The notes: a model not told the origin generated them from the letters alone. A stretch of DNA of 64,000 bases from Thermoplasmatota archaeon (GCA_040751795.1 JBFMHR010000002.1:224001-288000); one strand, 5' to 3'. Counted from the stretch's first letter, positions 1 through 64,000 are shown. Numbers and translations: made by a program.

Positions 1-2
1 CC

Positions 3-1109
3 GACATCGTCTCCTTCCCCGAGGACGGCTACCTCAACGGCACCATCGACCTGGACGCGCTGTTCTTCGACCCGGACGACTCGGACCTCACCTACGTCGT
101 CGAGTTCGTCGGCGGGGGCGGCGACCTGAAGGTCGCGATATATGAGGACGGTTCCGTGAACTTCTCCGCCGCGGCCAACTGGTCCGGCTATCAGGTCGTG
201 AAGTTCATATGCAACGACACCCACCATGCCCGGGCCTTCTGGAGCCTCATGGTCGTCGTGACCCCGGTCAACGACGCGCCAGTCGTCGAGCAGATCCGGG
301 ACAGGACATTCGTCGGGTGGCCGGGCAGCTTCCAGCTGTTCATCATGCAGTACGTGTGGGACAGGGAGACGCCCTTCCTGGACCTGGACATCTTCGCGAC
401 CCCGGACACGCAGGTCTCGGCGGTCGGAAGGTACCTCTTCGTCAGCATGCAGGAGGGCCAGGACGAGATAGCCATCACCCTCTACGTCGAGGACGCCGAG
501 GGCGCGCGCTCCGAGACCGTCACGTTCACAGTCAAGCTGGAGAAGACCACCGCCGACGCCATCGGCTACCCATACACCTTCCCGCTGGTCCTCCTCGCTG
601 CCGCGGTCGCCGGCTACTTCATCGCGAGCAGGCTCCCGAGACCCTACTCCCTCGAGAACCTCTTCCTGATACACAACGACGGAAGGCTCGTGGCCCACGT
701 GACCAGGGAGGAGAACACCAGCATAGACAAGGACGTGGTGAGCGCCATGTTCACCGCGGTCCAGGAGTTCGTGCGCGACTCCTTCCAGGCCGGCGAGGTC
801 GGCCTCAAGAAGCTCGAGATAGGCGACAAGAACGTCCTCATCGAGAAGGGCAAGTCCGTCTACGTTGCGATGATCTACTCCGGCTGGCCGCCGAAGGACG
901 TCTTCGGCAACATCCCGATGCTCCTCAGGGACATCGAGGAGCGCTACGGCGAGAGGATCGAGCACTGGAACGGGACGATGAAGACGGTGAAGGGCGTCGA
1001 GGGCATGCTGCAGAAGTTCATGTCGAAGGAGTTCAGGCCCGGCTCGTGGACCGCCGAGGAGGAGATCCGCGAGGAGGAGTGGGTGGACATCCTCTCCAAG
1101 GAGAGCTGA
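3..1109 (+). CDS. 3' part of a large surface protein: cadherin/Ig-like repeats, TM helix, cytoplasmic longin/roadblock-like domain (5'-partial)
   Basis: Frame open from base 3 (DIVSFPEDG..DLDALFFDPD..VTPVNDAP repeat motifs); TM YPYTFPLVLLAAAVAGYFIA; C-terminal FLIHNDGRLV..D.DVVSAMFTAVQEFVRDSF domain. Confidence 0.75.
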   Translation, partial: DIVSFPEDGYLNGTIDLDALFFDPDDSDLTYVVEFVGGGGDLKVAIYEDGSVNFSAAANWSGYQVVKFICNDTHHARAFWSLMVVVTPVNDAPVVEQIRDRTFVGWPGSFQLFIMQYVWDRETPFLDLDIFATPDTQVSAVGRYLFVSMQEGQDEIAITLYVEDAEGARSETVTFTVKLEKTTADAIGYPYTFPLVLLAAAVAGYFIASRLPRPYSLENLFLIHNDGRLVAHVTREENTSIDKDVVSAMFTAVQEFVRDSFQAGEVGLKKLEIGDKNVLIEKGKSVYVAMIYSGWPPKDVFGNIPMLLRDIEERYGERIEHWNGTMKTVKGVEGMLQKFMSKEFRPGSWTAEEEIREEEWVDILSKES

Positions 1110-1123
1110 GCCGGACCGGCCCC

Positions 1124-2812
1124 TCACTTCGCGGCTTCCCTCAGTGCGAAGTCGACCAGCCTCTCCCTCGGCTCCCCGAGCTCGACCCCGTACTCCTCCC
1201 TCAGACGCATGGCGATCTCGCGCCTCATGAAGGGGATCGGGAGGCACCCCGCATAGAGCAGCGTGTCGTGGAAGAGCTTCATGGAGAACCGGTCGCCGGT
1301 GGCGCGCCTCACGTCCTCGAGCAGCTGCAGCAGGGCGAGCTTCCCGATGAAGTACGACAGGTAGTAGGTGGGGCAGTAGGTGTAGCTCCTCGCCTCGCTG
1401 AGGGCGGCGTCCCTCTGCATGCTCGTCTCCCGCACGAGCATCTCGGCGACCTCGTCCGGCGTGGTCTCCCCCCTGGACAGCTTCACGTCCGCTATCACCC
1501 TGACGACCCTGAACATGAGGTCGCTCAGCTGGGCGAGCCTCCCCTCAGGGGTGTCGTTGAACCCCTGGTCCAGCATGAGCTCCTCGCAGTAGAGCGCCCA
1601 GCCCTCGCCGAAGTCCATCGAGTTGCTGAGCACGCGCACGAACGACGGGTGGGTGTTGGCGCATATCCCCTGCAGGTGGTGGCCAGGGTACCCCTCGTGG
1701 ACGGCCGTGTTGGATATCAGCGGGTAGCAGTGGTCCCTGAGTATCTCCTTGTTGTCGCTGGGCGTGACGAGGAACATGCCCGTCCGGGCCCCCGTGAACT
1801 TGCCGGGCTCGAACTGCGCCGCGAAGGGGGCCACGTGGCGCATGAAGGTCGGGGTCTCAATCACCCTGAGCTTCTCGCCGTCGGGCACCGTGGCGAGGTC
1901 CTTCCTGACCAGGAAGTCCCTGGCCCTCTGTATGTCCCTCCTGTAGCAGGCGAGGACCTCGTCGAAGTCGACCGGGTGCATGGACTTCATCAGGTGCAGC
2001 GCCTCGTCGACCGAGCCGGACCTCACCATCCTCCCCGCCGTCAGGGCCATGCGGTCCCTGGTCCTCGCCAGGTGGGCGGATCCGACCTCCAGGGCCTCGT
2101 CTGGGGTGATGTCGAACCCCTTGAGCCTCATGTAGCGCTCGAAGACGTCGGCGGCCATGTGCGTGTCCGGCCCGGAGCGAGGGAGCACCTCGTCCGCGAG
2201 CCATCGGTTGTACCCGTCCAGCGCTTCCTTGGCGCACCTCGCGGCCGAGGATAGCCTGGCGGTCCTGTCCGTCCTTCCGAACATGGCGGAGGCGTGCTCA
2301 TCGATGGTGTCGATGAACGGCAGGAGGGCCCTGCCGGTCTCGAGCGCGATCTCCGTCCAGAGCCTGCACGGGGCGGTCAACGCCGGCTTCGACCGCTCGA
2401 GGTACTCGGGGACCTTCTCCAGCCTGGAGGTTATCGCGTCTATCCTCTTCTCCAGGGGGCGGTCCTCCCGCGTGAAGAGGAAGAAGAGCGAGCTGCCGAG
2501 GTCCTCCGTGGCCATGGCCATCCTCTCGTGCATTCGGAGCTCCTCTATCTCGAAGATGCGCACCCTGAAGAGGTGGATGGCCAGGTCCCTGTCGATCCTC
2601 TCCTCCTCGGAGAGCTGGCCGTCCTGGAAACCCTGGAACTCCTTCACGACGGCCCTCAGCCTGGCCGCCTGGCGGGCGAACGCCTCGGGCGAGAGGTCCC
2701 TCACGCTGTGGTCGTACCTGTCCCACCCGAGCTGGGTCGCGTGGGCCGGGTCCCAGCCGAGCACTTCGTCTAGCACACGCTCGGTGAACTGAAGGAAGAG
2801 GGTGTTTGCCAC
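1124..2812 (-). CDS. DUF885 family putative metallopeptidase
   Basis: HEGYPGHHLQ, EGWALYCE, PTYYLSYFIG motifs; GTG start at 2812 about 25 nt after TTTTATAT. Confidence 0.85.
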   Translation of the reverse strand: MANTLFLQFTERVLDEVLGWDPAHATQLGWDRYDHSVRDLSPEAFARQAARLRAVVKEFQGFQDGQLSEEERIDRDLAIHLFRVRIFEIEELRMHERMAMATEDLGSSLFFLFTREDRPLEKRIDAITSRLEKVPEYLERSKPALTAPCRLWTEIALETGRALLPFIDTIDEHASAMFGRTDRTARLSSAARCAKEALDGYNRWLADEVLPRSGPDTHMAADVFERYMRLKGFDITPDEALEVGSAHLARTRDRMALTAGRMVRSGSVDEALHLMKSMHPVDFDEVLACYRRDIQRARDFLVRKDLATVPDGEKLRVIETPTFMRHVAPFAAQFEPGKFTGARTGMFLVTPSDNKEILRDHCYPLISNTAVHEGYPGHHLQGICANTHPSFVRVLSNSMDFGEGWALYCEELMLDQGFNDTPEGRLAQLSDLMFRVVRVIADVKLSRGETTPDEVAEMLVRETSMQRDAALSEARSYTYCPTYYLSYFIGKLALLQLLEDVRRATGDRFSMKLFHDTLLYAGCLPIPFMRREIAMRLREEYGVELGEPRERLVDFALREAAK

Positions 2813-2983
2813 TGCGTTTCGAGCGAACGCCTCGCCGCGATATAAAAGTATATATAACTGCGTTAGGCGCGCCGACCTCCGCCCCGCCAGTGGCCAGTGC
2901 CCAGGGCCAGTGGGCCATCGGCGGCCCTGGCGCGCCCCCACCGCAAAGACTTATACCGCCCCCGTCTAATCCCAAAGACCCAG

Positions 2984-5275
2984 ATGTCGAACCAGAGCGG
3001 ACAGTCAGTCACTGTCACACTTCGGCGTGACCTCGGCCTTTTCGACGTGACGATGATAGGCGTGGGCGCCATGATCGGCACGAGCATCTTCGTGCTAATC
3101 GGCGTCACGGCCGGCGAGGTCGGCTCAGCGGTCATGCTCGTGTTCCTGCTGAACGCGTTGGCAACGCTGTTCACCGCGGGGACCTACGCGGAGCTAGGGT
3201 CGACGTTCCCCGAGGCCGGCGGCGGCTACCTGTGGGCCAAGAAGGGGCTGAGGCACCCCGCTGCGTTCCTCTCCGGGTGGATGTCCTGGTTCGGCCACAC
3301 CGTCGCATGCAGCTACTACAGCCTCGGAATGGGCTACGCGATGCTGGCCTTCATGGGCTACTTCCAGATCGACTTCTTCGGCCTCAGCGACGAGATGATC
3401 GTCAAGGCGTTCGCCGCCGTGGCCATACTGGCGTTCCTCGGAGTCAACTACGTGGGCGTGGGAGCGACCGGGAAGGCCGGCTACAGCATCACCCTGGTCC
3501 AGGTCCTGATAGTGACCTTCTTCGTCGCCTTCGCGGTCCTCTACGCGCTGGACCTGAAGGGCGTCCACGTGCTGGAGAACTTCGACCCCCTCATCCCGGA
3601 GGACAAGGGCCTGGCCGACGTGTTCATGGTCATGGGGTTCACGTTCATCGCCTTCGAGGGGTACGAGATAATCGTCCAGTGCGGCGAGGAGGTCAAGAAC
3701 CCCAAGAAGAACGTCCCGAGGGCGATATTCATCTCGGTGGGGGTCGCGGCGCTCCTGTACCTGGGCGTGGCCTTCGCCTGCATCACCAACTTCACCCCAG
3801 AGTGGATCGGCTCCGAGGGCGAGAACGCGGTCATATCGGTCTCGGAGCAGGTGATCCCGTACTTCGGCGCCCCCCTGGTCATATTCGGCAGCGTGCTCTC
3901 GGCCATGGCGGCCCTCAACGCGACCGTCTTCTCCTCGTCCAGGGTGAGCTTCGCCATGGGCCGGGACAGGTCCCTCCCGCGGCTGTTCGGCTCGATCCAC
4001 AGGACCAGGAGGGTCCCGCACAACGCCATACTCGTCACCGGCGCGATCATGCTCTTCATGGCCCTCTTCTTCCCGCTCGAGGTGGTCGTGGCGTCCACCT
4101 CGATCATGTTCCTCCTGCTCTTCACCCTGGCGAACGCGGCCTCCATAAGGCTGAGGCGGAGGCTCACCAAGATAGACATCGGCTACAAGACCCCCCTCTT
4201 CCCCCTCTTCCCCGTCATGGGGATCGTCTGCAGCCTGGCCATCGCCGCGTACCTCTATCTCTTCATGCCCATCGCGTGGTACATCACCGCCATATGGGTC
4301 GCCGTCGGGCTCGCGTTCTCCGCGTTCGCCAAGCCCTCCGAGGAGTACCAGTCCATCGTGGAGAGGAGGAGGGTCCCGCAGAGGCCCCTGTCGAAGGAGC
4401 AGATCGACAGGTACAGGGTCTTCCTCGCCCTCGGCGACCTGGGCGACCTCAGGCTCGTCGAGACCGCGGGCATAATAGCGAGGTACTTCAAGGGCGACCT
4501 GACGGTGAACAACGTGGTCGAGGTGCCGAGGGCGATGCCCCTGGAGGCCATCAGCAAGGACTATGTCGACGAGATCGCCATGGGCCTCAAGAAGGCGGTC
4601 AAGGTCGCCCCGTCAACCGTCTCCGTCAGGCCCGTAGTCTCGGTGTCGTACTACGTCCCGGGGGCGATACTCGACCAGATCAAGCACGAGGCGGCCAACC
4701 TCCTCGTCCTCGGGTGGAAGGGCACCAAGAGGCGCGGCAGGACCATCCTCGGCAGGAACCTGGACGAGGTGGTGAGGCGCGCGCCGTGCGACGTCGCCAT
4801 CATCAAGACGAAGAGGCTGAGCAAGAGCATAGACCGGATACTGGTCGTGTCGGGGAAGTACTTCGAGACGAGGAAGGCGCTCCTCCTCGCCCTCCCGCTC
4901 GCGAGGGAGTACGGCGCCTCCATCGAGATACTGGCCGTGATCACCGAGGACCGTCAGGTCGCCCTCGCGAAGGGCAACGCGGAGCGGCTGAGCAAGGTCT
5001 GCGCCCGCGCCAACGTGAGCCACGAGGTGAGGTACCTGAGGTCCAAGTCCCTCGTGCACGCCGTCCAGCAGGAGACCCCGAAGTTCGACCTCCTCGTGAT
5101 GGGCGCGGGCCCGCAGACCGCCATAGAGAGGACCCTCTTCGGCGCGTCGTTCGACAGGATAATCAGGTCCGTGGACGTGCCCGTCATGATACTGAAGACC
5201 ACGAACGTCGGGAAGACGCCCCAGCCCGGGGCGATGCCCTTCCCGCAGTTCATGCCGCCGGGCAGGACCTCCTAG
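2984..5275 (+). CDS. APC amino-acid permease fused to two universal stress protein (USP) domains
   Basis: LRRDLGLFD..GAMIGTSIF, YAELGSTFPEAGGGY, FIAFEGYE; C-terminal LLVLGWKG..ILGRNLDEVVRRAPCDV. Confidence 0.9.
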   Translation: MSNQSGQSVTVTLRRDLGLFDVTMIGVGAMIGTSIFVLIGVTAGEVGSAVMLVFLLNALATLFTAGTYAELGSTFPEAGGGYLWAKKGLRHPAAFLSGWMSWFGHTVACSYYSLGMGYAMLAFMGYFQIDFFGLSDEMIVKAFAAVAILAFLGVNYVGVGATGKAGYSITLVQVLIVTFFVAFAVLYALDLKGVHVLENFDPLIPEDKGLADVFMVMGFTFIAFEGYEIIVQCGEEVKNPKKNVPRAIFISVGVAALLYLGVAFACITNFTPEWIGSEGENAVISVSEQVIPYFGAPLVIFGSVLSAMAALNATVFSSSRVSFAMGRDRSLPRLFGSIHRTRRVPHNAILVTGAIMLFMALFFPLEVVVASTSIMFLLLFTLANAASIRLRRRLTKIDIGYKTPLFPLFPVMGIVCSLAIAAYLYLFMPIAWYITAIWVAVGLAFSAFAKPSEEYQSIVERRRVPQRPLSKEQIDRYRVFLALGDLGDLRLVETAGIIARYFKGDLTVNNVVEVPRAMPLEAISKDYVDEIAMGLKKAVKVAPSTVSVRPVVSVSYYVPGAILDQIKHEAANLLVLGWKGTKRRGRTILGRNLDEVVRRAPCDVAIIKTKRLSKSIDRILVVSGKYFETRKALLLALPLAREYGASIEILAVITEDRQVALAKGNAERLSKVCARANVSHEVRYLRSKSLVHAVQQETPKFDLLVMGAGPQTAIERTLFGASFDRIIRSVDVPVMILKTTNVGKTPQPGAMPFPQFMPPGRTS

Positions 5276-5727
5276 GCCGCCGCGCCGCCGAAGAGCTCCT
5301 CGAGGGCCTTCCTGGCCGTCCTGGTGAGGTCCATGGCCTTGGCCTCCTCGAAGGTGACCCACTTGATGTCCGTGACCTCCCCGCTGAGCCGCTCCTTGCC
5401 GCCCACGGGCTTCGAGAGGAAGTCGACCAGGACGTAGTGGTACTTCGCCCGTCCCTCCCCGTCCAGGTCCACCATGTCGAACACGTTTATCAGCTCCAGG
5501 ACCTCGACCCTCAGCCCCGTCTCCTCCTCGGTCTCCCTCACGGCGGCCTCGGACAGCTTCTCGCCGACCTCCACGAGGCCGCCCGGGATGCTCCACTTGC
5601 CCGCCCCTGGCTCGAAGGCCCTCCTGATGAGCAGTATCCTGCCGTTCTTGATGGTCACCGTGCCCACGCCCACTAGCGGCGCCTCGGGGTACTCCCGCCT
5701 GGGCCCTCCCTTGTCGTCACCGGTCAT
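5272..5727 (-). CDS. NUDIX hydrolase (ADP-ribose pyrophosphatase-like)
   Basis: Nudix box GGLVEVGEKLSEAAVRETEEETG; YHYVLVDF; ATGA overlap with the upstream gene. Confidence 0.9.
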   Translation of the reverse strand: MTGDDKGGPRREYPEAPLVGVGTVTIKNGRILLIRRAFEPGAGKWSIPGGLVEVGEKLSEAAVRETEEETGLRVEVLELINVFDMVDLDGEGRAKYHYVLVDFLSKPVGGKERLSGEVTDIKWVTFEEAKAMDLTRTARKALEELFGGAAA

Positions 5728-6800
5728 CCAGATGCCCTGCCTCGCCTTCTGCGAAAGTGAATGTACAATGCGACCGACACGGTCGCTGCGGACATTATAA
5801 CTGTCCCGAAAAGCAGGAGGTCCGCCCCCCCGTCGTCGTCCATCAGGAGGAGCCCCCCGAGGAGCGCCTCCGCGACCGCCTCCACCTGGTCCATGGCCAG
5901 GGTCTCGAGCGTGTCCGCGGCCGTGTGGTAGTACGGGTTCACGGGGAAGTCGCGGTCGCCGAGCTCCTCGATCACGAGCATGCTGGGGATGCCGGCGTCC
6001 CAGAAGGAGCCGTGGTCGCTGAACGTGATGTCGGGCTCCACCAGTGCCTCGAGGGAGAGGTCGACCCCGAACGCGTCGACGGCCCCCGCGACCGACCGCG
6101 CGAGGGCGTCCTCGCCGTCGTTGAGGACCAGCACGGCCCTGTTGTCCTCGCCCGCCCTGTACCCGACCATGTCCAGCACCGCGGTGCCGGCGTAGGTGTG
6201 GCCCAGTGCCTCCTCCACCTTCACGAAGTACTCGCTCCCCTTGCACCCCCCGGAGTCGTCGTAGCCGTACTCCTCGGCCCCGAACATGACGAACTTGACC
6301 GTCCACGGCAGGTGGGCCCCGCTCAGGACCCTGGCGATCTCCAGGACCGCCGCCACCCCTGAGGCGTCGTCGTCCGCGCCCGGCGCCGAGAGGTTCTCCG
6401 CGGACGACAGGTCGGACGCCCCCGAGTTCTCGGAGTCGTAGTGGGCCCCGAAGAGGTACATCCCGTCGCCCCCGCTGCCGGGGATGGTCGCGACGACGTT
6501 GGACACCAGCGCGTCGCCGACGGCGAAGTACTGGTGCTCGACCTCCGCGCCGAATCCCTCGAAGGAGCCATGCAGGAACTCGGCCGCCTCCATGGCCGAA
6601 CCGAGGTGGAACTCCCTGGACCCGAAGCCCTGGAGGGCGGCGATGGTGGCGGCCATGTTCCCCTGGTCCAACGAGGCGACGAGCCCGATGTCCTCTGGCT
6701 CGGCGCCCGCGGCGCCGTCCGCCGCCCAGAGGGCGGGCGCAATCAGGGCCGCCACGGCAAGGGCCGCGGCCCAGCCGGCACCGCGTCCGTCAGTCGCCAT
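5724..6800 (-). CDS. M28 family aminopeptidase, secreted with C-terminal membrane anchor
   Basis: Signal peptide; GAHYDS, APGADDDASG, AEEYG, SDHGSF, YHTAAD; C-terminal TM plus RRRR. Confidence 0.9.
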   Translation of the reverse strand: MATDGRGAGWAAALAVAALIAPALWAADGAAGAEPEDIGLVASLDQGNMAATIAALQGFGSREFHLGSAMEAAEFLHGSFEGFGAEVEHQYFAVGDALVSNVVATIPGSGGDGMYLFGAHYDSENSGASDLSSAENLSAPGADDDASGVAAVLEIARVLSGAHLPWTVKFVMFGAEEYGYDDSGGCKGSEYFVKVEEALGHTYAGTAVLDMVGYRAGEDNRAVLVLNDGEDALARSVAGAVDAFGVDLSLEALVEPDITFSDHGSFWDAGIPSMLVIEELGDRDFPVNPYYHTAADTLETLAMDQVEAVAEALLGGLLLMDDDGGADLLLFGTVIMSAATVSVALYIHFRRRRGRASG

Positions 6801-6867
6801 CAGACCAGGGCCTCACGGGCTACCTGAGAGGTCAACCATATAATGCAGGTTTCGCCATACCCGGCGC

Positions 6868-7575
6868 GTGGACCTAGAGTGCGTCTTCAGGAGGGTGGGG
6901 AAGCAGATCTCGGCGGACAGGGTCTCGGCCGAGTTCCACCCGTACAGCGAGCTCAAGCACACCTGGAGGCACAGGCGGGGCACCGTCTTCTTCCGCATTA
7001 GCGACTACATGGACGCGTCCCCGGAGCCGGTCGTCGAGGCCCTCGCCTGGTTCCTCCTATGCCGCGCCTACGGGAAGAGGTGCCCGGACGGCATGGCGGG
7101 GAGGTACCTGGAGCACGCGCGGTCCAGGGAGATGTGGGCGCCCAAGAAGCCGGTCTACATGGGCAGGGCGCGGAACCTGGCCTTCAGGCCCGTGGGCGCC
7201 CACCGCGACCTCGGCGCGGTCTTCGACTACGTCAACTCCTGCTACTTCGGCGGCTCGATAAGGCGCCCCGACCTGGCGTGGGCGAGGGAGTCGCCGTCCG
7301 TGAGGCTGGGGTTCTACTTCGAACCCCTCGACATCCTGGCCGCGAACCGCGCGCTCGACTCGGAGAAGGTGCCCAGGTACGTCCTGGAGTTCGTCATGTA
7401 CCACGAGCTGCTCCACGGGGTCTTGGACGCCAAGGGCACCCCGACCCGGCGACTGCACCACACGAAGGAGTTCAGGGAGAGGGAGCGGCGCTTCTCCATG
7501 TACGACGAGGCGGAGGAGTGGCTGTCGAGGCTGGCCAGGCGGAAGCGGGCCGAGAAGGGTGTCCCCCAGGTGTAA
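6868..7575 (+). CDS. SprT-like / M48-like zinc metalloprotease
   Basis: FDYVNSCYFGG, RLGFY, FVMYHELLH, HHTKEF. Confidence 0.8.
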   Translation: MDLECVFRRVGKQISADRVSAEFHPYSELKHTWRHRRGTVFFRISDYMDASPEPVVEALAWFLLCRAYGKRCPDGMAGRYLEHARSREMWAPKKPVYMGRARNLAFRPVGAHRDLGAVFDYVNSCYFGGSIRRPDLAWARESPSVRLGFYFEPLDILAANRALDSEKVPRYVLEFVMYHELLHGVLDAKGTPTRRLHHTKEFRERERRFSMYDEAEEWLSRLARRKRAEKGVPQV

Positions 7576-7656
7576 CAGCGCGGTTCATGGCATGCGCACG
7601 CACTCTCGCCGCCCTGACCCTCCTGGGGGTTTTTGTGGCACGCCACGTTGTCCCCT

Positions 7657-7773
7657 ACACACGCCTCGGTGTCGCACCGGTGGTTCATAGAGGGACCCAC
7701 TTATGGCGCACTGTCGCCTGGTGTCGGAACACTGCATCATCGGGTCCGCAGCATTTTGTTTCCAGGCACGTGT
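7657..7773 (-). ncRNA. Candidate structured non-coding RNA (element B)
   Basis: No credible CDS; GATATATC at 7791-7798; 10-bp closing stem ACACGUGCCU/AGGCGUGUGU (G-U only on minus strand); GGACCC/GGGUCC multiloop with two hairpins; CGGUG/CACCG hairpin. Confidence 0.35.
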
Positions 7774-7906
7774 GGTTACGAAGCTCCCTGGATATATCGC
7801 TTTCCCCCCCTGGGGGAGGGCCTCGAGGGCACTGGCGCGGCCCGCCTGGCAGGGGCTGGGGCCCCCTCCAATCATTTTTATAGCCTTAAGTCATCTATAA
7901 AAGACG

Positions 7907-8800
7907 ATGGCAGCGCTGATAGGCTGCTCGGGGTGGTCCTACGACGACTGGGTGGGCCGCTTCTACCCGACCGAGCTGGCGAACAGGAAGGGTGAGTGGT
8001 TCGCGTACTACTCAAGGTACTTCCCCACGGTCGAGATCAACTCCACCTTCTACAGGGTCCCCAACGAGTTCATGGTCCGGTCGTGGATCGAGAAGGGGCG
8101 GCAGAGGATGGGCTTCGAGTTCTCGGTGAAGCTGCCCCAGATCGTCACGCACGACTCGATCCTGAAGGACTCCCCCGACACCGCGGCCGCGCAGGCCAGG
8201 AGCTTCGAGGAGATATGCGTGACCCCCCTCGCGGAGGCGGGGCTGCTCGGCGGTGTGCTCATCCAGATGTCCCCGTACTTCAGGCTCGAGGACCGCGGGA
8301 GCCTCGGCAAGCTCAGGGCCCTCTTCCAGATGCTCGGGACGGACAGGTACGACTACGCGGTCGAGTTCAGGCACAGGTCGTGGCTCAACGAGAAGGGGAA
8401 CGAGCTGGCCTCGGACGCCCTGGAGGTCCTCCAGGAGTTCAAGGTCGCCAACACCATAGTCGACGGGCCGGGCTTCCCCATAACCCGCTCCCTTACCGCG
8501 AGGCACGCCTACGTCAGGTTCCACGGGCGGAACTACGACATCTGGTACAGGGAGGAGGACGAGGACGACTTCCGCCTCAACCGGTACGACTACCTGTACA
8601 CGCACGAGCAGCTCTCGGAGTGGGAGCCCCGCCTGGGCGAGATAGTCTCCAACTGCGAGAAGGCCAGGGTGTACTTCAACAACCATGGCAGGTCCAAGGC
8701 GGTGAAGAACGCCTTCCAGATGATGGACATGCTCGGCATACCCCACGAGGCCAGGGACGTCGTGATACAGGACCAGATGACCCTCGGCGGGTTCGAGTGA
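7907..8800 (+). CDS. DUF72 (YecE-like) family protein
   Basis: IGCSGWSY.DW.G.FYP, VEINSTFY, AVEFRHRSW, YVRFHGRN, VYFNN. Confidence 0.9.
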   Translation: MAALIGCSGWSYDDWVGRFYPTELANRKGEWFAYYSRYFPTVEINSTFYRVPNEFMVRSWIEKGRQRMGFEFSVKLPQIVTHDSILKDSPDTAAAQARSFEEICVTPLAEAGLLGGVLIQMSPYFRLEDRGSLGKLRALFQMLGTDRYDYAVEFRHRSWLNEKGNELASDALEVLQEFKVANTIVDGPGFPITRSLTARHAYVRFHGRNYDIWYREEDEDDFRLNRYDYLYTHEQLSEWEPRLGEIVSNCEKARVYFNNHGRSKAVKNAFQMMDMLGIPHEARDVVIQDQMTLGGFE

Positions 8801-8803
8801 CCG

Positions 8804-11224
8804 CTACACCAGCGCGGCCGTGCTCGTCCCGTCGTCCGCCTGCTGGACCCTCACCACGTTCTCCATGAGGTCCTTGATGTCGTCTATGTGGGTTATGAGG
8901 AATATCTGCCTGAACTGGGCCGAGAGCCCGTTGAGGGCGGTCATGACGCTCCTCTTCCTCTGCGGGTCCAGGGACCCGAATATCTCGTCCAGTATGAGGA
9001 AGTTGATGGGGTTGGCCCCGGTCCTCTCCGCGATTATCCTGGATATGGCGAGCCTGAGCGCCAGGTTCGCGAGGTCCGACTCCCCGCCGGAGAACCGCTT
9101 CAGAGGGTGCAGGGCGCCCTCGTCGTCGACCTGGATGTCGTAGCTGTCGCCCAGCTCGACGCGGGCGTACCTCCCGCCCGTCGTGGCGGCGAACAGGTGC
9201 GAGGTGAGCTCCGCCAGCGTGGGGGCGACCTTCCCGATGAGGTGGTCCTTGAACGAGAGCATGACCTCCTCGAGGACCGCGAGGTCCTCCTTCCTCCTCC
9301 TCTCGGCCTCGATGCTCTTCCTGACCCTCCCGATCTCCTCGAGGTCATCCTCCGCGGACTTCAGGGCGCCCTTGGCCGCCTCGTGCTTGGTGGCCCTCGA
9401 GTGGGCCTCGTCCTTGGCCCTCTTCATGATGTCCGTTTTATCGTCAACTTCCTTTGACACCTTCTCGTATTGCGCCTTCTTAGGTTCAAGCGTCGCCATC
9501 ATCCCGAGGAGTGACTCTATCTCCACCGCGAGCCTCGCCCTGCGCCCCGTCATCTCGCCGCGCTCGGCCTCCTTGAGGGCCAGGTTCTTCTCGGTCTCCT
9601 TGAGCCTGACGAAGTCGTCGCGGAGGGGCTTGAGGCGGGCCCTCTCGCGCACGGCCGAGTCGTAGGCCTCCTTCGAGAACTCGACCGCGCCGAGGGACGA
9701 GCGCTCCGCCGACTTCTTCGCGATCCTCGCGTCGAGCTGCGCCAGCTGGGCCTTGAGGGAGTGGGCGGCCGCCTCGGCCTTCCTCCGCCGGTCCGACTCC
9801 TGCTCTATCCTGGCAACCTTCTTCTTCAGGGCCTCGTCCTTCCTCCGGAGGGCCTCGAGCTCCCCCTGCAGCGCGGTCATCGCGGCCGCCGCCTCAGACG
9901 CCGCGGCGGCCGCCTCCTCTATGTCCTCCTGCAGCTTCGATGCGAGCAGGTCGTAGGCCTCGTCCAGCCTCCTCTCGCACGTCGGGCAGACGCCGTCCTT
10001 GCCTAGCCTCCGGATCTCGTCGAGCTTGGCGCGGTCCTTCGCCGCCGCCTTCTCCCTGTCCGCCCTCCTCGTCCGCTGCTCCCCCTGCCTGTCGGAGATG
10101 CTGGCCCTCTCCTTCTCCGCCTCCTCCCTGGAGCGTTCCACCGAGGCCTTCTGCGCCTCGATGTCCTCCGCCCCGGCGGCCGCCTTCTCCGCCTCCTCGA
10201 GCTCCCTCCTGCGGGCCTCAGAGGACTCCCTGTCGGCCCTGATGTCCTCGTCCAGGTGCTTCGCCTTCTCGTCCTTCAGCCTCTCCTTCTCGAGCTTGGC
10301 GACCGCCGCGTCGGCCTCAGTCCAGGCCCTGTCGGAGGACTCGAGCTCGGGGAGGCGGGCGAGCTTGGCCCGGGCCTCGGCCGCCTGCCTGTCGAGCCGC
10401 TCGATCGTCTTCTCGAGCTCCGCCACCGTCGACCTCTTCCCCTGGAGCTCGGCGGCCGTCGTGCCGTAGGCGTCCGCGTCCTTCTTCAGGGCGTTCCTCT
10501 GCGAGAGGGCCTCCTGGTACGCCCTCTCGGCCGCCGCCTCGGCCTCCTTCGCGGCCTTCAGGAGCGCCTCCGCCTCGCCGAACGCCGAGCGGAGCTCGGG
10601 CAGCCGGGCGGCTATGAGCGCCTCGCGGTCCCTGCCCTGGTCGTCCAGGAGGGTGCCCTCGGCGCCCTTGATGTTCTGCTCGACGTCCCTCCTGTCCTCC
10701 CTCACCCTCTTGATGACGTCGTCGATGCCGTCGATGCTCAGCATCCTGAGGACGGCCTTCTTCCTCTCGGCGTCGGTGGCGCTCTGGAGCGCGCTCAGCT
10801 CCTTCTGCCTGGCGAAGACCGACGTGAAGAACGACTTGTGGTCCATCCCAATGAGCCTCTCCACGGCCCTCTTGACCTCCCTGTCGCCGTCGGCCAGGAC
10901 CGTCTCCCCGGCCCTGAGGGACGCCTTCATGAGCAGGCTCTTCCCGCCCATCTCCCGCTCGACCCTGTAGTCGGAGCCCCCGAGCTCGAACTCGAGGACC
11001 GCCTTGGTGGTCTCGGAGGCGCTGGCCCCGGCCCTCTTGATGCTCTCCCTCGAGGTCCTCACGGCCTCCTCCGTGTTGCCGAACAGGGCCCAGGCGACGC
11101 CCTCCACGAGGGTGGTCTTCCCGGAGCCGTTGAGGCCGATGATCCCGACGATGCCGTCGGGGAACTGGATCTTCACGTCCCTGAACCGGCGGTAGTTCCT
11201 GAGCTCGAGGTAGGAGAGCCTCAT
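8804..11224 (-). CDS. rad50: Rad50/SbcC ATPase
   Basis: Walker A GLNGSGKTT, coiled coil with CPTC zinc hook, FSGGE signature, LILDEIFGSLD. Confidence 0.92.
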   Translation of the reverse strand: MRLSYLELRNYRRFRDVKIQFPDGIVGIIGLNGSGKTTLVEGVAWALFGNTEEAVRTSRESIKRAGASASETTKAVLEFELGGSDYRVEREMGGKSLLMKASLRAGETVLADGDREVKRAVERLIGMDHKSFFTSVFARQKELSALQSATDAERKKAVLRMLSIDGIDDVIKRVREDRRDVEQNIKGAEGTLLDDQGRDREALIAARLPELRSAFGEAEALLKAAKEAEAAAERAYQEALSQRNALKKDADAYGTTAAELQGKRSTVAELEKTIERLDRQAAEARAKLARLPELESSDRAWTEADAAVAKLEKERLKDEKAKHLDEDIRADRESSEARRRELEEAEKAAAGAEDIEAQKASVERSREEAEKERASISDRQGEQRTRRADREKAAAKDRAKLDEIRRLGKDGVCPTCERRLDEAYDLLASKLQEDIEEAAAAASEAAAAMTALQGELEALRRKDEALKKKVARIEQESDRRRKAEAAAHSLKAQLAQLDARIAKKSAERSSLGAVEFSKEAYDSAVRERARLKPLRDDFVRLKETEKNLALKEAERGEMTGRRARLAVEIESLLGMMATLEPKKAQYEKVSKEVDDKTDIMKRAKDEAHSRATKHEAAKGALKSAEDDLEEIGRVRKSIEAERRRKEDLAVLEEVMLSFKDHLIGKVAPTLAELTSHLFAATTGGRYARVELGDSYDIQVDDEGALHPLKRFSGGESDLANLALRLAISRIIAERTGANPINFLILDEIFGSLDPQRKRSVMTALNGLSAQFRQIFLITHIDDIKDLMENVVRVQQADDGTSTAALV

Positions 11225-12333
11225 TCCTCCGCCTCCGAGAAGTACGGGAGCCCCGCCGAGACCAGCCTGTCCTTCTTCTCCTGGGGGTAGTCCCTGGACG
11301 CGACGTAGAGCCTGTACTCGTGCTCGAGGGAGCCGATGTGCGTGTCCCCTGCGGGCGCGCGCCCCTCCTCCTCGAGCCTGGTGATCACGGGCTCGAAGTG
11401 CATGGCGCTGGCCGCCATCTTCCTTATGGCCGGGAGCTCGAGGGAGCGGTACGAGTCCGCGGGGACGTCCTTGATCGCCATCCTGACGATCTGGTCGTCG
11501 ATGTCGGCCGAGCTGATCCTGGCCCTCGCCTCCGCGAGGATCTCGGAGGCGGTCATCTTGGACGCCATCACCGGCTCGAGGTCCACCATCCCCCTTATCC
11601 TCAGCTCGTGGAACCTGTGGCCGCCGGTGTCCAGGTCGACCTCGACGACGCCCTTCGCCTGGTGGATCTCCCCGAACCCGAGCCTCTCGGTGGAGCCGGA
11701 GTACCACATGCCCTTCCGGACCTCCTCGTGCTTGTGGAAGTGGCCCAGGGCGACGTAGTCGAATCCGTCGGAGACCGCGGAGCCGGGGACGTTCTGCTCG
11801 TTGAACTCGTCCATCCTGAACGTCTTCGAGCCGAGTATGCCGGCGTGCAGGACGAGGATGTTCCTCCCCGTGGCCTTGGACGGGGCTGCGTCGGCGACGA
11901 CCTCCTGCAGCGGGGGCGTCACGGAGTGCGGCACCGCGTGGACGGTCAGGTCGCCCACGACCACCTTGGACACCCCTGGCTCGTGCACGGGGTGTATGTG
12001 GGGGAGGTGCTCGAATATCCTGAAGATCGTGCCCGTCTCCCTGGTCTTCGGCGTGGAGTGGTTGCCTGATATGAGGACGGTCTCTATCCCCGCCTCCGAC
12101 AGCCTCCGCATCTGCCCGAGGGCGAACGTGATGGCCCTGTTCTGTGGCCTGACGGTGTCGAAGAGGTCGCCCGCGTGGACGAGGACGTCGGGCCTCAGGT
12201 TGACGGCGATGTCGACGGCCTGCCTGAACGCGTCGTAGAAGTCAGACTCCCGCTGGTTGATCCCCTCGACGGGGTCGAGCCTGGAGAACGCGCCGTACCC
12301 GAGGTGCGTGTCGGAGACGTGCAGCACCTTCAC
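11221..12333 (-). CDS. mre11: Mre11/SbcD nuclease
   Basis: SDTHLG, AGDLFD, SGNHS, ALGHFH phosphoesterase motifs; coupled to rad50. Confidence 0.92.
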   Translation of the reverse strand: MKVLHVSDTHLGYGAFSRLDPVEGINQRESDFYDAFRQAVDIAVNLRPDVLVHAGDLFDTVRPQNRAITFALGQMRRLSEAGIETVLISGNHSTPKTRETGTIFRIFEHLPHIHPVHEPGVSKVVVGDLTVHAVPHSVTPPLQEVVADAAPSKATGRNILVLHAGILGSKTFRMDEFNEQNVPGSAVSDGFDYVALGHFHKHEEVRKGMWYSGSTERLGFGEIHQAKGVVEVDLDTGGHRFHELRIRGMVDLEPVMASKMTASEILAEARARISSADIDDQIVRMAIKDVPADSYRSLELPAIRKMAASAMHFEPVITRLEEEGRAPAGDTHIGSLEHEYRLYVASRDYPQEKKDRLVSAGLPYFSEAEE

Positions 12334-14156
12334 GCGCGCTCACGCTCCATCGCCGAGATGATCTCGCTGATCTCCGCCAGCTCCTTGGAGGAATCGACGT
12401 CCTCCGCGAGCTCCTTGCGCTCGAACACCTCGCACATCTTGGTGTTCACTGTCTGGACGGAGTTCCAGAGGGCTATCACGACGAGGGAGACTGCGACGAT
12501 CGCGACGGCGATGTAGGCCAGGTTCTCCTCCAGGACGGAGTGGAGCATCGGCGAGACGATGATGAACCCTACGGCGATGTACAGGCCGAGTATGGCCCAC
12601 TTGAGCGCCTTGGACGTCGCGTGGTACCCGACTGTCTCGGCCGACTTGGTTGTGAGCATCGCCTCGCTGGTGGACACCTCGACGAACCTTATGGTCCTGG
12701 ACCACACGTTGTACATCGCCGGGACTATCAGCACCAGGCCGACCGTGACGACGATGAGTATGAGGAGGTCGGTGCTCCCTCCGACCAGGTAGGCGTACTC
12801 ATCGGCCCTGGGGAATATGCTTCCGAGGCCGACTATCACCGATATCACGACGACCAGGTTCACGAACAGGCTGGATATGTTGTTCCTCATCTCGTTTGAT
12901 ATGCGGTGAGACGACCCCGAGCGGTTCCGCAGGTTCCTGACCACAAGGTTCAGGTACGACGCCATGAAGAGCACCGGCCTGGGGACGCTGGAGCCCAGCG
13001 AGTCGACGATGGCGCCTGTGGACTTGATGCTGTAGGAGACGACCAGCGCCGAGATGGTGGTGACGACCACGATCATCGGGTAGATCTCCGGGCGGATGTT
13101 CTCGTTGCCCGCGGCCACGGAGGCTATCATGAGGGAGAACTCGCCGATTGCGATCATCCCCAGGCCCGCCCCTATCGCATTCCTCGCGCCGAAGCCGGCG
13201 GCGAACGTCGAGAGGGTGCAGGAGAAGACCTTCGCCAGCACGAAGACCGCGAAGATTATGATGGCCGGGATGACGAAGTCGGAGAAGTCCGCGAACAGAC
13301 TCAGGTCCACCAGCATCCCGATCGCGATGAAGAATATCGCCCCGAAGACGTCCCTCACCGGCTCGACCTTCCTGACGACGTCTGAGATGAACTTCGACTC
13401 CGACACCAGGACGCCCATCACGAACGCGCCTATCGCCTCCGAGAACCCGATGATGATGGCGAAGGCCGACATGGCGAAGCACAGGCCCAGCACGGTCACG
13501 ATGAGCAGCTCGCCGGAGCGCTGCCTGCCCACGTAGTCCACGAGCCTGGGCACGACCATGAGCCCGAACACCAGGGAGGCGGCGACGAACAGCCCCATCT
13601 TGACCAGCAGCCCGCCGATCTGCTCCGGGTTGACGCCTCCGGAGGACACGAGGCCGGAGACGGCGGCGAGGATGAGGACGGCGGCGAAGTCCTCCACTAT
13701 CAGGAGGCCGACGATGAGCCTCGCCCGGTCGTTGTCCAGGCCGCCGTACTCGCGAAGCGCCCTGACGATGATCATGGTCGAGCCGACCGAGAGGATCGCG
13801 CCGAGCAGCGTCGCCTCCAGGACCGTCCACCCCAGCGCGAGGCCGAGCTGGAACCCGAAGCCGATCATGAGTATGATCTCGACCGTGGCCGCGGCGATGA
13901 CCGTCGCCCCTATCGCCCTGAGCTTCTTGAGGTTGAACTCCAGGCCTATGGAGAACGTGAGCAGGATGATGCCCAGCCTCGCGAGCAGCTCCACGTAGTC
14001 CCGGACGTCCACCACGACGGGGCCGACGAGGATGCCCGCGACAAGGTAGCCGAGGATGAGCGGCTGCCTCAGCCGGTGGAAGAGGATGATGATGATGGCC
14101 GCCACGGCTATGACCAGGGCCATGCTCATCACGAAGTCGGTCTGCAGGTCCGCCAT
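12330..14156 (-). CDS. CPA2 family cation:proton antiporter (KefB/YbaL-like) with extra C-terminal TM helices
   Basis: RQPLILGYLVAGILVGP, FSIGLEF, GLLIVED, GAFVMG, FFIAIGM, IGEFS. Confidence 0.88.
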   Translation of the reverse strand: MADLQTDFVMSMALVIAVAAIIIILFHRLRQPLILGYLVAGILVGPVVVDVRDYVELLARLGIILLTFSIGLEFNLKKLRAIGATVIAAATVEIILMIGFGFQLGLALGWTVLEATLLGAILSVGSTMIIVRALREYGGLDNDRARLIVGLLIVEDFAAVLILAAVSGLVSSGGVNPEQIGGLLVKMGLFVAASLVFGLMVVPRLVDYVGRQRSGELLIVTVLGLCFAMSAFAIIIGFSEAIGAFVMGVLVSESKFISDVVRKVEPVRDVFGAIFFIAIGMLVDLSLFADFSDFVIPAIIIFAVFVLAKVFSCTLSTFAAGFGARNAIGAGLGMIAIGEFSLMIASVAAGNENIRPEIYPMIVVVTTISALVVSYSIKSTGAIVDSLGSSVPRPVLFMASYLNLVVRNLRNRSGSSHRISNEMRNNISSLFVNLVVVISVIVGLGSIFPRADEYAYLVGGSTDLLILIVVTVGLVLIVPAMYNVWSRTIRFVEVSTSEAMLTTKSAETVGYHATSKALKWAILGLYIAVGFIIVSPMLHSVLEENLAYIAVAIVAVSLVVIALWNSVQTVNTKMCEVFERKELAEDVDSSKELAEISEIISAMERERA

Positions 14157-14355
14157 GTTCCAATCACCGGCCGCAAGGACCGTCCGCCGGCCCGATGCGG
14201 CAGTCCCCTGACCGCATCAGCGACCGAGCCCTCGGGGCATAGTCTGACTGCTACTGGATGGCTGATGCAGATTCCATTACTTAAAGGCTGACGGATGGCG
14301 CCCGGAGCGCTGCCCCGCTGAAAGGTTAAATTCGGGTACCGTGATTGTCGCGGCG

Positions 14356-15273
14356 ATGCCCGAGGTCGTGAGGTTCTCCCCTCCGGACGATGGCCAGCTC
14401 GTCCGCGCCAAGGTGTTCGGGCTGGGGAGCGCGGGGTGCAACATGATCGGCGGCATCCCGTTCCCCAAGGTCGCGGTGTCGACCTCCAGCACCGACCTGG
14501 AGAGGACCGCCAGCGAGCGGAGGGTCCTGATAGGGCAGGACCGCCTGGTCGGCATCTACTCCTCCGACAAGGAGGTGGTGAAGCACCTCCCCTCCGTCGC
14601 GGGGCACGAGGTGGTGGATGTCTTCAACAACACGGACGTCGCCTTCCTGATGTGCGGCCTTGGCGGGGTGAGCGGCTCCCTGGGGGCGATGGTCCTCTCG
14701 GAGGTCGCCCAGGCGAGGAACGCCCTCGACATAGTGCTAGCCGCCACGCCGTTCTCCGCCGAGAGCGCCCGCAGGAGGGACTTCGCCGCGAGGATCCTGG
14801 GCGAGCTGAGGGGCACCTCGACCCTCTGCGTGGACTTCGGCAACGACCAGCTCTCCACCCTCGCCCCCCACATGCCCATGTCCCGCGCGTTCCAGCTCAT
14901 GAACGGCATAATGTCCCGCCCAGTCATCGACCTGTGCGCCGCCGTTCCGAAGGAGGGGCTCCCGCGGCTCAGGAGGGCGATAGGGGACGCGAGCGCCGGC
15001 AGCTTCGGTCTCGGCATGGGCCGCGGGGACGACCGCGTCGAGAGGTGCGTGTCCGAGGCCCTCAGCTCCCCATGGTTCGACTACGACACGTCGCAGGTGC
15101 GCTGCGCCGTCGCAGTGTACTCGTCGCCGGACCCCTGGGACAAGGAGATGGACGCGGTCCTCGCCATGATCGCCGCCAGGGTGCCGTCGGCGTCCATCGT
15201 CTTCGGCTCGTACGCGGACCCCACCCTGGGAGACCGAATCAGGCTGAGCGTGGTCCTCTGCCGCAAGGCCTGA
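14356..15273 (+). CDS. Divergent FtsZ/tubulin-superfamily protein
   Basis: KVFGLGSAGCNM, FLMCGLGGVSGSLG, TPFSAE..RR, GNDQL, GLGMGRG..RVE...EALSSP, IRLSVV; start 14356 (ATG) or 14341 (GTG). Confidence 0.75.
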   Translation: MPEVVRFSPPDDGQLVRAKVFGLGSAGCNMIGGIPFPKVAVSTSSTDLERTASERRVLIGQDRLVGIYSSDKEVVKHLPSVAGHEVVDVFNNTDVAFLMCGLGGVSGSLGAMVLSEVAQARNALDIVLAATPFSAESARRRDFAARILGELRGTSTLCVDFGNDQLSTLAPHMPMSRAFQLMNGIMSRPVIDLCAAVPKEGLPRLRRAIGDASAGSFGLGMGRGDDRVERCVSEALSSPWFDYDTSQVRCAVAVYSSPDPWDKEMDAVLAMIAARVPSASIVFGSYADPTLGDRIRLSVVLCRKA

Positions 15274-15312
15274 GGCCGGCCATGAGATGAAATGGGAAGA
15301 GGTTTCTCGTGG

Positions 15313-15816
15313 TCACTCCAGTATGGGGAAGCGCTTGACCAGCGGCTGTTCCGACCACCACTTTCCCAGCCCGAACCATTTTCCCGGCAGGACGGCCGCG
15401 ATGCCAAGGAGGATGATCAGGTAGACTATGTGGTCGTCTATCACCGGGTTGTTCTCGGGCGGCAGCCTGGATGTCCACATCAGCAGCATCAGGAGCGCCC
15501 CTCCGTATCCGGCCAGCTTGTTCGCCACGCCGAGTATCAGGGCGACCCCCAGAAGCAGCAGCGCCGCCATGAAGACCGCGTCGACCGCTGCGTTCCCCGC
15601 GAGCCCTTCGTAGAACCCGCTGAGCGGGCCGCTCGTGGCATAGGACAGGAACCCCGTGGTCGGGGACCCGCCGTTGATCCACGCGCTCTCGGCCTCGGTC
15701 GCATACCCCAGCCCGAAGGCCTTGTCCAGGAACGCCCAGAGGAAGGTCCACCCCAGCGCCAACCGGACGCCAACCCATGCATACTGCTCCTTCGTGAGTC
15801 TCTCCGTGTTCGTCAC
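15313..15816 (-). CDS. DoxX family membrane protein (DoxD-like)
   Basis: RLALGWTFLWAFLDK, WINGGSPTTGFL, NPVIDDHIVY; start uncertain (GTG 15816 or ACG 15807). Confidence 0.85.
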   Translation of the reverse strand: MTNTERLTKEQYAWVGVRLALGWTFLWAFLDKAFGLGYATEAESAWINGGSPTTGFLSYATSGPLSGFYEGLAGNAAVDAVFMAALLLLGVALILGVANKLAGYGGALLMLLMWTSRLPPENNPVIDDHIVYLIILLGIAAVLPGKWFGLGKWWSEQPLVKRFPILE

Positions 15817-15850
15817 CTCCCGTATATAACGGTGTTAATAGTGAAGTCCA

Positions 15851-16021
15851 GGAAGGATATGAACATGGCTCCGAACCCATGCGCCGGGGGTGTCCGCGGT
15901 CACGGAACGGCCCAGGAACGTTTCAACAATGCACCAAAATAGCCTTTTAGCAGCATGTGCAATTGGGGTTCTGCGGGGATCCGGGCGGCGAAAGCCGCCG
16001 AGGGTCACTTCATATCCTTCT
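15851..16021 (+). ncRNA. Candidate ~170-nt structured non-coding RNA (element A)
   Basis: TATATAAC at 15823-15830; perfect 12-bp closing stem 15852-15863/16009-16020; GGCGGC-GAAA-GCCGCC hairpin; further stems with plus-strand G-U pairs; pyrimidine tract at the 3' end. Confidence 0.5.
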
Positions 16022-16045
16022 TTCCACACTGAATGAGCGGCCTAC

Positions 16046-16549
16046 TCAGCCCACGGAGAACCGGTCCCTGCTCGTGACCTCATCGATCGGCCTCGCCTTC
16101 CGCTCGCCCTTCGGCTTGTCGGATGCGTGGCCGAGGGCGAGCATCGCGACGACCGAGAAGTGCTCCGGCACGTCCAGCGCCTTCTTCACCGTGGCCTCGT
16201 CGAAGCTGCCGATCCAGCACGTCCCCAGCCCCTCAGCGGTGGCCTGGGTGACCATGTTCTGGAGGGCGATGGTCACGTCGACCGCGCACCACTCGGGCGA
16301 TTTCTTCTTGTCACCGCACCCGACTATGACCACGGGGCACTCCTTGAGGAATCCCGCCCACCTCCCCCCGGAGAGGGCCTTCCTCCTCTCTGGGTCATGT
16401 ACGACCACGAAGTGCCACGGCTGGCGGTTGTTTGCCGACGGCGCTATCCTCCCCGCCTCCAGGACCCTCGTCAGGGCTTCCTCCGGCACCGGCCTGCCCG
16501 AGTAGCTCCTCACGGACCTCCTGCTCTTGATCGCATCCAAGACTTCCAT
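16046..16549 (-). CDS. Nitroreductase family protein
   Basis: MEVLDAIKSRRSVRSY, APSANNRQPWHF, EGLGTCWIG. Confidence 0.92.
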   Translation of the reverse strand: MEVLDAIKSRRSVRSYSGRPVPEEALTRVLEAGRIAPSANNRQPWHFVVVHDPERRKALSGGRWAGFLKECPVVIVGCGDKKKSPEWCAVDVTIALQNMVTQATAEGLGTCWIGSFDEATVKKALDVPEHFSVVAMLALGHASDKPKGERKARPIDEVTSRDRFSVG

Positions 16550-16707
16550 CGGGACCACTGGGACGGGCATCGAGTGCGGCGTCATGAACCTTGCGCCAGC
16601 GGGTTCGGGGGGAGGAGGGCAAGGGTTATGCCGCCGCATGCGGTTCTGGGTGCGTCGGCGCCCAGGCCTCTCGGAAGGAGTGGCCGCGGCGCGGGTCAGG
16701 GGGAGAG

Positions 16708-17829
16708 ATGATGTCGGGCATCATGAACGGCAAGTCCGTGGGGATCGCATTCTCGATGGGGATCGTGGCGCTTCTCGTGTCGATGGTACCGGCGTCGGTG
16801 ATGGCCACCGCGCTGCCGGCCGAGTACAAGATCGAGGGCGTGCCCCTCTACCAGCAGATCGACGCGAAGGGGTGCGGGCCAGCCGCCCTCCAGATGATGT
16901 TCGACTACTACGGGGAGTTCGTCGACCAGAAGGAGATATACAACGCGGCGAGGGCCGGCGGAACAACCCTCCCTGACATGGCCAGGGCCGCCCAGTTCAG
17001 CGACCTCAGCACAACGGTCGGGGAGCGGTGGCCGGACAACATCGTCACGGGATACACGGCGCGGTCCGTCGGGTACGCGGCCTTCTACTACGCGTCTGAC
17101 GTGGAGTGGATGCAGGAGCTGAAGGGGGTCGTGGCCCAGGGCTACCCCGTCGCGGTCCTGCAGAACTTCTACCCCGACAGCGACGACCCGCACTACCGCG
17201 TGGTCGTTGGCTACGACCAGCTCAGGGAGGTGTTCATCGTCAACGACGGATGGGTCAGGGAGTTCAAGGTCCCGAGCGGGTACGTCGGCTCCACCAACCC
17301 GATGTCCAACCCGGTGTCCTGGGACGACGAGTTCCCGGGGATGGAGATGTCCTTCGCGGACTTCGAGCTCGCCTGGAGGTGCCCGACCGATGTCTGGGGC
17401 ATCGAGGGGCTCAGGTACGGAGCGGTCGTGGTCGTGCCGTGGGAGGTGGAGGTCGTCGCCCCGGCTTCCGCATCACCGGGCGAGGAGGTCACGCTTGATG
17501 TGACCGTGAGGTACCCGTGCCCTGCGCCCTTCGGCGACCCCGCCTACCCGGTCTTCACCGCCTCAGGCGTGGTGGTCCAGTTGGCCGCGTCCGACGGCAG
17601 CGGGAGGCCTTTCGCCGAGGCCAGCGCGGAGCTGGGGACCCTTGCGGCAAGGGGGAGCCTCTCCTGCGCTCTGACCATCGTGCTCCCCTCCGAGGCCGGC
17701 ACCGTCGCGTTCGAAGTCATCGCGTCCGGAATCGTCTCGGGGCACCTGGAGGAGTGGAAGGACTACCCCGCATACGACTACTCGGACAGGATTGGGGCGT
17801 GGGCGTCCTCGGAGACGGAGGTCTCATGA
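16708..17829 (+). CDS. Secreted C39-like cysteine peptidase with C-terminal Ig-like domain
   Basis: Signal peptide; VPLYQQ...GCGPAALQMMFDYYG, HYRVVVGYD, VNDG triad. Confidence 0.8.
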   Translation: MMSGIMNGKSVGIAFSMGIVALLVSMVPASVMATALPAEYKIEGVPLYQQIDAKGCGPAALQMMFDYYGEFVDQKEIYNAARAGGTTLPDMARAAQFSDLSTTVGERWPDNIVTGYTARSVGYAAFYYASDVEWMQELKGVVAQGYPVAVLQNFYPDSDDPHYRVVVGYDQLREVFIVNDGWVREFKVPSGYVGSTNPMSNPVSWDDEFPGMEMSFADFELAWRCPTDVWGIEGLRYGAVVVVPWEVEVVAPASASPGEEVTLDVTVRYPCPAPFGDPAYPVFTASGVVVQLAASDGSGRPFAEASAELGTLAARGSLSCALTIVLPSEAGTVAFEVIASGIVSGHLEEWKDYPAYDYSDRIGAWASSETEVS

Positions 17830-17889
17830 GGCCGGCACCCCTGTGATACGTCGAACGTATAATCCCTGCTCCGGGCGAATCGGCCCGAT

Positions 17890-18429
17890 ATGGTCCAGTC
17901 CCTGCGGTACGACGTGTTGCGCTCATACGACGATTTCGAGCTGAGGCGCTACCCGCTGACGGTCCTGGCCACGGTCCGCGGGATGGACGACTACGACGCG
18001 TTCAGCATCCTCTTCGCCTACATCTCGGGCTCGAACACGCGGAGGGAGAAGGTCGCCATGACCGCGCCCGTCGTGTCCGCGGAGCCAGGCCCTGAGAAGA
18101 TACCGATGACCGTCCCCGTGGTGTCGGGGGAGAGGTCCTTCTCCTTCGCTCTGCCGGCGTCCCACTCCCCTGGGGAGGTGCCGGAGCCGACGGACCGCCG
18201 CGTCCAGATCGAGGTCCTCCCAGGAAGGGAGGTCGCGGTCAGGAGGTTCCGAGGCCGCACGGGCGAGCGCGCAGTGGCGGAGCGCAGCGAGGCGCTGCTC
18301 GGAGCGGTGAGGCGCTCGGGCCTGTCGCCGAGGGGCGAGCCCTTCCTTATGAGGTACAACCCCCCGTTCACGCCCGGGTTCCTGAGGAGGAACGAGGTGG
18401 CGGTGGAGGTGTCTGTGGCGCAGGGCTAG
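17890..18429 (+). CDS. SOUL heme-binding protein
   Basis: FELRRY, LFAYISGSN, KVAMTAPV, YNPPFTPGFLRRNEV. Confidence 0.9.
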   Translation: MVQSLRYDVLRSYDDFELRRYPLTVLATVRGMDDYDAFSILFAYISGSNTRREKVAMTAPVVSAEPGPEKIPMTVPVVSGERSFSFALPASHSPGEVPEPTDRRVQIEVLPGREVAVRRFRGRTGERAVAERSEALLGAVRRSGLSPRGEPFLMRYNPPFTPGFLRRNEVAVEVSVAQG

Positions 18430-18452
18430 GGCAACCTGGTCACGCCGCCGGC

Positions 18453-19235
18453 TCAGAGGCCCGCGAAGGCCCTGAGGGCCTCCTCCTCCATGAAGTGCAG
18501 CTTCCCAGGCACGACTATCGAGTGGAGCGGAGGCCCGAAGTCCTCGTCCACGAGCTTCGAGAGCGGGCCAGCCCTCACGACCGCGTCGTCCGAGCCGGCC
18601 CTCGCGACCACGCCAACGACGGTGTCGCCCGTGAGGACGCCCTTCCCGGCCCTCCTCTCCATGTCCAGGAGGAGCCGGAGACCCTCGTTGGCCGTCATGT
18701 ACCTCGAGTTCTCGGCGTCTATGTCCAGCAGGACGAGCGTGTGGAGCCTCCTGGACACGTTCTCGCAGACGACCTCGTACGGGCTCGTCGGGGAGTAGCC
18801 CTCCTGCGGGAACGGGAGGGTCGTGGTCCTGCCGAACTTGTAGTGCTGGAGGCCGAGCAGCCCCGCGGCGGATGTGAACACCGAAGGCCCATGGACCACG
18901 GCGGTGCGCGCCCCGGCCGAGTGCGCCCTGATCCTCAGGTCGACGTGGGTCGTGGCGGTCATTGGGTCGCCCGCGACCAGGAGCACCACCCTGCCCTCGG
19001 CGCAGGCCTCGAGTATGACTTTGGCGTCCTCGACGTCCGTCCTCCCGAGGACCTTGATGTTCTTGCCGACGGCCTTCTCGAGCCTCTCGATCGAGCCGGG
19101 CCTCAGGGCCGAGGTGTAGAACTCGGCGAAGACCACGTCCGCCGCCCTCGCCTCCTCCAATCCCCTCAGCGTGATGCCCCTCTCGTCGTCGAGTCCCAGG
19201 CCGACGAAGACCAGGCTCCCTCCGCCCGCTTTCAC
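18453..19235 (-). CDS. dph5: Diphthine synthase
   Basis: LVFVGLGL, EFYTS, GDPMTATTH, GLQHYKFGRTTT, HTLVLLDI, PPLHS. Confidence 0.95.
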   Translation of the reverse strand: MKAGGGSLVFVGLGLDDERGITLRGLEEARAADVVFAEFYTSALRPGSIERLEKAVGKNIKVLGRTDVEDAKVILEACAEGRVVLLVAGDPMTATTHVDLRIRAHSAGARTAVVHGPSVFTSAAGLLGLQHYKFGRTTTLPFPQEGYSPTSPYEVVCENVSRRLHTLVLLDIDAENSRYMTANEGLRLLLDMERRAGKGVLTGDTVVGVVARAGSDDAVVRAGPLSKLVDEDFGPPLHSIVVPGKLHFMEEEALRAFAGL

Positions 19236-19406
19236 GCCCCATCGAATCCATCCCTCGTTGATTTACTTTTCTTCGATTTCCCCGCCCCGGCGCTGGAAAG
19301 CGTCTTAAGGGTTGGCGAATAGCGTCTTAAATGCCTAGACCATTGCCCCTCCGGGGATTGTCCGCCGCTCCAGGGGCGGCCATACACCTCAAGGAGGGAA
19401 GTTACA

Positions 19407-20054
19407 GTGGGCGACGACAAGATTCTGAAGCAGTTGCAGGACTCGATACTGAAGTGCGATTCCGCCGCCGCGGTTTCCGCCGCGAAGGCGGCCATCCAGG
19501 CCAAGACGGACCCGCTCCAGGCAATCGAGAAGGGGCTGGTGCCGGCCATCGAGACGGTCGGGGAGAGGTTCGAGAAGATGGAGCTCTACCTGCCCGAGCT
19601 GATGCTCGCGGGCGACGCGATGAAGGCCGCGCTCGACCTGCTGCTCCCGCTCGTGCCGAAGGGCCAGAAGACCTCCAAGGCGACGGTCGTCATAGGCACC
19701 GTCCAGGGGGACGTGCACGAGATAGGCAAGAACATAGTCTCCAGCCTCCTGATGGCGGGCGGCTTCAGCGTCGTCGACCTGGGCGTGAACGTCAAGACCT
19801 CCGTCTTCGTGGACGAGGCCAAGGCCAAGAACGCGAGGATAATCGGCGCCTCCGCGCTGATGTCCAGCACCATAGGCTCCCAGAAGGACATAGTCGACTA
19901 CCTGAGCGCTTCGGGGGAGAGGAGGAAGCGCGCGTTCCTTGTCGGCGGAGGGCCGACGACGCAGGAGTGGGCGAAGGAGATAGGCGCGGACGGCTGGGGG
20001 AAGGACGCCGTGTCGGCCGTCAGGCTCGCGGGCAAGTTCGCCAAGGGGAGGTGA
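19407..20054 (+). CDS. Methyltransferase cognate corrinoid protein (MtmC/MttC-like)
   Basis: Cap domain LYLPELMLAG; B12 motif GTVQGDVHEIGKNIV, SALMSST, VGGGP; GTG after AGGAGGG. Confidence 0.92.
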   Translation: MGDDKILKQLQDSILKCDSAAAVSAAKAAIQAKTDPLQAIEKGLVPAIETVGERFEKMELYLPELMLAGDAMKAALDLLLPLVPKGQKTSKATVVIGTVQGDVHEIGKNIVSSLLMAGGFSVVDLGVNVKTSVFVDEAKAKNARIIGASALMSSTIGSQKDIVDYLSASGERRKRAFLVGGGPTTQEWAKEIGADGWGKDAVSAVRLAGKFAKGR

Positions 20055-20059
20055 GCCGG

Positions 20060-21448
20060 ATGGTCCAGATCCTAGACGTCATGCAGAAGGCCCTCGAGGG
20101 CAAGCCCATGAGCGAGTCGGACTACCAGCTGAAGCTCTTCGCCAGCAAGGTGGCCGAGAAGATCAGGGAGTACGACATCAAGTTCGACAGGGAGAACCCG
20201 ATCCCGGACGACCCGTCCCTCGCGGACGACGTCTTCAAGGCCGCGTTCGACCTGGTCGTGGACGTCGGCGCGTACTGCACGAACACCAACAGGGTCATCT
20301 CCTACACCGAGGCGGAGGTCCGCAACGCGCTCAAGTTCGCCCCGGGCGAGCTGTGGTTCGGCGAGGGGATGGACAGGAAGCTCATGAGGACCAGGGGAGT
20401 GGGCGACAAGTCCCCGCCCTGGTGCCTGCTGGGGGCCGGCGGCGGCGCCTGCTCCAGCGACAGGTCTTTCCTCACCCTCGTCGAGGGGTACGCCGAGATC
20501 CCCGAGACGAACGCCATAACCACCCCGGCCCTCACGAGGGTCGGGGGGATGAGGATCCGGCCCGCGTCGCCCCTCGAGGTCCTGGGCGCGCAGAGGAACG
20601 CGGTCCTGTTCAGGGAGGCGTGCAACCGGGTCGGCCGGCAGGGCATACCCGTGATGAACACCCTCTCCACCGCGGAGTCGGACATAGCCCTCGCGGGGGC
20701 GCTGCACCCGAAGTACGGCCTCCGCCAGTCGGACGGCTATATGATCTGCTGCATGGACCCGATGAAGGTGGACTTCGCGAGGCTCAACAAGGTCACCGCC
20801 GTCCTGGGGCTGGGGGGCGCCATAGGCATGTGCTTCGGCCCGATGATGGGCGGGTACGCCGGCGGCCCCGAGGGGAGCACCGTCTCCAACGTCGCGCACC
20901 ACATGATGGGCATAATGACATACCAGTCGAGCTGGCTCCTGCCCTTCCCGCTGCACCTGAGGTACGTCTCGAGCAGCTGCAGGGAGCTCCTGTGGCTGAT
21001 CAGCCTCACGGGCCAGGCCGTCTCGAGGAACACGCACCTGCTGACGGTGAACCTCAACTACACCTCCGCCGGGCCGTGCACACCGATGTGCCTGTACGAG
21101 ACCACGGCCTCCGTGGCGGCCGCCGTCACCTCGGGCATGCACATCGAGTCGCTCGGCGTCGCCTCCAACAAGCAGGAGGACAGGACCACCCCGGTCGAGC
21201 CGAGGATATCCGCCGAGGTGGGCCACGCGGTCGCGGGGATGAGCCTCGCCGACACCAACCAGATGGTGCTGAAGCTGGTCCAGTCCTACGAGAAGAGGCT
21301 CGCGGACCCGCCCCTGGGCAAGATGCTCTACGACTGCTGGGACCCGGAGGCCAGGCGCCCGAGCAAGGAGTACCTCAGGGTCGTCAGGGAGTACAAGAGG
21401 AAGATGGCCGACCTGGGGCTGCCCCTCAGAAGGGACGACTGGGACTGA
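20060..21448 (+). CDS. Monomethylamine methyltransferase MtmB homolog, pyrrolysine-free
   Basis: LADDVFKAA..GAYCTNTNRVI, GRQGIPV, GGYAGG, AGPCTPMCLYE, P.GK...C.D motifs collinear with MtmB; no in-frame TAG. Confidence 0.88.
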   Translation: MVQILDVMQKALEGKPMSESDYQLKLFASKVAEKIREYDIKFDRENPIPDDPSLADDVFKAAFDLVVDVGAYCTNTNRVISYTEAEVRNALKFAPGELWFGEGMDRKLMRTRGVGDKSPPWCLLGAGGGACSSDRSFLTLVEGYAEIPETNAITTPALTRVGGMRIRPASPLEVLGAQRNAVLFREACNRVGRQGIPVMNTLSTAESDIALAGALHPKYGLRQSDGYMICCMDPMKVDFARLNKVTAVLGLGGAIGMCFGPMMGGYAGGPEGSTVSNVAHHMMGIMTYQSSWLLPFPLHLRYVSSSCRELLWLISLTGQAVSRNTHLLTVNLNYTSAGPCTPMCLYETTASVAAAVTSGMHIESLGVASNKQEDRTTPVEPRISAEVGHAVAGMSLADTNQMVLKLVQSYEKRLADPPLGKMLYDCWDPEARRPSKEYLRVVREYKRKMADLGLPLRRDDWD

Positions 21449-21542
21449 GCGGGACGCGCCGCGCCCCGGAGAGCCGTGTCAATGCGAGCGGCAGCCCCGC
21501 CGCCCGATTGGGTTATCTATCGAGGAAGGCGATTAGGCGGCG

Positions 21543-22547
21543 ATGGACTCTCTGTGCGTGGTGGTCCCGAGGAAGAAGGCCGAGCCCGTCCGGAGGAGGC
21601 TCATGGAGAAGGGCGTCCTCAGGAAGGGCCTGCAGGTCAGGTCCGACTCCAAGAACGTCTACCTCCCGGTGACGCAGAGGGTCGACCTGGGCTACCCGCT
21701 CGAGACCATGTCCTTCGACGAGCTGGATGAGCAGGTCAAGGACTACAGGCTGCTTGTCGACGTGCCCGACGGCCTGAGGGCGAAGCTCCCATCGTCGTAC
21801 GACGTCCTGGGCTCGGTCGCCCTCGTGAAGATGAGCGAGGAGGTCCTGCCCTTCGCCGGGCAGATCGGCAAGGCGATCATGGCCGTCCAAGGCGCGGTGA
21901 GGACCGTCTGCGTCGACTCGGGCGTGAAGGAGGAGTACAGGACCAGGGACCTGCGGGTCGTGGCCGGCGACGACACCACCGAGACGACCCACAGGGAGTA
22001 CGGCATGGTCTTCAGGATGGACGTCAAGAGCGTCTTCTTCTCGCCGAGGCTGGCCACGGAGAGGGACATCGTCGCGAGGCAGGTGCAGCCCGGCGAGGTC
22101 GTAATAGACATGTTCGCGGGGATAGGCCCCTTCTCCATCATGATCGCCAAGACCCGGAGCCCGAAGGCCGTCTACGCCATAGACACCAACCCCGAGGCCA
22201 TCAGGTACATGCGCGAGAACATCGCGCTCAACAAGGTCACTACCGTGACCCCGGTCCTCGGGGACGCCAGGGAGGAGGTGGCAAAGCTCGGGCCTGCGGA
22301 CAGGGTCATCATGAACCTTCCGCACAACGCCAGGAACTTCCTGCCGGAGGCCATAGACGCCCTCAGGCCAGGCGGCGTCATACACTTCTACGAGATCATG
22401 GAGGACTCGGAGCTGGAGGAGCGGTTCGGGAGGCTCGCGGACGCGGCCGTGAGGAAGGGGCGCGTCATGAAGGAGCTCGCCCGCCGCAAGGTCAAGAGCT
22501 ACAGCCCGACCATGAGCTTCTACGCCTTCGACCTGTCGTTCCTCTGA
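21543..22547 (+). CDS. trm5: Trm5/Taw2 (Met-10+) class I SAM-dependent tRNA methyltransferase
   Basis: LPSSYDVLG, VFFSPRLATER, DMFAGIGPF, IMNLP. Confidence 0.85.
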   Translation: MDSLCVVVPRKKAEPVRRRLMEKGVLRKGLQVRSDSKNVYLPVTQRVDLGYPLETMSFDELDEQVKDYRLLVDVPDGLRAKLPSSYDVLGSVALVKMSEEVLPFAGQIGKAIMAVQGAVRTVCVDSGVKEEYRTRDLRVVAGDDTTETTHREYGMVFRMDVKSVFFSPRLATERDIVARQVQPGEVVIDMFAGIGPFSIMIAKTRSPKAVYAIDTNPEAIRYMRENIALNKVTTVTPVLGDAREEVAKLGPADRVIMNLPHNARNFLPEAIDALRPGGVIHFYEIMEDSELEERFGRLADAAVRKGRVMKELARRKVKSYSPTMSFYAFDLSFL

Positions 22548-23029
22548 CGCACGGGCTCCAGGGTGATCCCCCTCTGCCCGTGGTAGTTCCCCGACCTCTC
22601 GCTGTAGGTCTTCAGGGGCGGGGAGCGCAGCTCCTCGAAGACGACCTGTGCGAACCTGTCGCCCACCGGCACGTCCACGGGCGACTGGGAGGCGTTTATC
22701 GCGGAAAAGGTGAGGTTGCCGTGGAAGCCCGCGTCGATTCTCCCGAAAGAGGACAGTATCCCCTTCCTCACCCAGCTGGTCCTCATCCATATCTCGCCGA
22801 CCAGGTCGGGGGGCAGCTCGAGGTACTCGAGCGTCCCGACGGTGAACCACGTGCCCCCAGGCACGCGCGCGACCCCCTCCTTGGTCCTGGAGTCGGACGA
22901 CGGGACCCACACCTCCGATACGGTGACGTCGTACCCGTTGGGGGTGAGGTTGCCCTCCTTGAATGACCCTATCCTCAGCGAGCCGGACCCCAGCCTCGCC
23001 ATGATGTCCGCATCCGAGAGGACGGCCGT
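22520..23029 (-). CDS. dcd: dCTP deaminase (dUTPase fold); start uncertain
   Basis: VLSDADI, PNGYDV, TLEYLELP, RTSWVRKG, IDAGFHG, RSGNYHGQRGIT; conserved N-terminus lies upstream of the first in-frame ATG (23002). Confidence 0.88.
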   Translation of the reverse strand, partial: TAVLSDADIMARLGSGSLRIGSFKEGNLTPNGYDVTVSEVWVPSSDSRTKEGVARVPGGTWFTVGTLEYLELPPDLVGEIWMRTSWVRKGILSSFGRIDAGFHGNLTFSAINASQSPVDVPVGDRFAQVVFEELRSPPLKTYSERSGNYHGQRGITLEPVRQRNDRSKA

Positions 23030-23033
23030 CGCA

Positions 23034-23609
23034 TCACCCCTTCCTCGGCTTCCTCTTCGCCTTCGCCGCGGGCGGCGCCTCGGCCTCGTCGCCCAGCCTC
23101 CTGGACGCCTCCTCCGCGAGCCCCTTGAACCGCCTGAACGCCGCCGGCCACTTCTCCTCGAGCTCGACGGCGAAGGCCTCAGAGACGTCCCGCGGCCCGG
23201 ACAGGGACAGGGGCCTGAACCCCTTCCCCTCCAGGAGCGCGTCCACCGGCCCGGCCGCCTTCGCGATCCTCTCCCACCTGAAGATCTGGTCGATGCCGTC
23301 CAGCTCCTTCACGAGGTCGCGGATGTACTCCGTCCCGAGCTTAGCGAGGAGGTGGGTGTGTAGCTCGGAGAGCTCCTTGGCGGACTCGGTCGCGGCCTTC
23401 CTGAGCCTGACCATGAACTCGTCGAGCTCGTCGTCGCCCATGGCCCTCAGCTTCCCGGGGGACGAGGCGAGGGAGTCCCTCGCCGCGACCATGATGGCCG
23501 GCTCGAGCTCGCTCTCCACGCCCCTCATTATCACTATGCCGTGCCTCGCCAGGGCCGCCTTGGCCTCCCCGACCTCCTTCCTGAGGGCGGCGTCGAGGGC
23601 TCCGTCCAT
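23034..23609 (-). CDS. Hypothetical helical protein
   Basis: Genome-typical codon usage; fills the operon between the M42 peptidase and dcd. Confidence 0.65.
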   Translation of the reverse strand: MDGALDAALRKEVGEAKAALARHGIVIMRGVESELEPAIMVAARDSLASSPGKLRAMGDDELDEFMVRLRKAATESAKELSELHTHLLAKLGTEYIRDLVKELDGIDQIFRWERIAKAAGPVDALLEGKGFRPLSLSGPRDVSEAFAVELEEKWPAAFRRFKGLAEEASRRLGDEAEAPPAAKAKRKPRKG

Positions 23610-23628
23610 CTCGCCGTGCACCCCGCGC

Positions 23629-24747
23629 TCAGATGGCCGTGAAGCCGTCCGCGGTCTTCCTGTCGAGCCTCTTGACGACCTCGACAAGCAGCCTTATCGC
23701 GTTCTCCGTGTCGGTCAGGCTGAGCAGGCCCGCGTGGGCGTGGATGTGCCTGGTGGGTATCCCTATGACGAGGCTCGGGCAGCCCGCGTTGGATATGTGG
23801 ATTATGCCGGCGTCGGTGCCGCCCCTCGCGATTTGCGAGAGCTGGTACGGGACCTTCGCCTTCTTGGCGACTTCGAGGACGAACTCGAGGAGCTCCTGGT
23901 TGGGGATCATCGAGGAGTCGTACGTGGTTATGGAAGGCCCGTGGCCCATCTTGGTCGGGGCCTCGCTCGCCTCTATGCCGGGCACGTCCCCCGCGATGTC
24001 GACCTCCAGGGTGAGGCAGACGTCCGGGTTCACCACGTGGGCCGTGGTCCTCGCGCCCCTCAGGCCGACCTCCTCCTGGGTGGTGGCGGCGCCGACGACC
24101 GTGTTCGGGTGCTTGACCCCCTCCTCCTTCAGGATCCTCACCACCTCCGCCGCGATGAATGTGCCTATCCTGTCGTCGAAGGCCTTGCCGACGGCGATGG
24201 TGTCCGTGCCCTTCCTCTTCCCGTCCTTGAAGACCTTCTTCTGCATCATCGAGAAGCACGAGTCGGGGATGATGGGGTTGCCGATCCGCACACCCATCTC
24301 CTTCGCCTCCTCCTCGTTCGACGCGCCGATATCGATGAACATCTTGTCCTTGGTGACGACCTTGGCGCGCTCCTCGGGCGGGAGCAGGTGGGGGGGCTTG
24401 GCGGCTATGATGCCCGGCACGATGCCCTTCGATGTCCTGACCTTGACCCTCTGGCCCAGCAGCACCTGGTCGAACCATCCGCCGAGCGGGTTGAACGTCA
24501 GGAAACCGTTCTTGTTCACGGATGATACGATGAAGCCGACCTCGTCGATGTGCCCGGGGAGCAGTATCACGGGCTTGTCGGAGCTCCCCTTCTTGGTGAA
24601 GAGGAACGAGCCGAGCTTGTCAGTGCTCGTCGAGTCGCTGTACTTGGACACGTACTCCTTGACGATCCTCGCCGGCACCTTCTCGAACCCCGATGGGCCG
24701 AAGCAGTTCGTGAGCTCCTCCAAGAACTTGACCGATTCCGTTCTCAT
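23629..24747 (-). CDS. M42 family aminopeptidase (TET)
   Basis: GPSGFE, GHIDEVG, KAFDDRIG, QEEVGLRGA, GGTDAG, PTRHIH. Confidence 0.93.
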   Translation of the reverse strand: MRTESVKFLEELTNCFGPSGFEKVPARIVKEYVSKYSDSTSTDKLGSFLFTKKGSSDKPVILLPGHIDEVGFIVSSVNKNGFLTFNPLGGWFDQVLLGQRVKVRTSKGIVPGIIAAKPPHLLPPEERAKVVTKDKMFIDIGASNEEEAKEMGVRIGNPIIPDSCFSMMQKKVFKDGKRKGTDTIAVGKAFDDRIGTFIAAEVVRILKEEGVKHPNTVVGAATTQEEVGLRGARTTAHVVNPDVCLTLEVDIAGDVPGIEASEAPTKMGHGPSITTYDSSMIPNQELLEFVLEVAKKAKVPYQLSQIARGGTDAGIIHISNAGCPSLVIGIPTRHIHAHAGLLSLTDTENAIRLLVEVVKRLDRKTADGFTAI

Positions 24748-24891
24748 CAGAAACCTCTCCCTGGCGCGCCAATGGATTCAGCATAGATAACCCTATCTGT
24801 CTGACCATCTGGCCGTGCGCCCGGGCGGGTGATTGGCGAAGTTATAAATCGAGATATGCTAATCAGAGCGGGCGGTACGGGAGGCCAGTCG

Positions 24892-25275
24892 ATGTCTGTA
24901 GTCTTGCCGGATCTCAAGTACACCAAGGACCATGAGTGGGTGAAGGTCGAGGGCAACCTCGCGCGCGTGGGCATCACGGACCACGCCCAGGCCGAGCTGA
25001 CCGAGATAGTGTTCGTCGAGCTGCCGAGCGTCGGGAAGGACGTGGCCAAGGCCGGGATCCTGGGCAACGTGGAGTCCGTCAAGACGGTCTCCGAGGTGTT
25101 CTCGCCGGTGGGCGGCACCGTCAGGGAGAAGAACGACAAGCTGGTCGACTCGCCGGAGCTTCTCAACAAGGACCCGTACGGGCAGGGATGGATCGCCGCG
25201 GTCGAGATGAGCAACCCCGACGACCTCTCGGAGCTCATGTCCGCCGAGGACTACAAGAAGCTCCTGGGCGAGTGA
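24892..25275 (+). CDS. gcvH: Glycine cleavage system H protein
   Basis: KYTKDHEWV, VGITDHAQ, lipoyl site VESVKT, NKDPYGQGW. Confidence 0.95.
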   Translation: MSVVLPDLKYTKDHEWVKVEGNLARVGITDHAQAELTEIVFVELPSVGKDVAKAGILGNVESVKTVSEVFSPVGGTVREKNDKLVDSPELLNKDPYGQGWIAAVEMSNPDDLSELMSAEDYKKLLGE

Positions 25276-25285
25276 GGCGCGGGCC

Positions 25286-25792
25286 TTGAAGAAGGAGATA
25301 CCTGCCGGCGAGGGGACGGACGCCTTCTCGGGCTTCCCGGTGGTCCTCTGCAGCGTCGGCGGGGAGAAGGACAACATCATCACCCTGGCCCTGTGCCACG
25401 TGTTCTCGTTCAAGCCGCCGCTCATCGGCATCGGGGTCGCTCCAGCACGGTTCAGCTACGGCCTCCTGAGGAAGAGCAAGGACTTCGCCATCAACGTCCC
25501 CACGGGGGAGCAGCTCAAGGCCGTGGAGGTGTGCGGGTCGAAGTCCGGGAGGAGGGTCGACAAGTTCGCGGCCTCCGGGCTCACCAGGGAGAAGGCCAGC
25601 AGGATATCCTCGCCCCTCATAGCCGAGTGCCCGGTGAACATGGAGTGCGTCAAGGTGAAGGAGGTCGAGACCGGCGACCGCACCTGGTTCGTCGGAGAGG
25701 TGGTCGCGGCCAGGAGGGAGGAGTCGTACGACGCCAAGGAGTGCCTCCTGTACTGGGGCGACTACAGGGTCATAGGCGACAAGGTGGGCTGA
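25286..25792 (+). CDS. Flavin reductase-like (flavoredoxin) protein
   Basis: DNIITLA, PPLIGI, CGSKSGRRVDKF, PLIAECPVNMEC. Confidence 0.88.
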   Translation: MKKEIPAGEGTDAFSGFPVVLCSVGGEKDNIITLALCHVFSFKPPLIGIGVAPARFSYGLLRKSKDFAINVPTGEQLKAVEVCGSKSGRRVDKFAASGLTREKASRISSPLIAECPVNMECVKVKEVETGDRTWFVGEVVAARREESYDAKECLLYWGDYRVIGDKVG

Positions 25793-25859
25793 GGCGCCCT
25801 TGGCGGGCTGTCCTCAGAAAGGTTCTTAGGCCCCCTCGCCCCTGATATGCATCGGAGAG

Positions 25860-26264
25860 GTGGCGAAGGTGTCCAGCTCGACGACCAACGTGAGCGTGTT
25901 CGCAGGGGAGGGCCTATCGAAGCCGGCCGCCCCCGTGCATGACAGGTTCTGCCCCTCCTGCGGGAGGAGCATCGCGTGGGAGGCGCTCTCATGCCCGCAC
26001 TGCCAATGGAGGCAGGGCGAGGGCTCCCGCTTGACGGTTCATCACGACCCCATCCCGGCGGGGAGGAGGACGCTCACCTATGTGGGCTCCGCCCTCGTCC
26101 CGCTCCTCGGGATAATCCTCGGCGCGTTGTACATGGGGAGGGCGGACGAGGAGCACAGGCACGCCGGCATGATTTGTCTGGTGCTCGGAGTGCTCAACAT
26201 CTTCCTCCTCCCGACGGTGCTTGCAGCATTGCTGTACTTGATGGTCCTCGGATGGGGGTCGTAG
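25860..26264 (+). CDS. Zinc-ribbon membrane protein
   Basis: FCPSCG..CPHC, two TM helices, ends TVLAALLYLMVLGW. Confidence 0.7.
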   Translation: MAKVSSSTTNVSVFAGEGLSKPAAPVHDRFCPSCGRSIAWEALSCPHCQWRQGEGSRLTVHHDPIPAGRRTLTYVGSALVPLLGIILGALYMGRADEEHRHAGMICLVLGVLNIFLLPTVLAALLYLMVLGWGS

Positions 26265-26282
26265 GCCTTCGGAGGTGTTGCC

Positions 26283-27074
26283 ATGTTGACATGCCAGAAG
26301 TGTGGAGCAGCGAACCAGGACGGATCGGCTGTGTGCAGCGCGTGCGGCAGCAGGATGGATGCGGGCGTGAGGTACTGCGTCTCGTGCGGCCGCTCGGTCG
26401 ACTTCAACGTGAACGTATGCCCTTACTGCGGCCACGATTACCGCGTGGCGCCATCCCCCCCCGCAAAGGAATCGCTGAGCGGGGGGATGAGGGTCCTGCT
26501 CTACCTCGTGTCGGTGTTCGTCTGGATCGCCGGGATAATCATCGGCATCGTGTTCATGATGAAGGACGACCCCGAGTACAAGCGCGTGGGGAAGATATGC
26601 CTCATACTGGGCATAGTCTCCATCCTCATCAGCGTCGGCCTTGCGGCGGCCCTCTATGTGATGGTCCTCGGCTTCGGCACCTCGGGGGGGAATCAGATCG
26701 GACCGACCGCCACCTTGTCGAGGAGCACTGGCTTGGACGGGGTGACATTCACGTTTGTCGCAATCACGGAATCGGTGGCGTGGGGGGATATGTCCTTCCT
26801 CCTCAACGATGGCTATGAGTCGATCTTCTGGCACCCAGCGACCGTCGATATGGTCGGGGGGCTGTGGGAGTCCGAGTACTACGATGCCGAGACTCTCTCC
26901 AGCATCAGCGTCTCCATGACGGCCACGGACCTCGCGGGGGATGGCCAAGTGCAGGGAGGCGACTTCTTCCTGTTGTCGCCGTCCCCGGAGTTCAACGCCG
27001 CGACGGCATATACACTGACGGTGATATGGAACCCCTCAGGCGAAGCCATCTGCTCTTCCACGTTCTCGGGCTGA
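26283..27074 (+). CDS. Double zinc-ribbon membrane protein with archaeal pilin-like C-terminal domain
   Basis: CQKCG/CSACG/CVSCG/CPYCG; TMs; LAAALYVMVLGF then beta-rich domain with DLAGDG..GGDFF; SD GGAGGTG. Confidence 0.75.
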   Translation: MLTCQKCGAANQDGSAVCSACGSRMDAGVRYCVSCGRSVDFNVNVCPYCGHDYRVAPSPPAKESLSGGMRVLLYLVSVFVWIAGIIIGIVFMMKDDPEYKRVGKICLILGIVSILISVGLAAALYVMVLGFGTSGGNQIGPTATLSRSTGLDGVTFTFVAITESVAWGDMSFLLNDGYESIFWHPATVDMVGGLWESEYYDAETLSSISVSMTATDLAGDGQVQGGDFFLLSPSPEFNAATAYTLTVIWNPSGEAICSSTFSG

Positions 27075-27162
27075 GCGACCAGCGGGGCCACGCTTAAATG
27101 CTCGTAGATGGTTCTACGTCCGGCATCGGCAGCCAGCACCGCGAGCTAACGGAGGGGCCCTT

Positions 27163-29106
27163 CTGTACGTCTTCAGCACCTGCCCGAGGGACTGCTACGA
27201 CACCTGTTCAATGGTCACCAGGGTGAAGGACGGCCGCCTCCACGGCTCCGAGCCGAACAGCAAGCACCCGTTCACCGGCGACCTCCTCTGCCCCAAGGGG
27301 CGCAACCTCACCCAGTACGTCTACTCCAAGCAGAGGCTCCTCTACCCGATGAGGCGGACGGGCCCGAAGGGCTCGGGCCGGTTCGAGAAGGTCACCTGGA
27401 ACGACGCGCTCAAGGAGATCGCCCAGAAGGCGCGGGAGGCCTCCGAGAAGCACGGGCCCGAGTCGGTGCTGCAGTTCGACTACGCCGGGACGATGGGGCT
27501 CGTGCAGAGGCACTTCCCGAGCAGGTTCTTCAACGCCATCGGCGCCTCGAGGGTGTCGCACACGATCTGCTCCCGGGCGGGGGACAAGGCCCTCGAGATC
27601 GTCTGGGGGTCGAGCCTGGGCATGCTGCCCGAGGAGATCGAGGAGTGCAGGCTCATTATCGTCTGGGGGATGAACGTCGCATGGAGCAGCCCGCACGGCT
27701 TCGAGATCCTGAAGCGCGCGGCGAAGCGCGGCGCCAAGATCTACGTCATAGACCCACTGAGGACACCGACCGCCGAGATAGGCATCCACCTCCAGATCCG
27801 CCCGGCGACCGACTCCGCCCTCGCGCTCGGCATCATGAACCACCTCATCCAGAACAGGCTCTGCAACGAGATCTTCCTGGAGAGGAACGCCGTCGGCTTC
27901 GACAGGCTCGCGGGCGTGGCCGGCAAGTTCGACATGACCACGATCTCCAAGGCGACGGGCCTGACGACGAGGCAGATCGAGGACTTCATAGGCGACTACG
28001 TGTCCCTGAGGCCCAACTGCATCATGATCGGCTACGGCATGCAGAGGCAGAGGAACGGCGGCGAGATGGTCAGGGCGATAAGCACCCTCCCCGCACTCAT
28101 CGGGGAGAACCGGGGCTTCTTCTACTCCACGGACCTGGGCAACTTCGACATGGACTACCTCGAGGGCAGCGCGCTCAGGACCAGGAGGCGGGTGACGCAC
28201 AACATGGTGGACATCGGGCGCACCCTCCAGTCCGGCAGGGTGAGGATGATGTTCGTGTACAACTGCAACCCGCTGGCGACCCTGCCCAACCAGTCCCTGG
28301 TCAGGAAGGGCTTCGCGAGTGACGACGTCTACACCGTGGTGCACGACCTGTTCCAGACGGACACGGCCGACTACGCCGACATGGTGCTCCCCGCGACGAG
28401 CTTCTTCGAGCACTATGACATCAACACGTCGTACTTCCACAGCTACCTCTCCGTGAACGAGAAGGCAATCGAGCCCATCGGCGAGGCGAGGAGCAACAGC
28501 GACACCTTCAGGGCCATCGCCTCCGCCATGGGGCTGACCCAGAGGGAGCTCTTCGAGGAGGACGAGAAGGTCGCGAAGACGTTGGTGTCGAAGAGCAAGT
28601 CCGTGGAGGGAAGGTCCGAGGACATCACCAAGAAGGGCTTCCTGAGACTCAAGGTCCCGGACAGGAGGACCTACGCCACCCCGTCCAAGAAGATCGAGCT
28701 GTACTCCGCGTCGGCCGAGGCGGAGGGCCTGGGCGGCCTGCCGTCGCACGTGCCGGTCTCCAGCACCCTGCCGTACATGCTCCTCACGCCCGTGCACAAG
28801 TTCCTGGTCAGGTCGCAGTACCACCAGAGGTGGCAGGACATCAGGCCCATCGTCTACATGAACCCCAAGGACGCCAAGGCCGAGGGGGCGGAGGGCGGGT
28901 CGACCGTCACGCTCGCCAACGAGCTGGGCGAGTGGGAGGTCGAGTGCGAGGTCTCCGACGCGGTGCCGCGCGGGGTGATCGTGGCGTACTCGGCCCTGTG
29001 GCCCAAGCTCAGCGGAGGGATGAGCGCCAACTTCCTCACGACAGACTTCGTCCAGAGGTACGGCCAGAACTCCGCCTTCAACTCCACGTTCGTCAAGCTG
29101 CTCTGA
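27163..29106 (+). CDS. Molybdopterin-dependent oxidoreductase (DMSO reductase superfamily, uncharacterised group); probable CTG start
   Basis: CPRDCYDTC...LCPKG 4Fe-4S motif, RLLYPMRR, TICSRAG, DTADYADMVLPA, MNPKDA; the Fe-S motif lies upstream of the first ATG (27211). Confidence 0.9.
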   Translation: MYVFSTCPRDCYDTCSMVTRVKDGRLHGSEPNSKHPFTGDLLCPKGRNLTQYVYSKQRLLYPMRRTGPKGSGRFEKVTWNDALKEIAQKAREASEKHGPESVLQFDYAGTMGLVQRHFPSRFFNAIGASRVSHTICSRAGDKALEIVWGSSLGMLPEEIEECRLIIVWGMNVAWSSPHGFEILKRAAKRGAKIYVIDPLRTPTAEIGIHLQIRPATDSALALGIMNHLIQNRLCNEIFLERNAVGFDRLAGVAGKFDMTTISKATGLTTRQIEDFIGDYVSLRPNCIMIGYGMQRQRNGGEMVRAISTLPALIGENRGFFYSTDLGNFDMDYLEGSALRTRRRVTHNMVDIGRTLQSGRVRMMFVYNCNPLATLPNQSLVRKGFASDDVYTVVHDLFQTDTADYADMVLPATSFFEHYDINTSYFHSYLSVNEKAIEPIGEARSNSDTFRAIASAMGLTQRELFEEDEKVAKTLVSKSKSVEGRSEDITKKGFLRLKVPDRRTYATPSKKIELYSASAEAEGLGGLPSHVPVSSTLPYMLLTPVHKFLVRSQYHQRWQDIRPIVYMNPKDAKAEGAEGGSTVTLANELGEWEVECEVSDAVPRGVIVAYSALWPKLSGGMSANFLTTDFVQRYGQNSAFNSTFVKLL

Positions 29107-29109
29107 GCC

Positions 29110-30492
29110 TCAGTCCTCCTGCTTCGCCCCGGGCGAGCCGAAGAACTCCCTGTGGATCGCGGTTATCGTCTTCTTGAGGTCCTTGTGGTCGACGGTGAAG
29201 TGGTAGGCGACCGTGGACGCCCCGGCGGATATCAGCTCGACGTTGACCTTCTTCGCCGCGACCGCCCTGAACACCCTGGCCGCGACGCCCTCGGTGTAGC
29301 CGAGGCCTTCTCCGACGGTGCACACGAGCGCCACCCCCGGCTTGATCTCGAAGCTCTCGCCGACGCCGCCTATGACGCCCTTGATGGCCCTCTTGGCCTG
29401 GGGGATCTGCTGCTCGTCTATGAGGACCGCCACGCAGGTCTGGGACGTGGTGGCGGAGAATATGTTGACCTCCTCATCCGAGAGGCAGTTGGTGATGTCC
29501 GCGAGGAACCCTGACTTGTAGCCGGCGCCCGTGTCGTACACCTTCAGCGTCGCTATCTTCGGCACGTACGACACGCTCTTGATGACGTCCTTGCGGGTCA
29601 TCTTGCCGTTGCCGATTGTCGTGCCGGGCGACTCGGGGGTGTAGAGGTTCTTGATGATGATCTCGATCCCCTTGATCCTGGCCGGCTGGACGGCCCTGGC
29701 GTGGAGGACCTGGGCGCCGAAGTAGGCCAGCTCCGCGGCCTCCTCGTACGAGAGCCTGTCGATCATGAACGCGTCCTTGACCAGCTTGGGGTCTGCGCTC
29801 ATGAACCCGTCGACCTCCTTCCATATCTCGATCGGCTTGGCGCCGGTGGAGTACGCGACCACCGCGGCGGTGTAGTCCGTCCCGCTGCGGCCGACCGTGG
29901 TCACGTGCCCGTCCTGGGTGATCCCGAAGAAGCCCGTGACGACGGGGACGATCCCCTTCTCCGTCGCGCTCTTGAGGGTCGGGCCCATGTTCATCTCGCA
30001 CAGGTCGAGGAGCGCCACCGCGTTCCCGTGCTGCTCGTTGGTGATGAACCCGAGCGCGTCCGTCTCCATGGGGACGGCGTCGATCCCGTCGTGCGAGAGC
30101 CTGGACGCGACCACTATCGCAGAGAGCCGCTCGCCGAAGCTCAGGATCAGGTCCTTCGTCCTCGGGGTCAGCTCCTCCGTGTAGGTTATGCCGTACAGGA
30201 GCCGCTCGAGCTTGGTGACCTTCCCCTCGATCATGTTGAGGGACTCCTTCCTGGCGGCACCGTCGCTCCTGGGCAGCGTGTCTATGTGCCTCATCCTGAG
30301 CGCGAGGAGGAAGTCGTCGATCTCCCTCTCCTGCCGCGGCTTGGATATGAAGTCCTTCAGGGCGTTCGTGACGCCGGACGCGGCCGACACGACGACGACC
30401 TTCTGGTCCTTCTCCGACCCGACCACACCGGATACCCTGTCCAGGGCGTCCTCCGTCCCGAGGCACGTCCCTCCGAACTTCATCACCTTCAA
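29110..30492 (-). CDS. lysC: Aspartate kinase with ACT domains
   Basis: KVMKFGGT, VVVVSA, SFGERLS, TVGRSGTDYTA, VDGFMSADP; TTG start in TTGA overlap. Confidence 0.93.
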   Translation of the reverse strand: MKVMKFGGTCLGTEDALDRVSGVVGSEKDQKVVVVSAASGVTNALKDFISKPRQEREIDDFLLALRMRHIDTLPRSDGAARKESLNMIEGKVTKLERLLYGITYTEELTPRTKDLILSFGERLSAIVVASRLSHDGIDAVPMETDALGFITNEQHGNAVALLDLCEMNMGPTLKSATEKGIVPVVTGFFGITQDGHVTTVGRSGTDYTAAVVAYSTGAKPIEIWKEVDGFMSADPKLVKDAFMIDRLSYEEAAELAYFGAQVLHARAVQPARIKGIEIIIKNLYTPESPGTTIGNGKMTRKDVIKSVSYVPKIATLKVYDTGAGYKSGFLADITNCLSDEEVNIFSATTSQTCVAVLIDEQQIPQAKRAIKGVIGGVGESFEIKPGVALVCTVGEGLGYTEGVAARVFRAVAAKKVNVELISAGASTVAYHFTVDHKDLKKTITAIHREFFGSPGAKQED

Positions 30493-31262
30493 GGCCTCAC
30501 CTCTTGAGATGGATGCGGGGAGCACGAGTAGCACGCGGCGGGCATCCTCGAGTGGGCCGTGAGCCTCTCGGGGCTGTGCGCCACCTCGACCAGCTCGGGC
30601 AGCCTCCCGTGGACGGCGACCTCGCCGTCGAACATGGCCAGGCCCCCCGCCATCCCGGGGACGCCCTTGAACGGGTCGAAGCATGTCGCGAGCGACCCGC
30701 GCCCGCGGACCCTGTTGCCGATGGCGGTGGCCAGCGCGTCGGCGAGCGCCGCCGAGTCGGCGATGGCGACCGCGACGTCCGCATCGCCCAGGCTGATGGA
30801 GTGCCCGAGCCTCCCGCTCGACGTGCATACTCCGAACGCGCCCCCGGCCGGCTCGAGCCTCAGCCCGAACGCGGTCCTGGCGCCCGGCTCGTGGAAGACC
30901 TCCATCGTGACGGGACGGTCGAGGACGAGGGCGACGTCGCCGCCGTTGTCGACCCACCCGTGGGTGCAGCCCTGGGCAACCATGGCCTCCAGCCCCGCCT
31001 GCGCGACGGCCCCTGCGACCGCCGCCATCGGGCCCACGCCGGCCAGCGCCGCGGCGTCGCACATCCTCGCGACCGTCGGCTCAGCGCCGTCGGGGGTGTA
31101 CGGCTCCAGCGTGGCGAGGAAGAACGGGTCCCTGCGGACCTGCCTCTCGACCTCCCTCCTCGCGGCCTTGATGGCGTCGACGGCAGCCTCGACGAACCTG
31201 CCTTCGGCTGCTATGGTCGCTGCCGTCTCGGCGATCTCCACCCTCGCGTGCACGAAAGCCAT
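30489..31262 (-). CDS. UPF0280 / ApbE-like protein (COG2122, MA1715-like, sulfide assimilation)
   Basis: GVGPMAAVAG, DNGGD, GVCTSSGRLGHSISLGDAD, ADALATAIGN. Confidence 0.9.
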   Translation of the reverse strand: MAFVHARVEIAETAATIAAEGRFVEAAVDAIKAARREVERQVRRDPFFLATLEPYTPDGAEPTVARMCDAAALAGVGPMAAVAGAVAQAGLEAMVAQGCTHGWVDNGGDVALVLDRPVTMEVFHEPGARTAFGLRLEPAGGAFGVCTSSGRLGHSISLGDADVAVAIADSAALADALATAIGNRVRGRGSLATCFDPFKGVPGMAGGLAMFDGEVAVHGRLPELVEVAHSPERLTAHSRMPAACYSCSPHPSQEVRP

Positions 31263-31263
31263 C

Positions 31264-31665
31264 TCAGATCAGTATCTCCATGGCGCGGGGCGGGCAGGCG
31301 TCTATGCACACGCCGCACGCCACGCACTTCTCCTCGTTGAAGCTGACCTTCCCGGTCCTGGGGTCGATGGTCAGCGCCTTGGTCGGGCATATGGAGACGC
31401 ACATCCCGCAGTGGGTGCACGCCTCGTCGTCCCTCCTCACGCCCTCCTTGATAGGCCTGACGCCCACCCTGTTCGCCTTCAGGTAGTCGATGCCACCCCT
31501 GATGTCGTCCGCCTTGCCGGAGAGCTCGAGCACCATCTTGCCCCCCACCTCGTCTATCTCCGCCCTCAGTATGTTCACGAGGAGGTGGTGCTTGGCGATC
31601 AGGTTGTGGGTGATCGGCTGGTTCGACGCCTCCGGGCTGAAGGTGAGCACTACCTTGGTCTTCAT
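31264..31665 (-). CDS. NIL-domain 2x[4Fe-4S] ferredoxin (MA1822-like)
   Basis: NIL motif VNILRAEI; CTHCGMCVSICP and CVACGVCIDACP. Confidence 0.9.
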   Translation of the reverse strand: MKTKVVLTFSPEASNQPITHNLIAKHHLLVNILRAEIDEVGGKMVLELSGKADDIRGGIDYLKANRVGVRPIKEGVRRDDEACTHCGMCVSICPTKALTIDPRTGKVSFNEEKCVACGVCIDACPPRAMEILI

Positions 31666-31666
31666 C

Positions 31667-32866
31667 TCAGGTCGCCTCCCTCTCGGTCCTGACGTCCAGG
31701 GTCCTCAGCGGCCGGTCCCTCGGGAAGCTCTGCATGGGCTCCTGCACCGTGAACTCCCCCTTCAGTATCCAGCTCTTCAGCACCTCCGCCACCTTCCGCG
31801 CCTTGTATATGCTCGAGAGGGACGAGGTCGGGACCTGCTTCCCCTTGATCTCGATCTCGCCGGACCTGAGCTCTGCGTAGGACACCTCCCTCAGCACGGG
31901 CCTCGACCTGGTCGCGTGGCTGTAGTCGAACACCGCGGTCGTCACGTCCGCGTCCGTGACGGCGCAGAACCTGGCCATGTCCTCGTCCAGGATCGGTATC
32001 GGCACCCCGACGCCTATGCCCAGCGACGAGCCGTACCTGGTGAAGGTGAGGCCCTTGACGAACTCGGGGTTCATCTGCTTGAGGTCGCCGAGGACCGCGA
32101 GCGTCCCCGCAGGCCTCTTCGGCACCCCGTTGGGCGTCCTCGGGGCGCCCGGGTTGAACTGCGTCCCCTCCCAGATGACGTGCCCCTGGGCGCCGCCCAG
32201 GAATATGCGCGTGCCCACCCCGATGGTCCTGTAGTAGGGGTCGTTGATGAGCGGCGAGAGGGCGCCCGCGCTGCTGAACGTGGCGTTGCCCAGCTCCGGC
32301 AGGAGCTTGCCCATGTAGGTGTAGAGCGTCTTCGAGGACGAGTTGGTCGCGGCCGCGTAGTTCTGGTACGCGTTCCTGACGTTCATCAGGACCGCCTGGT
32401 TCACGGTCTGGAGGCTGACCCAGGTGTCTATCTCCTTCCTGGGGTAGCAGTCCGTGCCGTAGCCCGTGGCCCTCAGCCTCACGGCCTTGCCGCGGACGAG
32501 GTCCTCGATCACGTGGGCGCCGCCGTGGGTCATGTTGTTCGTCTCGTCCAGTGCTGTCGCCCCGATGTAGCCGTCGACGGCCGCCAGCCCCGCCTGGGCG
32601 GGCACGCCGTCGAGCCAGATCCTCTGCATCTTGATCGGGGGCTCGGAGTGGCCGAAGTTGATGTACGCCCCGGAGGAGCACATCGCCCCGAAGGTCCCGG
32701 TCGTGACGACGTCGACCTCCTGGGCCGCCTTCTTGACTCCGTTCGACCTCACGAACGACTTGAACTCGTCTGCGGTCATCACGACGACGTCGCCCTCAGC
32801 GATCTTGCGGCGTATCTCGTCGTAGGTCTTCGGCTTGGCACCGGTCTTCTTCGCCTTCGCGCTCAG
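31667..32866 (-). CDS. DUF39 homocysteine biosynthesis protein (aspartate-semialdehyde sulfurtransferase, MA1821-like, no CBS domain); probable CTG start
   Basis: KTYDEI..KI..G.VVV.TA.E, VDVVTTGTFGAMCSSG, RNAYQNY, TLYTYMG, SPLINDP, GDLKQM. Confidence 0.9.
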   Translation of the reverse strand: MSAKAKKTGAKPKTYDEIRRKIAEGDVVVMTADEFKSFVRSNGVKKAAQEVDVVTTGTFGAMCSSGAYINFGHSEPPIKMQRIWLDGVPAQAGLAAVDGYIGATALDETNNMTHGGAHVIEDLVRGKAVRLRATGYGTDCYPRKEIDTWVSLQTVNQAVLMNVRNAYQNYAAATNSSSKTLYTYMGKLLPELGNATFSSAGALSPLINDPYYRTIGVGTRIFLGGAQGHVIWEGTQFNPGAPRTPNGVPKRPAGTLAVLGDLKQMNPEFVKGLTFTRYGSSLGIGVGVPIPILDEDMARFCAVTDADVTTAVFDYSHATRSRPVLREVSYAELRSGEIEIKGKQVPTSSLSSIYKARKVAEVLKSWILKGEFTVQEPMQSFPRDRPLRTLDVRTEREAT

Positions 32867-33930
32867 ATGAGTCCCTCCCTGTACGCGAGCTCCGCGTTCA
32901 GCACCGATCCCCCGGCCCCGCCCCTGATGGTGTTGTGGACGAGGAGGTAGAACCTCAGCTGGTCTTTCCCCGTCCGGATCCTCCCGACCGTGACGGCCAT
33001 GCCCTTCGCCCTCGCAGGCTCGCCCGCCGACGAGTCGAGCCTCGGCTGCGGCCTGTCCTGCTCCCTGCGGACTATGATCGGCCTCACGGGGGCGCTCGGG
33101 AGGGCCAGCTCCTGGGGCCTCCCCCTGAAGTCCGCGAAGGCCTTCGCCACCTTGTCCGCGTCGGGCATGTCCTTGTGGTGTATGAACACCGCCTCGAGGT
33201 GCCCGTCCCTGGTCGAGACCCGCGCGCAGCTGGCCTCGATGTTGATGGGCGCGTCGACGAACCTCCCGTTGCTGTAGCCCCCGAGGATCTTCCTGCCCTC
33301 GGAGGTCATCTTCTCCTCCTCGCTCCTGATGAAGGGCAGGACGTTCCCGAGTATGTCCAGCGAGGGCACGCCCGGGTGCCCCGCGCCGGAGAGCGCCTGG
33401 TAGGTCGCGACGTAGACCTCCGTGAACCTGAACGCGTCGACCAGGGGCTTGAGCCCGAGGGCTAGGCCCGTCACCGAGCAGTTCGCGTTGGTGACTATGT
33501 AGCCGCCCTTCCTCCTCCGCTGCCTCTGGGCCTCGATGGAGGCGAGGTGGTCCGGGTTGATCTCCGGCAGGAGTATGGGAGTGTCCGGGTCCGTCCTGTG
33601 CGACGCGGCGTTGGAGTAGACGGCCATGCCCTGCTCGGCGCACGCGTCCTCCACCGGGCCCGCGACGTCGGACGGGAGGCCGCTGAACACGACCTCCACC
33701 CCGTCCTTGGCCAGGGCCGCGGCGTCGGTGCCGACGATCGTCTTGGAGCCGAGGCCCGCGTTCAGCTCCACGTCCGGCAGCTTCCAGACGTCGGACAGCC
33801 TCTTCCCCTCCGACCTGTCCGAGGCGCAGTGCGCCACGACGTCGAAGTAGGGGTGTCCGTCGAGCATGTGCGAGAACCTCTGCCCGATCATGCCGCTCGA
33901 GCCGAGTATTGCCGCTCTCTTCTTGGTCAT
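32863..33930 (-). CDS. asd: Aspartate-semialdehyde dehydrogenase (archaeal type)
   Basis: ILGSSGMIGQRF, SNAASHR, TNANCS, YQALSGAG, HNTIRGGAG. Confidence 0.95.
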   Translation of the reverse strand: MTKKRAAILGSSGMIGQRFSHMLDGHPYFDVVAHCASDRSEGKRLSDVWKLPDVELNAGLGSKTIVGTDAAALAKDGVEVVFSGLPSDVAGPVEDACAEQGMAVYSNAASHRTDPDTPILLPEINPDHLASIEAQRQRRRKGGYIVTNANCSVTGLALGLKPLVDAFRFTEVYVATYQALSGAGHPGVPSLDILGNVLPFIRSEEEKMTSEGRKILGGYSNGRFVDAPINIEASCARVSTRDGHLEAVFIHHKDMPDADKVAKAFADFRGRPQELALPSAPVRPIIVRREQDRPQPRLDSSAGEPARAKGMAVTVGRIRTGKDQLRFYLLVHNTIRGGAGGSVLNAELAYREGLI

Positions 33931-33935
33931 CTCTC

Positions 33936-35018
33936 TCACGTCTCCATGTGTTCCTTGGTCGATTCCATCAGCCTGATGAACATGTCGTGGTCGGCCGCGC
34001 AGGACGCCTCCCTCAGCTCGCGGAGCGCGCGCTCCGCCGCCTCGGCCACCTCCTTCGTGTGCGGGTTCAGGGCCTGGATGTCGTGGTAGACCCTCCTGCT
34101 CTCCCCCGAGACCTCCTTCGCCAGCTCCGCCAGCCTCGCGAAGGATGTCCCCTGCGCCTCCCTGAACTCGGACGCCTTCTTGCCGGACGACCTGAGGGCC
34201 GTCCCGAACATCAGGGCGGTCATGTGCGAGAGCCCGAGTATGTAGGCCATCATCCTGTCGTGCTCCTCGAGGTAGAGCTCCACGACGTTCGCCCCGGAGT
34301 CCTTGAATATCCTCCTGGCCCGCGCGGTCGCCTCGCGGCTGCCGCAGTCGCAGACGACCACGTTCAGCCCCTTGGGCGACGGCGCCCTCGGCCCGAACAT
34401 CGGGTGGACGCTCGCGACCGTCACGCCGTCCGCGGCCGCGAGCCTCAGCGTGCTGGATATGTGCGATTTGATGCTGCAGATGTCCATGACGAGTCCCTTC
34501 GGCCGGGCAGCGAGGACCTCCCTGAGCTCCTCCTGGCAGACTCCGAGCGGGCTCGCCACGACCACGATGTCCGCCTCGGCAGCGGCCGGCCCGAGCTCCT
34601 TGGCGGCTGGGTAGCCCTTGCGCCTTCCCCTCGGGTCCCACACCCTGACCTTCGCGCCCCTGTTGGACAGGAACCTGCAGGTCCAGCCGCCCATGCTCCC
34701 CGCGCCGCCGACGACGAGGGCCCTCGTCCCCTCCAGCGGCAGCCTGGGCTCCTGCCTCTGGACCGCGACGGCGTCCGCGATGAGCAGCCTGGCAGCCTCC
34801 TTGGCGAGCCTCTTGTCGGCGCCGGCCGAGGCGGCGAGGCGGGCCATCTTCTCGACGACCTTCCTCTCCCTGGCCGGGTCCCTGACCTTGAGCCCGTCCT
34901 TCCGCTTCGTGAGGCCGATCTCCCGGGCCACGTCGGCCCTCTTAGATATGAGCCTGATGAGTTCGGCGTCGATCCTGTCGACCTCCGCCCTGAGGGCCTC
35001 CAGCTCGTCCACCGTCAC
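33936..35018 (-). CDS. tyrA: Chorismate mutase-prephenate dehydrogenase fusion
   Basis: LEALRAEVDRID..KR..DPARE (AroQ); VGGAGSMG, DICSIK, HPMFGP, EHDRMMA. Confidence 0.9.
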   Translation of the reverse strand: MTVDELEALRAEVDRIDAELIRLISKRADVAREIGLTKRKDGLKVRDPARERKVVEKMARLAASAGADKRLAKEAARLLIADAVAVQRQEPRLPLEGTRALVVGGAGSMGGWTCRFLSNRGAKVRVWDPRGRRKGYPAAKELGPAAAEADIVVVASPLGVCQEELREVLAARPKGLVMDICSIKSHISSTLRLAAADGVTVASVHPMFGPRAPSPKGLNVVVCDCGSREATARARRIFKDSGANVVELYLEEHDRMMAYILGLSHMTALMFGTALRSSGKKASEFREAQGTSFARLAELAKEVSGESRRVYHDIQALNPHTKEVAEAAERALRELREASCAADHDMFIRLMESTKEHMET

Positions 35019-36091
35019 AGGAACCCCCCCTGGAGCATGAGGTCCAGTATGACGGAGGCCGCGGAGTTCTCGACCACCGGCACCGCCCTCGGGACGATGC
35101 ACGGGTCGTGCCTCCCCTTGACCTCCAGCTCGACCGGCGATTTCTTGGCGACGTCGACGCTCATCTGCGGCCTGGCGATCGACGAGGTGGGCTTGAACGC
35201 GACCCTGAACTCTATCGGCATGCCTGTCGAGAGGCCGCCGAGCACCCCGCCCGCGTTGTTGGTCTTGGTCACTATCCTGCCGTTCCTCACCGCGTACGGG
35301 TCGTTGTGCTCGCTGCCCCTCATGGAGGCGGCGCCGAAGCCGGAGCCGAACTCGACCCCCTTGACGCCCGGGATGGAGAACATCATTGCCGACATGGCGC
35401 TCTCTATGGAGCCGAAGAACGGCTCGCCGACGCCGACCGGGACGCCCAGGACCGCGCACTTGACGACCCCGCCGACGGAGTCTTTCTCCTCGTGCGCCTT
35501 TACGATCTCCTCCTTCATGAGCTCCGCGGTCTCCCTGTCGGCGCACCCGACCGGGTTCGCCCTGGCGACCTTCTCCGCGATGCTGTACGGGACCTGCTTC
35601 TCCATGCGGACCGCGCCGATCTGGACCGTCTGGGCCACGACGCGGACGTCGGCCCTGTCGAGCACCTGCCTCGCGACCGCCCCTGCGATCACAAGGCCCG
35701 CCGTCATCCTTCCGGAGAACTGCCCGCCCCCGCGGTGGTCGTGGTGCCCCTTGTACTTCACCATGGCCGGGTAGTCGGCGTGGCCCGGCCTGGGCACCCT
35801 CTTGAACGAATCGTATGCGGACGAGTCGAAGTCCTTGTTCCTCACCAGGCCGACGATGGTCGCCCCGGTCGCCCTGCCGTCGACGACGCCGGAGATGACC
35901 TCGAGCCTGTCCCTCTCGGCCCTCGGGCTGGTTATGACGCCCTTGCCGGGGGACCTCCTGTCCAGCTCGACCTGTATGACTGCCTCGGAGACCTTCGAGC
36001 CGGGCGGGCAGCCGTCGACCTTTGCCCCGACGCAGGGGCCGTGGCTGGAGCCGAACACGCCGACCCTGTACTTAGCACCGAACTCGTTCAT
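35015..36091 (-). CDS. aroC: Chorismate synthase
   Basis: FGSSHG, RPGHADY, GGGQFSGR, KPTSSI, GRHDPC. Confidence 0.96.
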   Translation of the reverse strand: MNEFGAKYRVGVFGSSHGPCVGAKVDGCPPGSKVSEAVIQVELDRRSPGKGVITSPRAERDRLEVISGVVDGRATGATIVGLVRNKDFDSSAYDSFKRVPRPGHADYPAMVKYKGHHDHRGGGQFSGRMTAGLVIAGAVARQVLDRADVRVVAQTVQIGAVRMEKQVPYSIAEKVARANPVGCADRETAELMKEEIVKAHEEKDSVGGVVKCAVLGVPVGVGEPFFGSIESAMSAMMFSIPGVKGVEFGSGFGAASMRGSEHNDPYAVRNGRIVTKTNNAGGVLGGLSTGMPIEFRVAFKPTSSIARPQMSVDVAKKSPVELEVKGRHDPCIVPRAVPVVENSAASVILDLMLQGGFL

Positions 36092-37350
36092 CTCCTCACC
36101 TCCAGGCGGCACCCCAGCTGGTGCATGTCCCTCAGGAACCCGGGGTAGGAGACCTTGTACGACTCGTCGTCCCGTATCCTGGTCCCCGAGGTCGATATCA
36201 GTCCAGCAAGTGCTGCCGCCATAAGAATCCTATGGTCTCCGTGCGTGTCCACGTCGGCCCCGTGCAGCTTCGCGCCGCCGGATATGACGCACCCGTCGTC
36301 GGTGGCCTTCACCCCCGCGCCCATCGCCCTCAGGAACGCGGTCGTGGTGGCGATCCTGTCGCTCTCCTTGTAGCGCAGGTTGGCGCCCCCCTTCAGCACG
36401 GTGGTGCCCTCCGACGCGGCCCCCAGGACCGCGAGGACCGGGAACAGGTCGGGCGTGTCCCTGACGTCTATCTCCAGCCCCTCCAGCCTCCCCCCGGTGA
36501 CCCTGACGGAGTCCGGCCTCGCGTCGACCTCGGCCCCGAAGTCCCTCAGGTGCTGGACGATGGCCCTGTCCCCCTGGGGCGAGGCGCCGTCCAGGTTCCT
36601 GACGGTGACGTCGCCGGACGTGATCGCGCCGGCCGCGAGCACGAAGGCCGCGGAGGAGTAGTCGCCCGGGACGGTGTACTCGTCGCGCTCCAGCTGCTGG
36701 CCCCCCTTGACCGAGAACCCGTCCCCGGTCTCCTCCGCCCTCCCCTTGAAGGCGCGCAGGATCTCGAGGGTGATGTCGACGTACGGCCTGGACACCAGCT
36801 CCCCGCCGACGCGTATGAGGGTGTCGTCGGGCTTCTGGGTGCAGGCTATGATGAGGGACGAGACGAACTGGGAGCTGACCCCGCCGGCGATCTCCGTCGC
36901 GGGCCCCCTGATCGGGCCCTTGACGCTGAGAGGCGCCCGGCCCGGCTGGCCCAGGTAGGACACTCGCGCGCCGAGCAGTCCGAGGGCGTCCGCCAGGGGC
37001 GCCATGGGCCTCTTGACGAGGCTCTCGTCGCCCGTGAGAGTGGTCGTGGTCGGCAGGAGCGAGGCGACCCCGGACACGAGCCTGATGGTCGTCCCGGAGT
37101 TCCTCGCGTCTATGACGGCCCCCGCCGGCCCGAGGTCGTCGCAGTGGATCCTCACCGACGACGGGCTCTTGGAGACGGACGCCCCCAGGGTGTGGAGCGC
37201 GTCCAGGGTGGCCCTGGTGTCCTCGGACAGCAGGGGCCTCCTCAGCACGAAGGGGCCGCGGGTGAGCGCCCCCAGGACCATCGCCCTGTGGGTGTAGGAC
37301 TTCGACGGGGACGCGACGACCGTTCCCCTCGCGACGGAGGACTTGATCAC
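36088..37350 (-). CDS. aroA: EPSP synthase
   Basis: PSKSYTHRA, NSGTTIR, SSQFVS, PGDYSSA, KESDRI, DHRI. Confidence 0.96.
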   Translation of the reverse strand: MIKSSVARGTVVASPSKSYTHRAMVLGALTRGPFVLRRPLLSEDTRATLDALHTLGASVSKSPSSVRIHCDDLGPAGAVIDARNSGTTIRLVSGVASLLPTTTTLTGDESLVKRPMAPLADALGLLGARVSYLGQPGRAPLSVKGPIRGPATEIAGGVSSQFVSSLIIACTQKPDDTLIRVGGELVSRPYVDITLEILRAFKGRAEETGDGFSVKGGQQLERDEYTVPGDYSSAAFVLAAGAITSGDVTVRNLDGASPQGDRAIVQHLRDFGAEVDARPDSVRVTGGRLEGLEIDVRDTPDLFPVLAVLGAASEGTTVLKGGANLRYKESDRIATTTAFLRAMGAGVKATDDGCVISGGAKLHGADVDTHGDHRILMAAALAGLISTSGTRIRDDESYKVSYPGFLRDMHQLGCRLEVRR

Positions 37351-38216
37351 AACAGCCGTGGGACCACCTCCGGGGCGGGCGTGTCGTTGATCGACGCCCT
37401 GAGGATGATCCCGTCCGCCCTGCCCTCGAGCGCGGCCCCGAGCCTCGCCTCGTCCTCCCTCCTGGCGAGGATGACCGTGGCGGGCCCTGTCCCCGAGATT
37501 CCGGCGGCGACGGCTCCCTTGTCCCTGGCCATCTGGGCGACCTCCTCGCTGAGCCCGAGGACCTCGGCGCAGGCGCGGGAGTTGACCTCGATCGCCCTGG
37601 CGTAGCTCCCCGACAGCGCCAGCTCCAGGGCCTCCTCCGAGCCCGGCACGGCGGGAGAGAAGTCCAGCCCCTTGACGAACGCCTTCTCGACCCTCCTGTC
37701 CGGCACGTGGATCAGCACCGAGAGGGACGGGTCGATGCGGCCCCTGGCCAGCACGCGCCTGTGGCGGTTGTCCGTCACGACGGCTCCTCCGAGGTAGCAC
37801 GCGGCCGCGTCGTCGAATGCCCCGGTCACCGTGACCCCGGCCCCTATCGACGCGTCGACGCCGGCGCCGATGATCCGCATGTCGTCGAGTCTGGATTTCA
37901 CGGCACGCGTCGCGGCCAGCACGACCGCGTTAGACGCTGCGCTGCTGCTCTTGAGGCCCCGCGAGACAGGGATGTCCGACTCGACCCTCACCTCGGCGCC
38001 GCGCCCTCCCAGCCCGGCCTCGCGAAGGACCGGCGCGACGCAGCGCCTGACGAGGTCTGCGCCCTCGGGCGGGCCGGCGAACTTGAAGGCCTCGCCCTCG
38101 GCCAGGAGCCTCACCTCTGCGTCCGTCTCGAGCGTGATGCCGAAGGCCGCGCCCCTCCCGGTGGGGATGGCGTTGACTATGGTCGCCGCGCCCCTGCAGG
38201 CCGCCCTGCCGATCAT
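37347..38216 (-). CDS. aroK: Archaeal shikimate kinase (GHMP family)
   Basis: GAATIVNAI, GLKSSSA, VTGAFDDA, SGTGP. Confidence 0.93.
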   Translation of the reverse strand: MIGRAACRGAATIVNAIPTGRGAAFGITLETDAEVRLLAEGEAFKFAGPPEGADLVRRCVAPVLREAGLGGRGAEVRVESDIPVSRGLKSSSAASNAVVLAATRAVKSRLDDMRIIGAGVDASIGAGVTVTGAFDDAAACYLGGAVVTDNRHRRVLARGRIDPSLSVLIHVPDRRVEKAFVKGLDFSPAVPGSEEALELALSGSYARAIEVNSRACAEVLGLSEEVAQMARDKGAVAAGISGTGPATVILARREDEARLGAALEGRADGIILRASINDTPAPEVVPRLL

Positions 38217-39700
38217 CCGAGCGCCCCCCTGGCCGCTTTCCTCATCGCTCCGACGTCCGGGCTCGCGCGCGTCCACCATGTGAACGACGCGGCCCCCTGC
38301 TGCACGAGCATCTCGAGGCCGTTCTCCGCCCTGGCCTTCCGCGACGCGGCGGCCTTCATGGCCTTCGTGACCGGCGGGTTGTAGACCATGTCGAGGTAGA
38401 GCACCCCCTTCCTGAACAGCCTCGTGGGGATGGGGGCGACGCCCCCGACGCCCTTCGTCCCCACGGGGGTGCAGTTGACTATGAGGTCGAAGCGGCTGTC
38501 GGACCTGCGGAGCGAGTCGAGGGTGACGGCGTCGAGGATGAACTCCCCCGCGAGCCTCTCGCCCTTCGCCCGGTCCCTGGCAGCGACGGTCACGTGCGCC
38601 CCCGCGCGCCTGAGGCCGATCGCCGCCGCCCGGGCCGCCCCTCCGGCCCCGACGAGGAGGGCGGAGGTGTCCTTGGTGACCTTCATTTTCTGTTCAACCG
38701 CCTTGGTGAACCCTATTACATCTGTGTTTTTCCCGTTCATCTTCCACGCCCTGAAGACGACGGTGTTGACGGCCCCCGTGGACTGCGCCTCCGGGTCGAG
38801 CTCGTCGCACAGGGCCCTCACCCTCTCCTTGTGCGGGACGGTGACGTTGAGCCCGGAGAACCCGAGCCTGCCGAGGGTCTCGAGCGCATCCCTCGTGAGC
38901 GCCTCGGGGGGCACGTCGAGGTTGAGGTAGACGCCCGTCAGCCCTGCGGCCCGCAGGGCGGCCTCCTGCATCGGCTTCGAGACGGAGTGCGCGACGGGGT
39001 GGCCCACGATGCCGAGGACGAACCTGTCCTCCCTCCCCAGCGCGGCCTGAGACGCGAGGTCCAGCTGGCCGGGCGCCGCCGCCCTGTCGCCCGCGCTGCA
39101 GTACACCATGGACGACCCCATCTGCCTCGCGCAGACCCTCGTGAGCTGCCCCTGGTCCCCCATGCCTATGAGCGTGAACTTGTCCCCCGCCGAGGAGCGC
39201 CTCAGCCCGAGGGACGCGAGCATGATGGCGTGGCCCGCGTGGCCGCAGGGCATCGCGACCTTCCCGAAGTCGCCCGCCGCGCAGGCCTTCGCGAGGGCCC
39301 TCTCGACCTCCTTCTCCGGCTGCGGCCTGGCGAAGTGGTGCGATGCGACGACCAGGGGGCCGCGCGCCCTGCGGGCCGCGAGGCCCATGGCCCTCCTGTC
39401 CAGATCCGTCTCGAGGTCGACGTACTCGAACCCCGCCCCGAGCACGGCCTTGAGCGCCTTCTCCCTCGCGGGCCCCCTCAGCCGCGACCTCCCTCCCTCG
39501 CGGGAGGACCTCAGGGTGGCTATGGCGGGGCCGGCGACGGCCTCCCTCACCTTCGACAACGACCCCTCGTCGATCCTCGGGAGGGCGAGGTGGTCCAGCC
39601 TGACCTCCACGAGGTCGGCGCCCTGCCTGAACGCCCTCAGTGACGAGCCGGAGACTCCAGACACGCTCCTCTCGACGAGAGAAGCCACGATGTACGTCAT
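38213..39700 (-). CDS. aroDE: Type I 3-dehydroquinate dehydratase-shikimate dehydrogenase fusion
   Basis: ADLVEVRLD, SHHF, GKVAM, APGQ; GHPVAHSVS, NVTVPHK, NTD, GAGGAA, GLEMLVQQG. Confidence 0.92.
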   Translation of the reverse strand: MTYIVASLVERSVSGVSGSSLRAFRQGADLVEVRLDHLALPRIDEGSLSKVREAVAGPAIATLRSSREGGRSRLRGPAREKALKAVLGAGFEYVDLETDLDRRAMGLAARRARGPLVVASHHFARPQPEKEVERALAKACAAGDFGKVAMPCGHAGHAIMLASLGLRRSSAGDKFTLIGMGDQGQLTRVCARQMGSSMVYCSAGDRAAAPGQLDLASQAALGREDRFVLGIVGHPVAHSVSKPMQEAALRAAGLTGVYLNLDVPPEALTRDALETLGRLGFSGLNVTVPHKERVRALCDELDPEAQSTGAVNTVVFRAWKMNGKNTDVIGFTKAVEQKMKVTKDTSALLVGAGGAARAAAIGLRRAGAHVTVAARDRAKGERLAGEFILDAVTLDSLRRSDSRFDLIVNCTPVGTKGVGGVAPIPTRLFRKGVLYLDMVYNPPVTKAMKAAASRKARAENGLEMLVQQGAASFTWWTRASPDVGAMRKAARGALG

Positions 39701-39703
39701 GCC

Positions 39704-40744
39704 TCACTTCTCCCGGATGGTCTCCTCCACCCGCATCCCGAAGTGCCTGCCGCCCTTCTCCGTCTTGAGGGTGATGGGGTCGCCGAGCCTGAGCCTCGAC
39801 ACGGAGACGACCTTCCCCTTGGAGTAGACCCTTATGGTCTCCGCGTTCTGCACTATGGTGGAGAAGCGCTCCCCGTCGACGTCGGCCTCTATGAGCAGCA
39901 GGGGCCTCCTCTCGACCTTGGTCCTGCCGACCACGACCTTCCTTGTGTGGCCGTCCGCGCCGACGACCAGCGCCTCGTCGCCACCCTGCAGCTCGGAGAG
40001 GTACCTGGTGGTGCCGTCGGGCATCAGCACGTAGGCGTGCACGGGCCCGGCGTTGACCCTGAAGGGCCGCGAGGCCGCGTACTCCGACTCCAGCGACTCG
40101 GAGTGGATCAGGAACATGCAGGACGACTGGTTGCCTATGAGCATCCCCTCGCCCACGTTGAGCATCGAGCATGTGTCTATGCAGACCCTGTCTCCGAGGC
40201 CGAGCTGCCTCAGGACGGTGATCTTGCCCTCCTGCATCCGGAGCCTCGGGGCGCCCTCCTCGAGCATCCTCCTGAGCTTGCCCAGCTCCTCCAGTTTGGA
40301 GGGCACGAAGAGGACGCCGTCCGCGCCTTTCTCCATGGTCTCGAAGAAGAGCCTCGCCTCCTCGGCGGTCCTCGCGAGCATCAGGAGCTTCGCCCCCGTG
40401 CCCTGGAAGTGGACTATGAGGTTCTCGAGGGGGATGACCTTCCAGTCCTTCGCCGACACGATGACGTTCTGGAAGCGCTCGGCGGCCCTCCTGGCGGCGA
40501 CCTCGTCCGACTTCTTCGCTATCTCGACGAGCCTGCCGACCCTCTCCCCGTCCTCGACGAAGTCCGCCCCGTCGAGTAGGATGGACCTGAACCTGCCCAG
40601 CTTGGCCAGCTCATGGTCCTTCTTGTCGAGCACCACCGTGTCGAAGCCGTTCTCGAGGGCGGCGAGGACGACCTTCTTCCTGGATTCGCCGCCAGGCTGG
40701 TGGATGGCCCCGACCCACACCTTGCGGTCGATCAGGGCATTCAC
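39704..40744 (-). CDS. 3-dehydroquinate synthase II (archaeal AroB')
   Basis: DWKVIPLEN, GDRVCIDTCS, RPFRVNAG, TRYLSEL, QNAETIR. Confidence 0.95.
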   Translation of the reverse strand: MNALIDRKVWVGAIHQPGGESRKKVVLAALENGFDTVVLDKKDHELAKLGRFRSILLDGADFVEDGERVGRLVEIAKKSDEVAARRAAERFQNVIVSAKDWKVIPLENLIVHFQGTGAKLLMLARTAEEARLFFETMEKGADGVLFVPSKLEELGKLRRMLEEGAPRLRMQEGKITVLRQLGLGDRVCIDTCSMLNVGEGMLIGNQSSCMFLIHSESLESEYAASRPFRVNAGPVHAYVLMPDGTTRYLSELQGGDEALVVGADGHTRKVVVGRTKVERRPLLLIEADVDGERFSTIVQNAETIRVYSKGKVVSVSRLRLGDPITLKTEKGGRHFGMRVEETIREK

Positions 40745-41529
40745 CGCCTATACGCCTCTCCCGGGGGCACGTCCTCGAGGACCACCCTGCGGATGGCCCT
40801 GGTGATGCCCGCGATGTCGTCGTGCTGGAAGACGTTCCTCCCTATGGAGACGCCCTTCGCGCCGGCCCTCATGGCCTCGCTCACCATGGCGAGCAGCTCC
40901 GGGTCCGAGCCCATCTTCGGCCCGCCGGCTATGACCACGGGTATGGGCGTGCCCCTGACGACCTCCTTGAAGGTGTCGATGGAGCCAGTGTAGCTGGTCT
41001 TGACGATGTCCGCGCCGAGCTCGGCCGAGAGCCTCGCGCAGTGCTTTATCGCCTCGGGGTCGAAGGAGCTCTTGACGTTCTTGCCCCTCGGGTAGCACAT
41101 GGCCAGGAGGGGCATGCCGAGCTCCCTGCACCTGTCGGCGACGGAGCCGAAGTCCGCGACCATCCGGTCCTCGTGCTCGTTGCCGAGGTTGCAGTGGATG
41201 GAGACCGCGTCCGCGCCTATGGCCGCCGCCTCGTCCGCCCTGGCGACCAGGACCTTGAGGTTGGGGTCGGCGCACAAGGACGTGCTCGCCGAAATGTGCA
41301 CGATGAGGCCGAGCCTCGAGCCCACGGCCGGCCCCGCGAAGGGGACGAGGCCCTTGTGAATGACGATGGCCGAGGCGCCGCCCTCGGCGAGCTTGTCCAC
41401 AGTGCTCCTGATGTCCTCGATGCCCTTGACCGGACCCAGGGATATCCCGTGGTCCATGGGCACGATGACGGTCCTCCCAGTCGCCTGGTCGAGGATCCGC
41501 CTCATCCGTATCGTCTTCCCTGTCATCAC
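40741..41529 (-). CDS. 2-amino-3,7-dideoxy-D-threo-hept-6-ulosonate synthase (AroA', DhnA aldolase family)
   Basis: IVPMDHG, HISAST, YPRG, ELGADIVKT, AGGPK, GRNVFQ; adjacent to AroB'. Confidence 0.92.
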   Translation of the reverse strand: MMTGKTIRMRRILDQATGRTVIVPMDHGISLGPVKGIEDIRSTVDKLAEGGASAIVIHKGLVPFAGPAVGSRLGLIVHISASTSLCADPNLKVLVARADEAAAIGADAVSIHCNLGNEHEDRMVADFGSVADRCRELGMPLLAMCYPRGKNVKSSFDPEAIKHCARLSAELGADIVKTSYTGSIDTFKEVVRGTPIPVVIAGGPKMGSDPELLAMVSEAMRAGAKGVSIGRNVFQHDDIAGITRAIRRVVLEDVPPGEAYRR

Positions 41530-41623
41530 ATCACACTCGGATTACCGTGCTATTCCGTGTCAATGCCTTTGCGATGGTGCTGGACGTATAAGTCCCTTGC
41601 TACGCTTTGGCAGTGCGAAGGCG

Positions 41624-41648
41624 TACATTAAGTGACAATATTAATGTA
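41624..41648. promoter_or_regulatory. Inverted repeat TACATTAA-N9-TTAATGTA, putative operator
   Basis: Perfect 8-bp arms in the AT-rich divergent promoter between the aro operon and the ACT regulator. Confidence 0.6.
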
Positions 41649-41677
41649 TTACTGTACACATGTAGTCATCGATTCCC

Positions 41678-42178
41678 ATGTGGGACAAGATAGCCAACTA
41701 CTTCGAGAAGTACCCGTCCCAGGCCAAGGTCGCGAGGTACCTCCTCAGGTACGGGCTGAGGATAGAGAAGGACCATGTCTTCTGCGGCGACGTCAGGATC
41801 GCGGACTCCTCGCTGGCGAGGGCCGCGGGCGTCGACAGGAGGGTCGTCAAGTCGACCCTGGACACCATAAGGAACGACCCGACGCTGCTGAAGTTCTTCT
41901 CGCAGCTGCAGCCGACCAACCACCTGAAGAACGCCGCGTCGGCCATGGGCTGGAGCGCGATCGAGATAGTCCCGACGGACGCCCACGAGCCCGGGATAAT
42001 CGCCTCGGTGGCCGAGATCCTGTCCAGGTCGCAGATAAGCATCAGGCAGGCCATCGTGGACGACCCGATGACCTCGGAGGAGCCGAAGCTGTTCATCGTG
42101 ACCGAGAGCCAGGTCCCGGCGGACCTGATACCCCTGATTCGGCAGTCCAAGGGAGTCAAGGGCGTCACGATCTACTGA
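41678..42178 (+). CDS. ACT-domain regulator of amino-acid metabolism (COG2150-like)
   Basis: FEKYPSQ.KVA..LL.YG, HTH LARAAGVDRRVV, C-terminal ACT PGIIASV..ISIRQ. Confidence 0.85.
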   Translation: MWDKIANYFEKYPSQAKVARYLLRYGLRIEKDHVFCGDVRIADSSLARAAGVDRRVVKSTLDTIRNDPTLLKFFSQLQPTNHLKNAASAMGWSAIEIVPTDAHEPGIIASVAEILSRSQISIRQAIVDDPMTSEEPKLFIVTESQVPADLIPLIRQSKGVKGVTIY

Positions 42179-42203
42179 TCAGGGGCTGGGCCGCGGGGGT
42201 CGG

Positions 42204-43133
42204 ATGCGTCAGCTGGGGGAGCACACCAAGGCGTACCTCGCCATCGGCGTGGCCATGGTGTCCATCTCCTTCGCCTCGATATTCATCAAGTGGAGCGAGA
42301 GCGCCCCCTTCGTAATAGCCTCGTACCGCCTGGGCATCACCTGCCTCATACTGCTCCCGTTCCTCCTGTACTACGGAGGCGTCAGGGCCATGAGGTCCTT
42401 CAGGAGGGACGAGTGGGCCCTCATACTCCTGAGCGGAGTCGCCCTCTCCTTCCACTTCGGCCTGTGGATAACCTCCCTCGGGCTCACGCTCGTCTCGACC
42501 TCCGTCATACTCGTCACCTCGCACCCCATATTCGTCGCGGGGGTGTCGCACTTCCTCATGAGGGAGCACGTCCGCAGGGTCGCGGCCGTGGGCATCGTCG
42601 TGGCCTTCGCGGGAGTCTGCGTCATCTCCCTGAACGACTACCGCATCGGCGGCGACTCCCTGATGGGGGACCTGCTGGCCTTCCTGGGCGGCCTCTGCGC
42701 GGGGATATACTTCCTCTCCGGCAGGGTCGCGAGGAGGAGCGTCCCGCTGACGCCCTACGTGTTCTCGGTGTACGGGATATCCGCCCTCATCCTCCTCGCC
42801 TCGGCCGTCGCCGTGGGCGACGAGTTCGTCGTCACGGACGGGACCGAGCTCACCCTCTTCCTCCTCATGGCCATCGTGCCGACCATCTTCGGCCACACGA
42901 TGTTCAACTACGCGCTGAAGAAGGTCCCGGCGCACATAGTCTCCACCAGCGTCCTGGGGGAGCCCGTGGGGGCGTCCCTGCTCGCGTACCTGCTCCTGCC
43001 GGGCGAGGTGCCCAGCGTGTGGATCGTCGTGGGGGGCGCCCTGGTCGTGGGCGGCCTCTACGTGGTGCTGACGAAGGGGATGCCCCGGGGCGGCGCGGAG
43101 GACGGGGAGGCCGAGGGGACGGGCCCCCGCTGA
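42204..43133 (+). CDS. DMT/EamA family transporter
   Basis: About 10 TM; HFGLWITSL, GDLLAF, PTIFGHTMFN, GEPVGAS. Confidence 0.9.
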   Translation: MRQLGEHTKAYLAIGVAMVSISFASIFIKWSESAPFVIASYRLGITCLILLPFLLYYGGVRAMRSFRRDEWALILLSGVALSFHFGLWITSLGLTLVSTSVILVTSHPIFVAGVSHFLMREHVRRVAAVGIVVAFAGVCVISLNDYRIGGDSLMGDLLAFLGGLCAGIYFLSGRVARRSVPLTPYVFSVYGISALILLASAVAVGDEFVVTDGTELTLFLLMAIVPTIFGHTMFNYALKKVPAHIVSTSVLGEPVGASLLAYLLLPGEVPSVWIVVGGALVVGGLYVVLTKGMPRGGAEDGEAEGTGPR

Positions 43134-43215
43134 GCCTTTTTACGAATGTCCCTCCGGATGCCCACCGTACCTTTCATCCACAAAAGATAATAACCTCGGC
43201 GCCAACACCTTAACC

Positions 43216-43824
43216 ATGAGCCACAACCTGGACGACGTCGACCGCAAGATACTGAGGGAGCTGCAGACGGACGGGAGGGCCTCGTTCAGGGACCTGGCCT
43301 CCCGGATAGGGGTCAGCACACCGACCGTGAGCGCGAGGGTGCAGGCGATGACCGACGCCGGCCTGATCAAGGGCTACGCCGCCCAGCTGGACGCGGACCT
43401 GCTCGGGCAGGTCTCGGTCGCTATCACCCTCGAGGCGAAGCCCTCGGACGTCGAGAGGATCTACGCGAGGCTGGTCGAGGAGGACATGGTGCGGCAGGTC
43501 TACGTCCTGTCCGACTCCAGGATACTCCTCATGGTCTCCTACTACAACCACGTGAAGTACAGGCAGTTCGTCGAGTCGCTCTCCAGGATACCGGAGATAA
43601 GGACCGTCACCACGGCGATGGTGATGAAGGCCCCGAAGGAGACGTCCAGGGCCGCCCTGACCGACGAGGCGGGCCTCATGATCAAGTGCTACTACTGCGG
43701 CCACCTCATCCACGACGAGGGGGTCAAGCTGAAGATAGACGGCAAGTACCACTACATGTGCTGCGACGTCTGCGCGAAGCTCTACAGGGAGAAGTACGAC
43801 AAGCTGAAGAAGTCGGCCCAGTGA
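43216..43824 (+). CDS. Lrp/AsnC regulator with C-terminal TRASH domain (CopR-like)
   Basis: LDDVDRKILRELQTDGRAS HTH; CYYCG...YHYMCCDVC. Confidence 0.87.
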   Translation: MSHNLDDVDRKILRELQTDGRASFRDLASRIGVSTPTVSARVQAMTDAGLIKGYAAQLDADLLGQVSVAITLEAKPSDVERIYARLVEEDMVRQVYVLSDSRILLMVSYYNHVKYRQFVESLSRIPEIRTVTTAMVMKAPKETSRAALTDEAGLMIKCYYCGHLIHDEGVKLKIDGKYHYMCCDVCAKLYREKYDKLKKSAQ

Positions 43825-43825
43825 C

Positions 43826-43969
43826 TCACTGGGAGTACTCCTCCGGGCTCTTGTCGAAGGCGGCCTTGCAGCCCGGGGCGCAGAAGTAGTACTCCTTGCC
43901 CTTGTAGACCGACTTCCACTTCGCGGTCCTCGGATCGACCTGCATCCTGCATATCGGGTCTATGGCCAT
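43826..43969 (-). CDS. 47-aa YHS/TRASH metallochaperone (absent from the ORF track)
   Basis: MAIDPICRMQVDPRTAKWKSVYKGKEYYFCAPGCKAAFDKSPEEYSQ; SD GAGGTGA upstream. Confidence 0.9.
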   Translation of the reverse strand: MAIDPICRMQVDPRTAKWKSVYKGKEYYFCAPGCKAAFDKSPEEYSQ

Positions 43970-44200
43970 TCTCTCACCTCGAGAAGGTTGGGGAACGGAG
44001 CCAGGTTCTCAGTTGCGGGGCATAGAGTGGGGTCCAGCTCCGCTCCTTGGGGACACCAACGACGCCGCGCGGGATATCAATAGTCCCTTACAGGTTCTGG
44101 TCTCTCCCGCGCCGTGCGGGGCCGACAACTCACGGGCGCATACAACAACGCTTATATTCGGGTACCAGGTATGACCGAGTCCGGCAGCTGGTGGCACAGG

Positions 44201-44986
44201 ATGGCAATATTCGAGAAGTCTTCCGAGAAGGCCGTGACGCGCGCCATAATCGCGGGGTTCACGAGGGACATGGAGAGGTTCGCCGACTCCGAGGTCATCG
44301 TGGTCGGCGGCGGCCCGAGCGGCCTCGTGGCGGCCAGGGACCTCTCCCTCAAGGGGGTCAAGGTCCTGGTGATCGAGAGGAACAACTACCTGGGCGGCGG
44401 CTTCTGGGTCGGCGGGTACCTGATGAACACCATAACGATCAGGGCCCCCGCGCACAAGATCCTCGACGAGCTGGACATCCAGCACGAGGAGTTCGAGAAG
44501 GGCCTCCACGTCACGCCCGGCCCCCTCGCCTGCTCCAAGCTCATAGCGGCCGCCTGCGAGTCTGGCGCCGGCGTCCTTAACATGACGGCCTTCGACGACG
44601 TGGTGCTCCGGGAGAAGAACCGCGTCGGCGGGGTCGTGGTCAACTGGACTCCCGTCGCGCTGCTCCCCAAGCCGATCAGCTGCGTCGACCCGATTGCCTT
44701 CGAGTCGAAGCTGGTCATAGACGCCACCGGTCACGACGCCCTCGTGGTCTCCAAGCTCGAGGAGCGCGGGCTCATCAAGACGCCGGGCTTCGGCGCCATG
44801 TGGATCGAGAAGAGCGAGGACGCCGTGGTCCAGAAGAGCGGGCTCGCGTACCCCGGCCTCATCGTGGTCGGCATGGCCGTGTCCACGACCTTCGGCCTCC
44901 CGAGGATGGGCCCGACCTTCGGGTCGATGCTCCTCTCCGGCAGGAAGGGCGCAGAGGTCGCGTACAAGCTCCTCAAGAAGAGCTGA
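44201..44986 (+). CDS. thi4: Thiazole synthase Thi4 (Cys-type)
   Basis: [42 protein letters not shown]. Confidence 0.93.
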
Positions 44987-45009
44987 GGTCCGTCCGGACC
45001 CTGGCCGGG

Positions 45010-48224
<3,215 letters not shown>

Positions 48225-48225
<1 letters not shown>

Positions 48226-49295
48226 CAGTCCCCCTCCAGCATGTCCTTGAAGCGGTCGAAGAGGAAGCGGGAGTCGAGGGGCCCCGCGTGCGCCTCCGGG
48301 TGGAACTGCACGGAGAAGATGGGGAGCTCGCGGTGCCTTATGCCCTCCACCGTCCCGTCGTTGAGGTTGGTGAAGGTCACGTCCAGGCCTGCGTCCTCGG
48401 CCGATGCCCTGTCCACTGCGAACCCGTGGTTCTGGGAGGTTATCAGGACCCTCCCCTCGAAGCCGACGGGCTGGTTGATCCCCCTGTGGCCGAACTTGAG
48501 CTTGAATGTCTTGGCGCCCAGCATCAGGGCGAGGAGCTGGTTCCCCAGGCAGATGCCCATCATGGGGAACTCATCCTTGAGCCTCCCCAGGGTGGACACC
48601 GTACTGTCCATCATCTCCGGGTGGGCCGGGTTCCCCGGGCCGTTCGTGATGAATATGCCGTCAGGGGAGAGCTCCCTCACCGCGTCCGCGCCGATGTCGA
48701 AGGGCGCCTGGACGACGTCGAACCTCTCCCTGAGCTCCCGCATGATGTCCTCCTTGACGCCGCAGTCGAGGACGACCACCCTCTTGGCCCCCGGGCGCGG
48801 GAACCTGAGGACCTCGTCCGTGCTCACGGCCGCCACGAGGTTGGAGAGCTCCGGGTGCCTCGCCTTCCGGACCCGCTCGAGCATGCCCTCGGGGTCGCCA
48901 GCGGTGATGCCGCCCATCATGGTCCCCGAGTTCCTGAGCTTCCTGATCAGCTCCCTGGTGTCGATCCCCTGGATCCCGGGCACCTGGTCGGAGGCGAGGA
49001 AGGAGCCGAGGGTCCCCGCCGAGTCCCTGTGGCTCGGGTGGTCGCACGCCTCCCTCACCGCGTAGCCCCAGACCTGGACCTTCCCCGACTGGGAGTCGCC
49101 CCTGTTCACCCCGTAGTTGCCCACGAGCGGGTACGCGGACACGAGGATCTGGCCGCAGTACGATGGGTCCGTCAGCGACTCCTGGTACCCCGTCATCCCG
49201 GTCGAGAAGACGACCTCGCCGATGACATCCTTGGAGAAGCCGAAGGGCATACCTTCGAAAACAGTCCCGTCCTCAAGGACCAGGTATCCCTTCAT
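48225..49295 (-). CDS. carA: Carbamoyl-phosphate synthase small subunit
   Basis: GMTGYQESLTDPSY, NGPGNP, GICLG, QFHPEA. Confidence 0.97.
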
Positions 49296-49389
49296 CTGAC
49301 GACCTTTCGGATATTCCGAGGTGGGTTAAAGAACCTTGCTCCCCGCGGTTATCCAGTTCGGGACAAGTCGGTGCGCGGGGCGCAGGATT

Positions 49390-49956
49390 TCAGACAACGG
49401 TCCGACCCGACCACTCCCTCTTCAGCAACGAGAAGACGTGCTCGTCGACGTAGACGCCGTCGATCTTGGAGAACTCCCTCATCACCCCTTCCCTCACGAA
49501 CCCGAGCCTGGCGGCGAGGGCCATGGAGCGCGGGTTGGTCGCGAGTACGGATATCTCGATCCTGTTCAGCCCCATCTCCTCGAAGCCGAACCGGACGGTC
49601 CTCTCCAGCGCCTCCCTCATCAGCCCCCTTCCCCAGTGCTCGGGCCTGAGGTCGTAGCCCATCTTCGCCTTGTCGTGCTCCTTGTCCCAGGCGTGGAAGC
49701 CGATGCTGCCGATGATGTCCTCAGTGCCCTTCAGGCGGATCCCCCACCTGTAGCCGAGGCCCTTCTCGAAGAGGCCGGTTATGTACTGCTCCAGCTCCTG
49801 CCTCGCGGCCTCCAGGTCCTTCGGCGGGGGGAACCCCTGGCCCACGGCGATCTCCGGTATCGAGAAGTGCCCGAGGTACCACTCGGCGTGCCCGCGGGTG
49901 ATCGCGCAGAGTTCGAGCCTCTCCGTGTGAAGCACCGGGAACTCGTGCCAGTCCAT
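49390..49956 (-). CDS. RimJ/RimL-type GNAT acetyltransferase
   Basis: LHTERL, GYDLRPEHWGRGLM, NPRS..LA.RLGFVREG. Confidence 0.88.
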   Translation of the reverse strand: MDWHEFPVLHTERLELCAITRGHAEWYLGHFSIPEIAVGQGFPPPKDLEAARQELEQYITGLFEKGLGYRWGIRLKGTEDIIGSIGFHAWDKEHDKAKMGYDLRPEHWGRGLMREALERTVRFGFEEMGLNRIEISVLATNPRSMALAARLGFVREGVMREFSKIDGVYVDEHVFSLLKREWSGRTVV

Positions 49957-50067
49957 GTCGTCCGCCCCGATGGACGGCGCCCGTAATAGAGGTGCCGCCC
50001 CTCGGGAGCGCCCGCCCCAGGGATTCATTTTATTACCGGCAACCCGATTGCCCAGGCCTGGTAGAGG

Positions 50068-50925
50068 ATGTTTCCGGGCCACTGCAAGGAGGTGAGCGTC
50101 AGGAGCGTCGCCTTCGAGCTCACCGAGGACAACATCAAGGGGTTCCTCTCGGGCAAGAGGGCCTACATCAGGACCAGGTTCTACGTGTTCAGCTCCGGCG
50201 ACCAGTGGGCCGTCGCCGAGGTCGAGAAGGACGAGGCCAACTCGGTCCTCAAGGGGATCAGGTCGGTCCGCGTCCTGTCGCTGCCAGATGACACCGCCTT
50301 CGTCGACGACCCGTCCCTGGAGGTGCTCTCCGCCTCGGTCATGGGCGCCCTCCAGCGCCAGACCGGCAGGAGGTGCGTGGTCGTCCGGGGGAGGGCGGAC
50401 CACATATCGTTCTTCCTGGAGGAGGAGCCGAGGATGCTCACCATATTCGACGTCGTGCCTCCGTCCCCGTCCAAGCTCGTGGGGATGGTCGACTCCGTCC
50501 TCGAGTCGGACCTGCAGGACATGTGCGTGTCGTACTCCGTGGTCGAGGCGGACCTCAACGACATCGCGGCCTCGGTGACATCTGGTTCCGTCATGTTCCC
50601 GTGCAGGGCCTCCGCGCTCAGGTCCCGCCTGCCGACATACTACCTCGACGAGACCAGGGAGCTCACGGAACAGCAGATCGCGGACGTCACCCTCGTGGGC
50701 TGCTCCCTCTCCGCCAGGATCTTCAAGGCCGTGTACGGGAGCGAGCCGAGGCTGGTCAACATGTGCCCGAAGGACCTGGCCAGGGCCAAGGGCGTGGAGG
50801 GCCCGGTCCTGGTCAAGTGCTGCAGGGTGAAGGAGGGCTTCGAGGTCGACGGGGACATGGCGGTAGTTCCGTGGGGCGTGAGGTCGTCTGAGCTCGCGGC
50901 GGCCCTGAGGGCGCTGCTCTCCTAG
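50068..50925 (+). CDS. Cys-rich hypothetical protein
   Basis: Genome-typical codon usage; FPCRAS, LVGCSLS, NMCP, KCC motifs. Confidence 0.75.
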   Translation: MFPGHCKEVSVRSVAFELTEDNIKGFLSGKRAYIRTRFYVFSSGDQWAVAEVEKDEANSVLKGIRSVRVLSLPDDTAFVDDPSLEVLSASVMGALQRQTGRRCVVVRGRADHISFFLEEEPRMLTIFDVVPPSPSKLVGMVDSVLESDLQDMCVSYSVVEADLNDIAASVTSGSVMFPCRASALRSRLPTYYLDETRELTEQQIADVTLVGCSLSARIFKAVYGSEPRLVNMCPKDLARAKGVEGPVLVKCCRVKEGFEVDGDMAVVPWGVRSSELAAALRALLS

Positions 50926-52835
50926 ATGTCCAGCTCGTCGTCCCTGAACTTGACCACGGGGCACGGTCCGAGGCAGCGGCCGCAGTGGGTGCACAGTCCA
51001 GCGTCGATGACCGCCCTTCCCTCGAGCCTCATCGCGCCGTCCTCGCACCTGGCCACGCATATGCCGCACCCGGCGCACCCCATCGCGCGCAGGACGACCT
51101 CCCTGAGCAGCGCGGTCCTCTTCCTCACCTGCTCCTCCGTCTTCCCGCGGACCATCACGGGCCCCTCCCTGAAGACGGTGATGCCGGATGTCTCGGCTAT
51201 CCCGAGGTCGGGCGAGGTCGTGACCTTCCCGGCGATGTTCAGCAGGTTGGCGACGCGCTCCATGTCCAGGGGCCTGGAGAAGACCCCCTCGGCGCTGACG
51301 CCCTCCACGCACGGGTTGTACCCGGCGGTGGTCCTCAGCTCCAGGGGCGCTTCGTCCTCGCGCGCCGGCCCGGGCCCCAGCCCTTCGCCCAGGTCGCCCA
51401 GCTCCTGCGCGACGGAGTCGGGGAGCCGCCTCCACCTCCAGAGGTCGTAGTCGAGCCACGCCCTCGGCAGCCCCCTCTTCTCCGCGTACTCGGAAAGGAA
51501 CCTGGTCCACTCGCCGTACTCGCTGCCCAGCTCCCGCGCCCTCCTCAGCTCGGAGAGGTCCGTGGCGGGACACATGAAGCAGCCGATGCGTTCGATGCCC
51601 CGCGCGTACAGCGGGTTCGCGTCGGCGCCCTTCGAGAACAGGTACAACCACACATGCATCGCGGTCCACTTCTGGATGGGCGACGCGGCGAGCTGGTTCG
51701 GCGTCCACGGGTTCCTCCAGACCCTCCCCTTCCTCGCCCTCTGCTCCGACTCGTACGCCCTCTGGCCTATGAACGACAGGACCCCCCCGGGGAAGCTCTG
51801 CTGAATCAGCCTCGTCGCGGGGCCGAGCTTGCAGGTCTTGCAGCACCACCTGTAGTCCTTCGCGGGCGGGCCGAAGGTCCAGACGTTGTCCCAGAAGGTC
51901 CTCCCAGCGCTCTCGGTGACGAGGTCCAGGCCGTACCTCTCGGCCGTCTCCCTCACGTTCCTCATGGTCTCCTCGAACTCGAGGCCCGTGTCGATGAAAA
52001 GGAGCGAGGGCCTGATGCCCGCGTCCAAAACAAGCAGCAGCGTGGCGAGGCTGTCCTTGCCGCCGCTGTACGAGACAGCCACAGGGAGGTCGTTGTTGCG
52101 GACAGTCTTCTGGACGAACGCCTTCGCCTCCTCCACGCGCCTCTGAAGTACCTCGGCGTTCGCCTCGACCGCGTCCGCCCAGGTCGCCTTGGCCTCGAGC
52201 CGCCTCGCGTCCGTCCCGTCCACGACCCACCTGGTCTTGACTGCGGTCCCGCGCGCTCCGGGCCTCCTCATCTCCTCCGCGGACATCTTGGCGGTGCCGA
52301 CGGAGACCGGGTTCCGGGAGCCGTCGAGCACGAGGACGTCGTCCCCGGGGAGTATCGACGGGTCCGCGTCCAGTACCCCGACGGCGAGCGTGCTGGCCTT
52401 CTTCTCCTTGATAGGGACTATGGCGCCCTCGTCGACCGTGACCCTGCCCCTGCTCGCGACCGGCGCGAGCGCCGTCGCGCTGTAGGGCCTCAGGAGGAAC
52501 TTGTCCCCCTTGGCCAGGTGGAACCTCATCGCCCCGACGACGAGTCCGTCGACAATGACCTCGTCCATGCGGTCGATGTCGGGGGCCTTGTTCAGCAGGG
52601 CCAGCTTCCCGTCGGGGAGGACGGCCTCGCCGCAACCCGGCCCGAACTGCGCGTCGAGGAGCGCCCTCGCCCTCTCGATGTCGTGTCCGAACGCGGGGCG
52701 GGCGTCCCCGGGCGGCGTCAGCTTCACCTCCCTGGTCGCCGCGCCGCACCTGCCGCAGGCGGCCTGCTCCATCACCGGCACGTTGCACTCGTCGCACCAG
52801 CGCAGGTGCATCTTGCCGAGCCTGATCTCGCCCAC
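50922..52835 (-). CDS. PAPS-reductase-family protein with Zn knuckle, PUA domain and C-terminal ferredoxin
   Basis: WCDECNVP..CGRCG, PUA VDEGA, PP-loop SYSGGKDS, RWCCKTCK, RIGCFMCP, CAGCGICVARC/CTHCGRC. Confidence 0.88.
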   Translation of the reverse strand: MGEIRLGKMHLRWCDECNVPVMEQAACGRCGAATREVKLTPPGDARPAFGHDIERARALLDAQFGPGCGEAVLPDGKLALLNKAPDIDRMDEVIVDGLVVGAMRFHLAKGDKFLLRPYSATALAPVASRGRVTVDEGAIVPIKEKKASTLAVGVLDADPSILPGDDVLVLDGSRNPVSVGTAKMSAEEMRRPGARGTAVKTRWVVDGTDARRLEAKATWADAVEANAEVLQRRVEEAKAFVQKTVRNNDLPVAVSYSGGKDSLATLLLVLDAGIRPSLLFIDTGLEFEETMRNVRETAERYGLDLVTESAGRTFWDNVWTFGPPAKDYRWCCKTCKLGPATRLIQQSFPGGVLSFIGQRAYESEQRARKGRVWRNPWTPNQLAASPIQKWTAMHVWLYLFSKGADANPLYARGIERIGCFMCPATDLSELRRARELGSEYGEWTRFLSEYAEKRGLPRAWLDYDLWRWRRLPDSVAQELGDLGEGLGPGPAREDEAPLELRTTAGYNPCVEGVSAEGVFSRPLDMERVANLLNIAGKVTTSPDLGIAETSGITVFREGPVMVRGKTEEQVRKRTALLREVVLRAMGCAGCGICVARCEDGAMRLEGRAVIDAGLCTHCGRCLGPCPVVKFRDDELDI

Positions 52836-52878
52836 GGTACCTCAGGAGAGGGTGCGCGTATTATAGCCTTTCCAGGGG

Positions 52879-53292
52879 CTACTTCAGCGCCTTGAGCTGC
52901 TTGACGACGGCCTCTACGGAGTCCTTCGCGCGCTCGATCCTGTCCTCGGCCTGGAGCCTGCTCATGCCGGGGCCGGTTATGCCCAGGCCGACCGGCTTCT
53001 CGTACTCGACCGCGAGGTCGGTTATCTTCCTCGCCGCCTGGCCGATGACGATCTGGTCGTGCTCGGTCTCGCCCTCGATGACCGCGCCTATCGCGACGGC
53101 CCCGTCCACGGACTTGTCCTTCAGGAGGGTCTTGAGCGCCAGGGGTATGTCGAAGACGCCCGGCACCATGACCACCTTGGCCACTTCCACGTCCAAGAAC
53201 CTCGCGTGCTCCTTCGCCCTCTCGAGCATCATCTGCGTGATGTCGAAGTTGAACTCGCTGCAGACGATGCCTATCCTGTACTTACCTGCCAT
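52879..53292 (-). CDS. ribH: Lumazine synthase
   Basis: SEFNFDIT, VPGVFDIP, GETEHD. Confidence 0.95.
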   Translation of the reverse strand: MAGKYRIGIVCSEFNFDITQMMLERAKEHARFLDVEVAKVVMVPGVFDIPLALKTLLKDKSVDGAVAIGAVIEGETEHDQIVIGQAARKITDLAVEYEKPVGLGITGPGMSRLQAEDRIERAKDSVEAVVKQLKALK

Positions 53293-53314
53293 GTCCTTGC
53301 CTCCATTCTCGATC

Positions 53315-54231
<917 letters not shown>

Positions 54232-54237
54232 GCGCCC

Positions 54238-54951
54238 TCACCCCTTCCGCTGGGACTCCTTCCAGGCGCCGACGACCTCGGCGCCCTCGAGGTACACGAG
54301 GCCGTTCCTCTGCGCGTAGGCCCTCGCGGCGGACTTGGGGAGCGCCTTCCCGTCGTCGCCCATCATCTCGCAGACAGTGGCGGACGGGACCAGCCCCGCC
54401 ATTATGACGAGCGCCGTCGAGAGCTCGGTGTGCCCGAACCTGGTCTCGAGTATCCGGTCGGTCGTGTTGAGTAGGTGGACGTGCCCGGGCGCCCTGAAGT
54501 TCCTCCCGAACTCCCTCTTGCCCCAGCCGTCCTCCTGTGAGATGGCCCTCCTGGACAGCTCCGCGAACTCCTTCACCGTGAGCGCGCGGTCGTCGTCCGT
54601 TATGCCCGTGAACGTCCTCCTGTGGTTGATGGTGATGCTGAACGCCGACTTGACGTCGTAGGGGATGTCGTTGGGGGTGAGCCCCTTCATGACCGGGTAC
54701 TGGTCGGCCATGCCCATGAAGACCTCGGTGAGGAACGGGAGGCCGAGCGCCTGCCTGATCCTCGGGTCGGCCGTGGTGCACACGAGGCCTCCCCCGTCCC
54801 GTCTCATCGCGCGGATGGCCTCGGAGGTGACGTGCTCGGAGGCGATGACCATGTCGGTCTCCTCCTCGCGGCCGTCCGCGTCGTAGACGAGGACGAAGCG
54901 CCCCTGCCTCAGGGCGTCCAGGGCCTGCATCACGGTAGCTGAAGCCATCAT
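54238..54951 (-). CDS. ribB: 3,4-dihydroxy-2-butanone-4-phosphate synthase
   Basis: VYDADGREEETD, GGLVC, TGITDDDR, RFGHTE, CEMM. Confidence 0.95.
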   Translation of the reverse strand: MMASATVMQALDALRQGRFVLVYDADGREEETDMVIASEHVTSEAIRAMRRDGGGLVCTTADPRIRQALGLPFLTEVFMGMADQYPVMKGLTPNDIPYDVKSAFSITINHRRTFTGITDDDRALTVKEFAELSRRAISQEDGWGKREFGRNFRAPGHVHLLNTTDRILETRFGHTELSTALVIMAGLVPSATVCEMMGDDGKALPKSAARAYAQRNGLVYLEGAEVVGAWKESQRKG

Positions 54952-55007
54952 CCGCGACGATTCCGCCCGAGGATATTATCTGTGTTGTAGCTACTATTCC
55001 GAAGGTA

Positions 55008-57911
55008 TCAGTCTATCCTTCTTAAGGCCTCGGCGGGGGCCAGCCTGGCTGCCCTCCTGGACGGGGGCAGCACCGACAGGATCGTGACGGCGAAGGCGAT
55101 GGCGAAGACCAGGAGGACCTCGCCCCACGGGATGACGAACACCGAGATGTCCGAGAAGCCGCCCCAGTCGAAGAGCCTGTAGGAGAGCAGCAGCCCGAGC
55201 ACCACGCCGAGGACGATGCCGAGGAGGGCGACGAAGGAGGTCTCGAGCAGGAAGGTGCTGAGTATCATGCCCCTCTGGAACCCGATGGCCCGCATCACGC
55301 CTATCTCCTGCCTCCTCTCCGCGATGTTCCTTATGGTGATGATGCCGAGGCCGGATATCCCGACGATGAGGCCGACGCCGAGGAAGACCTCCATGAGCTG
55401 CATGACCGACGAGGACATGGCCATGGCCTCCTCGATGACGTCGTGGACCACTATCCCGTTGAGGCCGAACTCGGCCAGCCCCCTCTCGAGCTCCCCCATC
55501 ACGGCCTCGTCGGCGACCCCGGTGCCGGCGACGGTGTCGATGTAGAGGAGGTTGTCCATGACGCCGGTGGCGTGCGCGTCGACGAACGCCTTGGTCGTGA
55601 ACGCCCCGCCCACGAGTATCTGGTCCATGATCCCCACGACCGTCACGTTCACGCTCGAGCCGGCGGCGGATGTGACAGTGACGACGTCCCCCACGGCGGC
55701 GTACCACGCGCCAGGCTGGACCATGAACATCGACGGGACGACCGACCCGTCGAGTATGGTGAGGCCCGGGTCCTCCAGGACCGCGTTCCACGCCTCCTCG
55801 TCCGAGGCGTACTCCTCGGAGCGCTGGGCCAGCGAGAAGCGCCCCTCCTCCAGGAGCCCGTCGCTGAACCCGACCAGCATCCTGGTGGCGGACTCGTTCG
55901 AACCCTGGACGGACATCGTGACGTAGGCGGTGCTCGCCGTCTCCACCCTCTCTATCGCGTCGACGCCGAGGGCCGCGCCGACGCTCTCGGCCGCCTCCGT
56001 GAGGTTCGCCTCCGGCACCTCCCTGAGGGTGTACCCGATGATCTCGAAGCCGCCGGAGAACTTCTCGGAGAGGGTGTCCACGCTCTCCCTCTGGAACGAC
56101 GCTATCATGGCGATGACTATGACCGTGAACATGATCAGGGCGAAGATGAAGAGGGTGAGCCCCGTCCTGAACTTCTTGTTCATGGGGTAGCTCACGGCGG
56201 TCCTGAACACCGGGAGCAGGTTCCTGCCCCTTCCGAACAGCCTGACGAGGCCGGCCAGCATCAGGTCGCTGTTGAACATCGCGATGAGCACGGCCCCGGT
56301 CACCATCATCACCCCGGATATGATGAACATCTCGAGATTCCCCTCCAGCACGCCGAAGATGTAGGCCTCGATGCCGATGGGGTCGACGATGTAGTATATC
56401 ATCCAGAAGCCGGCGAGTGTGAATGGCACCCGCGGCCTGACGTACCTGACCGCGACCATGGCCGCCCCGCCGGAGGCGAGCGCCATTCCCGACGAGACGC
56501 CTGCGGCCTGCCCGGACGAGCCGCCGCCGTACATCAGGAGGAACCCGAGCGCGAGGGCCGCCAGTCCGGCGGCGAAGTACCTCCTCTCCGACTTCGCCAG
56601 CACCGGCTCGGGGATGTCCCGGATGGCCCTGACTATGTTGAGCCTGCTCACGCGCCACGACGCCGCCACCACAGTGAGCATGGTTATGAGGAAGCCCGCC
56701 GCGGCGGCGAGCGCCAGGCTCGCCCACTCGAAGTGCAGCGTGAACTCGAGGCCGCTGCCGCCCATCACGGCCGAGAACGCGTTGATCATCACGAACGCTA
56801 TGAGGAGGCCGAAGAGGGTCCCTACCGCGGAGGCGGCGAGGGCGTAGACCGCCCCTTCGAACACGAACGACTGGGTGAGGTCGCCCCTCTGCATCCCCAC
56901 CGCCCTGGAGATGCCCATCTCGGGCTTCCTCTCCTCCGCGAGCATGACGAATATGTTGACTATGAGCGCGACCCCCGCGATGATGGTGAAGGAGCTCATC
57001 AGGACGAAGAGCTGGGAGATCATGTCAGAGAGGGACTCGGCCTGCTCGACCCCCGCCCTCTTGACGTCGTCGTAGGTGTACTCCTCCCCGTCGGGGATCT
57101 CGGCCCTGAGCTCGGCTATCGCGGCGTCGGTGACCAGGTACCCGTCCTCCCTGGCGCCCTCGCAGGACACGTCCACGACGTTGACCATCGTCGGCGCGTG
57201 GAAGATGGATCCCTGGGCGTACTCCAGCTCCACGAACAGCATCCCCGCGAACCGCCAGGACCCCATGCCCTCGTCGGCCGCGATCGCCGACACCTCGAGG
57301 ACCAGGGGGGCTGCGTTCTTCGGGTACACGGCGACCGTGTCTCCCACCGCAAGGTCGAGGCTGCCCGCGAGGTCCTCGTTCGCGACGGCCTTTCCGTCGA
57401 CCAGCATGTCGCGGGTTATGGCGCCTCCGTCGGCGCGCTGGAGGCCGTTGACCACGTTGTCGGGGTCATACGCGAACAGGTACGCGGAGGGCTCCGCCTC
57501 GCCGGTGGAGGGGTCCACGACTGTGGAGACCTCCCGTATCGCGGGCGCGACAGCGTCGATGGCCTGGAGCCCGCCGTCCTCCAGCGTGTCTATGAGGCCG
57601 TAGGCGACGCTCTCGTTGAAGAACTGGTATATCCCGGCGTCGTCCTCGAGCGCGACGACGATGTCCACGTCGCCCGTGCTCTCGTAGACGTCGCCCCTGA
57701 TGATGTAGTCCATGGTGTCGCCGACCACGAGGGCCGCGGAGATCATGGCCGTGGCTATGAGCAGTCCGACGATGACTATGGCCGAGTACCTCTTCCTCCT
57801 CCGGATGTTCCTCCCGGCCATCTTGGCGAAGACCCTCCTCCGGACGGCCAGCAGGCCGGTCACGGCGAGGACCATTGCGACGAGGAACGCCAGTTGCACG
57901 AGCGCGCTCAT
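55008..57911 (-). CDS. ABC exporter permease (FtsX/MacB-like, duplicated)
   Basis: ERKPEMGISRAVG and ERRQEIGVMRAIG motifs; large extracellular loops. Confidence 0.9.
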   Translation of the reverse strand: MSALVQLAFLVAMVLAVTGLLAVRRRVFAKMAGRNIRRRKRYSAIVIVGLLIATAMISAALVVGDTMDYIIRGDVYESTGDVDIVVALEDDAGIYQFFNESVAYGLIDTLEDGGLQAIDAVAPAIREVSTVVDPSTGEAEPSAYLFAYDPDNVVNGLQRADGGAITRDMLVDGKAVANEDLAGSLDLAVGDTVAVYPKNAAPLVLEVSAIAADEGMGSWRFAGMLFVELEYAQGSIFHAPTMVNVVDVSCEGAREDGYLVTDAAIAELRAEIPDGEEYTYDDVKRAGVEQAESLSDMISQLFVLMSSFTIIAGVALIVNIFVMLAEERKPEMGISRAVGMQRGDLTQSFVFEGAVYALAASAVGTLFGLLIAFVMINAFSAVMGGSGLEFTLHFEWASLALAAAAGFLITMLTVVAASWRVSRLNIVRAIRDIPEPVLAKSERRYFAAGLAALALGFLLMYGGGSSGQAAGVSSGMALASGGAAMVAVRYVRPRVPFTLAGFWMIYYIVDPIGIEAYIFGVLEGNLEMFIISGVMMVTGAVLIAMFNSDLMLAGLVRLFGRGRNLLPVFRTAVSYPMNKKFRTGLTLFIFALIMFTVIVIAMIASFQRESVDTLSEKFSGGFEIIGYTLREVPEANLTEAAESVGAALGVDAIERVETASTAYVTMSVQGSNESATRMLVGFSDGLLEEGRFSLAQRSEEYASDEEAWNAVLEDPGLTILDGSVVPSMFMVQPGAWYAAVGDVVTVTSAAGSSVNVTVVGIMDQILVGGAFTTKAFVDAHATGVMDNLLYIDTVAGTGVADEAVMGELERGLAEFGLNGIVVHDVIEEAMAMSSSVMQLMEVFLGVGLIVGISGLGIITIRNIAERRQEIGVMRAIGFQRGMILSTFLLETSFVALLGIVLGVVLGLLLSYRLFDWGGFSDISVFVIPWGEVLLVFAIAFAVTILSVLPPSRRAARLAPAEALRRID

Positions 57912-57920
57912 GCGCACACC

Positions 57921-58670
57921 TCAGAAGGGCGCCGGGACGAAGTCCTTCTCGATGACCCCGTCCTTCATCATTATGATCCGGTCGGTCATCCTCCCGATGT
58001 TGTAGTCGTGCGTGACGACTATGAACGTCTGCCGGTTCTCCTTGTTCAGCTTCCTCAGGAGGTCCATTATCTCCTTGGAATACTCGCTGTCCAGGTTGCC
58101 GGTCGGCTCGTCGGCGAAGACGATCTCGGGGGTGTTGACGAGCGAGCGCGCGATGGTGACCCTCTGTTGCTGGCCGCCGGAGAGCTCCGACGGCTTGTGG
58201 TCCTTCCACTCCTCGAGGCCCACCGCCCTGAGGGCGTTCAGGGCCTTCTTCCTGGCCTCGGACGGGGAGGTGCCCGACAGCAGGAGGGGCAGCTCTGCGT
58301 TCTCCGCGGCCGTCAGGACCGGGAGCAGGTTGTAGGCCTGGAATATGAAGCCTATCTTCTCGGCGCGGTAGCGGGTCCTCTCGCGGTCGGTCATGTCCGT
58401 GAGGCGCCTGCCGCGTATGAGGACCTCCCCCTCTGTGATGTCGTCGAGGCCGGAGAGGCAGTTCAGGAGGGTCGTCTTGCCGCAGCCCGACGGCCCCATG
58501 ACGGCGACCATCTCCCCCTCCTTCACGGAGAGGTCTATGCCCCTGAGGGCGTCCACCTTCACCTTGCCGGAGTCGTAGACCTTCCTGAGGTTCCTCGCCT
58601 CCACTATGGAGGCCCCAGTCCCGGCGTCAGATGCCTGCTCCTTCCCCTTCGCAACCTTCTCCTTGGCCAT
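57921..58670 (-). CDS. ABC transporter ATP-binding protein (LolD/MacB-like)
   Basis: [25 protein letters not shown]. Confidence 0.95.
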
Positions 58671-58825
58671 GGAAAAGACCTCCTCGGTCCCGGGGCCCCT
58701 CGCAGACGTGCGCGTAGGGCCTTCTGTGAACCAATACGGGAATCGTATTTCATCTTTATGTAGGTGGCCCGACAGGGCCGCCAACCACATTTATACTCCG
58801 ACGACCATCATCGCCGTGGGACCCC

Positions 58826-59866
58826 ATGCTGGACGACGTCAAGAGGATGGCATCCGTTGACTCCAGGGACATGCTCGGCGCGGTAGAGTCGATGTCGGAG
58901 CACCTGGCGGAGGGGGTCAGGCGCGGCAGGAAGGCCGGTCCCCCCAAGTGCTCCCCCGACTCGGTCGTGGTCTGCGGCATGGGCGGGTCGGCCATCGGCG
59001 GCGACGTGCTCAGGGCTTGGCTCGCCACGGATGTCGACATCCGGTGCGAGGTGGCGAGGGGCTACTCCGTCCCCAGGCACGTGGGCCGGCAGTCGCTCGT
59101 CGTCGTGTCGAGCTACTCCGGAAACACGGAGGAGTCGCTCAGCATGCTCGAGGACGCGCGGGCCAGGACCTCGAGGATCGTCACCGTCTCGTCGGGGGGC
59201 AGGCTGGCGGAGATGGCCGCCTCGCTGTCGCTCCCGCACGTCGCGGTCCCCTCGGGGATGGTGCCCCGCGCCTCGTTCGGCTACATGTTCGGCGCGCTTC
59301 TCGGGGTCGTGGAGCGCGCGGGGATCGCCTCGCCCGGCAAGCAGCTCGACGAGGCGGCCAGGGTGTTGGCGCAGGTGAACGGCAGGTGCTCCCGCGGCGT
59401 CCAGACGCAGGACAACCCCGCCAAGAGGATGGCCCACGAGCTGCACGGGTCGGTGCCCGTGGTCATAGGCCACGGCCTCAGCGCCCCTGTGGCGAGGCGC
59501 TGGGCCAACCAGATGAACGAGAACGCCAAGAGCGCCGCGTTCGCGTCCGAGCTGCCGGAGATGGACCACAACGAGGTCGTCTTCTGGGCCGCCGACCCCA
59601 GGAGCCAGGGCTTCTCGGCGGTGTTCCTCGACCACGACTTCTCCGACGCGAGGATGGCGCGGAGGCTCGAGGCGACGAGGGAGATGGTGTGCTCACGGTC
59701 CGCCGCGCACGTCGTCAGGGCCACGGGCAGGAGCCCGCTCGCGCAGATCATGTCGCTCGTCTCCGTCGGCGACTACATCAGCGTCTACAGCGCGGTGCTC
59801 AGGGGAGAGGACCCGAGCACGACGGAGCCGATCGAGAGGCTCAAGGACATTATATCGAAAAAGTGA
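58826..59866 (+). CDS. Bifunctional phosphoglucose/phosphomannose isomerase
   Basis: GMGGSAIGG, SYSGNTEE, QMNENAK, PEMDHNE. Confidence 0.93.
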   Translation: MLDDVKRMASVDSRDMLGAVESMSEHLAEGVRRGRKAGPPKCSPDSVVVCGMGGSAIGGDVLRAWLATDVDIRCEVARGYSVPRHVGRQSLVVVSSYSGNTEESLSMLEDARARTSRIVTVSSGGRLAEMAASLSLPHVAVPSGMVPRASFGYMFGALLGVVERAGIASPGKQLDEAARVLAQVNGRCSRGVQTQDNPAKRMAHELHGSVPVVIGHGLSAPVARRWANQMNENAKSAAFASELPEMDHNEVVFWAADPRSQGFSAVFLDHDFSDARMARRLEATREMVCSRSAAHVVRATGRSPLAQIMSLVSVGDYISVYSAVLRGEDPSTTEPIERLKDIISKK

Positions 59867-59908
59867 GCCGCCCTCGCGTAGAGCGCAGGCCATCGCCCAC
59901 GGATGAAT

Positions 59909-59967
59909 TAAAAAAAGGCATCGGAGAGGGGGGTACATTCCCCCTCTCGCCCTTCACTTGCCTTCTT
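59909..59967 (-). terminator. Stem-loop plus U7 tract, probable terminator, with kink-turn-like motif
   Basis: Minus strand GAGAGGGGG/CCCCCUCUC stem, outer AGAAGGCA/UGCCUUUU stem, followed by a U-tract. Confidence 0.6.
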
Positions 59968-60060
59968 CAGAGGCGTGCCCTTCCTTTCCCTTTTCCGTCC
60001 CGCGGACGCCCGGCAGTCCGGGCCCGTGCGTCGAGAGGCCTCCGTTCCCACAGTGAACAT

Positions 60061-60462
60061 TCATTGCACGCGCATCCGAGACGCGGCGCGGGCCATCCCT
60101 TTCCTCGTGCCGCGCTCCTCGACCGCCTCTGAGACCTTCTGGCGCAGGAGGTCCTTGCCTTCGAGGTAGTAGCGCTTCCTATCCTCGACCCATCCGGCAA
60201 GGGCGAGAGTCACGGCCTGTGAGATGTCCGTTGCATCGCCGCTGGCGATGAACATCTCCACATCCTCCATGACCGCGGACGGGACGATGGCGCTGATCTT
60301 GTCCGAGTTCCATGTCCCTGCCTCGTCCTGGAGGTACGACTGGACGGCATCCCTGAACACGTCCGATACGCTCGCTTGGCCGTTCCTCTCCCTTATCGCC
60401 TCTAGCTCCCTGAGGTCCTCTTCGGGAAGTCTGACATTGATGCGTGCGGTCCTCGTAGTCAT
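60061..60462 (-). CDS. Ribbon-helix-helix (CopG/MetJ-type) regulator, probably two RHH units
   Basis: RINVRLPEEDL...SVSDVFRDAV; second unit KISAIVP...DISQAVTLAL. Confidence 0.8.
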   Translation of the reverse strand: MTTRTARINVRLPEEDLRELEAIRERNGQASVSDVFRDAVQSYLQDEAGTWNSDKISAIVPSAVMEDVEMFIASGDATDISQAVTLALAGWVEDRKRYYLEGKDLLRQKVSEAVEERGTRKGMARAASRMRVQ

Positions 60463-60478
60463 TGCAATCGCGGAGCCT

Positions 60479-60499
60479 TGTACGACAAATTGTCGTACA
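60479..60499. promoter_or_regulatory. Perfect palindrome TGTACGACAA-A-TTGTCGTACA, putative RHH auto-operator
   Basis: 10-1-10 inverted repeat between the minus-strand TATA (TATTTATA, 60503-60510) and the RHH start. Confidence 0.7.
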
Positions 60500-60676
60500 G
60501 TCTATAAATAGCTATCTAGAAATCGGCCGACCCCCGTTTCCACTGCAACCTGTGGGGGACGCCGCCTCCCCGGGGCGGTCCCCTCGCGCCTGCGGCGCGA
60601 GCGCCCGTCGGAGGCGGGCCACGGATGTCCGGTTTGGGTGCATAATTTTTTAACCTGTCAGTGATTCCCTCAGTCC

Positions 60677-61969
60677 GTGCCTAGTCCGAGGGAGACAGCC
60701 CAGTCCATAAGGGTCCTCACCAGGAAGCACAACTCATGGTTCAAGGACTCCATCCCCCTGATCGCCTCCGAGAACGTCATGAGCCCACTGGCCCGCGAGG
60801 TCATGAACTCCGACCTCCACAACCGGTACGCCGAGGGGCTCCCCGGGAAGCGGTACTACCAGGGGAACATCTACGTCGACGAGATCGAGTCCCAGTGCGA
60901 GGCGCTCGCCAAGGATGTCTTCTCCTGCAAGTTCGCGGACGTCAGGCCCACCTCCGGCACGGTCTGCAACCTCGCCGTCCTCATGGCCATCGCGAAGCCC
61001 AGGGACAAGATGACCACGGTCGCCCTCTCCGACGGCGGCCACATATCCCATGCGAAGATAGGCGCCACAGGCCTCCGCGGGGTCAAGACGTTCAACTACC
61101 CGTTCGACGAGGACACGATGAACATCGATGTCCAGGGGACGAAGAGGCTCATCAGGGAGGTCAGGCCCCAGGTCGCCCTCTTCGGGCAGTCCGTGTACCT
61201 GTTCCCGACCCCGCTGGACGAGGTGAGGGAGGTCTTCGACGAGGTCGGGTGCAGGACATGGTACGACGCGGCCCACGTCCTAGGCCTCATCGCCGGCAAG
61301 AGGTTCCAGGACCCCATGCGCCAGGGCATCGACGTCGTCTCCGGGAGCACCCACAAGACCCTCCCCGGGCCGCAGCACGGGGTCATCCTCTCCGACCTCT
61401 CCGAGGAGGGGCTCGAGCCCGCCCTGAGGCGCGGCGTGTTCCCCGGAGTCACGAGCAACCACCACCTCCACTCCGTGGCCGCGCTCGCCGTGACGCTGGC
61501 TGAGACGAAGGAGTTCGGGGAGGCGTACGCCGACCAGACCGTCAGGAACGCGAAGGCGCTCGCCCAGGCCCTTCACACGAGGGGCATGGACGTCCTCTGC
61601 GAGAAGCACGGGTTCACCGAGTCGCACACGATAGTCGTGGACGTCGAGGAGTTCAGGGGAGGCGCGAAGGTCGCCAAGGCGCTCGAGGCGGCCAACATCA
61701 TCGTCAACAAGAACCTCCTGCCCTGGGACTCCGACCCTGTGAGGCCGTCCGGCATACGCCTGGGCTCACAGGAGGTCACCAGGCTCGGCATGGAGGAGAG
61801 GGACATGGACGCCGTCGCCGAGCTGATCGCCAGGGTCGCCAAGGGCGAGGACCCGGCGAAGGTGAGGGCCGACGCGGCCGCGCTCAAGGGCGGCTTCACC
61901 AAGGTCCACTACTGCTTCTTCGAGGGCGAGGAGGCCTACGACTACCCCTCGTACGACGGCGACGTCTGA
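60677..61969 (+). CDS. glyA: Serine hydroxymethyltransferase (archaeal type)
   Basis: LIASEN, YAEGLPGKRYYQG, GGHISH, DAAH, STHKTLPGP, PSGIRLG. Confidence 0.96.
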   Translation: MPSPRETAQSIRVLTRKHNSWFKDSIPLIASENVMSPLAREVMNSDLHNRYAEGLPGKRYYQGNIYVDEIESQCEALAKDVFSCKFADVRPTSGTVCNLAVLMAIAKPRDKMTTVALSDGGHISHAKIGATGLRGVKTFNYPFDEDTMNIDVQGTKRLIREVRPQVALFGQSVYLFPTPLDEVREVFDEVGCRTWYDAAHVLGLIAGKRFQDPMRQGIDVVSGSTHKTLPGPQHGVILSDLSEEGLEPALRRGVFPGVTSNHHLHSVAALAVTLAETKEFGEAYADQTVRNAKALAQALHTRGMDVLCEKHGFTESHTIVVDVEEFRGGAKVAKALEAANIIVNKNLLPWDSDPVRPSGIRLGSQEVTRLGMEERDMDAVAELIARVAKGEDPAKVRADAAALKGGFTKVHYCFFEGEEAYDYPSYDGDV

Positions 61970-62045
61970 GGCGTGTCCGCCCCCCGATAGGCACGCCTGC
62001 AGGTTTATTACCGGACAGCATCATCCCTCTTCCTACTGATCCGGG

Positions 62046-62825
62046 ATGGCTGCTAGCATTCGCGCGGTCCAGACGGCTATCGCGCTGGTCAACGTGCTGA
62101 TATTCGCGCTGGTGTTCACCAGCCTGTGGCCTTTCCCGAGCGGTGACTTCAACATCGACCTCCCCAGCGCCAACGACGTGGTGTGGGACTACGACGACGG
62201 CGTCGTGACGGTCTCGGCCCCGTACTCGATCGACAACGGAGGCTTCTACGACGTGGAGGACCTCCTGCTCACGTACGACGTCAGGAACTACTCGGGCGAG
62301 GAGCTCCACTCGGGCGAGGTGGAGATAGGGACCCTCCCGGCGGGCCAGGTCTCGGCCGACTCCATCGACTTCACCTTCCCGATACTCGAGATGTACGAGT
62401 CGGGCGAGACGTGGATGGTGTTCAACGACGCCTTCCTCACCTTCAGGGTGGACGTCTCGTGCTACTACACCATGAGGCTCGTCCACTTCTACGCCGAGTA
62501 CAACGTGAGCGTGCCGTGGGAGGCGCTGATCCAGGAGGTCGAGTTCGACGGCGCGAGCGTCGACGACGGCCTCCTCCTCATCGACTACCACATCGCCACC
62601 TCCGACATATTCGACGGGCTCACGACGATGGACGTGTACCTGTACAACGGCACGGACCTCGTCGGCCACGAGTGGGAGACCATCTCCCTCGGGGGGTACC
62701 ACGACGGGACCTTCGCCTTCCCGCTGCCCCTCTCGTCGGTCCCGGACCGGGTCGTCTTCAGCGCCCAGGTCTACGACTTCCCCGTCGTGGAGACCGTAGC
62801 CTTCGACCCGGGGTGGTTGGCGTGA
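62046..62825 (+). CDS. Hypothetical protein, N-terminal TM anchor plus acidic beta-rich domain
   Basis: Hydrophobic N-terminus; genome-typical codon usage; GTGA overlap with the next gene. Confidence 0.7.
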   Translation: MAASIRAVQTAIALVNVLIFALVFTSLWPFPSGDFNIDLPSANDVVWDYDDGVVTVSAPYSIDNGGFYDVEDLLLTYDVRNYSGEELHSGEVEIGTLPAGQVSADSIDFTFPILEMYESGETWMVFNDAFLTFRVDVSCYYTMRLVHFYAEYNVSVPWEALIQEVEFDGASVDDGLLLIDYHIATSDIFDGLTTMDVYLYNGTDLVGHEWETISLGGYHDGTFAFPLPLSSVPDRVVFSAQVYDFPVVETVAFDPGWLA

Positions 62826-63535
62826 GCAAGAGCAGGTTCTCCGACGCCGTCTGGACGGCGTTCACTGAGTCGCTCCGGTTCATCGTCGTGCCGCTGATCC
62901 TCATCGACCTCGTCACCAGCCACTACCCGCAGCTCGCCACGGCCTTCATGACGGAGATAGAGGGGTTCGTCCTCTTCTTCGGCGGGATGATCGTGGCCGC
63001 GAGCACCCTGGAGTCGGTCCACAGGGCGGGGACCTACAAGCGCCTGCTGTTCGGCCTGTCGGCGCTCATCTTCGTCTGCATGTGGCTCTTCGTCATATTC
63101 GGCGGGGGCATGGCGGAGTTCTCGTACGGCCCGTACTTCGTGCGCATGGACCTGACGAAGATCGTGTTCATCATCCTGGCCGGGGTCTCCCTCAAGGGGG
63201 TCCTGGTCTACATGACCTTCTCGGCCCACAGGAGGGCGGAGGTCGAGCGCGCGAGGAAGAAGAGGGTCGAGGAGGCCGTGAGGGCCCGGGAGGAGGCGGC
63301 GCTGGTTAAGAGGAGGAGGCCCGCCCACGCGGCGCCCCGCGCGGCCTTCGCCGACTTCAGCTCGGCCGAGTTCGAGGTCACCGCGGACGACGAGGTCGGG
63401 TACACGCCGGCCCCGAACGCGAAGGACGCCGCGAAGGGGATGAAGATCTGCGAGGTCTGCGGCGCGTCCGCCCCGACCAAGGACTACGTCTGCAAGAACT
63501 GCGGCTCGTGGTTCCCCGCGGATTCGGTCACCTAG
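62822..63535 (+). CDS. Hypothetical 4-TM membrane protein with C-terminal zinc ribbon
   Basis: GTG start in GTGA overlap; four hydrophobic segments; CEVCG..CKNCG. Confidence 0.72.
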   Translation: MSKSRFSDAVWTAFTESLRFIVVPLILIDLVTSHYPQLATAFMTEIEGFVLFFGGMIVAASTLESVHRAGTYKRLLFGLSALIFVCMWLFVIFGGGMAEFSYGPYFVRMDLTKIVFIILAGVSLKGVLVYMTFSAHRRAEVERARKKRVEEAVRAREEAALVKRRRPAHAAPRAAFADFSSAEFEVTADDEVGYTPAPNAKDAAKGMKICEVCGASAPTKDYVCKNCGSWFPADSVT

Positions 63536-64000
63536 GGGCCGCGCCGAGCGCCTCGAGCATCTGGCAGGCCTTGCACCTCTCCGAGACCGCGGGCTCCCCG
63601 CAGGCGCACTTCCCAAGGACGGCCGGCGCGAAGGCCGCCTCGAGGGCGGGGCGCAGGTCGTCGAGGCTCCTGAGCAGCGAGTGCCTCGTCCCGGGGAACC
63701 TGTCCTCGAGAGTGGCCAGGACCTCCCTGTACGAGTTCCTCACCGCGCCGGGGGCGTACGGGCACTCGAGGTCGTGGAACTCCAGCCCGTTGACCATGGC
63801 GTACAGCAGCGACTCGCTCTCCGGTATCGTCCTCAGGGGCTGCAACCTCCTGACCAGCCCGGGCTGCTCCCTCCTGTGCGGGCCGAGCCTCGCGAGCCTC
63901 TCGACGTCACCCCGGGCGAAGTCCATCAGTATCGACTGGGCGGTGTCGTCCAGGTTCAGGCCCGTGGCGATGTGCGTCGCCCCCCACCCGCGCGCCGCCG
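63528..64000 (-). CDS. TIGR00269 / NcsA-TtuA tRNA 2-thiolation protein (5'-partial)
   Basis: ATHIATGLNLDD.AQS, RLQPL.TIPE.E, CPYA, C-terminal CACG..CKAC. Confidence 0.88.
   Translation of the reverse strand, partial: AARGWGATHIATGLNLDDTAQSILMDFARGDVERLARLGPHRREQPGLVRRLQPLRTIPESESLLYAMVNGLEFHDLECPYAPGAVRNSYREVLATLEDRFPGTRHSLLRSLDDLRPALEAAFAPAVLGKCACGEPAVSERCKACQMLEALGAAPR

Follow-up and report, generated by a model that had tools for sequence, protein, structure and literature searches.

What occupies the 229-nt gap between two minus-strand ORFs, a doxX-like gene (15313-15816) and a nitroreductase gene (16046-16639), in the genome of a Thermoplasmatota archaeon? The window analysed here, a 64,000-nt stretch of that genome (GCA_040751795.1, JBFMHR010000002.1:224001-288000) from whose first letter all positions are counted, had received a first-pass annotation made from the sequence alone. 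It placed in this gap a stand-alone, structured and novel RNA of ~170 nt, closed by a 12-bp stem and preceded by a promoter-like box, with a MITE as the alternative. Comparison with related genomes retained one half of this proposal, namely a conserved, non-coding, RNA-like element on the plus strand that matches no known family, and did not support the other half, the ~170-nt unit with its 12-bp closing stem. The conserved unit is shorter (15920-16025), and we consider the chance about even that it represents a single-copy functional small non-coding RNA of the plus strand, whose long and short forms are about equally probable on the compared sequences. To our knowledge, very few small RNAs have been described for uncultured Thermoplasmata, and neither Rfam 15 nor a literature search, which was not exhaustive, yielded a description of this element.

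Locus, distribution and copy number

The left neighbour of the element is the ORF of a doxX-like membrane protein (15313-15816, minus strand), whose Pfam DoxX match (E 0.018, 16.1 bits) lies below the 23.6-bit cutoff, and the nitroreductase gene (16046-16639, minus strand; PF00881, E 9.6e-34) is convergent with the element. The synteny of the locus is anchored by a gene for a divergent FtsZ/tubulin-like protein (14341-15273, plus strand; Pfam Tubulin E 3.6e-9, FtsZ_C E 1.8e-9), which is present in 44 of the 46 family genomes. Beyond the nitroreductase gene follow genes for a Peptidase_C39-like secreted protein (16591-17829, plus strand) and a SOUL haem-binding protein (17890-18429, plus strand). 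Elsewhere in the window ARAGORN found a tRNA-Gln(CTG) (57867-57959, minus strand), which at a length of 93 nt is probably intron-bearing.

The source genome (G000; 2.05 Mb assembly of 2,050,642 bases, 92.8% complete) was compared with further genomes of the same genus, with the sister genus g3 (G013, G016, G019) and with two other genera, g2 and g4. The alignment of the element comprised up to 16 sequences, i.e. G000 and 15 related ones including the metagenome contigs L068 and L073. A BLAST search returned syntenic homologues from four congeneric genomes, and throughout only the 3' two-thirds aligned; the fifteen related sequences delimit a conserved unit of ~105 nt (15920-16025). One copy was found at the same locus in all 11 genus species genomes in which the locus is assembled, a count that includes G000. 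With R1, a covariance model built on the 3' piece, exactly one match each was obtained in 10 of the 11 other genus genomes; the exception, G008 (55% complete), is explained by a contig that ends inside the FtsZ-like gene, so that the locus is not assembled there. Outside the genus, R1 matched one of the three sister-genus genomes, none of 19 g2 genomes and none of 12 g4 genomes. A second covariance model (R2), applied with filters off to 18 loci downstream of the FtsZ-like gene, matched 3/3 g3 loci and 0/15 g2 loci. When R2 was run class-wide with stricter filters on 151 genomes, G000, three genus members and two marginal matches (G090, E 0.009; G145, E 0.005) were returned, and G013, which the filter-free search detects, was missed. 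The two marginal matches were rejected as chance, since their alignment to the model is confined to the AT-rich 5' half and omits 37 model positions, the hairpin among them.

An exact hairpin pattern occurred in 49 stretches of genome contigs, four of them from Thermoplasmata archaeon (L025, L039, L043, L047); the other 45, judged by their titles to stem from unrelated and mostly GC-rich taxa, were treated as chance. A pattern scan of metagenomes gave seven stretches, of which L068 is the sole new close variant of G000. L071, L072 and L074, which are mutually identical, represent the G002 type, and L069 and L073 represent the G001 and G003 types, respectively; L070 was dismissed as a chance match. 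Within G000 the 229 nt are single copy, the other 15 matches being 14-26 nt long with E values of at least 0.22, and the composite motif of the element occurs once in the genome. As judged from these searches, the distribution of the element is narrow and comprises a single genus of uncultured Thermoplasmata together with the sister genus.

The element lies on the plus strand in every mapped context, and three upstream arrangements were found. The upstream neighbour is an AAT/C45 gene (plus strand) in six genomes (G002, G004, G005, G006, G010, G011), the FtsZ-like gene (plus strand) directly in G007, G009 and the sister-genus genomes G019, G016 and G013, and doxX (minus strand) with its promoter region in G000, L068, G003, L073 and G001. 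Where the FtsZ-like gene adjoins, the element follows 8-30 nt past its stop codon, the gap in G007 being 8 nt. The downstream neighbour is the nitroreductase gene (minus strand) in 11 of the 13 related contexts mapped and likewise in G000; Dph5 (minus strand) takes this place in G019, and neither of the two is found in G011. That the element was kept through three different upstream arrangements argues for a function of its own, and on the sequences compared it is retained independently of the neighbouring genes. As to the AAT/C45-family gene itself (PF03417), it encodes a 524-aa signal-peptide protein and is the immediate upstream neighbour in six genomes of the genus (L017, 1728-3302, minus strand; loci L081-L085); its absence from the lines G000/G003, G001 and G007/G009 looks as if it had been lost repeatedly.

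Structure and sequence of the conserved core

The 3' half of the conserved unit is a three-tier hairpin (15975-16008, plus strand), derived from folding and alignment, which reads GGGG, AUCC, G, GGCGGC-GAAA-GCCGCC, GA, GGGU, CAC. Its base is formed by GGGG with CYYC, its lower stem by AUCC with GGGU (one U-G wobble), and on top stands a variable apical stem-loop. The flanks are near-invariant, with GGGGA(A)UCC on the GGGGAAUCC side and with the CGAGGGUC side opposite. The same three-tier shape was obtained for 11 of the 12 genus sequences folded, the exception being G010, with z-scores of -1.4 to -4.4 across the twelve. The wobble pairs had been read as G-U on the plus strand; as a strand call this holds for the hairpin part, which folded alone is more stable on the plus strand in 13/13 cases, and does not extend to the whole element, since inclusion of the 5' half removes the strand bias and leaves the plus strand more stable in only 7/13.

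The GGCGGC-GAAA-GCCGCC hairpin reported before is indeed present in G000 (15984-15999), but its GNRA loop is not a conserved feature: GAAA occurs in only 6/16 sequences, and elsewhere the loop reads GAAU, UAAU(A), GAAGA (four sequences) or GCCA. Four sequences carry a G-C to C-G swap in the apical stem. The three g3 sequences lack the apical stem altogether and have a linker of 2-4 nt in its place, with other hairpins following.

The hairpin is followed by a pyrimidine-rich tail, TTCATATCCTTCTTTCC (16009-16025, plus strand), as had been described. Relatives have CCYC and a U4-6 tract here, and in G000 the tail doubles as the 3' arm of the 12-bp repeat. A run of at least four T within 30 nt past GAGGG is found in 11/16 sequences, G000 and G002 not among them; the G000 tail offers only UUU (16021-16023), and a simple hairpin-plus-T scan of the G000 copy found no terminator-like site.

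In the alignment, which was fitted to the model, 87.1% of the cells of 15 tested pairs can pair versus 80.6% in shuffles (0/500 reach this value), the covariation score is 0.136 versus 0.052 in shuffles (0/500) and at most 0.027 in slid controls, and the covariation is thin, with double changes in 2/15 pairs, perhaps from two to three events.

The 5' half of the core (15920-15974, plus strand; GTTTCAAC..TGCACCA.AA..CTTTTAG..GTGCAAT..) was recovered with the covariance models from 3/3 sister-genus loci and, within the genus, from 10 of the 11 other genomes. It keeps its primary sequence, with the blocks GTTT.WA.., TG(C/A)ACCA.AA, a TTYTA-like block and RTKCWAT. The A-rich stretch (15914-15955) that had been described as apparently unpaired is the part best conserved in sequence. 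RNAalifold predicted no consensus pairs on a plain MAFFT alignment of 15 sequences. One candidate helix, H1 (15930-15961, plus strand), would pair UGCAC (15930-15934) with GUGCA (15957-15961) and enclose the conserved ACCA.AA/TTYTA loop. Its middle pair is C-G in 8/14 sequences and A-U in 5/14, with one gap (G011); since the sister genus likewise has C-G in G016 and A-U in G013, the pattern points to at least two switches across two genera. With only ~3 reliable pairs, H1 could equally be two DNA operator half-sites. Just past H1, G000 has an extra T at 15963-15964 (CAATTGGGG) that is absent in all close variants and other genus members and reflects either a true indel or a fault of the assembly.

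For the search for promoters a matrix was built from the upstream regions of the 34 tRNA genes of G000 only (consensus TGAAAAGGTTTATATA), and the spacing was calibrated on the genome, where the distance from the matrix/TATA end to the start codon peaks at 22-26 nt. The block AAAATAGCCTTTTAGC (15936-15951, plus strand) within the 5' half scores 6.3. The TTYTA-like block lies 21-25 nt from the invariant GGGG in the 12 of 16 sequences in which a regular expression detected it; set against the genomic spacing of 22-26 nt, this predicts a start at 15974-15977. With the same G000-derived matrix the homologous block scores at least 5 in 6/14 sequences. In G010 a BRE/TATA match (AAACCCTTTATAA, score 7.2) lies upstream and is placed for a start at the 5' edge of the conserved block. 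On the AT-richer relatives the matrix gave many matches on both strands and was set aside as uninformative for them. From sequence and spacing, the 5' half would be either the 5' body of the RNA or the promoter of the element itself.

Proposed function of the element

Our best reading of the comparison is that the conserved unit would be transcribed into a trans-acting RNA of ~45-110 nt with a regulatory or protein-binding role. The three-tier hairpin would be its stable 3' body, with base and lower stem fixed in sequence, the apex free and a U-tract in most species. In the long form, 15920-15974 would be the single-stranded 5' part of an RNA of ~105-110 nt, derived either from an upstream promoter or from the 3' end of an upstream plus-strand mRNA; if the start lies upstream of GTTT, the RNA in G007, G009 and g3 could only be the 3'-terminal part of the mRNA of the FtsZ-like gene. 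In the short form, the same stretch would be the element's own BRE/TATA promoter, from which a hairpin RNA of ~45-50 nt would start at the invariant GGGG (15975). A private internal promoter of this kind would account for the survival of the element as one unit in all contexts.

The short form can be taken one step further, to a self-contained mini-gene made up of a private promoter, a hairpin RNA of ~45 nt from GGGG (15975) and a U-tract, which would have survived at least three neighbourhood rearrangements and may go back to the promoter and leader sequence of the saccharopine-dehydrogenase-like gene that g2 has at this position. On the present comparison we regard this as a tentative extension with a rather small probability. 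If true, a small RNA would here have arisen de novo from an orphaned leader.

The element, which is defined by comparison alone, can be given clear borders and a strand, and its hairpin combines fixed flanks with a free apex. If transcribed, it would be a compact test case for how archaeal small RNAs obtain their starts (private promoter versus 3'-UTR processing) and their ends (a hairpin beside a U-tract). As its reach is narrow, at two genera, we consider the finding useful, not surprising.

Alternative readings of the conserved core

The core could also be a cis element only, namely the conserved 3' end (a terminator with a stabilising hairpin) of whatever plus-strand transcript arrives, with no role in trans; it would then shield the convergent nitroreductase or Dph5 gene from read-through. 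The position agrees with this, the element being always located between a plus-strand gene or promoter and a convergent minus-strand gene and, in G007, G009 and the sister genus, directly past the FtsZ-like stop codon (8-30 nt); furthermore, the hairpin base abuts a U4-6 tract in 11/16 sequences. However, archaeal termination as described in PMC8716108 needs U-tracts and not hairpins, tracts of 4-7 U being sufficient without a preceding hairpin, so that a hairpin fixed in sequence suggests recognition by a protein or RNA partner, beyond termination. Neither ~55 nt of upstream sequence nor invariant stem flanks are expected to be kept by a terminator, and here they are kept across genomes whose neighbouring proteins are only 61-67% identical. 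G000 and G002 lack a U4 tract and yet retain the element. We judge a purely cis-acting role to be fairly unlikely.

A somewhat smaller probability is given to a module that works at the DNA level, i.e. an orphan or regulated promoter with operator half-sites, of which a short transcript would be a by-product and which may be left from a gene once located behind the FtsZ-like gene. The 5' half is conserved in sequence and not in structure, its BRE/TATA-like block stands at a fixed spacing, and the TGxAC / RTyCA inverted repeat changes in step. In addition, g2 has a saccharopine-dehydrogenase-like gene (PF03435, PF16653) at the same position and on the same strand, starting 90-155 nt past the FtsZ-like gene, a resemblance of the region upstream of this gene to the element is visible by eye, and a local match of 21/25 exists between G013 and the leader of this g2 gene. 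On the other hand, nhmmer comparisons of the g2 upstream region with the element, run in both directions, revealed no homology (best E 5.3 and 4.2, in other places), and pairwise local alignments gave a mean z of 0.27 with 3/99 above z 3. The single occurrence of the composite motif in the genome shows that it is not a regulon site, and the plus-strand wobble bias of the hairpin (13/13) as well as the G-C to C-G swap point to RNA. That the element is the orphaned promoter and leader of the g2 gene is a guess from sequence. The best saccharopine-dehydrogenase-like homologue of G000 is found elsewhere on the same contig, with 50% identity. Within g2 (loci L100-L112), the upstream region of the gene is itself conserved (..CTATCTAC/CTAATAAT.., ~22 nt, GAGGGCGAAA..).

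The 5' region and the proposed ~170-nt form

Returning to the RNA proposed first, its working unit in G000 would reach from about 15851 to 16022, would be transcribed from the TATATAAC box and would be closed by a stem of 12-14 bp. The features on which it was built are present: the box at 15823-15830 and the inverted repeat, in which GAAGGATATGAA (15852-15863) and TTCATATCCTTC (16009-16020) are exact reverse complements. RNAfold of 15845-16030 extended the closing stem to 14 pairs and gave -73.7 kcal/mol for the plus strand (z -2.92, 0/200 shuffles as good) and -68.6 kcal/mol for the minus strand (z -1.79, 12/200 shuffles as good). The inner helices listed before were recovered only partly in the MFE fold. 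The distance from TATATAA to the stem fits the spacing of 22-26 nt. In L068 the stem, perfect in G000, still has 10/12 pairs; between the two sequences two pairs have both partners changed (one from A-U to G-C, the other from A-U to U-A), and in L068 two further pairs read G-U instead of G-C, which pair on the plus strand only. The L068-type letters at 15853/15854 recur in contigs from three DNA runs.

Several findings weigh against this unit. The 5' arm (15850-15863, plus strand) finds its partner only in G000 and L068; in G003, L073 and G001 the stem fails to form and the 3' arm is not conserved, and 10 of the 15 related sequences lack the 5' part. As a plus-strand promoter the TATATAAC box does not hold up, its matrix score being 3.9-4.5 on the plus strand versus 9.4 on the minus strand. 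The 5' arm also overlaps the best-placed minus-strand TATA candidate of the doxX-like gene. Since a perfect inverted repeat can arise by one template-switch step, as we infer, the double changes need not reflect selection on an RNA. Together with the G-U pairs they give some support for plus-strand pairing, in that lineage only, and the ~170-nt form with its 12-14 bp stem, if made at all, would be an add-on of the G000/L068 lineage. As the working unit in G000 it appears doubtful, and we assign it a low probability.

The 5' third (15850-15919) is lineage-specific and overlaps the promoter region of the doxX-like gene, for which the minus-strand bases of the 5' arm (TTCATATCC) are the best-placed TATA candidate. 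The corresponding minus-strand matrix match, GAGCCATGTTCATATC (15871 to 15856, score 5.9), predicts a start at ~15833-15830, upstream of an SD-like GGAGGTG, and is correctly placed for a doxX-like mRNA. Farther towards the doxX-like gene lies a quasi-palindromic AT-rich box, TATATAACGGTGTTAATA (15823-15840, minus strand), the strongest minus-strand BRE/TATA match of the region, whose core AACGGTGTTAA is invariant in the six sequences in which doxX adjoins the element. The match itself, TTAACACCGTTATATA (15838 to 15823, minus strand; score 9.4), is the site of the TATATAAC box and predicts a start at ~15800-15797, inside the doxX-like ORF; the TATATAACGGTGTTAATA box may be an operator or a second promoter.

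Between the 5' arm and the core lies a spacer (15864-15919, no strand assigned) that is lineage-specific, alignable only to the closest relatives and, in the sequences that have it, 45-95 nt long. Its place in G002 is taken by ~1.9 kb with the plus-strand gene of the 524-aa AAT/C45-family protein (PF03417), which parts the two pieces: the 5' piece carries the AACGGTGTTAA box and GGGACATATGAA..TCTCCGAA, and the 3' piece spans AATGCACCAAAAT to GGGTCAC. G007 has the 3' piece only, directly past the FtsZ-like gene.

A separate observation concerns a 78-nt patch (16013-16091) in which G000 and the L068-type variant are oddly diverged at near-equal length; elsewhere the two are ~95% alike. Affected are the 3' arm of the stem and the final ~15 codons of the nitroreductase gene. 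The L068-type variant is also present in the DNA runs X1-X3.

Coding potential and mobility

A small protein of ~30-40 aa (MHQN...RRGS) could start from an ATG at 15929, and the ATG-started frame is open in 9/14 aligned sequences with several variable sites on third positions. This frame is, however, broken by 1-nt length changes in G000, G009 and G011, contains an in-frame stop in G009 and has no conserved stop position, and the ATG becomes TTG or CTG in four sequences. Moreover, the invariant GGGAATCC is read as GNP versus GES, in different frames, in the G003 and G005 groups. The frame differences, the indels and the stop place the conservation at the nucleotide level and exclude coding, which leaves the small protein a very improbable reading. 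On the compared sequences the element is thus single-copy, syntenic, non-coding and under purifying selection.

A MITE or other mobile remnant, for which the 12-bp terminal inverted repeat of G000 might speak, is next to impossible, since one copy exists in the 2.05-Mb genome (a refutation for G000 at 92.8% completeness) and one syntenic copy in each related genome, the repeat is not conserved (absent in G003, L073 and G001), and the flanks ..AGTCCAG (left) and TTTCCAC.. (right) are not direct repeats, so that no target-site duplication is present.

Comparison with known systems

The statement that the RNA fits no recognised tRNA, 5S, SRP, RNase P or C/D signature was borne out: Rfam 15, with its H/ACA, riboswitch and other families, gave no match at gathering score in the whole window, none with E of 10 or below in 15700-16150 and none at gathering score in six related loci. 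ARAGORN found no tRNA at the element, and a C box (RUGAUGA), searched by regular expression as the test for a C/D sRNA, was present in 0/16 sequences. With a MITE the element shares that in G000 it is a short, AT-poorer island with a terminal inverted repeat; unlike a MITE it is single copy and syntenic, has no target-site duplication, and its inverted repeat is lineage-specific. The element is outside the Rfam 15 families and the C/D-box, GNRA-motif and MITE classes.

The archaeal U-tract terminators of the aCPSF1/FttA system (PMC8716108, PMC7515710) are resembled in the U4-6 3' end in 11/16 sequences and by the location between convergent genes. Such terminators work without a hairpin upstream and show no sequence conservation; in contrast, the element keeps its hairpin and ~55 nt upstream of it, and the G000 and G002 copies are without a U4 tract.

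Like a bacterial Rho-independent terminator, the element has an interrupted GC-rich stem of 12-14 pairs whose base stands 1-2 nt from the U-tract; unlike it, the host is archaeal and the G000 copy fails the hairpin-plus-T scan. The definition of a hairpin-plus-U terminator is therefore only partly matched.

Intergenic regulatory small RNAs of archaea and bacteria consist of a body or seed followed by a 3' hairpin and a U tail. The element resembles them in its size (~45-110 nt), its own strand in an intergenic gap, its genus-level range and its order of parts, in which a stable GC-rich hairpin and a U-tract come after a stretch that is conserved yet unstructured. It differs from them in the fixed sequence of the hairpin flanks, an unusual trait for a simple 3' stem, and in being known from its sequence alone. 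By this analogy the nearest counterpart of the element appears to be an intergenic small RNA that ends in a 3' hairpin and a U tail.
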